Positions 1 through 64,000 of a stretch of 64,000 bases of DNA are shown one piece after another. Origin of the DNA: Malacoraja senta. Lineage: Eukaryota. Location of the stretch: assembly GCA_038087875.1 (NCBI GenBank), contig CM075982.1, forward strand, positions 12,648,001 to 12,712,000. The letters are read 5' to 3'. A model generated the notes under the pieces. That model worked only from the letters and a program-made list of their open reading frames with translations, had not been told where the DNA came from and did no database searches. The position numbers and the translations under genes are program-made. Positions within the stretch are counted from its first letter, which is position 1, and every line of letters begins with the position of its first letter.

Positions 1-673
1 CCCTCCCTTTGGAAGTCGTCGGACTCGGGGTCAGAGCGTATCTGCCCTTCTGCACTCACCTCTTGCAAAGAGGGTGCTTTCAAGCAGGCCTCTACTAGGC
101 ACTGCCAGCGGAGCCGTCCCCACGGCCTCCCGCCTGCACAACTCCTCCTGGAGTGTGGCTTTGTGGAGCAGCCCCTGTATGCGCTGCTCCTTTTGGATAA
201 CCGCTGGGACACGGTATCCTGTCCCCGACGGGTCTCTCCTGGCCTGACTCTGCCGAGTCAATGCCCCTGACAGACTTAGCTTATGCCGACCGCCCGACTG
301 GCGTTGGCTGTGTACCCGGCTGGGCACTTTGCCAAGTCTGTCGCCGCACCGCTACCGGCTTGCGACTCCCCAGAGGTGACAGGCTGCCTTTCAGAGACTG
401 CGCTCCCGCAGCTCTCTCTCTCCTTGTCCGCAGCAGACCTGCACCTTGATGATTTTTTCCTTGTTCCTGCATTGTGGGGAAAAAACACAGCAGCAATTTC
501 TCTACTTTTCTAACTCCTCCAAAGTCTCCCCGACTTTGGTGGAGCTGTAACTACTCACCTGCAGAAGGAGCTCCGTCCTCCTGCTGCTGAGCGCCAATGC
601 GTCAGACGTAATGACGCGCATGCGCCCTGATGGGTCTTCTTCACGTAGTCACTCACGTGACTCCGAAGTAAAA
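1..673 (-). mobile_element. 5' end (5' ITR and start of gag-like region) of a second DIRS1-type retrotransposon copy, running off the window edge
   Basis: Closely similar to 23417-24247; ends in the same terminus ...gtcactcacgtgactccgaagtaaaa at 673. Confidence 0.9.
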
Positions 674-904
674 TAGATTGATTCTTTACATTTTAGCTGC
701 ACAGAAGCAGTTTGGCCAGAGGCTCAGTGAGTTGTGAAGAGCAAATATTCAAAGAAGTAAATTTTATAATAAAACATAATAAAAAAGGAAATGCAGATGC
801 TATTTTAAAATGTACTTTTTATATCTATGGTTCAGTTTGGTTTATTGTTACGTGTATCAAGGAATGGTGAAAAGCTGCAAAAGTATGAGCCAATGTAAGA
901 GAAC

Positions 905-1357
905 AAGGGCTGGGATGCCGGGTGAATGATGGGTGAGCTGAAGTTTGTAAGGTGGAGGGTGGGAGATCAGACATGACCCCCTCAGCTGAGAAAAGTACTG
1001 TACAACAAAGATGGAGATGGAGTAGGGCGGAAAGTCAGAACCTTTTCCCAGGGTGGAAACGTCAAAGACAAGAGGGAATAGTTTTAAGTTGCAAGAGGCG
1101 ATGTTTAATGGAGATGTGTGGGCCATGTTTTTTTACACAGAGTGGTGGGTGCCTGGAACGTACTGCCAGGGGTGGTGGTGGAGGCAGATATGAAAGTGGC
1201 AGTAAAAGGCTTTAGATAGGCATATGGATATGCAGGGAATGGAGGGGTATGGATCTTATGCAGGCAGAGGAGATTAGTTTAACTTGTAATTATGTTCAGC
1301 ACGGACATTGTGGGCCAAAGGGCCAGTTCCTGCGCTGTATTGTTCTATGTTCTATGT
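905..1357 (+). mobile_element. CR1 LINE 3' fragment
   Basis: Degenerate ORF2 C-terminus (RAESQNLFP...) and 3' tail gggccaaagggccagttcctgcgctgtattgttctatgttctatg. Confidence 0.8.
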
Positions 1358-2139
1358 AATAGTGTGGATGAAATCAGCTGTCATCTCAATGACAAGGGTA
1401 TGGGGTTGGAGTCTCAGTCTCATCTCAAGGTCAAATGGGACTTCAGCTTTCAAACATTCTAGTTGCCGAGAGATTGGGATGTATTTTTAAATTCAAAAGA
1501 CGAAGCTGCCGAAAATCTGAAACAAAAGCAGAAAAGGTTGGAAGCATTCAGCAGGCCAGCAGCCATGGAAAGAGATCCAGAGTCAGTTAGGATTTTGGGG
1601 TGGGTTCAAATGTCTAAAGTTCGTACTTTGTGGGCAGGACCAGATGGCCTAGGCTGCTGACTCATACAGAACATCGTAGAGCAGAGCACTGCCCTCCAAT
1701 GCAGGATCTCTACCCTACCTTTGCTCTCGCTCACTTGTGAGGTGCAAGTCCCCAGTCGAAAAGCCATCTGAGAAACAATCATCAACTGATGAACTCAAGA
1801 ATATCTTGTGGGAAGTAGGAGATGGCATGTGTCTAACATGTACATGTACAGAGGACATAGGAGGTGGCACCCAATGACATTGGACACATGCCTGGTTTGT
1901 GTGTGTCCCACATGGTTTAGATATTACTCCTACAGAAATAGCCTTTGCCAGCAGCCTGATGCCTGCGTTTGCTTGGCTTATGGAAGACCAGTGGCAGAAT
2001 GGTGCTGTGCGTTTGATTAAGGTCCCCATTTAGGAAGGTGGTTACCTGGTACCCATGTGTTACCTCTATCCTGGTCCTTGTCAAGTGAAAGCTCTGCTGG
2101 CATTTTTCAGATCTGCAAAACCTCCCCTGAGTACTTTGT

Positions 2140-2485
2140 GGCAGAGTAATAGAGTCAGACACCACAGATACAGGCTCTTCAGCCCTCTGAGGCTATGTCA
2201 ACAATCTAGCCCCTAATCACACTAATCATACACCATCTCAGTTTATTCCCATATTCCCACCGACACCCACAAATTCTACCACTCTACCGCACACTGAAGA
2301 TAATACACTGAGGCCAATTCATCTACCAACTCGCCCGCTTTGTAGGGCTGTGGAAGAAAGCTGGAGAGCTAAAGACTATTCGTGCAATCACAGGGGGAAC
2401 ATGCAAATTCCCCACCGGAGGTCAGGGTTGAATTTGGGTGGCTGGAGCGGTGAGAAGTCAGATCCACTGGCAGCACCACTGTGCC
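2140..2485 (-). mobile_element. Old tRNA-derived HE1/V-SINE-like SINE
   Basis: Diverged match to the SINE family seen at 4445-4763. Confidence 0.6.
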
Positions 2486-3446
2486 TCTCTCTACGCTACC
2501 CTCGTCTTCTGATCGCACCATGCCACCTCCACACCTGTCATCTCAGAACAGAAGCTCTCTGAAGCCTGTCCTAATGTAAATGTACACACAGCTGCACTCA
2601 TTCAAAGTCATGGCTCAAACTACCTGCGCTGTGCATCTACCCAGCCCACAGTGCTGGAACACACAGGCACCACAGGCCTGTTCCACTGCATCAAAGAGGG
2701 GATCCGTTGCCGTAGGTGTCAAACCAATAAAGAGAGCCAGACTCACACAGAAAGCTCCCGATCCCGCATTGCTGCCGCTCTTTAGTGACTGAGATCAAAA
2801 TCAATTAGTCTTTTTAAGTTATCTTTCAGCCTGCCTGTGAGAAGTTTAGACTCTGCATCTAGTGAACCGGCACATCTGTGTGCTTGGAATGTGAGTAGAA
2901 GGGAGATGGGGGTGGCGTCTGCCAAGTGGGCATGGTACCAGGACTGGATGCAGGAGACTGCGGCTCACTCAGGCTGTTTTCAGACATGCTTATCTGTCGA
3001 CAGCAGGGCTCTGAGGGCTGACACTTGATCCTGATGGTTCAAAGTCTCAGTCGATGAAAAGAGTCTCAGTTTTAAACCAAAGCACCGTCTGAACTGAAGA
3101 TCCCATGCATCCTAATGCAGCCCTGCAGGGGGAACCTGTGAAAGGCAAAGGGGAGGGGTTGCAGGGGGGTTGTGTGGGGCTGAAGTGAATTTGGTTTCCT
3201 TCGGAAGCAAGGGATGGATTTAGGTGAAATTACTAGCTGCATTCGCCATTGAAGGCAAGAAAATTGGGATCCCGTGTGTCTTGAAACCATTTCATACAGA
3301 TGGCAAGGACCAGTCTGGCTTCCAACAAACATTTGCGTTGCCTCTTCACTTTACAACATACATCTCAAAAACCCATAAAAATTACTCACCCACGATACTC
3401 CTAAAGCACCTCCCAAATCCAGGGGCAGCACAGTGATTCAAAAGGG

Positions 3447-3732
3447 AACGGCACAGTGGTGGAGTTGCTGCCTTACAGCGGCAGAGACGTGGGTTCGATC
3501 CTGACCATGGGTGCTGCCTGTATGGAGTTCATAAGATCTACCTGTGACTGCATGGCTTTTCTCCGGTTTCCTCACACATTTTATAGATGTGCAGGTTTGT
3601 AGGGTAATTGGCTTCTGTAACTTGCCCCTGGATGTGAAACTGGAATAACATAGAACTGGTGTATGGGTGATCGTCGGTTGGCATGGACTCAGGGGGCCGC
3701 TGGGCCTGTTTCCACACTGTATCTCTAAACTA
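3447..3732 (+). mobile_element. tRNA-derived HE1/V-SINE-like SINE
   Basis: A-box-like ggcacagtggtggag, B-box ggttcgatcc, V-domain-like core, CR1-type tail ctgtatctctaaactaa. Confidence 0.8.
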
Positions 3733-3734
3733 AG

Positions 3735-3970
3735 CCCACCACTTCAATGATGGAGAAGGACAAAGGCAGCCTGTGCATGGGAACACCATCAATGGCAGAT
3801 GCTGCACATCACCCAGATCTGGAAATATAACATTGTCACTGGGTCTAAATCTTGGAACTCTCTTCCCAACAGCGCCTACACTGCATTGGCTCACCACTGC
3901 CCTCTCAAGGACAATTAGGGAAGGGCAATAAATACTGCCCTTGCCAACAATGGTCATATCCCTAAAATGA
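3735..3970 (+). mobile_element. Old CR1/L2-group LINE 3' end
   Basis: Tail ...ctcaccactgccctctcaaggacaattagggaagggcaataaatactg, also seen near 26830-27000 (-), 34130-34230 and 50270-50345. Confidence 0.6.
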
Positions 3971-4204
3971 ACAACAAAATAATCCCACAGAAAGTTAGTC
4001 AAGTCAATGCAGTAATTCCCACTACTCAATATGATACAGTTTTGAAGTCCCAGAGCTGACTTAGTGGATCCACCTGGGTTTGCAGTACTTCACTTGGCCT
4101 CTATGAGCCCAGTTAGTGAGCGCAAGGCTTCACTCTTGCCCCTGGTCAGAATGGGCATGTAGATATTGGTAGGTGGCAAGCTCAGGGGCAGCTGCTGGCT
4201 CATT

Positions 4205-4370
4205 AGTTCATGAGTTATAGGAGCAGAGTTAGGCCATTCGGCCCATCAAGTCCACTCCGCCATTCAATCATGGCTGAACTATCTTTCCCTCTCAAGCCCA
4301 TTCTCCTGCCCTTTTCCTCGTAACCCCTGACACGATTACCAATCAAGAATCAAGAATCTATCAATCTCCG
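4205..4370 (-). mobile_element. CR1 3' UTR fragment
   Basis: ggccattcggcccatcaagtccactccgccattcaatcatggctga, the same tail as the CR1 at 13321. Confidence 0.75.
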
Positions 4371-4444
4371 TAGTGGTGCCTATTCCTGGTGGTGAGGGCT
4401 GGGTGAAGGGCTCAGGGCTCACTTGCTCTTCAGGCTTCCTCGGA

Positions 4445-4763
4445 TTAGTTTAGTTTAGTTGAGATACAGCGTGGAAACAGGCCCTTTGGCCCACCGGGTC
4501 CGCGCCAACCAGCGATCCCCGCACATTAACATTATCCTACACACACTAGGGACCAAAATTTTATAACCTTTACCAAGCCAATTAACCTACAAACCTGTAT
4601 GTCTTTGGAGTGTGGGGGGAAAAACTGAAGATCTCGGAGAAAACCCACAGGGAGAACGTACAAACTCCGTACAGACTGCACCCGTAGTCTGGATTGAACC
4701 CGGGTCTCCGGCGCAGCAAGCGCTGTAAGGCAGCAACTCTACCGCTGCACCACCATGCCGCCC
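4445..4763 (-). mobile_element. tRNA-derived HE1/V-SINE-like SINE
   Basis: Minus-strand head ggcggcatggtggtgcagcggtagagttgctgcc...gggttcaatcc and (CTAAA)n tail. Confidence 0.85.
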
Positions 4764-5939
4764 TTAAGGGTGCAGCCTTATATGTGTGCCTGGGCTTTAT
4801 ACTCTGGGCTGGGCCTTATCTGTGAAGCTGAAAGTAACAGTCAGGTACTCCAGAACTGGGCCTTATACAGGCTCCATCACAGTTAAATCACCCTGTGGGC
4901 ACTCTGGCTGATCTGTTATTTCGAGCGACATGGGGCACAGATGGCAGCCTTTCAGTTCACTGTTGACTGCGCTGCCGTGTTGACATTGCGGTGTTGTTTT
5001 TCCCATACCCGGTGTTTCGTCTCCGATCCTCCGTGTTCTTCATCTTTGCGCACACATCCAAATGCCTTCTGAAATTATTTATGGAATCAGCATACTGAGG
5101 TTTGTGGTGTGGTGCTGATTGTATGTTTGCTTTTTTGAGACATTGAATATGCTGTTGGTAATATTATTGGAGTCAATTTTCCACTGTAAATTAATCCCAG
5201 GCATTAAACATCAGCAGCCAAGTAAAAAATCGGCAACTAAACCAACAATTAGACCCACTAATGATGGCTTTGGACACTGAACATGTCTCCATGCAGTGAG
5301 GTTGGATTCCTTCTCTATCGAATAGAGAGCCTTGGTCACTACATCTGCCAGGTACATTCTGCCGCAGAGGAATTCACGTTTGGCAGTGTTCTGCAAAGAT
5401 CAGCACATCATTCAGCAGCAAGTCATGTGCCTGACACGTGGCCTTGTTCCCAACATATCAACGTGCCGGGAAACTGGCTCTGGCACAGGGTGGCAGCATA
5501 CAGCCACATGGCACCCATGTACTCCACACTTACCACTCTCCATCTCTTCCGCTACCTTTGTCCCAACATTACAGCTCACTGGTCTGTCTTGAATCACACA
5601 ACACCTTTCACATTCAAAAGGTGAGAGTAACTCAGCAGATTCTGTTACCATGAGCGAGCCTTGGTCATTACATCTGCCAGGTACATTCTGCTGCATAGGA
5701 ATGAAGTAGCGATGGTTGCCAGACATTTGCAGTGTACACAGTATGGCTTTTCCAGCACTTTGCTGAAACTGTACTCATTTTCTCAGTAATGGCTCAATAG
5801 CAGGGGTGAAACTTCCTGTGGTGTGGTCATATCACCAGCATCTCCAATTTAACCCATTTGTACAGATTGTGTCAGCCATTTCCTTACTTAGATGCCATAC
5901 CGGCCCATACTGGCTTACTTTCACCTCTGCTCAATAGAG

Positions 5940-6530
5940 ACATTCAGTGTGGCAGCACCTTGTGTCAGCGGCTCGACTGCAGTCCGTCCGTCTTTTCTTT
6001 CTTTTTGTCCCGTTAGATGTATGTTTAATCTCTTCCCTGTACGGGGACCCGACCTTTTCCCTGTCGGGTCTCCATTGTCGTTGGGCCTAACATCGTGGGG
6101 CCGGCGGCCTCCAACCGGAACCAACCTGAGGGCTCCAGTCGTGTAGCCTGCGGACTCACCATCGCGGAGCTGACCGAATTCGGAGTGTGGAGAATCAAGA
6201 CCCGGAGCACGGCCTTACTTCGACCGGCGCGGCCTTAACAGCCGCGGGACTTGCCATCGCCCACCGGGGGCTTTAACATCAGGAGCCCCGGTTGCCTCGA
6301 CGCAGCAGTTGGACTGCTGGACCGCAGGAGAAGAGCAAAGAACAGGGAAGAGACAAGACTTTGCCTTCCATCACAGTGAGGAGGTGTTTGGAGATTCACT
6401 GTGATGGATGTTTATGTAAATTGTGTTAATTGTGTGTCTTGTTTTTTTTTAATGTTATGACTGCAGGAACGAAGTTTCGTTCGAACCTTGTTTGTGTGAA
6501 TGACAATAAATGACATTCTATTCTATTCTA
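5940..6530 (+). mobile_element. GC-rich non-autonomous retroelement with LINE-type 3' stem-loop and (ATTCT)n tail
   Basis: Shares ccttccatcacagtgagg...cactgtgatggatgtt with 9117-9758 and 40060-40963; ends aataaatgacattctattctattct. Confidence 0.7.
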
Positions 6531-6559
6531 AATGTGATGGAAGAACTATTATTGTCCAT

Positions 6560-6670
6560 CTTACCTGGTCTCCGACTTACTCCACGTGGATGTTGTACTG
6601 AAGAGATAATGAAGAGATAATATTCCTGTACTCACCTAGTAAATAAAGAACAATTAGAAAAAGAGTTGTT
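6560..6670 (-). other. Candidate recursive splice site / RS-exon (71 nt, 6635-6565)
   Basis: Minus strand ctctttttctaattgttctttatttactag|GTGAGT...GGA|GTAAGT...CAG|GTAAGA. Confidence 0.4.
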
Positions 6671-6699
6671 GAACAGGTAAACTGGTATTTCTCTACTGT

Positions 6700-6925
6700 A
6701 GACATAAAGAACTCAGATGTTGGTTTACACCAAAGTGCCGGAGTAACTCAATGTATCAGACAGCATCTCTGGAGTAAAAGGAAAGGTGACATTTTGGATC
6801 GGGACCCTTCTTACGACTGGAAGAAGACCAGTCTGAAGAAGGGTCCCAAACCGAAGTGTCGCACATTATTTTTTTCCAGTGATGCTGCCTGACATGTTGA
6901 GCTACTCCAACACTTTAATGCCTAT
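6700..6925. mobile_element. Penelope-derived short element, fold-back, diverged
   Basis: Two inverted halves meeting at ...cccttctt/ctgaagaagggtccc. Confidence 0.7.
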
Positions 6926-7026
6926 CTCACTACTGCGGATGTGTGGTGATTTTGGTCAATAAATGATACAGGTACAGTATATGTTGGGCTCTTTTGTTGT
7001 TCGTATGCCAGATTTGGCTCTGTTGG

Positions 7027-7112
<86 letters not shown>
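7027..7112. repeat. (ATCA)n microsatellite, the expanded 3' tail of the adjacent retroelement
   Basis: About 21 perfect ATCA units next to tttatt (AATAAA on the minus strand). Confidence 0.95.
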
Positions 7113-7455
7113 TTATTCACACATACACAATAAAGTGCAGTGAAATCAATTTTGCCAGCAGCGGTACAATCAAAAAAGAACACAAAATACACAATAAAAA
7201 TGTAACACAAACATCCACCACAGCATTCTTCATTGTGGTGGAAGGCACAAAGTACAGTCAGTCCCCCTCCATTGTTCCCCCGTGGTCGGGGCCATAAACC
7301 TCTGCAGTCGCCGCTGCGGGCGGCCAGATGTACAGGCCCCCTCGTCGGGACGGTAAGTCCCGAATCGGCGCTTCCCTTCCGGAGACCACGGCTTCAGGAT
7401 GTTGTAGGCCGCAGGCCGGCGGTCGGAGATTCTCTGGGGATCACCGGCGAGGGAA
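7027..7455 (-). mobile_element. 5'-truncated copy of the GC-rich non-autonomous element (family of 40060-40963)
   Basis: Reverse complement resembles 40560-40960. Confidence 0.8.
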
Positions 7456-7509
7456 TGCCTCTGAGCCCTGGTATGAGGACAAGACTGAGGTGGATGTTCC
7501 AGTGATGGG

Positions 7510-7764
7510 AGATGGACACAAAAAGCTGGAGTAACTCAGCGGGGCAGGCAGCATCTCTGGAGAGAAGGAATGGGTGACGTTTCGGGCTGAAACCCTTCTT
7601 CAGACAGGTAGGATGTTAGGTGGATTGTCAAGTCTGAAGAAGGGTCTCGACCCAAAACATCACCCATTCCTTCTCTCCAGAGATGCTGCTTGTCCTGCTG
7701 GGTTACTCCAGCTTTTTGTGTCTACCTTCGATTTAAACCAGCATCTGCAGTTCCTTCCTACACA
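7510..7764. mobile_element. Penelope-derived fold-back element with 13-bp TSD
   Basis: TSD ttccagtgatggg at 7497-7509 and 7765-7777; inverted halves each carrying the hammerhead-like core. Confidence 0.85.
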
Positions 7765-8062
7765 TTCCAGTGATGGGGTGCCGCATGAGGGATACTCTCT
7801 TTCAGATGAAACCAGACAACACCAGGTCCTTTTTGTTAACTCAGACAAACATAAAAAAGATCCTGTTGCATTGTCTTGAAGAATATTTGTTTCGCAGGCA
7901 AGTCTCCTGAAGTTTAACGAACGACCTCTTTAATGAGGGGTTCCCATCTAGCGAGTAGAATCTTGACATTTATGATATCTACCTTTAAGAAACAGTTAGA
8001 CAGGTAAATGGATAGGACAAGTTTGGAGGGATATGGACCAGGTGGGACTAGTGTAGCTGGGA

Positions 8063-8341
8063 GGTACACAAAAATGCTGGAGAAACTCAGCGGGTGCAGC
8101 AGCATCTATGGAGCGAAGGAAACAGGCAACGTTTCGGGCCGAAACCCTTCTTCATACCAGGGCTCAGAGGCATTCCCTCGCCGGTGATCCCCGGAGAAGC
8201 TCCGACCGCCGGCCTGCGGCCTACAACATCCTGAAGCCGTGGTCTCCGGAAGGGAAGCGCCGATTTGGGACTTACCGTCCCGACGAGGGGTCCTGTACAT
8301 CTGGCCGCCCGCAGCGGCAACTGCGGAGGTTTATGGCCCCG
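8063..8341. mobile_element. Chimeric insertion (Penelope-derived half plus an inverted copy of 7286-7476) inside a CR1 tail
   Basis: 12-bp TSD gtgtagctggga at 8051-8062 and 8342-8353. Confidence 0.8.
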
Positions 8342-8424
8342 GTGTAGCTGGGACATGTTGGCCGTTGTGGGCAAGTTGGGCCGAAGAGCCTGTTTTAACA
8401 ATGTATCACTCTGTGACTCTAATA

Positions 8425-8635
8425 TCAGAGTTATTCTTGATTTTCTGGCTAATATTTATCACTCAGCAGGCATATAAAAACAGGTTTATCCGGTCATTAT
8501 CACCTCGCAGTTAGTGGAATCTTGCCACATTTCTCAACGTTCAACAGTGACTATGCTTCAAAAACACCTTGGATGCAAAATACATTTGGATGTTCTGATT
8601 TTATAAACGCCTATTTACAAATGCAAGTCTTTCAT
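8425..8635 (+). mobile_element. Deu-domain SINE relic (SacSINE1/AmnSINE1-like)
   Basis: ggctaatatttatc...ggtcattatcac...caacagtgactatgcttcaaaa...aaatgcaagtctttc. Confidence 0.7.
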
Positions 8636-8909
8636 TTTGTTCACTGTATATTAGAGACATTTTCCTGAAGAGTCAAAGGCTATCTTCATTCTAGAATCAA
8701 GCCCAGTTGGCCTGTTGTGTGATGGTATCTATTAGAGAATGAGTGGGAACAAGGAGGAAGTCAGGTGGGATGTCAACAGTAATCAACCCACAAACTGTTC
8801 TGTCTCTAAGATTTGAGAATGTTATTGCAAGGGAGAAACTGGGTAAATGTGGTGTGAAAGGCGCTGAAGTTCTTCTGTCACCAGTGAGAATATTTTTTTA
8901 AAGTAAATG

Positions 8910-9830
8910 ATCATGCAAGGATAGATAGGGTAGATGCACAGAGTCTTTGACTCAGAGTAGGAAAATCAAGAACAGAGGACATAGGTGAGAGGGAAAAGAT
9001 TTAATAGGAACCTGAGGGGCAACAGAGGGTGGGGATATATGGATCGAGTTACCAAAGTAGGCAGTTGAGGCAGGCACTATAACACCATTTAAAAGACATT
9101 TGGATAGGTACATAGATGGCTGCCTCGCCAACAGTCTGTCTGTCCCTTTCTTCTTCGTTGTTTTTTTAGTATGTGTTAAATGTAGGTTTTTAGTGTTCTT
9201 TAGCTTGTTTTTATGTGGGGGTGAGGGAGGGGGTTGGGGGAACCTTTTTCTAATCTCACCTCGACGGAGATGTGATTTTTTCCCATATCTGCCGCCTAAC
9301 ATCGAGGAGCTGGCGGTCTTTGCTGGAGATCGACTTCGAGAGCTCCACCGCGGAAGCTGCGGGTCTTAACATCACGGAGTTCACGACCCCCTTGCCAGGG
9401 ATCGACCTCTGAGCTCTACCGCGGACTTTAACATCGCGGAGCTCGCGGTCTCTGATCAGTGACCGACTTCGGGAACTCCCAGCCGCAGGAGCTTCGACCA
9501 CCCTGATGCGAGAGCTTAGATCGCCCCGATGCGGGAGCTTAGATCGTCCCGACCGCAGGAGATAAATGAGGGACGAAGATTAGACTTTATTTCCTTCCAT
9601 CACAGTGAGGAACGTGGGGAATCCACTGTGGTGGATGTTTCTGTTAACTTTTATGTAGTTGTGTGTCTTGTTGCTTTTTTTAGTATGGCTGCATGGTAAT
9701 TCGCATATCACTGTACCTTAATTGGTACACGTGACAATAAAAGAGCTTTAAAACCTTTGAGATAGGAAGTTTACGGATAGGGGCCAAAAACAGACAGGTG
9801 GGACTAGTGCAGATGGGTCATCATGAGGCC
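8910..9830 (+). mobile_element. CR1 3' fragment interrupted by the element at 9117-9758
   Basis: ggatagatagggtagatgcacagagtc...aaagacatttggataggtacat, resuming at 9760 as gataggaagttt...gggactagtgcagatggg. Confidence 0.7.
9117..9758 (+). mobile_element. GC-rich non-autonomous retroelement with internal tandem repeats and Rex1/L2-like tail
   Basis: Internal repeats acatcgcggagctc... and 22-bp ccgatgcgggagcttagatcg; tail cactgtaccttaattggtacacgtgacaataaa. Confidence 0.75.
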
Positions 9831-10005
9831 TCGATAAAGGCCTACGACCACGTTCCCGGTCTGTAGCTGTGGATCGATCGGGAAGGATTCTGCTGCGCGG
9901 CTCGGCAGGAAACCGTACTGATCTTATCTGCCTGTACATGGTACATAACCCTCTCTTCACTGCACTCACATGTGCCTATCTAAAAACCTCTTAAACATTA
10001 CTATC

Positions 10006-10803
10006 AAAATGTTTATTCAAAAGCTAAATTAAGTACATTTTACCCAAATGTTTCTTCTATCTGTGATAAATGTCTTACCCAAGAAGCAACTATAGCACAT
10101 TCTTTTGTTTTTTTGTATAAAAATCCAAAAATGTTGGAATGAAATCTTTGAAACTTTCACGAAATTATTTCAAATAAAGCTGAAACCGAATGCAGAACTG
10201 ATCATTTTTGGAACAATCGAAGCAAGTTTTTAGCTGACTTCGTTTCAAAGGAGTTTTCTTAATTATGGCTTAATAACGGCAAAAAAACTTACACTGAAAT
10301 TTGGAAAAACACTCCCACGCCAACGACAAAAATGTGGATTTCTAATATGTCGGAACTGTTACACCTAGAAGATATGAGATTCCTCAGCAGGTAAACCAGA
10401 CCAATTCCAAAAGATTTGGTCTCCATTTATCGACTTATTACAAATATAGGGTGCAACAAAATGTTGATAATAAATGGTTTCAGGACCTGGTGAGTAAAGA
10501 TATGAAGTAGGTACATCCCTTTTATATTGTCCTATCTTATCTTGCTTTTTCTTTTTTCTTGTTCCTGCTTTTGGTTTATCCCTTAAAAAAAAACAATTTC
10601 TTGTGGTTTAGGTCCATATGGGTGTTCCTGGACCACTCTTTCAATCACTCACTTACTATCTTTACTAACTCTTTCTATCCTTTCTCTTATTAAAGTTTAA
10701 AATAAGAAGTGGTACAAGAAAAGTATAACCTTACGTTTATTGGAGATCACTGTACTGTACAATACTTCTAATAAAAAAATAATTAAAAATAAAAACAAAA
10801 TAA
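10006..10803 (+). mobile_element. L1-clade LINE 3' end (ORF2 CCHC zinc-knuckle region, 3' UTR, A-rich tail)
   Basis: Broken frame SICDKCLTQEATIAHSFVF..KCWNEIF..IIFG..TAKK..KMWISNM..FQKIWSPFIDLL; 13-bp TSD aaacattactatc at 9993-10005 and 10804-10816; TT|AAAC L1-endonuclease-type site. Confidence 0.85.
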
Positions 10804-11355
10804 AAACATTACTATCGTATCTGCCTCCACCACCACCACCCCTGGCAATGCGTTCCAAGCCCCCACCATTCACCGTGTAAATAACCTGCCCCACACATCT
10901 CTATTAAACTTTCTGCTCTCACCCCAAAACTATGCTCTCTAGTCTTTGACATTTCCACCCTGGGAAAAATATTTAAACTGTCTACCCTATCTATGCCCCT
11001 CATCAATGTATATACTTCCATCAGGTCTTCCCTCTGCCTCTGACATTCCAGAGAAAATAATTCAAGTTTGTCCAACCTCTTCCGATTGCTAATACTCTCT
11101 AATCCAGGGAGCATCCTGGTAAACCCTCTCCAAAGTTTCCACATTCCTTCCTATAATGGGGCAACAGAGCCACACACAGAGCTCCATATGTGGCTTAACC
11201 AAGGTATTTTTAAAGCTGTAAAATGACTCTGATTTTTATACTCAATTGTAAGGCAAGCATACCATATACATTCTTTACTACTGTATCTATATTGCTACTT
11301 CCAGTGAGCACAGGACTTGGACCCCAAGATCCTCTGTACATCGAGCCTATTAATG
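10804..11355 (-). mobile_element. CR1 fragment hosting the L1 and hAT-like insertions; continues at 9960-10005 and 12397-12470
   Basis: ORF 10812-11144 FTRMLPGL..RLDKLELFSLE..REDLMEVY..KTREHS. Confidence 0.85.
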
Positions 11356-12396
11356 TAGCAATGTTACAAAATTTTGAGATTTAAAAAATAAAGTCTGCAA
11401 TTTATCCCATCAGATAAAGCATAAAAAGAAGTTTAATTTGACACTTAATTCACTTTCATATCTTCAGTATTAAAAAAGTTATGGCCATTATCATACTCAG
11501 AAATTAGCATCTAGTTCCCTATTGCTTTTCCATTGACTTAACACAAAAGCTGTGATCGAGGACAGTTAAAAGCCCATAACTTTCTTAAAAATTATGGTAA
11601 CTGAAAGAAATTTTCAGGTATTATAGATTGAAGCATTCTGAAACAAATATGAAACAATCTTACTTCGAAGACATGAAAGTAAAGCATATAATTAGTTAGT
11701 TACCTAATTGTAGCTAATTACAAAATTCAATTACTAGATCTAAACATCTATCAATTTCTTAAGAATAGATTAACATTTTTAAATAGCCTAAGTGTCCAAA
11801 TAACATTCACACAATAATTCACAATATAACATAATTTTTAAATCTCATTTTCATGAATTTACAGGCCAAATGGAAGGAATTGAATGTTTAATACCTGTAA
11901 ATTAATGGGGATTTAATTCATCTTGCGAGTGAGAATTTCTGGAACGCGATCTTTTGGAACGTTCATTTGCGGTGAATTTAACCCCGTATTGGCATGAAAA
12001 ATACTGCCGTTAATTCGGGGAATAAAATCACCGTGTCGCATGACAAAATGTGAATTAAAGGCTTCTTAAGAAGCACTTTTATACATTTAAAGAAAGCACT
12101 TTCGTTTACCTGTCCATTGTGTGAAATCCGTCCCCGTTATTGGCGTTGACGCTTCAGGAGCTGCTTTTAAAATGACTGTAGCGCTGACATTGACGATTTA
12201 ATTTAAAAAAAAAATTCACAAATCGCCGGTAGGAACGATTTTGTCAGCGAAAGTTTGTACTCCAACAAAATATTTCCAGGACAAGGGAGGAGAAACCGCG
12301 TTTTAACCCCGCCCCCCCCTTAAAGGCGCCAAAATCGCGCACACGGCCAGTGGCAGAATTACAGCGCGACTGAAGGTAAGTTTTGTAACATACCTA
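11356..12396. mobile_element. Non-autonomous DNA transposon, hAT-like, 7-bp TSD
   Basis: TIRs tagcaatgttacaaaa / ttttgtaacataccta; TSD attaatg at 11349-11355 and 12397-12403; the CR1 resumes across it. Confidence 0.8.
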
Positions 12397-13320
12397 ATTA
12401 ATGGTCCTGCCATTAATTATATCGTTTTCCCTTACATTTGACCTAATGTGCCAATTTGACTCATGTGCAGTTTTGATTTGTCTTTACACTCTGCTTGAAA
12501 CAGTTAAAATCAACTTTGAGTCCAGACATCAGATCGATCTGCCTCTGGTTGGAAGTCCGCTGGCTTTCCGCCAAGTGACCCCAATTGTATGAGTTGAGTG
12601 GGATTGAATTTCTCCTTGGCGTCTCTATGAAGCCGCACAGTGGGGAGTTTAAAGAAATGCTGTTGTCCATGCATGCTGATCTCCGGCTTCCTAGGTGCAA
12701 ATTTCAAGTCAATACAGAAAGATCTGTATATTTAAAAAAACAATTAAATAGAAAGAAGAAACATGTTTGTGAACAGATTAAACCACTAATACAAATCCAG
12801 AGCTGGTACTCACTATGAATGGCACATAAAGTGATGTCCATCACAGTTGTTCACACATTTGAGTTAAAATCAACTAAAACAGTTTTGGACAGACTTGAGA
12901 CAACTTGACATGAAACTGAAGCCTTTGTTGAATGATCAAAACCTCTACAGATTATCAGCTGGCTTCATTCGCGTTTCTCGTAGATTTGCTGTTGGCACAA
13001 TGGACGTTGTGTGTGGGTCCCTGAGTTTCACTCCACATGGTCTTTGTGCAGTGATGCTGGTGAAATATGTGGTTTAGATTTCGTTAACTCCCTCCGAGGA
13101 ATAAATTGATATTTTTACAATATCTTGGCCAATACCCACTTGGGTACCATTTGGCAGCTCTACCAGAAGCCAGTGTGTCAAACAGTGGCCGTGATGAAAG
13201 AGTCACGCAGAGAATTCTGACAGGAGATGTTGAGTATTTGCATCATCACGGTACTACAGTGGTTATGCTTCAAAAGTGCTCCACTGAATGAAACGACAAA
13301 GAGAATGCTGATGCAAGAGT

Positions 13321-15432
13321 AAGATACATAGATACATAGATACATAGAAAATAGGTGCAGGAGTAGGCCATTCGGCCCTTCGAGCCTGCACCGCCATTCA
13401 ATATGATCATGGCTGATCATCCAACTCAGTATCCCACACCTGCCTTCTCTCCATACCCCCAATCCCTTTAGCCACAAGGGCCACATCTAACTCCCTCTTA
13501 AATATAGCCAATGAACTGGCCTCAACTACCCTTTGTGGCAGAGAGTTCCAGAGATTCACCACTCTCTGTGTGAAAACGTTTTTCCTCATCTCGGTCTTAA
13601 AGGATTTCCCCCTTATCCTTAAGCTGTGACCCCTTGTCCTGGACTTCCCCAACATCGGGAACAATCTTCCTGCATCTAGCCTGTCCAACCCCATAAGAAT
13701 TTTGTACGTTTCTGTAAGATCCCCTCTCAATCTCCTAAATTCTAGCGAGTATAAGCCAAGTCTATCCAGTCTTTCTTCATATGAAAGTCCTGACATACCA
13801 GGAATCAGTCTGGTGAACCTTCTCTGCACTCCCTCCATGGCTATAATGTCCTTCCTCAGATTTGGAGACCAAAACTGTATGCCAAGACCCTGTACAACTG
13901 CAGTAGAACCTCCCTGCTCCTATACTCAAATCCTTTTGCTATGAAAGCTAACATACCATTCGCTTTCTTCACTGCCTGCTGCACCTGCATGCCTACTTTC
14001 AATGACTGGTGTACCATGACACCCAGGTCTCGCTGCATCTCCCCTTTTCCTAATCGGCCACCATTTAGATAATAGTCTACTTTCCTGTTTTTGCCACCAA
14101 AGTGGATAACCTCACATTTATCCATATTATACTGCATCTGCCAAACATTTGCCCACTCACCCAGCCTATCCAAGTCACCTTGCAGTCTCCTAGCATCCTC
14201 CTCACAGCTAACACTGCCCCCCCAGCTTAGTGTCATCCGCAAACTTGGAGATGTTGCCTTCAATTCCCTCATCCAGCTCATTAATATAAATTGTAAATAG
14301 CTGGGGTTCCAGCACTGAGCCTTGCGGTACCCCACTAGTCACTGCCTGCCATTGTGAAAAGGACCCGTTTACTCCTACTCTTTGCTTCCTGTTTGCCAGC
14401 CAGTTCTCTATCCACATCAATACTGAACCCCCAATACCGTGTTCTTTAAGTTTGTATACTAATCTCTTATGTGGGACCTTGTCGAAAACCTTCTGAAAGT
14501 CCAGATATAAGACATCCACTGGTTCTCCCCTATCCACTCTACAAGTTACATCCTCGAAAAATTCTATAAGATTCGTCAGACATGATTTACCTTTCGTAAA
14601 TCCATGCTGACTTTGTCCAATGATTTCACCACTTTCCAAATGTGCTGCTATCCCATCTTTAATAACTGACTCTAACAGTTTCCCCACTACCGATGTTAGA
14701 CTAACTGGTCTGTAATTCCCCGTTTTCTCTCTCCCTCCCTTCTTAAAAAGTGGGGTTACGTTTGCTACCCTCCAATCCTCAGGAACTACTCCAGAATCTA
14801 AAGAGTTTTGAAAAATTATCACTAATGCATCCACTATTTCTGGAGCTACTTCCTTAAGTACTCTGGAATGCAGCCTATCTGGCCCTGGTGATTTATCGGC
14901 CTTTAATCCATTCAATTTACCCAACACCACTTCCCGACTAACCTGGATTTCACTCAGTTCCTCCATCTCCTTTGACCCGCGGTCCCCTGCTATTTCCGGC
15001 AGATTATTTATGTCTTCCTTAGTGAAGACGGAACCAACGTAGTTATTCAATTGGTCCGCCATATCCTTGTTCCCCATGATCAATTCACCTGTTTCTGACT
15101 GCAAGGGACCTACATTTGTTTTAACTAATCTCTTTCTCTTCACATATCTATAAAAACTTTTGCAGTCAGTTTTTATGTTCCCTGCCAGTTTTCTTTCATA
15201 ATCTATTTTCCCTTTCCTAATTAAGCCCTTTGTCCTCCTCTGCTGGTCTCTGAATTTCTCCCAGTCCTCTGGTATGCTGCTTTTTCTGGCTAATTTGTAC
15301 GCATCATCTTTTGCTTTGATACTATCCCTGATTTCCCTTGTTATCCACGGATGCACTACTTTCCCATATTTATTCTTTTGCCAAACTGGGATGAACAATT
15401 TTTGTAGTTCATCCATGCAGTCTTTAAATGCT
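13321..15432 (-). mobile_element. Young 5'-truncated CR1 LINE
   Basis: (TCTATGTA)n tail, 3' UTR and RT coding region. Confidence 0.95.
13407..15416 (-). pseudogene. CR1 ORF2 reverse transcriptase, frameshifted near 14220 with a small deletion near 13880
   Basis: [89 protein letters not shown]. Confidence 0.95.
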
Positions 15433-16099
15433 GGAGGCCGCTTCTTGGGCTTTTCTGTTCCAATGAATGGCTTGCCCCTTGCTCACCATGAAGATCAAAG
15501 ATTTAAGCCTTTATCGCTTGTGAAACTATTTGAAAAAGAAGTGGTGATTCAAATGAACAAATAAAAGGAGGTGCGTAGAATAAGGGTCAGTTCACTCACT
15601 GTGACTCACTCCCAATCAGATTGATTCTCCATTGAAATATTTGTATTATTAACATAGAGCAATTGGTCACATACCACAATTCTTAAATAAACTATATGTT
15701 GTAGCCCTTCGTTAATGGTGTTAAAAAGCATGAAAGACAAGGTAAAAAAAAGCAAAGCCAAACAACCTATTTTCTATGTGCTTTATTTTAAACCTTGGGT
15801 CGAACAACTGTTATGTTCCTGACCAGCTCCTAACTGCAGTTCTCCCTGGGCTTGAGCTATGGTGCACAATCTGCGGGGCACAGTGGTTCAAACATTGTGG
15901 TCTCCACATTAACTTCTGTCAATCAGCCTTTTCCATGGTCTTCCCGAGGTGGCAGCTGCCCTTCCGATCCGGAATGCCCTCCTCCACCTTGACCTGTTAT
16001 GATCTGGGGTGTGGGCATCTAGTCACCATTGCCTCAGCCACATTTGGTGCGGAGCTTCACCACTACCCCACCCCTCCCCCACCACACCCCATAACTCTT

Positions 16100-16624
16100 G
16101 CTCTTACCAACTTTCTCACTCATAAATAAGGGACAAAAGGTCAAAATAAGGGACAAATTTCCGACGGAAATTTGTTGACTGTCTTGGCCGTGGCTGGGTG
16201 AATGATGAGTTGGCTCGGGTGCTGGACTGCACACAAAGCCCAGCCGGCAGGCCAGCTGAGGTGTTTCGGCCCGGGTGCCCGACTTTGCGCGCGAAGTCTG
16301 GCACCCCATCCAGCTCATGAACAGATGATCGGCCACTAGAAGGAGGGGGTGGTATTGTCGGCAGTAAGCGAAGGTCCGAAGGTCGGACAGCTGGCCGGGC
16401 TACCGACCTACAGGCCACGGGCGAGGCGCTGCTGCTGCTGCACTCCATGGGCTGCACCACGTTGGGACGGGTGAGGCGGGGCCGGACACGGTGCTCCAAC
16501 CCGACAGTCCCCTTGACCCAAGTAGTAGCAGTCAATACTGGACAAGGGTGGTCCCGTATGGGACAAACCAATTTAGCCCAATATACGGGATGTCCCGGCT
16601 AATAGGGGACAGTTGACAACTCTA
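16100..16624. mobile_element. hAT-like MITE with eroded left TIR, inserted in the Gypsy fossil
   Basis: Right end gttgacaactcta (TAGGGTTGCCAAC-type TIR); subterminal gggaca/gtccc repeats at both ends. Confidence 0.7.
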
Positions 16625-16644
16625 CTGGGGCCAGTCCACAGCAC

Positions 16645-16790
16645 TTAGTTTAGTTTGTTGTCACATGCACCAAAGTACAGTGAATAGTTTTTGTCCCGTG
16701 CTAACCAGTCAGGGGAAAGACAATACATGATTACAATTGAGCAATGCAGTGTACAGATACACCCACAGTGTACAGATACAGTGTCTGTAC
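16645..16790 (-). mobile_element. Rex1/Babar-like LINE 3' tail fragment
   Basis: ttagtttagtttgttgtcacatgcaccaaagtacagtgaa, the same tail as 27720-28022. Confidence 0.65.
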
Positions 16791-17734
16791 AACACAGTGT
16801 ACACATACTTCTGCTGCAGTGATCTGTCGGTCACTTTCCGTTACCTTCCTGCTCTGTTTGGACTTCTGTTGTCGAGGGTAGAACTCTGCACAGGGTTGCT
16901 CATCATCCCCTGGGCTGAGGTATTGTGGAAGCTGACACGTTCAGATAGGGGTCTACCTGATGATTTCGCCTTCTTCAGTATTTGATTATTCAGCTGCCAT
17001 TCTTGCACACTGTGGAAAGTGAGGCAAAGCAGTATTCAAAGCAGGTAATCAATATGCCAGTCCCGGGTAACCCTGACAAACTCGTGTGCTGGGAACTGTG
17101 GCTACTCTCTGGGACCAGCACCTCTGAGGTTATGATCTGGCAAACTATCGTCTCCGTTTTCAAATGATTATTGATTAATGGGCATTCTCTGCCTCACAGA
17201 AATTTGACAAATAATCCACTGTCCCCAGACATGTTATACCATCAGAGTGACACAGCTCTGCACTGACCTTTGACTTATCATCTATCTGGGATTGATGAGG
17301 GTGGAGTATTTTCTCCTTTCTGGAGATCTTTACACAGGCCCTGATCTCCTCGCTTATCCCTGACTTCTCTGTAGAGCCAAACATTCATCTGGCACATGGG
17401 GAATTATCCCATTTTATCAAGTTGCATCTCAGGAACTTTTGAACAATTATCTTTTTGTCTTTAAAAAGATGATAATCTTGAGTGTCCAGCGCTTCTCTCA
17501 TGTGGGATGGGAACAGGTTTAACTTTGTCTCTTTCCTTCCTGACAGAAATAACTGCTTCAGTCTCTGCATTATCTCATCTTGTCTAACACCCTCCTCAAG
17601 TACCTGAACCAGTGGCTGAAGATTTAGAAGATGTTGACTGATTCTAGCTCAATATCTTCAACATGGCTTGTGTTCTTGAGCTAGGCCTAGCTAAGCAGAT
17701 TAGATTGTTTATCGGATGGGCATCGAATCTTTAT

Positions 17735-17932
17735 GTAGAAACAAGGAACTGCAGATGCTGATTAATACACAATGTTTCTTTTTGTTGTATGGCTGCAGAA
17801 ACCAAAGTTCCTAACGGAAAAATAAAGTTCACTGTAAAGGTCACAAAATGCTGGAATAACTCACCAGGTCAGGCAGTATCTCTGGAGAACATGGATAGGT
17901 GATGTTTCAGGTCGAGATCCTTCTTCAGACTG
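17735..17932 (-). mobile_element. Penelope-derived short element
   Basis: gaaacaaggaactgcagatgctg...gtttcaggtcgagatccttcttcagactga. Confidence 0.7.
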
Positions 17933-18336
17933 AATTTTTATGTTGCTTGCCTGCACAATTGTTCTCTGAAATTTTATAGGAAGGGTTTAACTACAATGCA
18001 TGTGAGTGGCTTGTTTTGCACTGCATTTATAGGGGGGTTTTCTGTCAGTATATTAATGAAATGTACCGTAATTAGTCCCAAAAACAAATCCCTGTGTCAG
18101 CCATGGCTAGGCCGTGTGTATACATCAGCTGATCATTCTGAGAGACAAGAACAGAATCTCTTATTCTGAGAGAGAAGAGCAGAATGCTGCAAACACTCAG
18201 CAGGTCAGGAGAGAGAAACATTTAACATGCGGGTTGCTATGCAGTTATTTCAGAGTTCCGTCAAGCGCCGATTTCTGATTTCGTTAAGTACAACTGTTGC
18301 TCTAAGACCGTTATCTGAGCTGAGTCTGCAGCATTA

Positions 18337-18632
18337 AGGCCCTGTCCCACGATGCGAGTTTACCCAAGAGCTCTCCCGAGTTTAAAAAAAAATCAAACTC
18401 ATGGTAAGTACGTAGAATGTACCTAGCGGGTACGTCGGAGCTCGCGGATGTCTGGTAGCGGCTCGTAATGCTAACGGCAGGTACTCGGGAAACGCGGAAA
18501 CTCGTGAAGTTTTTCAACAGTGTGAAAAATTTCCAAGAGTAAAAAAATACTCGTGATGAAGTACCACGAGTTTGGTTTTATTTATTAACTCGGGAGAGCT
18601 CTTGGGTAAACTCGCATCGTGGGACAGGGGCT
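18337..18632. mobile_element. PIF/Harbinger-like MITE
   Basis: Long TIRs aggccctgtcccacgatgcgagtttacccaagagctctcccgagtt; TTA TSD at 18334-18336 and 18633-18635. Confidence 0.9.
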
Positions 18633-19206
18633 TTAGTATTAAGAAAATATCAAAAGAATCCTCCTGTTTCTGGTTGTGAGCAGGATACTGGCAGCCGTGC
18701 TCTAGGCTGGTTGCAACGTTCTTATAATTCATCTCAAGCATTGTCCAAGGTCTCATATGAGGGCTTTATTTATGGTACGGTGCAGTTGTTTCCTTTTGTG
18801 CCAATGCAATACAATAACATCTTAACTTTCATCTGTTCTTGTTTATCTGCTTTAGGTGATCAAAATATAGTACAACGTTATTTCTCCATTCCTTAGACAG
18901 ATTTCTTGCCTGGAAATCCAAAACCTTGGGCATCTTTATTTGCTCCATCATGCACTGTCTCAATTCAATGACACAGCTCACTGGGTCTCTCAGTGCGTGT
19001 TCATGCTGTCTCAGATGGGACAGATCACTCCTGGTGCTTGGTATTCAGACTCAAGTGAACTCTAAGTTGGTTACATTAACCAGCTCCTCTGTCACCATAT
19101 CACGTATCAATCCTAAGATACTGTAAAATAGATAGTCAGTCAAATTAAAAATAAGTGTAACTTATTGAACAAAAGGAAGATCTTGCAATGAGAGGCAGAA
19201 TCCTTA

Positions 19207-19682
19207 AGGGCCTATCCCACGGGCAGGCGATTCCAGGCGGTAAGCGCGGCGTAGCAGGAAGTGGGGTCCGCGCAGGGGCCGCGGGGTCCGTCCCACGCAG
19301 ATCGCCGGAGCCGTATGTAGTTGGTCCCGACACCGCGCGGGGTTCAGAAATACTGACACTGTCCAAAAATCCCGTGCGGCAACGGCCTGCCACTCCGTTG
19401 TCGCCTCGACGCCGCGAGTACCGCCTGGACGCCGCGCACCGTCTCGACGGAGTAGGCTAGCGCGTTGCGTTGCGCGATGACGTCATCACCCGACGCCGCG
19501 CTCGCCGCATGCATTCGGATGCTCGTGGGACAGGCCGTACGGCAACCGCTTCCGGTTAGGTTGCGCTTGCCGAATGCTCGTGGGACAGGCCGTACGGTGG
19601 CATCCGCGCGGCAGCCGCGCAGTCCCCACTTCCTGCTATGCCGCGCTTACCGCCTGGAATCGCCTGCCCGTGGGACAGGCCT
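19207..19682. mobile_element. PIF/Harbinger-like MITE, second family, GC/CpG-rich
   Basis: About 60-bp TIRs agggcctatcccacgggcaggcgattccaggcgg...; TTA flanks on both sides. Confidence 0.9.
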
Positions 19683-19983
19683 TTACTGTAGCTTACTTCC
19701 AAACAGGAACATCAATTCTCCTGTGAAACACTGAAACAACAAAACAGCACAGAGAATAGTAAGATTAAACGAGAACTTACCAGTTTGAAATTTGATCTTT
19801 ATGTTATGAGGAGTTACGTTGGTGATTACGTGAAGAACCCCGTCAGCGCGCATGCGCGTCAATCTTCAAAGCAGCGGTATGAAATCACAGACAACACCAT
19901 AATTGAAGTAACATATTAAGATGATCAACATGAGAACTACCATTATGACCTTTTTTCTATGAGAGAGGGTTGGGCGTGGCGGG

Positions 19984-20095
19984 CACGTAATCACCAACGT
20001 AACTCCTCATAAAATAAAGATCAAACTTCAAACTGGTAAGTTCTCGTTTAATCTTACTATTTTACTTCGGAGTCACGTGAGTGACTACGTGAAGA
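19984..20095. repeat. DIRS internal complementary region (ICR)
   Basis: 19984-20061 is the reverse complement of 19755-19832; 20060-20095 is the reverse complement of 24212-24247; joined at a TTTT junction. Confidence 0.95.
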
Positions 20096-20304
20096 TTTTA
20101 AAGCTCTGTGATTTTTATGCCGCAGATCAAAATTCCGGCTTCTCACTGCATCGATTGACTCTGAGTATCATCAATAATGCTGTAAACATGACATTGCATA
20201 TCATGCAAAAACAAAAGTTTTATTTTTGGTCATAAAACAACCAATAAACCCTCTTAATGTAGGGCAACAAACGAAACAGAATGAAACAGTATTTAAAACA
20301 GACT

Positions 20305-21300
20305 TTAAATAATAGCAACAGCACTCAATATTGAGTTGGCAAACAGCCCTCCATCGGCAATCGGCCGATGGTAGTATTGCTGAAACACAAATTCATTATT
20401 CCAACCTGCGGCTTTTAATATATGGTCGATGGGAACGTCCATCGCCCTGGCCGCGGATGTTGTTACTGCGCTAGTGGAATGAGATGTAAACACATAAATG
20501 TTAATTCCTGCCTGAACCAACTCTTGCTTTAACCACCTTGAAATAGTCTGAATTGCCACTCTTTTATGTTGGCTTTTTGTAACTGACAAATAATCCTGTT
20601 TCTTCTTGTCTTAAAGCCCTTGTGGCTTCAATGTAATGTAACAAATGTGTCCTTACACATAAACATGGAGCTGTAGGATATGCTGAGAACACAATCTTAA
20701 AGCCTGTCACACCTGGCCTGCTTTGTTTGAGCAGGTCAGAAATATAAAACAGAACCTTCTCTGTATTCACTTCCATTCTCTCGAACTGAAGTTTTTGGAA
20801 AGTCTGCACTCTCTGTACTGACACCAATGCCATTAGCATAGCCAATTTCATGGTTAATTTTAACAAAGTTAGACGTGACAAGGACCCAATGACGAAGTAT
20901 GTTACGAACAACACTTACCTCGCAGATTACCATATACCTAGGCTTAGGCGGTTTGGAATTAAAGATTCCTTTCATCAACCTAGATATGAGAGGGTGAGAA
21001 CCTATACTTTGTGTCCGTGTACCTATTACAAGATATGCCGACCAAGCACTTCTAGCTGTATTGATAGCAGTATAGCTAAGACCCTCATCATAATAAAGTG
21101 CAGATAAACTCTAACACATTTTCAATAACTACAGTATCATATTGATTATTCTTTTGAACACCATATTGTTCCCATTTTCTTATTTTTATTTTTAATTTTT
21201 TTTAATTTTTTTTTTACATAAGTCATATACTGTTTTTTCTCCAGGCTGCAGTGAGTATATCCACCGTTTGCCTAGAAAGTCCTCGACCAATGTAAGGCAT
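20305..21300 (-). pseudogene. DIRS tyrosine recombinase, frameshifted
   Basis: GLSRQTVDILTAAW; MKGIFNSKPPKPRY; KLAMLMALVSVQRVQT; LLKQSRPG; LCVRTHLLHYIEAT; TISRWLK; HSTS (HxxR mutated); ILKAAGW..FQQYYHRPI. Confidence 0.9.
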
Positions 21301-21379
21301 TCTTAAAACCTGCAAATTAACAGATCCATACCATCACATAACGGATGAACTTAATGCGTTACTGGATGCTCCAGGAAAT

Positions 21380-21620
21380 TCCTACTGTTTGGAATCAGCA
21401 AAAAGAGGTTGGATCGCTATCTGTAACATCAAAGGGAACCATGGTTGAATCAGGCCATTTGGTATCACCAAAACCCCTGAAGCGGCATCCTGCTTGATTT
21501 TCTCAAACACCGACCTATGAGGCAGAATGGTGGGAAAATGTACACAAACATATCATCCCAATTTAGTGAAAAAACATCAATTGCCACTGCCCCTGGATCT
21601 GGTGCCTATGAAACATATTT
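21380..21620 (-). pseudogene. DIRS DAM-like methyltransferase domain remnant
   Basis: PDPGAVAIDVFSLNW..VYIFPPFCLIGRCL..VIP..QPWFP. Confidence 0.8.
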
Positions 21621-21649
21621 TGGCCTTCCATATAGAAGTACTTTGTTCT

Positions 21650-22720
21650 TGAACACATCCTGGTTCCACATCCACTCTGTGTTATGATGGAATTTTCGTG
21701 AGCTGCCATCTGGTACTACATTAAGTTTCCCTGGCAGATAGATAGCTCCAATCCAAATCTCTCTATCCCTACTCCAGGTCCAATTCTATTTGGCAACCTG
21801 TCACATGATAACGATTTGATTCGACCCATGTGATTCATATCAGCAACTGCTGTAGTGTTGTCTATTTTGCACTGCACATGCAAACTAGTTTAGTTAGTGC
21901 CATAAGCCTTGAGTCCATAAAATACTCTTGGTTAATTCCCCATGTTTGCAGAAGCAATGTCCATCTGTCTCCACTGCTGGTTCTTGTATCAGTAGCACCC
22001 TACCCAAGTGCTCTGACATCTGTCTGCAAATCATGGAAGCTTGGTCCAATAACACTTTGGAACTACTAGTGGACACATGCTGAATCCACCATTGTACATC
22101 AGCAACAGCCTCTATTGATAGAAGCATAGGTCTATTATAATGACCCCAATGTATCCTCAATGCTTGTTCCTTTGACCTTTGTAATTGTAGATAATAAAGT
22201 GGCCATATTGAACTGCTGGAAATGCTGCCAGCCATTACCACAGCAGACTTGTCACCTGGCTAATTGAAGGCTGTGTGTCAGCAATTAACTTGATATAGCT
22301 CTTAATTAGCTCTACCCTTTTTTGCCTGGGCAAGGTCACAATGATGTTGATTAAGTCCATTGTGAACCCAACTAGTCAATTTGTGTCACAGGTATAAATT
22401 TAGATTTCTCTGGATAGCTTATAAAGCCCAATTAAAAAATGTTTTTTTACCAACTGACACTGATGCTTCAGCTGTTTCCTTTGATTGTCCTACAATCAAG
22501 ATATTATCTAGCTAAGCCATGAGCACGTGACCTTGACTTCTCATCATGCCTAGAATAGGTTTTAACAACTTTGTAATCCCTCTAGAAGCTGAAGAGAAAC
22601 CATTAGGCAGTGGATTGTATTGGCATAATTGCCCCATCCAGCTGAATTTTAAACCTTCAGTATAAACATATCTGAGGTACACATTTAATTGTATCACATT
22701 AGATCTGTCTACATCAGAAC
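21650..22720 (-). pseudogene. DIRS RT-RNase H remnant with the N-terminal part of RT deleted
   Basis: LKFSWMGQLCQYNPLPNGFSSASRGITKLLKP..MA*LDNILI (degenerate YLDD); DVQWW; QTDV..LG*GA RNase H motif. Confidence 0.85.
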
Positions 22721-22759
22721 CAGACCCTCTTACCTCCTTACCACCTGGCATTCTTCCCC

Positions 22760-24060
22760 GGCCTTCAGCTGGATATCTCACCTCCGTGGCGGTGCTACAG
22801 CCGAACGCCAACTGCGCTGCATTGTAGCTGGACTCGTCCCTTGCCCGGACCAGTCTGCTCCCTTATAGGGATACTTCCGCTTTGGTGAATATGTGGCTGC
22901 CGTCTTAGCCTCCTCCTCCAGCTCCTTCACCTGCTGTGCGAAATCCTCGCCAAACAGCTGTGCCGGTTGCACTTTGCCAGGCTGGCAGAGTGAAGCATAT
23001 TTAGCATTGATGGTTGGTCTAATCGCATCTTGCGTAGGCAGTTGATCTCAAAGTGGGCACTCCACAATAGCGCCTTTTGTTGTAATTTGTCATGGCCTCT
23101 CCATCCACCATCCTGGCAAAGCTCGTTATACCAGATGCCAGCAACTTTAAAAATATGCTGGAGCTTCACATGCTCCTGGGCTTTCATTAGTATGCCCATC
23201 TTGCCCCAATTCTTCCTGTTCTCAACAGGAACTTTTAACAGTCCACAGTTGGTTGGGGCTTCATACTTCATTACTGTCTCATCCATTGTCAGCTCCTGTA
23301 GCTGATGTGAGACTTGGTAATTTATGCTGGTGGCAAGTTCCTCACCCAGAGGCTCACCAGCGTCCGACGACATTGCAAACCGTGCTGCACACGGTGTCAG
23401 CTCTGACAGCTGCCTGCCCTCCCTTTGGAAGTCGTCGGACTCGGGGTCAGAGCGTATCTGCCCTTCTGCACTCACCTCTTGCAAAGAGGGTGCTTTCAAG
23501 CAGGCCTCTACTAGGCACTGCCAGCGGAGCCGTCCCCACGGCCTCCCGCCTGCACAACTCCTCCTGGAGTATGGCTTTATGAAGCAGGCCTCTCCTAGGC
23601 ACTGCCAGCGGAGCCTTCCCTAAGGCTTCCCGCCTGCACTACTCCTCCTGGAGTGTGGCTTTATGAAGCAGACCTCTCCTAGGCATTGCCAGCGGAGCCT
23701 TCCCTATGGCTTCCCGTCTGCACAACTCCCCTGGAGCGTCTCTGTGGAGCAGCCCCTGTATGAGCTGCTCCTTTTGGATAACCGCTGGGGAACGGTATCC
23801 TGTCCCCGACGGGACTCTCGTGGCCCGACTCTGTGGAGTCTATAGCCCTTACAGACTTGACTTATGCCTACCGCCCGACTGGCGTTGGCTGTGTACCCGG
23901 CTGGGCACTTTGCCAAGTCTGTCGCCGCACCGCTACCGGCTTGCGACTCCCCCGAGGTGACAGGCTGCCTTTCAGAGACTGCGTCCCGCAGCTCTCTCTC
24001 TCCTTGTCGGCAGCAGCCTGCACCTTTTCCTTGTTCCTGTATGTGGGGGAAAAACACACA
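22760..24060 (-). pseudogene. DIRS gag-like ORF1 remnant containing an 84-bp tandem repeat
   Basis: PTNCGLLKVP..W..VKLQHI..AHFEINCLRK..LFGEDFAQQVKEL; three repeat units at 23498-23750. Confidence 0.7.
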
Positions 24061-24609
24061 GAAACAATTTCTATACTTTTCTCTAACTCCTCCAAAGTCT
24101 CCCCGACTTTGGTGGAGCTGTAATTACTCACCTTGCAGCAAGAGGTCCGTGCTCCTGCTGCGTTGTCGCCAATGCGTCAGACGTAATGACGCGCATGCGC
24201 CCTGACGGGGTTCTTCACGTAGTCACTCACGTGACTCCGAAGTAAAATGATTGATTACATGTTACATTTTACAAAGGGACACATATCCAATATTATATGT
24301 TTCATTATGTTATGAAATACAAAACAAATACATCGTCTGCCTGATTTAAGCCCAGCATTTAGACAACTATTGAGGAATCCTCATGGAAGGAAGAACAAGA
24401 CTTAGAGGTGTTCATGTAACAATACTCCCACACAAATGCCAGATCCTAAATTCCCTTAATATCCAAAAGTTAATGTCTGAATCTGCAAGGGTCCTGACCT
24501 GAAATGTCATCCATCCTTTTTCTTTAGAGATGCTGCCTGACCCGCTGAGTTCCTCCTGCACTTTGTGTCTATCTGCGTTACATTAGGTTTCTTCAACCAA
24601 ATCCTTAAT

Positions 24610-24900
24610 GTAGACTGTTTGCAGTCTGCTGCAATGATTGGATTGTGACCAGTTCTCTACTTTCCAATTTGTGGGATGTTCTACAGCCTTTGGTATTTTG
24701 CAAGATACGAGCCAAAGCATTCATTGTCTCTGTAAAAACATCGGGACACTGGTCATCAAGTCCTGCTGACCTATCAGCATCCATTCCTTTAAGATGTCCA
24801 GTAATACTTTTTTGCAGCTCGTCATTAATCTTAGATCTGTTGCTTCTTCTATTTCCAAAAGGTTTTCTGTGTGTTCCGTGAAACAGATACAAATATTTGC
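24610..24900 (-). mobile_element. Very old CR1 RT fragment
   Basis: LKGMDADRSAGLDD..ALARILQN resembles [18 protein letters not shown] of the young CR1. Confidence 0.55.
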
Positions 24901-25224
24901 AGTAAAACCTACATCAGGATATAGGTGATGATAACCTTTCCTGGTTTACCATGGAGGGCATTATAATGTTTAGAGCATTTAGGGCCACAGTCAAGCTGTT
25001 GATTTTTGTAGCTCCTTCCAGCCTGTTCTATGTACTTGCTGAAGACTTTCTCCTCCTTCCTATGGAAGATGATGTCCCTGTCGGCATATAAAAGACATCA
25101 GGATGAATTCACCAAAATATCTGGGGACAACACTGGTGCATTCCTGGTCCATTTTGCTCTCATTCTTTGCAGACCTTTGCAGGCTTCTTCAAATGTAATG
25201 CTTCATTGTGGCTTTAAATAACTG

Positions 25225-25610
25225 AGCTGAAATGGTGCAGCTTTACCAGGATGCTGCCTGAATTAAAGGTCATTGGCTAAAGGAGAGCTTGGGCAAACTT
25301 GGATTGTTTTCTCTGGACTGTTGGAGGACAAGGCGAGATCCTTTTCCAGGGAGGAAATATCAAAGACTACAGGGCATAGTTTTGAGGTGAGAGTGGCAAC
25401 AAGTTTTGTACACAGGTGGGTGCCTGAAAGGTGCTGACAGGGTGGTTGAGGAGGCATTTAAGAGACTTTTAGATGGGCACATGGACACACAGGGAATGGG
25501 GGTATGTGAATCATGTGCAGGCAGAGAAGATCAATTAACCTGATATCATGTTTGGCATGGAGATTGTGGGCTGAAGGGCCTGTTTCTGTGCTGAACTGTT
25601 CTATGTTTTA
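25225..25610 (+). mobile_element. CR1 3' fragment
   Basis: tttaccaggatgctgcctg...gggctgaagggcctgtttctgtgctgaactgttctatgtt. Confidence 0.8.
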
Positions 25611-25817
25611 GGTGCTGTATGAAACACACTCCCGTGTCATCAATATGCCCATTTGGCTTGTTGGTGACAAAAAAATGGCGTTATAGCTGCACGGCAGGAA
25701 ATTCAGGCCTCCCCGCTATGAGGACCATCCACCCTTCGATCCCCAGGCACCAGGTATTGCTCTCTGAGATTGACTGAATGAGATGGCTGGCTGAGATGAG
25801 TAGATATTTGTTGCATG

Positions 25818-26119
25818 AGTTTAGTTTAGTTCAATTTAGTTTAGAGTAGAAACAGGCCTTTTAGCCCACCGAGTCCACGCCGACCAGCATTCTCCGCACA
25901 AAAAACACTATCCTACACACAGTAGGGACAATTTAACCAAAGACAAATAACCTACAAACTTGTACATCTTTGGAGTGTGGGAGGAAACCGGAGCACCCGG
26001 AGAAAACCCACAGGGTCACAGGGAGAACGTACAAACTCCGTACAGACTGCACCCGTGGTCGGGATTGAATCGGGATCTCTGGTGCTGTACGGCAGCAACT
26101 ACCGCTGCACCACCATGCC
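25818..26119 (-). mobile_element. HE1/V-SINE-like SINE
   Basis: Same family as 4445-4763. Confidence 0.85.
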
Positions 26120-26624
26120 TTTAAATATTTTAAATAGCTCGGAGTAAAGGCTATAAAATGGAGCTGACACACCGACCAGCTAAGTAGCTGCATTGCCTCT
26201 TCCTGTTTCAGAGTTGCGATCAATCAAAGTCATCTATCCGATTGCTGTAACGGGTGCATTTTCCAATGGAGCAATCTTGGCGTGAAGCCTTGCCCACATG
26301 CAGTGCCACAAGTTTCCCTTCATTAACTTTGGAAAAATAAAAGCATCAATCTCCACGCCATCTCCAGTGCTCATGGGCCCCAGCTCAAATCTAACAATCT
26401 CTTTATTCAAACCACTGAACTGAGAGGGAAAGAGCTGGAAAAAAGATGTCACACCACTGCATTGTGAATTGGAGAGGTTAGAGAGGGCATATGGTCATAA
26501 TGGTGCAGGGGGTGCTTTTCCACATTAGAGCTGCTACTTATTCCTATGTAGCGAACAGGGAGTTTTACCCTTTTTAAAATCCAACTGGTGCCCGACTCTA
26601 AAGTCAATGATTTAAAATGTTTAG

Positions 26625-26725
26625 GATGTGTAGGAAGGAACTGCAGATGTGGTTTAAATCGAAGATAGACACAAAATGCTGGAGTAACTCAGCGGGACAG
26701 GCAGCGTCTCTGGAGAGAAGGAATG
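26625..26725 (-). mobile_element. Penelope-derived 3' fragment
   Basis: gtgtaggaaggaactgcagatg...gagtaactcagcgggacaggcagcgtctctggagagaagg. Confidence 0.75.
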
Positions 26726-26829
26726 CTTATTGTATTTAGATGGCACCTTTCACAATTTCAGGATGCACCAAAGCATCTATTAGCTTTTTTCAAGTCACTG
26801 GTGAAACGTACAAATTGGACTTTCTTTTA

Positions 26830-27640
26830 TAATCATTCAGTTTTGGGGATGTGTGGTTTGCTTACAGGGCAGCATTTATCACCCATTCATATTCACTCCT
26901 GTGAAGGTAGTGTGAGCTGCCTTCTTGAACCGCCGCAGTCCTTCTGGTGAAAGTACTCGCACGATGTTAGTGAGTGGGCAGTTCCAGGACTTCGACCCAG
27001 CTACAATGAAGAACCAGAGATGGCCTGGGCGGCAACTTGTAGAGGTGGCGCTGTTCACTGGCACCTGACACTCTTGTCTTTCTTGGTGGCTGATGTTGTG
27101 GGTTGGGGCACAAATGGACACAAAGTGCAGGAGTAACTCAGTTGGTCGGGCAGCATCTTTGGAAAACATGGATGGATGACGTTTCGGATCGGGACCCTCC
27201 TTCAGACTCTTTGGGAACAGCTGCTGGAGTAGGTTGGTGAGTAATTGCAGTGCATTTGGCAAACTCTGCAGCTACGGGGTGCTGGTGATGAAATGAACAA
27301 ACATTTGGGTTGGTGGATGGAGTACCAAACACGCAGGCTCCACAGTGCCAGGCTGTCTGAGTTACGGCACTCATACAGGCAAATGTAGAGCATTCCATCA
27401 CACTCCTGACCTGTGCATTGTACTTGATGTAAAGACTTCATGGTACCAGGAAGTGAGACATTTATTGTTGCCCATGCGGCTTCTGAAGCCATAATAAGGT
27501 GGTTGATTCAGTCGATTCTTTGGTCAGTGGTGACCGGCACATGTTGATGATGAGGGATTCATGATGGTAACACCATTGAAAGTCAAGTGTAAGTGATTAG
27601 ACTCCCTCTTGTTGGCGATGCCAACATTGCCTGGCACTTT
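26830..27640 (-). mobile_element. Old CR1/L2-group LINE 3' fragment with a Penelope-derived insert at 27113-27208
   Basis: Tail attcagttttggggatgtg...cagcatttatcaccc; remnant QVQ..MECSTFACMSA. Confidence 0.65.
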
Positions 27641-28242
27641 TAGACTTCAGAGATACAGTGCAGAAACAGGCTCATCTGCCCACCCAGTCAGATCTGACCA
27701 GTAATCACCCTGTACATACAACGCACACCTCCAGATTCAAGGACAATTTCTTTCCCAGCTGTTAGTATGGAACTGAACCATCCGACCACAACCAGAGAGC
27801 AGTCCTGAACTACTATCTACTATCTACCTCATCGGAGACCCTCGGACTATCGTTGATCGTGACTTTACTGGCTTTACCTTCCACTGAACATTATTCCCTT
27901 ATCATGTATCTGTCACTGTGAATGTCTCAATTGTAATCATGTATTGTCCTTCCGCTGGCTGGTTTGCACGCAACAATGGTTTTTCACTGTGCTTCGGTAC
28001 ACGTGACAATAAACTAAACTAAGCTATCCAACACATGAGGGACAATTTACAATTTTACCAAAGCCAATTAAACTACAAATCTGTATGTCTTTGGAGTGTG
28101 GGAGGAAACCAGAGCTCCCAGAGAAAACCCACGCGGTCACAGAGAGAACATACAAACTCCATACACACAGCACCCATAGCCTGGATCGAACCCGGTGCTT
28201 TGGCGCAGTATGGCAGCAGCTCTACCGTTTCGCCACACTGCC
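27640..28242 (-). mobile_element. HE1/V-SINE-like SINE interrupted by a Rex1-like LINE tail
   Basis: SINE tail at 27640-27720, head at 28023-28242. Confidence 0.75.
27720..28022 (+). mobile_element. Rex1/Babar-like LINE 3' end
   Basis: TSRFKDNFFP-like C-terminus; stem-loop cactgtgcttcggtacacgtgacaataaactaaact. Confidence 0.7.
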
Positions 28243-28639
28243 AGCCTTTTGTGGCATGTTGCCTGCCACTTGTCATCCATCCATTCAAGTGCAAAGTGGG
28301 CTAACTTCAGGTGCCTGAGTTCCTCACTCCACAAACCTCCAGATGAGATGATAACGGCTGGAGTTATTTTCAGATATAATAGTGGCATGCAAGAGGCTTT
28401 TGGATAGGCACATGGAAATGTAGTGGATTGTGGGGTATGGATCACATGCAGGCAGAGGTGATTAGTTTAACTTGGCATCATGTTCAGCACAGGCATTTTG
28501 GACAGAAGGACCTGTTCCTGTACTGCACTGCTCACTGTTCTATGTTAGATTGAAAATGATGCATACCTCTCTGCTATTTGAGAGAATGTGGCACATTTCT
28601 AAAGACTTACCAAAAATTTACTGAGAGGAAATTCTTAAA

Positions 28640-29400
28640 ATCTCTCCTTAAGAGGAGAGTGACTTCATAACTTCACAATTTTGAGAAAGCCAATATCAAT
28701 TATTAAAGGATGGACATAGCTTAAGAAGCCTGATTGACCATTTTGAAGAGAAGATTAAAACAATGTATAGGAACAATGTTATCATTGAGTACTTTCAGAG
28801 CTATTAAATCAAGTCTCTCTCAAGAGAAACATGATTTTTAACCTCATGGAATTGAAGGCAAATATTGTGCTTATTTTGGAATTTGGCTGGGTGGCAGGAG
28901 ACTGTAAGGGTGCTCTGGTTGATAAGAAATGATTGGAAGCATCCTGCAAGATATGTGATATAAAGCTATATTCCACAGTTGTCAATGACATTTTGCTGGG
29001 CTGCTTTACAAATTGTACTGAGAGAAGCATAAACTAACAAAGAGATTAAAATAGGTTAAAAAGAAATGTCAAAAAAAATGTACCAACTGGATTTCAATAC
29101 TGGAAAATGTGAAGTCATCCGAATTGGACAAGAAAAGGGCAGAATAGGATACTTTGTAAATGGTGATAGACTAGAAGCAGTCGAGGGCCAGAGAGACTTA
29201 GACAACTATGTGGATTGATCATTAAAGGACAGGGACAGGAAATAATCAGCAGAGACTAATAGAATGATGCCAAAATATCCAATGGGTTAGAATACAAACT
29301 ACGCTACAGCTAAGCAAAGCTCTGTTTAAATCACTTTGAGATTACAGTGAGCAGTTCTAGGAACCATGCTTTAGGTAGGTCCGAGGCAGCTTCTGAAAAT
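28640..29400 (+). mobile_element. Very old CR1 RT region
   Basis: Remnants such as ttcaatactggaaaatgtgaagtcatc (FNxGKCEVI) and gggttagaatacaaa. Confidence 0.55.
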
Positions 29401-29776
29401 GTGAGGGTTTTCAAGAGTCAGAGTATAGAGTTACACAGCACAAAAACAGGCCCTTCGGCCCAACTTGCCTATGCTGACTAAAGTGCCCATCCTAAACTAG
29501 TCCCATTTGCCCACGCTTGGCCCATATCCCTCTCACCTTTCCTATCCATGTATCTGTCCAAGTGATTTTATATTACCTGACTCATCTGCTTCCTCTGACA
29601 AAGTGGGTTTAGGAAATCTTTGTGGAGGTAATTCTCCAATTTTGAGTTGATGAAAGGCCAATTGTTAACTTTAAACCTGAGATAGATTTTTATACACTAA
29701 AGGAACAGAGAGATATGGGCACGCAATGTTTAATCCGCTCTCTCTTCTCTTGCTGGAATATCTACATTCAGGATGT

Positions 29777-29924
29777 GTAAGAAGGAACTGCAGATGCTGG
29801 TTTAAACCAAAGATAGACACAGTCTGAAGAAGGGTCTCGACCCGAAACGTCACCCATTCCTTTGCTCCAGAGATGCTGCCTGTCCCACTGTTACTCCAAC
29901 AAGCTTTATGTGTCTATCTCCACT
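29777..29924. mobile_element. Penelope-derived short element with an intact hammerhead-like core
   Basis: TSD-like ttcaggatgt at 29767-29776 and 29925-29934. Confidence 0.8.
29822..29853 (+). ncRNA. Minimal type I hammerhead ribozyme motif (PLE-type)
   Basis: GU-CUGAAGA-A-GGGUC(UC)GACCC-GAAAC-GUC^AC. Confidence 0.65.
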
Positions 29925-32199
29925 TTCAGGATGTTCTGAATGTTTTTCTGTTATTTCCATTTCTCTCCTTTCCCTTCTTCAATTTTGTTTTCTAATTCCT
30001 TTGGGTTTTTTTTTTATCAGACATCTCCCAACCCCCTCACACCCATTTCACTATCAGAGGATTATTTTACATTTTCATCTTCTCCAGGATTTTGTCATCT
30101 TGAACTTTCTCCCTTCAATCATTTAATCTCTCCTGCTTTCCCAGTTGTCTCCGTCTTTTCTTCCATCTTCCAACCTGTCCTTGTCTCATTATTCCAAGTT
30201 CTGATAAATAGATCTTTAACCTGAATGTTGGCTGTTCCTCTGATGTATTTGTATGTATTTATATAAATGTCTTAGGACGTAGCATCGCCATCAAGTGTAT
30301 ATAAATATGTACGCACAATGTGTGGAGAATTTGTTGCTGTTTGTCTAGAATAAGCTATGTTGTTTGAAGCTCCTGTAACTCTCTTATTGTAAGTGAAACC
30401 TACTAAATACTATCTATGGCTCGATTACAATGTCTCCCTTCATATATGCTGCCAAATCTTGTAAGTATTTCCAGCACTTTATATTTCCATTTGTATGGCT
30501 AGTACATACCATTAGGCCAGAGGTGGACAACGAACTAAAAGTACATAACTGTAGGTGTGGACATTTGAAACAAAACTTGTGAATGTTGGACACATTTGGC
30601 AGGTCAGACAGTACCTTTGGAGAGAGAAACAGGGTAAGCAGTTCAGGACAATGAAGTATGAGTTTGAGTTTGAGTTCAGTTTGAGAGGTACATGTTCGAA
30701 TGAAAGCAGCCCATGATCTCCACGATTGGCAACGACCTAAGGAAGGAAAGAACCTCTTGCTTCAATGTTCCTTTGTAAATGGAAAATGCTTTATTCATCA
30801 TAACTGGCATCTCAAGCATTAAACTCAGATGAAAGACGTTTGTGGAAGCAGTTGAAACATAGGTCAGCCACGATCTAATTAAATGGCAGAAAATCTTTAG
30901 GAATCGAACAGACTGCTCTTGTACCTTTGGAAAAATAATAAAGGACCAAAATGAGCCTCACTTCCTCCAACAGACCTAAACGCCCTCATGTAAAGATAAC
31001 ATTAGAGACTCACTGTTCAAATGCACCGTTAATGTCTTGTTGACCTGCTCTGGATCGAGTTCCTAAGCAGTACCATTGCTCATATTAATTCAGGCATTTG
31101 GTTCGGACTCTCTGTCTAATCATGTTCATTGTTTTTCACCAAAGGAATGTGCACTACATTGGTCTTCAATGAGGGCTGTTGTGGTCCAAAGTCAATTTCT
31201 GAATTAAAGAAAGTGTTTTTAACTTTAGCAGCTTTGGGTTGTCGCCTACACACTGGCCTCTTGCGGTGCCGTGTCCAGATAGTGTTTAAGTAAATTCTAA
31301 CGGGAATTACTTCCAATCTGATTATATTGCTTCCGATTTGGCAGACGCCATTGTTATACTTAGCCTATAGCAAAATAAAGGAGAAATTTTAAAAAAAATG
31401 GAAAGGATGTGTTTTTGCTTTGGAAGGACTTAATAGGGAAGAAATGTGCCACTGGATCCACCATGAAATTCAAAACAGATTTTAGGCCTACCATTACTCC
31501 AAGGTAGAATGTTTTCAAAAACATTCCAAAAGAAAGTATTTGTGGGATGATCGAAAGCTACAACCGAGAAGGAAGGAGAAAGAGTTGGGAATTATTCACC
31601 CTCTGGTATCTGGAGGTCTGCGATGAGGATGTAATGATGAGTTTATTCACTAGATTAGATAAATGCAGCCTGATTTGAGTAACAGAGACATTACTTGCCC
31701 TTCATCTTCTATACTGCACTGCTGAAGAAGAAGTCATAGGACTGTAGAAGGTTTCTGACAAAGAAGAAGGCCATTTGACCCATTGTGTCCATGCTAGTTA
31801 TAAAAGAGTTACCTCACACTCCAGCTTTTGATCCAAAGCCCCAGAAGTCATAGCTCTCCAAGTGCACTTCCAGCCATGGTTTGAATGAGATAATGGTGTC
31901 TGTCTCCATCACCCCTTCAGGAAGGGAGTGAGTTGCTGATTCCCCCCATCTTCTGAAAAAGTCTCGTCATTTTTCCTCAAAATTGTATGCCAATTGTTTT
32001 AAATCCATGCCCCCTAATTTTGCCTCTCAGCTGAAAAATAGGTATTTTTTATTTAATATACCTTGGCCCTATATTGTTTTATACATCTTGATTAAGTGTC
32101 CCATCAACTTAACAAACGATGACGCTTCTGATATAATGTTGGTGCTCTTATATTCCATGTCTCAACTAATATTGGAAAGCTGCCTGCACGCTTATTTTA

Positions 32200-32600
32200 T
32201 AAATAGACTGAGTGGGCAAAATTCTGGCAGAGTTTAATGTGGGGACGTGTGAAATTATGCACCTCATTAAGAATCTAAGGGCAGATTATTATCTAAATGG
32301 AGAGCCACTGCAAATGAGAGAAGTTCAGAAGGAACTAACTGTTCTAGTGCATGACTCACAAAATCTTAGCTGGCAGACGCACCTAGCAATTAGCAGGACA
32401 GATGACATCTCGGTCTTTATTGCAAAGGGGTTGGAGTTTTGAAATAGGACTTATTTATCATGATTGTATAGGGTATAGTATATTCACCAGGCTATCTCAA
32501 ATGAGGTCAAATGAGGTCTGTGTTCTTCGGAGTTTAGAAGAGTGAGGGGTTATCTTATTGAAACCACATGTCCTAAGGGGAGGTGACAAGGGAGGATACA
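32200..32600 (+). mobile_element. Old CR1 fragment
   Basis: EFNVGTCEIMHL..ADYYLNGE..FIAKGLEF. Confidence 0.75.
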
Positions 32601-32649
32601 AAGATGCACTGCACTACTGCTGCTGCTATTACATTTAATTATTTTGTTC

Positions 32650-32945
32650 AGTTTAGTACAGTGCAGTTTGGTTTACGTACCGAAGTATAGTGAAAAGCTT
32701 TTGTTTCGTGCTAACCAGTCAGTAGAAAGACAATACATGATTACAAGCGAGCCATTCACAGTGTACAGATACATGATAAGGGAGTAACATTTTGTGCAAG
32801 ATAAAGTCAGTAAAAAGTCCGATCAGAGATAGTCCGAGATCACCAATGTGGTAGATGGTGATTCAGGACTGCTCTCTGGTTGGGCTGGGATAGTTCAGTT
32901 GCCTGATAACTGTTGGGAAGAAACGGTCTTTGTATCTGGAGGTGT
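32650..32945 (-). mobile_element. Rex1-like LINE 3' end
   Basis: Reverse complement of the 27720-28022 family. Confidence 0.7.
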
Positions 32946-33049
32946 ATTTTGGTTCCTTATTTGCATTATAGAATCAGTTAGTTGTACTTTCTTGTTATTT
33001 TCAACCTCTTAGACATTTTTTTAGCAAAGTCTTTAGGAAATCTTAGGTT

Positions 33050-34230
33050 GATATTTTTCCGTAACCTTCCCTTTGACTCTTTGTCCGTGACCTTCCCTCT
33101 ATCATAAGGATAAAAGTGGTGCTGTCATTGATGACTGCGCAGTTTTCAATTCCATTCAAGATTCTTCACAAATCCCAGGCCAACATGTGGCAAGTTCTAG
33201 AAACATGCAAGCAAGGGCTGATAAATGGCAAGTAACTTTCATGCCAAACAAGTGCTAAGAAAAGAACAGTTATAATATGTGATAGTCTCACCATATATCC
33301 CTGATATTGAATATTACATCCTTGAGCCATCTACCAACAACATCCTGTGGATCACCATTGACCAGAAATTCAAATCATTCAACCACATAAATATGGTGGC
33401 TACAAGAGCAGGTCAGAGGCTGGGTATCTTACACTGAGAATTTCACTTCCTGATGCTCCAAAGTCTTTCCATCATCTATGGCACAATCAGTAGAGCTATA
33501 GGATTTTATCCCTGTGCCTGGATGAGTGCAGCTCTGGTATGCCAAAAGCTCAACACTATCTCAGACAAAGACTGTTTAATAGATATTCCAGCCACCTCGG
33601 TAAACGTTTCATTCCCTCTACCACACGAAGTGTACCATGTCCAACATTCTCTGCAGTTGGTTGTAGAGAGCACATTGACGTCATCTCCCTAACCTCTACA
33701 ACCAAGAAGTAAGTAAGTAAGTAAGTAAGTTTATTGGCCAAGTATTCACATACAAGGAATTTGCCTTGGTGCTCCGCCCACAAGTAACAACATGACATAC
33801 AGTGACAGTTACGAATGTCTCCGAAAACACTAAACATTAATAATAATAAGACATTAATGATAAAACACCATTGATCAAGCATGTGAACCAACAAAATACC
33901 AGATCAAATACCAGAAGAGCGAGGACAGCAAGTGTAGGGAACATCCTAGGCTGCAAATAGTCACAGAATTATACAGCTCAGAGATAGACCCTTTGGCCCA
34001 ACTCGTCTTTTGCCCCTAAACCTTTCCTATCCATGTACCGGCACAAATGTCAATTCTATCATTATTATTCTACCAAATATATTGTACTTTCATTGTCATG
34101 GGTTTAAATCCTTGAGCTCCCACACCTTTCCAAGAGCACTGATGGAACACATTCACTAGAGGAACTGCAGCAGCTCAAGGAGACGGCTAACCACCATCTT
34201 CTTCAGGGCAGTTAGAAATAACCAGCGACA
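33050..34230 (+). mobile_element. Old CR1/L2-group LINE with nested insertions, including a (TTAC)n-tailed element at 33705-33910
   Basis: gggctgataaatggcaagtaactttcatgccaaacaagtgc; agagcaggtcagaggctggg; 3' tail at 34130-34230. Confidence 0.65.
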
Positions 34231-34957
34231 GCTAAAAGTGAAGAAAAAGTCCCTCTTCCTGTGCCCTTGTGTTGTTGGTTTGGTGAGTATGTGGGCTCCG
34301 TGGCTTCTTTGCTTTATAATTTGAAGTGTAAATTTGATGAGAGGACGAACGTGGATGATTGCTGGCCTGTTAGCGATCGACATCAGGCAAGCAGCTGCAG
34401 CAATAGACACTACGTTGTTTTCAGTTAATTTATAGATTGGCATAAAATGTTAGGACTTCCTATGTTCAAGTGATCCATTGGTCCCAACTCTACGCTGTCC
34501 ACTCTTCCCTTAATGTACAGCATGTTTGTTAAATCCCAATGTTAGAAAGAGCATGTTTAAAAGGTATCCGTTGGTACTGAAGAACATTGTCCATGAGATA
34601 ATTGCTTTGGAGGTGTCATCCATCAACAATGTTTGGTACAAATGAGCAATACAAAGCATATGCAGTGCTTGACATTCCCGATGCTTTGTAATGTTGAAAG
34701 AACAACCAGCTTTGAAAACTGGTACTAGATTTTATTATAGTATAAATTAATTTTAACACTAACCAATTCTGAGATGTTTGCATTTCAAATTGTTAAGGAA
34801 TGATTTAAGTTTTCTGGGACGTAACGGCCTTGATGTCTTGCCAGTGTTCTAAAATGCACAGATAGCAGAGTCACTTTATAATGCAATTCTCCTACTTGTT
34901 GATGCTGGAAAACAGCCCCTAAAAGAGTGAACCATGAACAACCTTCAAATCGTAAGG

Positions 34958-34989
34958 AGGGGGGAGGGGGGGGGGGGGGGGGGGGGAGG
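34958..34989 (+). repeat. Poly-G tract (G-quadruplex-capable)
   Basis: Direct read of the sequence. Confidence 0.9.
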
Positions 34990-35997
34990 TGAAGCCTACT
35001 CCTGAGAATTCCTGCAAAACATCTGAGATGAGAAGCAGTATTTTACAAAGCTGTGCCAGAACAATCCCCAACAAAACACTACATAGTGTTCCACTGACAT
35101 GATGTTATATACATTATATGTTATGACTGGCATCAATGGTAACAGGCAAACAAATCTCCCAGATGTGGAGTCTGACTTTATTTCGTGCAGAACATGGAAC
35201 TGTTAAATATAGATTTATTTTTCTCCAACCTCTCCCAGTGTGGCTGACCTGTTCTACAGCAAAGATATAGGGAGGGCCTCATCTAATCCCTTCTCCAGCA
35301 TCTAATTGTGCAAAGGTAAACTCGGATAATGGAAGAACTGGGGGCTATTTGACTGCATGGCATCATTTCAGAATCTGAGAACTCCAGGTACACAATATCA
35401 GACATCAACGGGGAGATAAATGGACCTTTAGAGACTAGAGAAGGCAACTAACGTACCTCCTTCATCTCGATGCAAGCGTATAATGTGAAATTAAAAAACA
35501 AATTGCCCTAGCTATAACGATTACAAAATTACCAGATTGTTGTTAAGACATCTGGTTTACTGAAATCTTATAGGGTGAGGGAGTCTGCTGACCTTTCCCT
35601 GTCTGACCCCAGCCCCACAATAATGTGGTTGACTCCAAAAGGGGCAAGCTACAGGGCAATTAGATATGGATAATAAATGCTTCCCTGCCAGCGTGCCCAT
35701 GTTCTGAAAATAAATAATTAAAAACAGAAAGGTGAGTACTTGGGTGTGTTCCACTGATGGAGAGTCTGCTGCTGTTTTCCCCATTCATTGGTCTTCCCAA
35801 TGTGCATTCACTGCACTGGAGAGGACAGAAGAAACCTTTGCAGTACCTTCCACAATGTCAGGGTATCCTAGAGTGTGTTAGTGTCAATGAAATATTTCTA
35901 AAATGAACCAAATTATTCTGTTGTAAGGTAGAATAAAATTACCAATTTATAGCAAACACGCTCTTTGAAACAATAACATGATAAATAATTTTTGGTA

Positions 35998-36125
35998 ATA
36001 ACAAGGAACTGCAGATGCTGGTTTATTTAAAAAAGACACAAAGCGCTCGAGTAACTCAGTGGGTCAAGCAGCATCTCTGGAGAATATGGGTAGGTGACGT
36101 TTCAGGTCGGGACCCTTCTTCAGAT
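35998..36125 (-). mobile_element. Penelope-derived short element
   Basis: acaaggaactgcagatgctgg...gtgacgtttcaggtcgggacccttcttcag. Confidence 0.8.
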
Positions 36126-37059
36126 TGATTGGTATTGGTGAATGTGGAAGAAATGTTGTCTAGGCTGCCAGAGGTAACGTCTACTCTTTTTCCACGTAGC
36201 AGCGTACAAAGGAGCAGGCTACATCTTAGTGTACCCGTTACCAAAGTTAATCCCTCCCTCAATGCTCCCTGAAGTAGCAGCCTGCTCCAGAAATGTGACG
36301 AACTCATAAACGTCCACTCAGAGTGCTACCAGCAGAGTTTCAGTTGACTGCACTGTGATTAATGTGTCTCCCTGGGTCCCTCTGTTCATCACTTGCCCAC
36401 AGTCACAGGACTGAGGTCAGAATTAAGAGCTTCATAAGAACTGTTTGTGTCTTTGCGTGGGTGTTACCCTGGACGTGCCAGTAACCACTGAGCAAGAACA
36501 TTGCTCCGCTGTTCAGTCAACACAGTGGACGGATCTGTCAATTAATATGAATTTAATTCATTCAGAAATCATCCGCTGGTGATAATAGCTTGCGGTGATT
36601 TATTACATTAGTTATGAAGCTCCTGTCTACATTTCGGGCAGTGCTTATACATTCCTGCAGCCCTACAGCTTTTCTTCAGATGTTCAACTCGCCAATGTGA
36701 ATTCAACAATCAAACCCTATCTCCAGTCCCTGAAATCAAATATCAACCCAGAACACAGGCAGACACTTCAATGGCAGCTACCTTTGTGGCAGGGCTCACT
36801 CATATCTACGTACATTAGCACTTAACCATCCGAGCGGAATCGTTTGAAGTTGCCGTGGAGCATTGGTGGAGATACTCGCAATGGAGCAGACAGCCCCCGT
36901 TTGAAACTAAACTGGCTCCATTAGAAAAACAAAACTGCAGCCAGCTTCTTCATCAAAGGAGAAGCTTTCTCTATAAACATCATAGCTTTAGGTTTTTACA
37001 AAAATATAGTTAAACAAATATCAACGGTCCTGGCATCAAAAATATTAATCCCACTCGGC

Positions 37060-37440
37060 TCGAGAGGTAATGATCCTGCTTAATGTTCAGTGGGTTCAAA
37101 GTTCACAGTCTCCTCAGGTCCTTCACAGTAGTTAGATTTAGATAGAAGGTCCGTCAAAGTATTGATGTAGAGCTGCTACCTCCTTGCAGAAGCAAATACT
37201 CAGATTTCCCAAGTGCAAACAAAAAATTCCTTGGTACTATTTCAAAAAAGGTCACCGGGGTTGTTCTGCTTGATATTTATCAGTCACTGTGGTTGAAAAC
37301 AGATTACCTGGACATTGCTATTCACGGAAGCTGGGTTCAGTAGCCTCCTATGATTTCTGCCTGGTAACTGAACTTCAAAGATAGATCACTGGTTTTGAAG
37401 AGGTTGAGAATGGTGTGAAGGGTGCACTATAATGGAGCTT
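37060..37440 (+). mobile_element. Deu-domain SINE relic
   Basis: gatatttatc..aaaacagattacctggacatt..cttcaaag..gtgaagggtgcactataa. Confidence 0.55.
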
Positions 37441-37969
37441 TTATATAAAAGGCAACGATACCAGTACAGAGAGGTTGGAAGAGAGGTCAGAAGGCTGGAG
37501 CAGGTACTCTGGGGGAACTCTACCCATTTGAGTTCTCCTGAGCTGCGCTGATCAAGGCTCCATGGTCGTTCTCATGTCCGCGTCGAACCACCGGATCTCA
37601 GACACAACTGCAATAATAGTTTGCTTCCAAAAAAGTGCTGGAAACACCCGGAGAGTCTGGCAAGTGTTGAGAAAGGGACATATTTAACACTTCAGGTTGA
37701 TGAAGTTTTACTGGGTTTTATAACCTTTCTCACATGCAGAAACAATAGTGGTGTTTGGTCTATTGCCTAACACAAAACGCGGCACCACTGACATGCAAGC
37801 GCTCTCAATAATGGTGCAAAGCATCGACCTAAATGTTACTGCTCAAATCTCTGGATAGAGCTAAGGTTAGCTGCCAGTGCCCATGGCCAAGGGTAATGAA
37901 CTGTCCTCCTTATACCTATGTCATCAATCCTGTTGAGGTGTAGGTTCATATTCAGGTGGAGTGTGCATC

Positions 37970-38245
37970 TCGTTTAGTTTGGTTTATTGACATGTGCACC
38001 GAGGTACAGTGAAAAGCTTTTTTGTAGCATGCTATCCAGTCAGCGGAAAGACTATATATGATTACAATCAAGCCCTCCACAGTGCACAGATACAAGATAC
38101 AGGATAATGGGAATAACGTTTAGTGCAAATTAAAGTCCAGTAAAGTTCAATTAAAAAGAGTCCGAGGGTCTCCAAGGAGGTAGATGGTACCTCAGGACAG
38201 CTCTCTAGTTGGTGAAAGGATGGTTCAGTTGCCTGATAAACAGCT
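37970..38245 (-). mobile_element. Rex1-like LINE 3' end
   Basis: tttagtttggtttattgacatgtgcaccgaggtacagtgaaaagc. Confidence 0.7.
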
Positions 38246-38702
38246 GAGCAGAAACTGTGTTGTTTTTTCACTGTGGTTGGGTTTAGGACGAAGGTTCTTG
38301 GTTGTCACGTGTCATGGAACTGTTCTCAGCATCGAGCGAGATGTTGGAGGGCTGCCCGCACTCCGGGAATTACATCCCACCTTGAACTGGTCTCTGCAGC
38401 GTTGTATCCCAGCGTGGGTTACCTGCTGGAGAAGGACACCCTCCTGGAAACATTCTCCGGGGTTGGGTTAGCACTGGAGGACTGCCAGTACTCATAGTTA
38501 TAGCCTGAGTCAGTGTCTCAGGCAGACAGCAGAAAAATGGAAATGAGAGTGAAGGCCAGCTTGACAAGCTAGTGTTTTAGGCATCTTCCTGTTTCTCACT
38601 CGTGTGTTTTCAAATTGTCTTTGTGTTACTGCTTGGTGCAATTTGTATCTGGAGATACGCAAGATGATGTCACACCGCGGCAACTCTGAGCATGCTCTTC
38701 CC

Positions 38703-38945
38703 AGAGAAACATGGAAAATAGATACAGGAGTAGGCCATTCGGCCCATTCGAGCCAGCACCGCCATTCAATATGATCATGGCTGATCATCCAAAATCAGTA
38801 CCCGATTTCTGCTTTTTCCCCATATCCCTTGCTTCCGTTAGTCCCAAGAGCTAAATCTAACTCTCCACTGGAAACATCCAGTGAATTGGCCTCCACTGCC
38901 TTCTGTGGCAGAGAATTCCTCAGATACACAACTCTCTGGGTGAAA
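38703..38945 (-). mobile_element. CR1 3' end
   Basis: Closely similar to 13340-13570. Confidence 0.85.
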
Positions 38946-40059
38946 AGATCTTCAATCATTCAATACAATCATTCTGTTCTTTGAAATCTCTCTCCCCTTT
39001 GCTCTATCTATTGTATTTGAGTTTGACAATTGTATTAATGTATGGTATATCTAATCTGTTTGGATAGCATGCGCAACAAATTGTTCACTGCAGCTCAGTG
39101 CACATGACAATAATAAACCTAAACTTTCTCTGATGTTAATGGTCAATATTTATTTTCCTCAGGGAAGTCGCATTCGACTCCTGATTCCTTACAGGCAGAT
39201 GCTGGGTTAGAGGCAGACTGGATTCAACACAAGGCTGTGATGGTGCTGGGTTTGGACTTGGCCCCAGTGTTGGCCACATGCATCCCATGGACTGAATGTT
39301 CTGACTCTCTGCACCCGGAGAGCTTCCCATGGATCGGACCGGGCACTGAGATATAACTGAGCCTCGTGCACTGCATGGCCAAGGTCAGAGGCTGAGCTGA
39401 CAGGCTTTTGGAACCCGGAAGGAGGAGGGAGAAAGGGTCTTCTTGTTTGCAGACCTTATTTCTCAAGGCTGTTCGGGGAACCACATCCATCTCAGGCCCT
39501 TAATATCCAGAGGCTGTCCATCAGACATATGCCCAGACTGTTCTGATTGTGGAAATTACAGTTGCTGCCATCTCAAGAATCCCAGTCTCTGAATCATTCC
39601 AGATGGTGGCAGCTGATCTGTTTAATTGCTGCTGTCCTTTGCTGAGTAGATACCTCCTGAGAAACACCCTGCACCTTAGCTGCTGTAGGCATCACCCACA
39701 ATCATCCTGAATATTGAAACCCCAAATCACACTTAGACAAAGCAGTCCTTGAGCTCTTTAAGGGACAGCTGCCTGCACTCTGTGTACAAAGTGAGCATTT
39801 TATGTGAAACCTCATTTTGCAAAAAGAGTTTTCTGCTTCTAACAGCCAATCATTCTCAAGAGCAACACATTGCCCTATCATCACCAGCTGTGCTCATTAG
39901 TGTACACAGAACGATCATTCCAGGTAATTAGATTAATTAATAATCCTTACAGAGGAGTGCCATGATCTACATGGACATACCTGAGAAATAAATCAGAAGC
40001 CATTCTAATGGTGCTGGGCTGGAAGGCTGAGAATTTGTCACTTAAGCTACATCAGAACA

Positions 40060-40963
40060 TGGGTCGGTGGGAACGCTGCGAGCCGGCAGCCCTGCCAGCA
40101 GCGTGTTACTTTTATCTACTTTTATTGTTTTTTTAGTGTGTCTCAATGTGTGCTTTTAATGTTTCTGTGTGTGTCCTGTGTGGGGGGGGTAAGGGGGAAA
40201 CAGTTTTGGTCGCCTCCTCCACGGAGAGGCGACTTTTTCCAGGTCGCCTCCCCCGTGGCCTAACATCGAGGATCGGTGCGGCCTTTCCCGGAGACGCGCC
40301 CGGGGCTTCAGCGGCGGGCGCAGCGATGACTCTTTCGTCGCGGAGCAGGCGAGCCCTCGCCGGGGGGTCGCCGGAGGCGAGCGCTCCGTTCACTGGCCCA
40401 CGGCAGCCTGAAGCCGCAGTCTTAAGAGCTCCAGCTGGCTCGGCGTCCGGAGCCTGGGATCCCTCGTTGGGGACCCCGGAGGTCGGATAAGAGCTCCGAC
40501 CGCCAGCCCGCAGCCAACTTCCAACCGCGGGCGCAGTGGGGACTTACCATACGGAGCGGGATCCCTCGCTGGAGATCCCTGGAGGGGGAGCTCCGACCGC
40601 CGGCCCTGCAGTCTGCGGTGCTTCTGGCTGCGGCGCGGTGGGGACTTTAGATCTTCGACCGCCGCCTGCGGCCTACACCATTCTGAAGCCGCGGTCTCCG
40701 GTAGGGAAGCACCGACTCAGGACTTGCCTGGACTTACCTTGTCTGCACATCTGGACGCCAGCAGCGGCGACTGCGGAGGGTTGTAGTCCAGACCATGGGG
40801 GAAAATGGAGGAGGACTGACCAAAACGTTGTGCCTTCCACACAGTGATGAATGCTGTGGTGGATGTTTGTGTTACATTTTATTGTATATTGTGTGTTCTT
40901 TTTTTTTGTAAAATTCATTTCACTGCACTTTATGTACAAGTGACGAATAAAACTTGACTTGAC
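40060..40963 (+). mobile_element. Near full-length GC-rich non-autonomous retroelement
   Basis: Internal gggatccctcg..gagctccgaccgcc repeats; tail gaataaaacttgacttgac. Confidence 0.75.
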
Positions 40964-41112
40964 AAGTGGTGCTGCCTTGGGCTGCTTATTTGACCATTTA
41001 TTAGGGCGCATGGGAGACCTTGGAAAACTAACACTATTAGCCCAGAGGAACCTGTGGGTCCAGTGAGTTTGCATTGCATGGAGACCTTGGAAAATTAAGG
41101 ATCACAGACCTT

Positions 41113-41388
41113 TACAGCACTTACAACGCCAGAGACCCAGGTTCAATCCTGGCTACGGTTGCTTGTCTGTACGGAGTTTGGACATTCACCCCGTGACCTG
41201 CGTGGGTTTTCTCCGAGATCTTCGCTTTCCTCCCTTACTCCAAAGACGTACAGGTTTGTGGGTAATTGGCTTGGTAAAATTGTAATTGTCTTTAGTATGT
41301 GTAGGGCAGTGTTAATGTGCAGGGATCGCTGGTCGGTGTGGTCTCGATGGGCTGAAGGACCTGTTTCCATACTGAATCTCTAAACTAA
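41113..41388 (+). mobile_element. HE1/V-SINE-like SINE
   Basis: B-box ggttcaatcc, V-domain-like core, ctctaaactaaa tail. Confidence 0.85.
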
Positions 41389-41689
41389 AATATAGGTAAA
41401 TAAGCCATGGAGCAAGAATGCAGACAACGGGAAAGCAAGGGTATCACACATGTTCATCTGCCTTGCAGTCAAATGTGTTTTATATGGTGAGTTGAAGTAA
41501 CATGACATAGTGTGCATCATGAAACCGATAAAGCCTTGAAACCAGCACATTTTCACCTAAAGCATCAAATACAGTGATGTTATAAAAATAAGAAAAATAA
41601 AATCTAGAAAGACCAATTTTCTTTTTCCTATATCCAACGGTGACCCAGAGTACATCATGTCTGAAAGTACTTTATCTGTTGTAATGGAA

Positions 41690-41986
41690 TTTAGTTTAAG
41701 TGCGGGAAATAGGTTCTTTGGCCCACCGAGTTCGCACTGACCAGCGATCCCTGCAAATTAACACTACCCTACACACTAGGGACAATTTATAATTTTGTGA
41801 AGCTAATTAGCCAACAAACCCGTACGTCTTTGGAGTGTGGGAGGAAACCGAAGATCTCGGAGAAAACCCATGCAAGCCACAGGGAGAGCGTACATACTCT
41901 GTACAGACAAGCACCCATAGCCAGGATTGAACCCGGGTCTCCGGCACTATAAGGCAGTAGCTCTACCGCTACGCCACCGTGCCACC
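41690..41986 (-). mobile_element. HE1/V-SINE-like SINE, inverted relative to the 41113 copy
   Basis: Family match. Confidence 0.85.
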
Positions 41987-42448
41987 CAAGGAATGGAGAA
42001 AAGAGAAAAGGGAATTTTGTAAATGTGCAATAATCACACAATGATTCCACAACACTATGATAGTGATAAAAAAATTGTACGTTAATTGAGAATAGAGGTT
42101 GCCCAGAAAAATAGGTAAAACTCTTCTCTGAAACTGTGCCACTGGAATGTTTACATCTGCCAAAGAGGAAAGATGGCGCCTTGGTTTAAAACCTCCAAAA
42201 GAATAACTGGCCAGCTCTCATTCATACTGGCATATCTGGCATATCTGGCACATCCCTGGAATGGGCTTTGAACCACAGCCTCCCAACACCAACAGGTCAA
42301 TCGTTGAGCACAGCTAACACATATTAACTCAGAATTGCTGGTGGAACTATTTCTGTAAGAGAGTGAACTTCCAGAACCCTTTCCCACCATTTCTTCTTTT
42401 TTAACTACTAAAGTTTGCATGAGGTGCAGGAAAAGTTGAGTTGAGGAT

Positions 42449-42757
42449 GTTTAGTTTAGTTTAGTTAGAGGCACAGAGCAGAAACAGGCCCTTCGGCCCA
42501 CCGAGTTCATGGCAACCAGTGATCCCCACATACCAACACTATCCTGCACACTAGGGCAATTTACAAATTTACCAAGCCAATTAGTCTACAAACCTATACA
42601 TCTTTGTAGTGTGGGAGGAGACCGGAGCTTCCGGGAGAAAATCCACGTAGGTCATGGAGAGAATGTACAAACTCCGTACAGACAGCACCCTAGTCATGAT
42701 CGAACCCTTGTTTCTTGTGCAGTGAGGCAGCAGCTCTACCACTGCGCCACGGTGCCG
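42449..42757 (-). mobile_element. HE1/V-SINE-like SINE
   Basis: Family match. Confidence 0.85.
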
Positions 42758-43634
42758 TGTGGGGACTGCATTTTATCCACCAGATGCAGTTGGTTCCTTC
42801 CTAACACATCCCAATGTAAATAAGACAAAGCATTCCATGGAATACCACAACGTGGCTAAAACCCCGCAGAAGGGTAACATCTTTAAGTAAAAGTAAGGAA
42901 CAACGACAGGCACTTTAGGATGAAGATTGGCAAGTGGTCATGGATTTAAACATGCCAGATATTCATAGATTCAAATGTTCCCAATATAAATTATTGTTTT
43001 GGACATTTTCCCTTGGGGTCTCTCCTGCCCAGCTGCAGGCAGCTCCTGAACTTTCTCGCAGTTACTATGCAGCGCCCTAGAACGTCTCAAGGTTTGCTGG
43101 ATGACAAGAGCTCTGACAGAAAGATCAGGCATTGAAGAGGTCAGAGTAGCAGAACAAATCAGGAGTGCACTCCGCACTAATTACTCTCGACATGCAGGAT
43201 TGGAGAATGGCTATAAGTATTCAACTGGGAAAAACTGGAGACCCGAGAAGAGTTTTCTTTTTGGCAGAAATACATAGTCAGGCCTTTATATGTACAAAAT
43301 AGACGTTTGTCTTCAGCAAACAAGAACCAGTTTTAACTCAACATCTGGAAAGCACTAGAGGATGGAACACATGAAGAATTCCCGCAACATCGCCATTTCA
43401 CGGTAAGGAACGTTGAGGCCCCAGAGAAGGTCATCAAGAAGGGTCAAAGCCAAGGTCTTTTGGCGATGTCGTTGTTCAGTGAACTGAATCACCTTTAACC
43501 AGCAAGATGAACACTTAAGGATATTTATGGGTATGGTATTATGAGCTAGGTAAGGACATGAAGATTGAGGGTCCTTGTACAAAATCAGCAAAACTATAGT
43601 TTAAAGAATCTAATTTTGTCTTGCAGTCAGTTTC

Positions 43635-44497
43635 CTCTAGAATGGATTCCAAGCATGGCTTTGTATCCAGCAGGTCATGCCTTATTAGTTTGATCATGTT
43701 TTTCCAGGAAGTGACAAAAGTGATCGATGATGGTAGGGCAGCGGATGTTGTTTACATGGATTTTAGTAAAGCATTTGATATGATTTTCCATGGTAGGTTG
43801 ATCCAGAAGATTAAAACCCATCAGATTCACAGTGACTTGGTCGTATGTATTCGGAACTGGCTTACTGATTGAAGACAGAGGGTTGTGGTGGAATGGCATT
43901 ATATTGACCAGAGGCCTGTGACCAGTGGAGTTTCTCAGGGATCTGTGTTAGGGCCCCTGTTGTTTGTGACATATAAGCTGTTTTTGGAGTGTGGCATACA
44001 GTTCTGTCACCCCGTTGTAGGAAGGATGTTGAGGCTTTGGAGATGGATGCAGAAGAGGTTCTCTTGAATGCTAACTGGAGTAGGGGTTATTAGCTACAAG
44101 AAGGGGTTGACAACCTTGGGTTGTTTTCTGTGGAACACTACAGATTGAGGGGCAGCCTGATATAGTATATAAAGGTATGATAGACATAAACAGGGAAGGG
44201 AATCAGTAGAGTGGGCATTCTTTTTTTCACAGGGTGAAAACGTGAAGGACAAGAGGGTATAGCTTTAAAGTGAGAGGGGCAAGTTTTTTTTTAACAGAAA
44301 GGGTGGTGGGTGCCTGGAACATGCTGCCAAAGGCGGTAGTGGAGGCAGATATGAAAGCGGTGTTTTAGAGTATTTTAGATAGGCACATAAATGTGCAGGG
44401 AGGTATAGGGATCATATGCAGGTAGATGAGAGCTTGTTTGGCACGGACATTGTGGGCCGAAGGGCCTGTTGTGCGATGTATTTTTCTATGTTCTATG
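43635..44497 (+). mobile_element. CR1 fragment with internal deletion
   Basis: KHGFVSSRSCL..DVVYMDFSKAFD..SGVSQGSVLGPLLF; 3' tail. Confidence 0.85.
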
Positions 44498-45059
44498 CCC
44501 TAAGGCTCATGAATAATTTGTCATTGATCTTCTAAAGGAAGCTAGACAAGATGCATGGGTCAGTGGATGGGGCTAATATTCAGTCGCCATAGCAGGTACA
44601 GCAGTCCTCTAGGGTTGCTTTGTGAGTCAAAGGAGAGAGCTTCCAGAATACATTTCCACTATACCTCTTCTTAATTGCATATCCCAAGGGTTTGCATGGG
44701 TGTTGGGGGAGACTGTGAGTGTATGGAGACACATTTGTTCCACAGGATTTCGGTCCTAACTCTTCCTACAACCTCATACATAAATCACTGACATGTGACG
44801 GTATTCCTGGGTGATAATATATAAAGAACTGCAGTAGTATTAAAGCAAATGAAATGCTAAGAGATGCATGCACATAATGTAACTATGCCATCTTTACTCA
44901 TCTTAACAATTACCCCTAAGCATGTTTTCCTCTGTGGCACACCATTCCTTGCTTCATCTTTTGAAAGTGTTGAGATCTTGAAGGATTAGAGCTGCACAGC
45001 TCATTGAAAAGTCTTCTGGTATTTCACCTAAAAAGGACTACCACTCTTGGCGAGGCTGA

Positions 45060-45400
45060 AATAGGAGACATCCAAATCTGGACTCAATATAGTCCATGTT
45101 TTTCCTCAGATGTCTGGGGAAAAAATGGCTGTCCGGTCAAGAGAAACTGCAGCTAATTGCACTGACCTCACTTTTTGACAGAGCACTGTTCTCTTTGGTA
45201 CCTTGCCAATTATTATCTCTCAATAGCCATAGTTAAAACAGATGATCTATTCAACTTAACGTAGCTTACTGTGCGTAAATTAAGCAGCTACACATTTACA
45301 GTGGAACAGTAACTCCAGTTCACATTTACTTGGCTGTAAAACACTTAGGAATATCTTGAGGTTATGAAAGGCCCTATATAAATACAATCCTTTCTTTTTT
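45060..45400 (+). mobile_element. Deu-domain SINE relic
   Basis: gccaattattatctctcaa..taaaacagatgatct..tgtgcgtaaatt..ttggctgtaaaacact..gaaaggccctatataaatacaa. Confidence 0.65.
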
Positions 45401-46141
45401 TCCTCTCCCAGATGTAATTAGTAGACCCAGATTCCTGGGACCAATTCCTTCCTGGTATAGCATTACATTGCCACTCTATAGATAAACTTTCTGAGCCACT
45501 TTGCGAGCTTTACGCTTGAATGATCCCTTGTCGGGGCCAATTTTGATCCTAATCCTTCTTAATCTGTGTGGTCTGTCCTCATTATTTGTCTTAGGTCCTG
45601 CTCTGCTAAAGTTATTGAGATGGAGAACGTTGCTGGATTCAAAAGCAATGAGGTGTAATCAAATAGAATGGGCGAGATTTGGAGAGAAGGAAGAGACACA
45701 TAAAGATCAAACAAAGTATACACAGCTTCTTTGAACCTAATATATGGTTCTTTATTTCTGAAAGTAAAAAGTAATAACGTTTTTGGTTATCTGAAAACAG
45801 AAGGTGAGCTTTGTTCAGCTAAACAGAATAATTCCAGAACAAAATATTGGGTTGTATCCCAGGATACCAAAGACTGTTCTTTGTTATATGTACGTTGCTC
45901 TATTGGATTCTGGGTCTCCATCTACAGGACAATAAGGTGTATTTCTGCAATTAACTGAGAGACTTTGTCCAACAAGTACCTGGCAACTTATTTCAGTTCT
46001 CTTTAAAACAAACAGTACAAATGATTCCCCTGCCACTTATTCAATTGATGATTCTTGCACAAACTCCATCTCAAGAGAAAGAAGACTACTAACCTGAAGG
46101 GAAGTTTCTAAGGCAGGCATGCTACCATTATAATTATGATC

Positions 46142-46480
46142 ACCGTTTGACCTGTTTTTACAAAATGTTAAATGGTCAGCTCAACATAGATTACAAGACC
46201 TACACCAAACCCAAACCAATTAGGAGCAGACGAGGACATTCGATCCAATTTGAGATTCCAGCTACCAAGACAGATGTGTACAGCAATTCATTCTTCCCCC
46301 GCACAATTAAAGCATGGAATAATCTCCACCCTACCATAGTTACCCAACCAGATGCAACTAAATTTAAGGTAGCTCTTTCTTCCCAAAAACCCTTTCTGGC
46401 TTAAGTCCTCCCTCCACCACCTCCAGTTTAAATTCCATTTGGAATATTTTGGAGGACCAAGAAACCAAGAACCAAGATCA
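46142..46480 (+). mobile_element. CR1/L2-superclade LINE 3' end of a distinct family with (CCAAGA)n-like tail
   Basis: Open frame LTCFYKMLNG..RSRRGHS..YSNSFFPRTIKAWNNL..KFK. Confidence 0.8.
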
Positions 46481-46789
46481 CATCCTCCTCTGTACAGATA
46501 TGTTTTGGCAGGGTGTAAGCAATGTTTCACCGGGAAATGTACTGTGTGCCAGTTTCATGTCTCTCCATGAACATCTGACTGTTACATATTGCAGATGTAA
46601 AAACTTCAAGCGGGGCAAACCTGGTCCGAGTAGCAGTGTCCACCTTCACTCACTTGGAGCCCCCAACAATGAAGCCATACCCACCAAGGCACCACGGGCT
46701 TATGCTACACTACCCAGCAGAACTTTTGCTGAGAGGCACAGCGCAGAACTTCCAGTGAGAAGGGCTGTTGGCTGAAATTTCTTCCTTGG

Positions 46790-46989
46790 NNNNNNNNNNN
46801 NNNNNNNNNNNNNNNNNNNNNNNNNNNNNNNNNNNNNNNNNNNNNNNNNNNNNNNNNNNNNNNNNNNNNNNNNNNNNNNNNNNNNNNNNNNNNNNNNNNN
46901 NNNNNNNNNNNNNNNNNNNNNNNNNNNNNNNNNNNNNNNNNNNNNNNNNNNNNNNNNNNNNNNNNNNNNNNNNNNNNNNNNNNNNNNNN
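46790..46989. other. Assembly gap (200 N)
   Basis: Run of N. Confidence 1.
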
Positions 46990-48144
46990 ATTACAAGCTG
47001 TACATTTTTTAATTGGTCAACAGTGGATTAACTGAAGGATATAAACAGCCTTTATCAGCTGTGCATTTATTGTGCAAGAATCTCAAACATTTCTCAAGTG
47101 CATATTTCATATAAAATGCTGGGAACACTCAGCAGGACAAGCAACATCGGCAGAAAGAGAAACACAATTATTATTAAGGCTCTTGATTGTCATTATTCAG
47201 ATTTCCAATATTTGCAGTTTTCCTCATTGGTAGCGCACACATTTCACCCCTGGACTCACTGAAATCAACCATCATAAAAATATTGAAGTTATGATTGGGG
47301 ATTTGATGCATTCCCGCCATTGTTTTTGAGGAAATTACAGATGCTTTTCCTATGAAGTGCCACCACTGTCAACTCATGACTCATCCTTTTAGACAAAAAA
47401 TCTCAAATATAATACAGTGAAACTCCATTGCTGGTTGGGATTTACTTTAATTCGACGTCAATGACGTTCTTTGGTCCCATGTTGCCATTCTAATTCCCCT
47501 GCTTGACTTATTTCCTACTTTTTATATAATATGTATGTTGGATTTCATCTGTTGGATTTCATCTTCCTAAACCTTACATATGCATCTTGTTTTCATTTTG
47601 ACCAAACCTCTCTGGTCATCCAAGGTTCCCTTACCTTGCCATCCTTTTACTTCCTCCTTGCTGGAATATGTTGGTCCTGAACTCTGATCAACTGATCTTT
47701 GAACATCTCCCATGTCTGATGTGGACTTGCCCGATAACAACAGCTCCCAATTTGCTCTCCCTAGCTCCTGTCTGATAATGTTTTAATCTGCGTTATCCCA
47801 ATTTAGTACTTTCCCCCAAGGTACAGATGTATCCTTCTTCATAACGACCTTAAAAACCGGTGAGGTTCGGGAGCAAAACTTATGGAGTTTTGATCACTAC
47901 TCCCAAAATCCACTCACACTGAAAAGCCTATCACCTGGTTGGGCTCATTTCCCATTAAAGGTCCTTATGGTCCCTCCCTGATTAGACAATCCACATATTC
48001 TCCACTGGATCATCCATTAAGTCTATGTGGATGGTGCTGAGATATGAGATTTTCAGCTTGTTGGAATTGTGCTATCGGCACTCAATAGTCAATGAGAATT
48101 TGAGGAACAAATATGCCGGAAGATTACAGACAGCTGCAAGACTA

Positions 48145-48745
48145 ATATTCTCCTGAAAGTGGCATCGCAGTTAGAGTGGTGAAGAAGGCTTTTGGCATGT
48201 TGGCCATCATCAGTCAGGGAATTCAGTAAAAAAGATGCAGCATTATATTACAGTTGTACAAGAGGTTGGTGAGGCTGCATTCATAGTATTTTGAAAAAAG
48301 TGCAGAAAAGGTTTACGAGGCTGTTGCCAGGACTTGAGGCCCTGAGGTAGCGAATTAGTTTGGGCAGGCTGTTACGTTATTCCTTCGAGTGCAGGAGGCT
48401 GAGGGGTGATATTAGAGAGGTGCATAAAATCCTGAGGGGTATTGATAAGATGAAGTCTAGAACTAGAGGGCATAGGTTCAAGATGATAGGGGAAAGATTG
48501 AATCGGAAACTAAGGGGGAACATTGCACAGTGGGTTGTGGGTAAGTTGAATAAGATGCCAAAGAAGGTAGTTGAGGCAGGTACGAGAACAATATTTTCAA
48601 AGATAATTGGACATGAACATGGATGGGAAGATTTAGAGGGATATGCGCCATTTATGGGCAAGTGGGACTAGCTTAGATGGGGCATCTTGGAAGGCATGGA
48701 CAAATTGGGCCAATGGGCCTACTCCATGCTGTTTGACTCTATGAC
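48145..48745 (+). mobile_element. CR1 3' fragment
   Basis: YSFECRRLRGDIREVHKILRG..RTRGHRFK; tail gactctatgact. Confidence 0.85.
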
Positions 48746-49874
48746 TTTAAGACTAACCCAGTTGCGATTACATCTTTTCATAATCTGTTTACATTTCTGT
48801 TTATCTTATCGGTTTTGTCATGGTGGAGCATAGCGTGAGCTGAATGGGGTGGCTGTTTGTTTGTTCCTCCTTTATTCACAGCCTGATTACAAGATGTCTA
48901 TCACTGCAGAGAAATTCCTGAACGAGCCTCTTGGTTTTTGGCTGCACAATATGAGGTGTTCAGGAGCGTGAGATAAAAGAGCAGTCACTGATTGTGGTTT
49001 GCGATTGGGAAATCTTTCCAAAGCCCACATCATGCTTATCACACGGCAGATACTTGCATGCAGCAGCTGTGAAGATAATGGTGTTCACCAGTAGACATCA
49101 TGGCTTGCATACATTCTGACCCCTGTTTTCTTTATTTTTACACTTGCTCTCCTGCATTTCTTTGATTACCCAGGCTAGGTGAATGTAACAGCACCACCCA
49201 CTTCCCAAAATCCTTAGTCAACATCAACACTTTCCAGAGCTTGAGCAACACTGGAAAAAATTGCCAAAAGAAATGCTGGCCATATGATTTCTTTCCCCTC
49301 ATCTGGGGACTCTGTGTCCATTGTTCCAACCCAACTCAAGCTATTTCCAGCAAAGGGGCTGACCTGATATGCCTACAGTTGCATGTCTCTATACTCAACA
49401 TTGTGACTGCATTCATTGTAGTTAACCACAACTGTAGATTGGGAAGATACTAAGGGAGACTGATACATTTTCCTCATCCTACTACAAATAGCATGCGGCC
49501 TCCTCCAGCGAACATAGATCTTAATTACTCACCTCTAGAAAGATTCTTCAAATTTCTCCTTGAATCCTCAAATACAAATTAAGCAGAGCTCCATAGTATG
49601 CACCTAAGTTAATCGTACAGTATACAATTCTGCTATGTTTTCGATTCCATCGATCAACCCTTCTCTCTCAACCTTCAAAATGTTTTGTAATGAAAGAGGT
49701 CTACTTGTGTATTCCCTCTCCAGAGGTGGTTTCCCTGCTTTCCCATCTACAATGGTTTCAAGAATATGGGGATGGGGTCTGAGGCAGATCAGCCCATGAT
49801 TATAGTGAATGGTGGAGCAAGTTTGAAGGGATGAGTGGGCCTACATCTGTTTCCTTTTCCCTTTTAATTTATTT

Positions 49875-50086
49875 GTTTAAGAAAGAACTGCAGATGGCCA
49901 GAAAAATCGAAGGTAGACAAAAAAATGCTGGAGAAACTCAGTGGGTGAGGCAGCATCTATGGAGAGAAGGAATTGGCGACGTTTCGGGTCGAGACCCTTC
50001 TTCTTCTGAACGTCGCCAATTCCTTCTCTCCATAGATGCTGCCTCACCCGCTGAGTTTCTCCTCAGCATTTTTTTGTCTATCTTCA
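49875..50086. mobile_element. Penelope-derived fold-back element (near-perfect hairpin)
   Basis: About 49907-49983 pairs with about 50009-50085; hammerhead remnant in the loop. Confidence 0.85.
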
Positions 50087-50087
50087 C

Positions 50088-50250
50088 TTTTAGTTTAGTT
50101 TAGTTTAGAGATGCAGCGTGGAAACAGGTCCTTCAGCCCACCAAGTCCGCGCTGACCAGCTATCCCCACACATTAACAACTACCCTACACACACTAGGGA
50201 CAATTGTTTTTGGAATGTAGGAGGAAATCGAAGATCTCGGAGAAAACCCA
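50088..50250 (-). mobile_element. HE1/V-SINE-like SINE, partial
   Basis: Tail and V-domain-like core. Confidence 0.75.
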
Positions 50251-51629
50251 CATTGTTATTTTCCGAGACAGAGCTTAGCTACCCCCTATTCAAGGGCAAT
50301 TAGCGGTGGGGAATAAATGCTAGCCTTAGCAGTGATGCCTAGATCTTGAAACTGAAAAAAAGATTTCTTGATATCCTCATATCACTCCACTGATTATCTT
50401 GATTGTTATTCAATGGGACCCAGAATCTAGTAGGTGTAGCTTTGTAAACCCCTTCCCCAAAACCAAAATAGATTATCACATCCCAGATATGCAAAGAGTC
50501 AGCAGTTTCCTGAAGACTCATTACCACAGGGGTCCAATCTAGAGACAATATTGTTCAGGAGTAGTTGCTTGTCACTATGTTGAGGAGACAAGGTGAAAAA
50601 CGAAGGTAAACAGCAGAGATGGACTAAGAAGATGAAGGAAATGAAGAATGTGAACTGACCCATGTTTAGGTTACAATGGTACTGGGATTGTTAGAGGGAG
50701 GGAAAATCGTTGCCAAGAAGTTTACAGAGGAAACCTGCCCTGGTTTCTTTGTGTGATTCAACAAGACCACTGATGGCACCCACAAAATAAAAGAAGGAAA
50801 AGCTGCCCCAGGATCCCGAGTTAGAGCTCGAGTGTTGATTACACTACCTGTCTTCTGCAGACTGGAAGAAATAGCAGAAAGACGCCAGAACTCTCTTGGC
50901 AGTAAAAAGACCGAGAGGCTCCAATTCAGATGCATTGTCAGGATAACGCAGAAGGAGCTCTGTACTGCGTCCAACAAATGCAACATCACATCTGATGGAA
51001 AATGTGACAGCTCTCTCTGGCAATTGTTAAGATCATTTTCCTTTGTTACATCTTTAATTATCTTCTGTGATCTTTTTCGCATGAAATGTGTACAGCAATG
51101 GTTTTCTAAATGAGGTTGTCACAGTGATCCACTGTTCCTGACATGCCAGGTGCCAGGTTATGTACTGTGCCACTCGGGAAGGCAGGGGGAAATGAATATT
51201 TTTCATGGTGCGGCTACAATATGGAATTACCTGCCACAGCCATGGTTGAAGTAGAGTCCATTCATAAACCTATACTAGATAAATAATCAAGAATAAGTTC
51301 TGACAAAGGATCTTCAATAACTGTTTCTCTTTCCACAAGCAACCTGATTTGCAGTGGATTTCCAGTATTTTCCGAGAGTAAAAGGACATATGATTGTGTG
51401 TGTGTTTAATATGTGCGTGTGTATATGTGTGAGAGATAGAGTTGAAAAATATTCATTTTTCCGGATCGGGGTATTGCCCCATCCTTAATTGATCTTAAAG
51501 AAGGTGGTGGTAATCTGCCTTCTTGAATCACTATAGCTCCTCTGATGAAGCTAGTAATCACACAGTACTGTTCAGTAGGAACATGGAGAAAATCGATATC
51601 CACTACCTATTTGATCCATTAAACCAAAC

Positions 51630-52075
51630 AGGAGGTTTTGACGGTTTCAAAAGTGGATTAATGAGGATAAATTCCCAGAGCCCGACCCAAGTATATCCTC
51701 TGACCTTGTGGGAAACTGGGGAAGAAATTGCAGAAACCCTTGCTGAGATATTTGCTTCATCTTTAGCCACAGATAAAGTTCTGGAAGACTGGAGTCGGTG
51801 GTCGGAAAGTTGTTGGTGAGGATTCTGAGGGACAGGATCTACCAGCATTTGGATAGGCAAGCACTGATTAAGGATAGTTAGCAGGTCTTTGTGCGTGGGG
51901 AGATCAAGTATCATGAATCTGACGGAGTTTTTTGAAGAGATCACCGGAGGATTGATGAGGGCAGGGCAGGGCAGTGGACGTTATTTCTATGGATCTTAGC
52001 AAAGCCTTTGACAAGGTCCTGCAAGGTACATAGTATGGATCACATGGAATCCAAGGTGAGCTAACCAATTTGATT
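51630..52075 (+). mobile_element. CR1 RT fragment
   Basis: YPLTLWETGEEIAETLAEIFASSLAT..EDW; MDLSKAFDKV. Confidence 0.8.
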
Positions 52076-52077
52076 CT

Positions 52078-52400
52078 AAGGTAGACAAAAAATGCTGGAG
52101 AAACTCAGCGGGTGAGGCAGCATCTATGGAGTGAAGGAAATAGGCAACGTTTCGGGCCGAAACCCTTCTTCCGACTGAATTGGCTTGGAGGAAGGAGTCA
52201 AAGGGTAGCTGTGGAGGGTTATATTTCCCTCCAATAGGTCAGAGTGGGAGATTGGTGGTATTAAAGACACAGGTAACGGGAAAGTCAGGATCACCCCTGC
52301 AGACTGAACACAAGTGTTCTGCAAAGCAATCATTCAATCTGCGTTTGGTTCTCTGCACTATAGATGAGACCACATTGTTGGTACGGAATGCAATTAGAAA
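52078..52400 (-). mobile_element. Penelope-derived fragment(s)
   Basis: gtagacaaaaaatgctggagaaactcagc..gtttcgggccgaaacccttcttccgactga, followed by what appears to be older PLE body sequence. Confidence 0.65.
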
Positions 52401-53455
52401 AGATTAAAGCTTTTCTCAGTCGAGTCCTTACAGGCCGAAAGGTTGCAGAAAAGAACCACCGTCATACACGGGTGATTGATATTACATTGGCAGTTTTACA
52501 CAAAGCGTCCACAAGAAAGCAGGAAATGGAAATAATTCACCGTTGTATAGCCAGGATGTTTATCTGAGGTTGGGATGAGACACATAAACAACATGGAACA
52601 ATCGTTGTTTATCACTGAATTTAACACACACTGCACCTGGCTAGAGTGTGGTTAAATGGGTGAGGGTGAGGTAGAGGAAACTATAATCTGCTTTGAAACC
52701 ATATCACACTGATCTAGTCCAGATAATACCATGAGGTCTTAAATCTGCACCAAACCTGTCGTGTACCAGACCCTGAATTACATGATGGCACAGAATCTAA
52801 CGTTTCCTTTGCATCCAATCCCTGGGCCATTAAGGCAACAATAAAATAATGTATTTCAAGACCAGAAATGGTAATCATTTTTTGAACATGAAAGATGCAT
52901 ACAATGAATTAGAATGAGCCCAATGAAGTCAGATTCCCTACCCCACCCTGGTTATTAATTGTTTCCCAGTAGTCCTGCCTCTTGCTGAAACTGCCACTAT
53001 GGCTAAGTCAAGTGGTAGCATTCTTACCTGTGTCAGAGGTTTGTGGGTTCAAGTCCTGTGATCTAAGTTCATTACTGAGGCTGAAACATTCCTGAAACAA
53101 GGTGTTAAACCAACGTGTTGTTTGCATGCCGGGTTAAATGTAAAACAACCCTTATAGCAGAGAAATAGATTAACTGATCATTTGCCCCATTTGCTAATTG
53201 GGGCCACACTGCATTATCCAAAAGAGGGGGGTGCAGCTTCAAAGGAAAGCATTTCACCATCTGCATGATGATATTACAGGTCCTGCCCAGGTTACTAACT
53301 CCTGAGTTATGTGCATCCGAGGCATATGATGAGCATTTGAGTGATCGGAGGCATTAATTTGCCTTCTGCTGTGGGGTTGTAGGCATCTTCCACTGTGTGG
53401 GAACTCAGTTTAGGACAATATATGAATGGTTGATTTAAACACCCTGGTTTAAATG

Positions 53456-53667
53456 CCTGAAAGGTCACAAAGTGTTAGAGTAACTCAGCAGATCAGACAG
53501 CATCTCTGCAGATCATGGATGGATGATGTATCGGGTCGAGACCCTTCTTCTTCAGCCTCAACCCAGAACGCCTCCTGTTTATGTTCTCCAGAGATGCTGC
53601 CTGACCTGCTGAGTTACTCCAGCACTTTGTGTCCTTTTGTGTATTAACCAACATCTGTAGCTCCTTG
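53456..53667. mobile_element. Penelope-derived fold-back element with 12-bp TSD
   Basis: TSD ctggtttaaatg at 53444-53455 and 53668-53679. Confidence 0.8.
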
Positions 53668-54174
53668 CTGGTTTAAATGGCTGTTGCCCGAAGTTTTTAT
53701 TTAAATATATCACTGGGGTCACATTTCCAACTTGTGGACTGTTTGGGGGTACAAACAGTTCTCAGGAACGGAACCCTGCCAAAACCTGGGATGGACCTGT
53801 ATTTGGTGCAGGTGGATTTTGTATTTTAAGAACCAGTGTTTCATGAGTTTATGCTATTAATATGCAGATGGAGCATAGTGCATATTATTCACAACAAGAT
53901 TTGCCTTGGTCACCGAGGTCACACGAATGGATGTTTAGTTTATATTTGACTGTTCCCTCCCCTTTCTTGACATATCAGGGGATGCCATGAATGGTAACAT
54001 TGCCTACAAGGATTGTTGAATGAAGTGAAGCCTAAAAGGTTGATCTGATAAAAAATTGGTGCTATAAATTTTTAATGATCTTAGCCATAGACTGATGTGG
54101 ATAGGTGATGGTTAGTGTTGATTGCTTAAACCACAGCGTATAAAGAATCTCTACTTTGGCTATATAGCGCAGCA

Positions 54175-54410
54175 CTTTGGTGCAGCGGTAGAGTTGCTGC
54201 CTTACAGCGCCAGAGACCCGGTTTCAATCCTGAAGATGGGTGCTGTCTGTATGGCGTTTTCCCTGTGTCCGTGTGGGTTTTCTCCGGCTGGTCCGGTTTC
54301 CTCTCAACACTCCAAAGGCTTACAGGTTTGTAGACTAATTGGCTTCTGTAATTGGCTTCAACGTGGATTTGGTGGGCCGAAGGGCCTGTTTCCACGCTGT
54401 ATCTCTAAAG
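54175..54410 (+). mobile_element. HE1/V-SINE-like SINE
   Basis: tRNA-like head and CR1-type tail. Confidence 0.8.
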
Positions 54411-55108
54411 TCTATTGATGAAGCTGGTCTTGGTAGGCTATTGCTCCCATCTCACTGACCAGAAACATAGTACAATGTCTGTGTCAACTATGATGGCAAT
54501 TTAAACTGCTCATCTGCCTCAATTCCCTATGTGTTCTTGTGTCAGTCTAAATGCATCTTAAACATTACTATAGTATCTGCATTCATCAGTTCCCCTGGCA
54601 TTGTGATCCAGGCACCTACCACAATATTGTTCAGAGTCATTCATCGGAACAAAGTCATTACGGGGGGGGTGTTAGTCCATGGAAGCAATCACGCCCATCC
54701 TCGTGCTGTGAGTAACCCCATCCTGTTCCAGGCTGCTGTAGTGGCCAGAGAGGAGAGATGGTTGAAAAAGAGAACAGTCTGAGTTCTTTCCTTGAGTTTA
54801 ACTTAGTGACATTTAAATGTTTGTGATCTTGAAATGGACATTCTTTTGTAACTGTGAATATTACAGATACAGGAACCTTTGCTACACTTCTCATGAAGCG
54901 CCCAACAGATTAATTGCAATTCCTGAAAATCAACATGTTTCACATATTCTGATGTGCTTGTTCCGAACAATTTGAGAAATCTTAGTGGTTCTCCAGGATA
55001 ATGACAACTGTTCTCTTCATCATCAAGCACTTTGTTGTTGGAGCTGTTGCACTGCCCCTCAGACCTGTGTGAACTGCAAGAGTGTTTGTCAATAATATTA
55101 GCAAATTG

Positions 55109-55244
55109 TCTGTCTGAAGGAGTATCTTGACCATACATGGTTCCTATACACATTCTTCAGAGATGCTGCCTGACCTGGTGAGTTACCCCAGGAGTTTGTG
55201 TCCTTTCTTGTATAAACCAGCATCTGCAATTCCTTGTTTCTACG
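55109..55244 (+). mobile_element. Penelope-derived short element with 13-bp TSD
   Basis: TSD tattagcaaattg at 55096-55108 and 55245-55257. Confidence 0.75.
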
Positions 55245-57275
55245 TATTAGCAAATTGGCTGGGATTGAAGATCCATCCATTTTACTTTATTCACCTCATT
55301 GATAAATTATTGCACAAAGGTGTACTTTGGGAAATAGCAATCTGATGGCCAATTCTCCTGATAACGTGATCAGGAGCTGAATAAATCAAAACTCGTTCCT
55401 ATAGATTATAGTAGTAGATAATGGGAGATAGAGAGTGTGGGTCTCCGCATATTGCAATGTATCGCAAGACTTTAGCAAGCTGTGAAAGGTCATTAAAATT
55501 GACATTTTTCCTGACAATTATGGGTCTTGAATGCAGCATTTTTGATATCTTCAATAGTCAGTGTTTATGAGTTTTCCACATTAGATAACGTATTCCAAAT
55601 AGGCACAGTTTATGCTCTGTGAATGCATGACCAGTGTACCAAGAAATGTTGTGTTTGGACCAGTTTCCTTTGATTCCTGGAAACGACCTGTTTGCATAAA
55701 CTGCCTCAGACTATTTAATCAGCCATTTTGTGACTGGCTCAAAATTCAAGACAATATAGTCCATTTTGTGGAAGGAACATGCTGCTTTCTCTACCCCCAG
55801 AAGGCACTGGCTCTTGCTGAGTTGTCTCTCTCACCTTGTCTCACTGCCCATCATTCATGTGTGGACATGGGCACAGGCTGTTGGCAGGCTACACTACCAT
55901 TGGCACTGCATCACAAATCTGTCCTAACCTGACCTTCTGCTACTAAGAGGTCAAGAGCTGGGCTAATTTGATTCCACCACATTTCACTTAATTATTTTCT
56001 TCCGAGCTGTCAACATGTCAAGCTCTTTAAAAAGTAAATAAATCATCGCGACTCACTACCTCCACACGTTAGTTCAGGTTTTGGCTTGCAATCCATTCAG
56101 TTAGTATAAAACACCATTGTCCTCTTGATTGTGTGTTAACTGACTGCTTGTGGATCGGTTGAACCATTTGAAGACTGCACCAGTTCGATAAAATTAGCAG
56201 CTTAGCAACCTGGAGCTGAACCAAAGACTTTTTACACACATCACCTTCAACTTGGGGAAATAAGGTGATGGTAGCCAAGGGGCAACAAAACATGCGTTAC
56301 TTTCTGAAGTATAACTTGTTGAGAAGTTTAATTACAACAGCAGGGCCAAAGGGTACAGTGCCCCTGACCCTTGTGCCTGGAGGGCCCTGTAAGTCTACAC
56401 AGAGTAGAAAGCTCAGACAGTCTCTTGCTCTGTTTAACCTATTTTGTCCTCGCTAAAGTTCTATCCTGCATGACTTGCCCTGAAAGATTTACCTTCCATG
56501 GGTTTGTATGCTAGGCTGGGAGTGAGCAGCTCTGTTAAGAAATCTAATTTTTCTTACCCAGTTATCAGCGAAGCAACTTGTAAATTACATCTGACATATT
56601 TTCCACTCTTCCCCTTCCATGTTCTTTTACAATATAAAACACTTTTGTTTTGCCGAACAACTATTTTTAGCCAGCTAGGTTTGATGTTAACCATCCACTT
56701 CCAGTGTAGGTATTAAATTTACAGTCTCTATTATTCAAAGCATTCCTTTTTTATTTGATGGTTTTCCCTTCTCGTGTATTTTTCTAATATATTTGCACTG
56801 TTTTAACTCCCATGGTTTTAAAACAAGCTTTTCTGAAAGCTGCTCTGTTCCTTGTGTTCTCTTTATTAACGCAGTTCGGTTCTGGAGTTTCTCTAAGGTT
56901 TCGTTACCACAGGATGACCTCAACTGGTAATCACTGTGCGAATCTCCACAAAATGATCCTACCACTGACAGGACTAAGCATGCAGTGGTGATAACATTTC
57001 AGCACTGCAATTTCCTGAGATAAATGAAACACCAAAGCCATATTCACACAAAGTTAGGTTGCTGGTTTTAGACTGCATTATTTTGCCAAACTAAACACAG
57101 TCGACCTGCAATAGTATATAGTTCACTTCCACTGGTTGAGGTGTTTAGAGCAAGGGGTCACAGTCACAAGATAAAGGACTGCCATTCAGGACAGAGGTGA
57201 GGGTAAGGTTTTACCCAGATGGTGGTGAAGTTCGGAATTGTCTAGTAAAAGCCGGTAAGGAGGATTAGTTACTTT

Positions 57276-57577
57276 TTAGTTTAGTTTAGATACAGCGTGG
57301 AAACAGTCCCTTCAGCCCACCGAGTCCACGCCAACCAGCGACTATCCGACACCCACCAGAGACAATTTTTACATTTACCAAGCCATTTAACCTACAAACC
57401 TGTATGTCTTTGGAGTGTGGGAGGAAACCGAAGATCTCGGAGAAAACCCACGCACGTCACGGGGAGAACGTACAAACTCCGTACAGACAACACCCGGGGT
57501 CGGGATCGAACCTGGGTCTCTGGAACTGCAAGAGCTGTAAGGCGGCAATTCTATCGCTGTGCCACCGTGACCACCCA
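57276..57577 (-). mobile_element. HE1/V-SINE-like SINE
   Basis: Family match. Confidence 0.85.
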
Positions 57578-57634
57578 AATTCAGGACTGAAAACAAAGAG
57601 ATTTTTAGTACAAGGGTAATGAAGTGGTGTGGGA

Positions 57635-58065
57635 CTAGTCATAGAGCTTGGAAATAGGCCCTTCGGCCCGACTTGCCCACACGAGTCAACATGTTCCATC
57701 TACAAGAGTCCCACATGCCTGCGTTTGGCTCATATCCCTCCAAACCTGTCCTATCCATGTATCTAGAAGGGTCTCGACCCGAAACGTCACCCATTCCTTC
57801 TCTCCAGAGATGCTGCCTGTTCCACTGAGTTACTCCAGCATTTTGTGTCTAGCTTCGATTTAAACCAGCATCAGCAGTTCTTTCCTCCACACTGTATCTT
57901 ATTTGTTTCTTAAACGTTGCAATAGCCGCTGCCTCAGCTACCTCCTCTGGCAACCCACCACCCATTGTGTGAAAAAGTTACCCCTCAGATTTCTGAAGTT
58001 ACCCCTCAGATTCCTCTTAAAACTTTTCCCCTTTACCTTAAACCTACAGTATGTCCTCTGGTCCT
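57635..58065 (-). mobile_element. CR1 3' end carrying a Penelope-derived insert at 57764-57892
   Basis: CR1 tail; the insert begins agaagggtctcgacccgaaacgtcacc and is flanked by tgtatct repeats. Confidence 0.75.
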
Positions 58066-58924
58066 CGAGGACATGCAAGAATATGACACTAAATGGGGGA
58101 GCAGGCACAAGGGGGCAAAGAACCTACTCTTTCCATTCTTCTAGTTATTACCTTAACTCTGAAATACTTCCCAGCGCAAGAATGGATTTAAATGCAAGGA
58201 CTTTCGCTCATCCCTACCTTCCAGATGGATTCGGTCATCCAACCCTTTATTTAACCTTTACGGCCGACCTTGCTACTTTTCAACAAACTGTCTCCTAATC
58301 TGCAGCTTCATTGTCTTTCCTCCCCTCTGCGCGCTCACTACATCCTCTGCTGTGTGACCTCCTTTAGGTCAGTTAAGGCTCCTTCTGCTTGGCATGTCTA
58401 CAACCAGGGGTCTGAATCTCAAAGTAATGGGACATTACTCATGACTGATATGAGAAAAAATCGTTGCCCAGAACTTCTGGGCCAGAAGGTGGTGAATCGT
58501 TGGAGTTCTTTTCCCATCTAGGCTCATTCGTTCTTAAACCATTCCTCTGGAGGACTCACTCACCTTATGTTTATTATGACTTTTTAGCACAACTCCTTGC
58601 AGCCAAAAGCTGCTTTTTTGAAGGTTAATTTGCAAAAAAGGCATTTAATCGAAATGGCACAAAGTGCTGGAGTAACTCAACGGGCCAGACAACATTTCTG
58701 GGGAACATTGATAGGCGACTTTTTGGGTCCCTTCTTCAGACGGTCATTTAATTGGTTGGTCGAGCAACTTTATAGAGCACCTGAACCAGAGAAGAGGTTT
58801 CAAGGAGATAGAATAATTCTGATGTATCTACATCAGCCCAGGTGCAACGGTTTCAACAACATGCATCATTTGTGCATGCCCAAGTCATTTATTAATAGAA
58901 TCTGTGCATTTTCCAACTGTTCCA

Positions 58925-59056
58925 AAGATACACACAAAAAGCTGGAGTAACTCAGTGGGACAGGCAGCATCACTGGAGAGAAGGAATGGGTGACGTTTCA
59001 GGTCTTCTTCAGTCTTTCTTCGGTTTAAACCAGCATCTGCAGTTCCTTCTTACACA
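58925..59056. mobile_element. Penelope-derived fold-back element with 14-bp TSD
   Basis: TSD ttccaactgttcca at 58911-58924 and 59057-59070. Confidence 0.8.
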
Positions 59057-59499
59057 TTCCAACTGTTCCACATTGATACAGGAAGAGGGTCTAAATTAAA
59101 AATATTTACTGCATACGTAATATAAAGTTGCGTCAAACTACTTAAATTAACCAAAGTGCGGGTTTTTATGAAGAATGCCCTGGGCTTCCCGGCAAGTATG
59201 CTTTCTTTGATGTGAAGGTGCAGACGGAGGGTATGCAGGATGCAGCCAGTGGGTTTATCAAGCTTACTTTGGCTAATGCACAAAGGCCTTCAAAAATTAA
59301 AGGCAACTAATGAAAACAACATAAGTGGGGAGAGTAAACTGAGAAAGAATATTTAAAATAACATCAGGGTAGGCAGCTTGGGTGTTCCTGCTATTTTTAA
59401 CATCCAGTATCTGAATTGTCCTCACATTCAGCTCCCACGAGAAGGCTGAAAGTAATTAAACATTGTTGATGGACTAATAGGTTTATTCTGAAATATTAC

Positions 59500-60090
59500 A
59501 TAGAGCCAGTCGTGAAGCAAGGAAACAGGCCATTTGGCCCACTATTGAAATGCCAACCAGTGAACACACATCCGCATTAATCCAATCATCCAGGACTTAT
59601 CCAGTCAGTCTATAATGCCCAGGTGATTCAAGTGTTTGTCACAACACTTCTTCAATGTTGGCAGTGACTGCTTCCACCACTCTTTTGGTCGTCTTCCAGG
59701 TACTCATCCTTTTCTGGGTGAAAAAAGCCCTCCTGAGATCCCCTTGAAACCTCTGACCCCTTACCCTAGACCTATTGCATGTCTTCTAGTTTTATCTACC
59801 TATGGTATAGGGAAGAATTTCCTGCATTCTGCCCTATCTATACTGCTCATAATTTTATATACCTCAGTCATTTTACTTCTTAACCTTCTCTCTCCAGGAA
59901 AAAAACCAGACATAGCCTCTCCAGTATCTCCTCATAAGTGAAGCATTTCATCCCAGGCAAAATCCTGGTGAATCTCCTCCCTTGCCATAGTGTGCTGACA
60001 AGAGCTGAATGAAGTACCTGAGCTGAGGTCTGACCAATGTTTTATAAAGTTGGAGTATAACCTTCTTGCTCTTGTGATTAATGCAATCAC
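59500..60090 (-). mobile_element. Old CR1 3' fragment
   Basis: KSKKVILQLYKTLVRPQLRY. Confidence 0.7.
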
Positions 60091-60229
60091 AAACGGTTGA
60101 ACCAGGTTCAGTGTTGGAATGTAGGAAACAGAGCAACCAATTCATGCTCATAGTGCCATGTAAGAGCAGTGTCAACCGACCATGGGCTTTGGGGAGGTAG
60201 GACATTTATGTATAATGAATTATATGCAG

Positions 60230-61390
60230 AGAATCATAAAGTTAAACAGCACAGAAAATGTGTCCTTCTCACCAACTCATCCATGCCGACCAATTTGTCT
60301 ACTTGAGCTAGTTCGATTTGCCAGCATTTGACCCATAACCATCTGAACCTTTCCTACCCATGTACCTGCCCAAATGTCTTTCAAATACTGTAATTGTACC
60401 CACTTTTACCACTTCCTCAGCAGCTCACTCTATATACATACTACCCTCTGTGTGAAAAGTTGTTCCTCAGGTCCTCTTTGGATCTTTACCCTAAATCTAC
60501 GTCCTTTGGTTTTACCCAGGGAAAAACACTGTGAACATTCATCTTATCTATGCCCCTCATTATTTTATATACCACTAAAAGGAGCCTCCCACGTTCCAGG
60601 GGGGGAAAAAAAGTACCAGCCAATGCAATCTCTTTATATAACTCAAGCCATCCAGTCTCAGTACCATCTTTGTGAATCTCTTCTGCACCATTTCCATCTT
60701 AATGACATCCTTCCTATAGCTGGATGACCAGAACTGCACACAATACTTCAACCATGTCTCGTACAGTTGTAACATGACATCCCAAGACTTGTGCTCAAAG
60801 CCCTGACCAACCAAGGCAAGTACGCCAAATGCTTTCTTTACCATCCTGTCTACCTGTGTTGTAACTTTGAGGAAAATATGTACCACAACCCCAAAGTATT
60901 TCTGTACTACAATACCCTCCAGAGCCCTACTGTTTACTGATACATCCTGCCCTGGTTTAACGTACCAAAATGCATCATTCTGTACTTACCCAAGTTAAAT
61001 TCTATCTGCTATTTTCTTGGCCCTCTTTCCAAATCGATCTAATCCTGTTGTAATCTTAAGAGAACCTTCTTTAGTATCCACAATTTTGGTGTTATCCACA
61101 AATGTACTCAGCACGATAACTATATTTTCATCCAGATCATTAACATAGATGAGGAACAAGAGTGAAGCCAGCTCTAATATCTGTGGCACTTTCTAATCAC
61201 AGGCCTCCAACCTGAAAACAAATCCTTTACTACCACTCTCTGACTACTTCCACCAAGCCAATTTTGCATCCAATTGCCAAGCTCACTCTGCATCCCATGT
61301 GAACTAATGTAGGTAATCTACATGGGATTTTGTCAAAGGCTTTGCTAAAGTCCATATAGACTACGTCCAGCAACCTGCATCTGTCAATCC
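60230..61390 (-). mobile_element. CR1 fragment
   Basis: LFLIYVNDLDEN..FVDNTKI; QVDRMVKKAFG..YCVQFWSSSYRKDVIKMEMVQKRFTKM. Confidence 0.85.
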
Positions 61391-61409
61391 TAAATTTAAT
61401 TAAATAAAA

Positions 61410-61875
61410 CCAGAATGCTGCCTGGATTAGAGAGCATTAGCTACACGGAGAGGTTGGACAAACTTTGATTATATTCTTCGGAATGTCGGGGGTTGAGGGG
61501 AAACCTGACAGGAGTATATAAAATGATGAGAGGCATAGATAGGGCAGACAGTCAGAACCTTTTTTCCCCAGATGAAATTAACAAATACTAGAGGATAAAG
61601 CTTTAAGGTGAGACAGGCAAAGTTTAAAGGATATGTGCAGGACAAGTATTTTTACACAGTGGATGGCGAGTGACTGGAATGCGTTGCCAGGGGTGGTAGT
61701 GGAGGCAGATACAATAATGGCATTTTAAAAGACTTTTGGATAGGCAGACGGATATGCCTATGGATTAGCATGGATATATATGGATTATGTGCAGGCAGAT
61801 AAGTGTTGGCCTTGGCATCATGTTCAGCTCAGACATCATGGGCAGAAGGTCCTGTTCCTGCGCTCTATGTTCTAA
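61410..61875 (+). mobile_element. CR1 3' fragment
   Basis: gaatgctgcctggattagag..gagaggttggacaaact..tail. Confidence 0.8.
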
Positions 61876-62172
61876 ATGAAGACAGGCATCCAGGACAGGT
61901 GATGTGTTGCAGCTGTATTACGTGGGAGCTGGAGGAAACTTAATGAGCACGACTATACTCCAAGAGTCTACAGATCAAGGAACTTCAACACCGAGTTGAT
62001 GAGCTGGAGTCTGAGATTTTTTATATCGTGATGCCACAGGAAAGGGGAAGTTACCTTGGGTTCCAAAAGGATGTCACGTCATTACCTTGAATCGAGGACT
62101 CCTTTCGCTCTGTGGGATTGTCATCAGCAAAAGGACTGTGGAAGGCTTCTTGTTGTCACCTGGCCAAGGGCA

Positions 62173-62445
62173 GTTTAGTTTTGTTTAGCGATTCGGCCCA
62201 CTGACCAGTGACCCCCACACATTAACACTTTCCTGCACACACTAGGGACAATTTATATTTATACCAAGCCAATTAACCTACAAAGCTGTATGTCTTTGGA
62301 GTGTGGGAGGAAAACCGAAGATCTCAGAGAAAATCCACGCAGGTCACGGGGAGAACGTACAATCTCCGTAGAGATAGCACCCATAGTCAGGATCGAAACC
62401 GGGTCTCTGGCGCTACAAGGCAGCAACTCTACCAAGCGCCACGGG
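62173..62445 (-). mobile_element. HE1/V-SINE-like SINE
   Basis: Family match. Confidence 0.85.
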
Positions 62446-63319
62446 CAGTTCTGAAAGGCAATAAATGCTGGTCATGTTAATTATGCTCAGATCCTCATAA
62501 TAGACTCTAAATAAGGATTTTGAGGACACACGTGTATTTCTAAACCCACCACTATTCAGCAGACGTATATTGACTGCTCATCAGTCTCTTGATGGTGAAG
62601 AGCACTGGGTTTATTCCCTGGATCTAAAGAAACCCATCAGTTCCCATTCAGAAATACAAAAGGTGGAGCAGTGTTCTTATTGCAGCCTTTCTTCTGCACC
62701 CAGAAATATCTTGGCTGCAAATAGAGCCAAGCTCTAAAAACAGCACTGGATGTACTCAAACCAAGACAAACTCAAATCTTCTCACATCATCGCTGCCATT
62801 AGATTACAGATTAAAGAAAACGTATACCTTCCATTACGGTTCCCAATTCTTCTCCTGTCACAATAGCAGTTCTGGCAGAAGATAAAAGCAAATCATTCAT
62901 CTCTCAGTCCTGTAATCTTCATTCATCAGATGAAACTGCCGTCTGCACAGTGCAGCCACCTGTCACCGATCCCTCTGTTGTGGTGAAGATTTACAGCAAC
63001 TGGGAACCCCCTCTGGGAAACTGTCATAGCAAATAAGTTTGCATTTATATAGTTGCTTGACAGATTCCACTGAAGCATGGCAAGGCAAAGGGTCTTCCAA
63101 CTTCACAGAAGGTGACCTGAAAGTCTGCCTAAGTATGATAAAGATGAAATGGAACAGGCTCCTTCCTGAGCTCCTCCATATCCCAGATATTTGGTGCAGG
63201 GTCAGAAAAAGCTGAGCATTTGGCTTGTGGAAGACAGGGAGGAAGAAGTGGTGAGACCCTGGGAGCCTGATGAAAGGATGGAAGGTATCCCTCTCAGGTC
63301 AGGGTTTGCATCTCCCAAT

Positions 63320-63660
63320 TTTCATAAGTTCATAAGTGATAGGAGCAGAATTAGGCCATTCGGCCCATCAAGTCGACACCATTCAATCATGGCTGATCTA
63401 TCTCTCCCTCCTAACCCCATTTGCCTGCCTTCTCCCCATAAACCCTGACACCTGTACTAATCAAGAATCTATATCTCTCCTTAAAAATATCCATTGACGT
63501 GGCCTCCACAGCCTTCTGTGGCAATGAATTCTACAGATTCACTGCCTTCTGATTCCTCCTTATCTCCTTCCAAAAGGAACATCCTTTAAATATGCTATGA
63601 CCTCTGGTCCTAGACTCTCCCACTAGTGGAAACATCCTCCCCACATCCACTCTATCCTCT
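63320..63660 (-). mobile_element. CR1 3' end
   Basis: DRVDVGRMFPLVGESRTRGHS. Confidence 0.85.
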
Positions 63661-63689
63661 TTTCCTCTTGTCCAGCAGTTTTCTCCCAA

Positions 63690-64000
63690 AGGTAGTAATG
63701 GGACCATTAAGACATCATAATACAATCAAGCAGAGTCAACACGGTTTTATGGAAAGAAAATCTTATTTAAACAAATGATTTAGATTTTTGTAAAGATAAC
63801 AAACAGATTGGATGAAAGGAAAAAAATAGATGAAGTGGTTATTAATTTTCAGAAGGCATTCAATTGCTACAAAAGATGAGATACAGTTGTGAGTGACATA
63901 TATTTGCTCAGACAGAAGATTGGCTGAAAAATAGAGTTGGGATAAAATGAATTGGCAAGTTGTGTCACAGGATCAGTACTGGGCATCCGGCTATTTTCAA
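63690..64000 (+). mobile_element. Old CR1 RT fragment
   Basis: cagagtcaacacggtttt (QSQHGF), ttttcagaaggcattc (FQKAF), caggatcagtactggg. Confidence 0.65.

What the first reader, a model, noticed from the sequence alone, without database searches (positions are those of the whole stretch)
6560..6670. Consensus-like recursive-splicing site (AG|GTGAGT) with an RS-exon on the minus strand
Seen on the minus strand: branch-like ttctaat, a pyrimidine tract and TAG (ctctttttctaattgttctttatttactag, AG at 6637-6636), immediately followed by a consensus donor GTGAGT. Two more donors follow, GGA|GTAAGT after 55 nt and CAG|GTAAGA after 71 nt (6565/6564). Established: vertebrate recursive splice sites in very long introns have this architecture, a 3' splice site that regenerates a 5' splice site plus a short RS-exon needed for exon definition; known hosts are mostly long neuronal genes such as CADM1/2, ANK3, ROBO2, NTM and OPCML. 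It sits in a roughly 170-bp non-repeat island between two transposon insertions, in a window with no recognisable coding exon. An internal 11-bp tandem duplication (attatctcttc x2) argues against ordinary coding use, although one frame is open (VSTGILSLHYLFSTTSTWSKSET). Inference: the window may lie inside a giant minus-strand intron that is removed stepwise, which would be notable in a chondrichthyan.
Basis: partly seen in the sequence, partly recalled or inferred. Interest (0 to 1): 0.7.

Follow-up and report, generated by a model that had tools for sequence, protein, structure and literature searches.

The report
Unsupported recursive-splice-like motif between transposons
The splice-signal pattern is really in the sequence, but chance produces patterns of this quality many times in a genome this size, and nothing I could run showed the site is used, conserved or inside a gene on that strand.

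Summary
The letters are as described. On the minus strand there is a branch-like TTCTAAT, a pyrimidine tract, and TAG (AG at 6637-6636) abutting GTGAGT. GGA|GTAAGT follows after 55 nt and CAG|GTAAGA after 71 nt. The 11-nt tandem duplication and the one open frame are also real. The roughly 170-bp stretch (6536-6705) has no other copy in the window and lies between a transposon tail and a palindromic MITE-like repeat.

The pattern is not more than chance. With a simple splice-site matrix and third-order Markov simulations, 0.67 equally good AG|GT sites are expected per 64-kb window, and 0.057 with a good donor 30-120 nt downstream. That is about 68 chance hits over the 1,202 windows read in this genome. 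The window itself holds about 20 pseudoexon-like acceptor/donor pairs of similar strength.

The interpretation could not be tested. Read laying and the second sequencing-run run were closed, no annotation or related genome was reachable, and transposon orientation is mixed. The scan holds two other recursive-site candidates elsewhere in this genome, neither followed up.

My best reading is a chance pseudoexon-like motif cluster (about 0.7). A genuine recursive site has about 0.07 and an ordinary, poison or non-coding-RNA exon about 0.15. Interest is low.

The parts
6653..6659 (-). Branch-point-like TTCTAAT, with the candidate branch A at 6654, 18 nt upstream of the G of the AG
   Evidence: Read directly. 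No AG lies between it and 6637-6636.
6636..6665 (-). Acceptor-like region: a pyrimidine-rich tract with purine interruptions ending in TAG (AG at 6637-6636)
   Evidence: My approximate acceptor matrix gives 7.4 bits. 131 minus-strand sites in the window reach 7 bits or more.
6630..6635 (-). Donor-like GTGAGT directly after the AG (the would-be regenerated 5' splice site)
   Evidence: It scores 10.7 bits with TAG as the exonic part. It is 1 of 8 AGGTGAGT in the window.
6600..6621 (-). 11-nt tandem duplication attatctcttc x2 (6621-6611 and 6610-6600). With the AG at 6599-6598 it forms an internal acceptor-like ctcttCAG.
6575..6583 (-). Weaker donor-like GGA|GTAAGT (exon end 6581, 55 nt after the AG)
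   Evidence: It scores 6.2 bits.
6559..6567 (-). Strong donor-like CAG|GTAAGA (exon end 6565, 71 nt after the AG)
   Evidence: It scores 11.1 bits. 11 minus-strand donors of 11 bits or more occur in the window.
6536..6705 (.). About 170 bp with no other copy in the window
   Evidence: Sensitive blastn of 6541-6730 against the window gives only the self hit, apart from 6706-6730, which matches the flanks of other MITE copies.
6100..6535 (+). Flanking repeat: a GC-rich body, then ...TGACAATAAATGA and an ATTCT-type tail. Other copies lie at 9309-9745, about 7110-7340 (reverse) and about 40750-40930.
   Evidence: Local alignments.
6706..6916 (.). Flanking MITE-like palindromic repeat (arms 6732-6820 and 6828-6916), with more than 15 copies in the window

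Best explanation
This is a chance juxtaposition of splice-signal look-alikes, that is, a pseudoexon with a donor motif at its first base. It lies in unique, probably unconstrained DNA left between two transposon insertions. It has no established role. If the minus strand is transcribed at all here, the spliceosome might use the site now and then as a cryptic exon. There is no sign of a selected, efficient recursive splice site. The sequence facts and the chance statistics are shown by tool results. The absence of function is inferred from them and from the low prior.
For: 1. The expected number of AG|GT sites at least this good on both matrices is 0.67 per 64-kb window. With a donor of at least 8 bits 30-120 nt downstream it is 0.057 (Markov-3 simulations). 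Over the 1,202 windows already read in this genome that gives about 68 chance hits. Requiring a donor of 11 bits or more (11 per 64 kb on this strand) still leaves about 12.
2. The window itself holds 9 (+) and 11 (-) acceptor/donor pairs of similar strength 40-250 nt apart. It also holds a second RS-like site at 39981 and another triple donor-like cluster at 33709. Triple clusters are expected 0.3 times per window.
3. The 11-nt tandem duplication inside the piece is typical replication slippage in unconstrained DNA.
4. Only about 10 efficient intronic recursive sites were known in human when PMC6224609 was written, so very few motif matches are real.
5. There is no evidence of a minus-strand transcript. 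No exon or Rfam family was found. Transposons with readable ORFs lie on both strands.
Against: This is the single best combined acceptor-plus-donor AG|GT site in the window. It has a well-placed branch-like motif, an AG-free zone, a very strong downstream donor at 71 nt, and lengths (55 or 71 nt) that would shift the frame. Those are the features a real cryptic RS-exon has. These same features were used to pick it, so they do not count as independent support. No RNA or conservation test could be run, so use of the site is not excluded.
Confidence: 0.7

Rival explanations
1. This is a genuine recursive splice site in a giant minus-strand intron. The 71-nt (or 55-nt) RS-exon is defined by the acceptor at 6636 and the donor at 6565/6564 and is spliced to the upstream exon. 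The regenerated donor (upstream exon end plus GTGAGT) then removes the RS-exon with the rest of the intron.
For: All sequence-level requirements are met: YAG|GTRAGT, a pyrimidine tract, a branch-like motif, and a downstream donor within 100 nt. The intronic part of GTGAGT scores about 1.6 bits better than that of GTAAGA on my matrix. After ligation to a typical exon end, the recursive donor could therefore compete, as PMC6224609 says efficient RS requires. Including 55 or 71 nt would shift the frame, and two of three frames hold stops. No coding exon was recognised in the 64 kb, which fits a very long intron as well as it fits intergenic DNA.
Against: No spanning gene, RNA evidence or conservation evidence exists. 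The pattern is expected by chance tens of times in the DNA already scanned. The internal slippage duplication argues against constraint. A LINE and a DIRS-like element lie in the same (sense) orientation, which is somewhat disfavoured in introns. The downstream donor is so strong that inclusion rather than traceless removal is as likely.
Confidence: 0.07
2. This is an ordinary spliced exon: a cassette, poison or decoy exon of a protein-coding gene, or an exon of an unannotated non-coding RNA. It would use the acceptor at 6636 (or the internal one at 6598) and the donor at 6565/6564. The GTGAGT at its start would be incidental or repressed.
For: The acceptor and the 11.1-bit donor make a good exon-definition unit. 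PMC6224609 reports thousands of annotated human exons that start with a donor-like motif, 93.8% of them constitutive, so a leading GTGAGT does not by itself imply recursion. Frame 0 is open.
Against: There is no transcript evidence. The lengths 55 and 71 nt are not multiples of three. The peptide is low-complexity and is interrupted by an 11-nt duplication that would have shifted the frame. The window holds about 20 similar pairs. The exact 42-aa ORF across the stretch is in no public gene-call collection searched.
Confidence: 0.15

Closest known systems
Vertebrate cryptic RS-exons / recursive splice sites (Sibley et al. 2015, as described in PMC6224609, PMC5126111 and bioRxiv 10.1101/2025.08.14.666599; hosts such as CADM1, CADM2, ANK3)
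   Same: A YAG|GTRAGT junction with a pyrimidine tract, a short downstream piece ending in a second strong donor, and frame-breaking lengths.
   Different: The known sites lie in identified introns longer than 150 kb, are evolutionarily conserved, and are supported by saw-tooth coverage, junction or lariat reads. None of this is shown here, and the host gene is unknown.
Intronic pseudoexons (splice-site look-alike pairs that are not normally spliced; reviewed for DMD in PMC7175933 and for disease activation in PMC8819188, both listed but not read)
   Same: An acceptor-like and a donor-like motif at exon-like spacing in repeat-rich non-coding DNA, at a density matching chance (about 20 such pairs in this window).
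   Different: This one also carries a donor motif at its very first base, which most pseudoexons lack. That addition is expected by chance at the rate computed.
Annotated RS-exons repressed by the exon junction complex (PMC6224609)
   Same: A candidate exon beginning with a strong donor-like GTGAGT.
   Different: Those are known, mostly constitutive exons of annotated mRNAs. Here no transcript is known to contain the piece.

Membership tests
Vertebrate recursive splice site with RS-exon | An acceptor (pyrimidine tract plus YAG) directly abutting a donor motif (GTRAGT) | tested here: met
   TAG|GTGAGT at 6638-6630 on the minus strand. It scores 7.4 and 10.7 bits on my approximate matrices.
Vertebrate recursive splice site with RS-exon | A downstream competing donor that defines a short RS-exon | tested here: met
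   GGA|GTAAGT at 55 nt (6.2 bits) and CAG|GTAAGA at 71 nt (11.1 bits).
Vertebrate recursive splice site with RS-exon | Location inside a long intron of a gene transcribed from the same strand | not testable with these tools
   No annotation or eukaryotic genome collection was reachable. No exon was recognised in the window. Exact-protein look-ups found nothing. Earlier scan notes hold nothing near this site.
Vertebrate recursive splice site with RS-exon | RNA evidence of use: a junction from the upstream exon to the site, lariats, or saw-tooth coverage | not testable with these tools
The first run search only listed runs holding 6-15% (RNA-type) or 23-77% (unknown type) of the sampled words of 6300-6760. 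That cannot be interpreted without laying the reads.
Vertebrate recursive splice site with RS-exon | Evolutionary conservation of the site above its intronic surroundings | not testable with these tools
   No related eukaryotic genome could be searched. A metagenome scan for the 22-nt core found nothing. The internal 11-nt slippage duplication hints at a lack of constraint.
Vertebrate recursive splice site with RS-exon | Occurrence beyond chance expectation | tested here: not met
   0.67 sites per window are expected for the junction alone and 0.057 with a downstream donor, which gives about 68 in the 1,202 windows read.
Ordinary coding exon | An open frame, a frame-preserving or homology-supported sequence, and a protein match | tested here: inconclusive
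   One of three frames is open, but the lengths 55 and 71 nt are not multiples of three. The peptide is too short for the protein search tools.

The most novel reading that the evidence does not exclude
The site is a working recursive splice site with a poison RS-exon in a giant minus-strand intron of a cartilaginous fish. Together with the second RS-like site 33 kb upstream at 39981, it would show stepwise intron removal by exon definition in cartilaginous fishes as well as bony vertebrates.
Probability: 0.06. Interest if true: 0.45.

Novelty: not a real feature. Interest (0 to 1): 0.12.

Why it matters
If real, this would be the first recursive splice site described in a cartilaginous fish. 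A full-text search for 'recursive splicing' plus 'shark' found only one paper, unread, whose title and abstract do not concern the topic. It would extend a mechanism already shown in flies, zebrafish and mammals, so a specialist would find it expected rather than surprising. As it stands, it mainly shows that a consensus AG|GTRAGT with a nearby donor is not evidence of recursive splicing in a repeat-rich genome of this size. Motif-only candidates of this kind, including the two other unfollowed ones in this genome, need RNA or conservation support before they deserve attention.

Tried and rejected
1. RNA evidence. The first sequencing-run run listed 24 coded runs.
2. Host gene through exact-protein look-up. 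The 402-aa LINE ORF and the 42-aa ORF across the unique stretch are not on record.
3. Earlier scan notes. Nothing lies near or inside the window. Only two unfollowed recursive-site candidates exist, on other pieces.
4. Exon search. Stop-to-stop ORFs of 80 aa or more and Pfam scans of 20 of them gave only transposon signals. These were RVT_1 at 14211-15482 on the minus strand, a weak RVT_1 at 43600-43869 on the plus strand, and a weak Phage_integrase at 20308-20610 on the minus strand. Orientation is therefore mixed and says nothing about a transcript strand.
5. Base-composition skew. The plus strand has T>A and C>G. These two asymmetries point to opposite strands, so I rejected skew as uninformative.
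6. Strand bias of RS-like sites. The split was 9 minus against 3 plus at loose thresholds, which is not significant (two-sided binomial about 0.15, my arithmetic).
7. Rfam. There were no matches in the window.
8. Metagenome scan for the 22-nt core. It gave no hits.
9. Sibley et al. 2015 and the 2016 review are not held in the paper library. Their content is cited only through papers that were readable.
10. MaxEntScan and SpliceAI are not installed. I used position matrices with frequencies recalled from published human compilations, so the bit scores are approximate and serve only for ranking and for the chance simulations.

Full report
**Observation.** Reading 6300-6900 on the minus strand confirms the finding letter for letter.
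- The sequence is ...ctctttttctaattgttctttatttacTAG|GTGAGT, with the AG at 6637-6636 and GTGAGT at 6635-6630.
- The branch-like ttctaat is at 6659-6653. Its candidate branch A at 6654 lies 18 nt from the AG, with no intervening AG.
- GGA|GTAAGT has its exon end at 6581 (55 nt). CAG|GTAAGA has its exon end at 6565 (71 nt).
- The 11-nt tandem duplication attatctcttc x2 spans 6621-6600.
- Frame 0 of the 71-nt piece is open, and the other frames carry TGA or TAA.
The second repeat copy followed by AG (6600-6598) forms another acceptor-like ctcttCAG, so 17- and 33-nt pieces are also possible.

**Surroundings.**
- Positions 6536-6705 have no other copy in the window (sensitive blastn).
- On the low-coordinate side lies a repeat with at least three other copies in the window. 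It ends in ...TGACAATAAATGA plus an ATTCT-type tail at about 6513-6535.
- On the other side lies a palindromic MITE-like element (arms 6732-6820 and 6828-6916; its flank starts at about 6706) with more than 15 copies in the window.
- The 'island between two transposons' is therefore correct at window level. Uniqueness in the whole genome could not be tested.
- The rest of the window is repeat-rich. It holds a LINE reverse transcriptase on the minus strand (14211-15482, RVT_1 E 5.5e-26). A DIRS-like element on the minus strand at about 20.3-24.2 kb has a partial second copy at 1-600. Reverse-transcriptase remnants lie on the plus strand near 43.6 kb.
- No Rfam family and no non-transposon protein domain were found in the 20 ORFs scanned.

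**Is it more than chance?**
- AGGTGAGT occurs 8 times in the window against 2.46 expected. Four of these belong to the two copies of the DIRS-like element, and only 6637 has a pyrimidine tract.
- I used position matrices for vertebrate acceptors and donors with frequencies recalled from published human compilations. The bit values are therefore approximate. The site scores 7.4 (acceptor) and 10.7 (donor) and is the only AG|GT in the window as good on both.
- Third-order Markov simulations trained on the window give 0.67 such sites per 64 kb on both strands together. With a donor of at least 8 bits 30-120 nt downstream they give 0.057.
- The scan had read 1,202 windows of this genome, so about 68 chance hits of this architecture are expected in what was read.
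- Requiring a donor as strong as CAG|GTAAGA (11.1 bits; 11 such donors on the minus strand of this window) leaves roughly a dozen.
- The window also holds 9 (+) and 11 (-) acceptor/donor pairs of comparable strength at exon-like spacing. There is a second RS-like site, ttatttctCAG|GTATGT at 39981, with a GTAAGG 30 nt downstream, and another triple donor-like cluster at 33709. Triple clusters are expected 0.3 times per window.
- The pattern is therefore real but statistically ordinary once the number of places looked at is counted.

**Testing the interpretation.** None could be tested.
- The first run search listed runs holding 6-15% (RNA-type) and 23-77% (type unknown) of the sampled words of 6300-6760. 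This stretch is two-thirds repeat.
- No tool searches eukaryotic genomes.
- Exact-protein look-ups for two window ORFs found nothing, and a metagenome scan for the core found nothing.
- Transposon orientation is mixed and the two compositional skews contradict each other. Neither strand shows a sign of transcription.

**What is known.**
- Recursive splicing in vertebrates starts by defining an RS-exon, and efficient removal needs a recursive donor that outcompetes the downstream donor (PMC6224609).
- The same paper counts about 10 efficient intronic sites in human against 197 in Drosophila. It also finds thousands of annotated exons that merely begin with a donor-like motif, 93.8% of them constitutive.
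- Known vertebrate sites lie in very long introns (the first human screen was limited to introns over 150 kb; PMC10156609).
- They are described as evolutionarily conserved, and the zebrafish cadm2a RS-exon was targeted experimentally (bioRxiv 10.1101/2025.08.14.666599; PMC5126111).
- Only one paper in the library holds both 'recursive splicing' and 'shark', and neither term appears in its title or abstract. I did not read it.

**Mechanism and odds.**
- If the minus strand is transcribed through here as part of a long intron, the likeliest course is exon definition of the 71-nt piece and ligation to the upstream exon. Competition would follow between the regenerated donor (upstream exon end plus GTGAGT) and CAG|GTAAGA.
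- The intronic half of GTGAGT scores about 1.6 bits better on my matrix. Both traceless removal and inclusion of a frame-shifting poison exon are therefore conceivable.
- That scenario needs three untested conditions. The prior for a motif-only hit is low, and the slippage duplication suggests the stretch is not constrained.
- I put a chance pseudoexon-like cluster without a selected function at about 0.7. An ordinary, poison, decoy or non-coding-RNA exon gets about 0.15 and a genuine recursive site about 0.07. The remainder is left for anything else.

**Verdict.** The interpretation cannot be told and is disfavoured on priors and statistics. It is not a demonstrated feature, and interest is low. 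The scan has two other recursive-site candidates on other pieces of this genome, neither followed up, and the same caution applies to them.

Noticed in passing
window 39951-40000 (minus strand): A second RS-like junction, ttatttctCAG|GTATGT (G of the AG at 39981). Its acceptor score is better than that of the reported site, and a TCT|GTAAGG lies about 30 nt downstream.
   Followed up: partly
window 20300-24200 and 1-600 (minus strand): A DIRS-like element (weak tyrosine-recombinase/Phage_integrase hit at 20308-20610) with a second partial copy at the window start. Both copies carry two AG|GTGAGT motifs at matching positions (61/23477 and 560/24133).
   Followed up: partly
window 13400-15500 (minus strand): A LINE remnant with a 402-aa ATG ORF and a clear RVT_1 domain (E 5.5e-26). 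The exact ORF is not on record in the public gene-call collection.
   Followed up: partly
window 7287-7479 and 8149-8341: An inverted repeat with 193-nt arms, 96% complementary, 669 nt apart. It lies next to an (ATCA)n microsatellite at 7027-7116 and looks like a recent inverted duplication or an element with long terminal inverted repeats.
   Followed up: no
window 33709 (plus strand): Three GTRAGW donor-like hexamers within 80 nt. This is the only such cluster in the window besides the reported one.
   Followed up: no
window 46790-46989: A run of 200 N (assembly gap or masked), left untouched.
   Followed up: no
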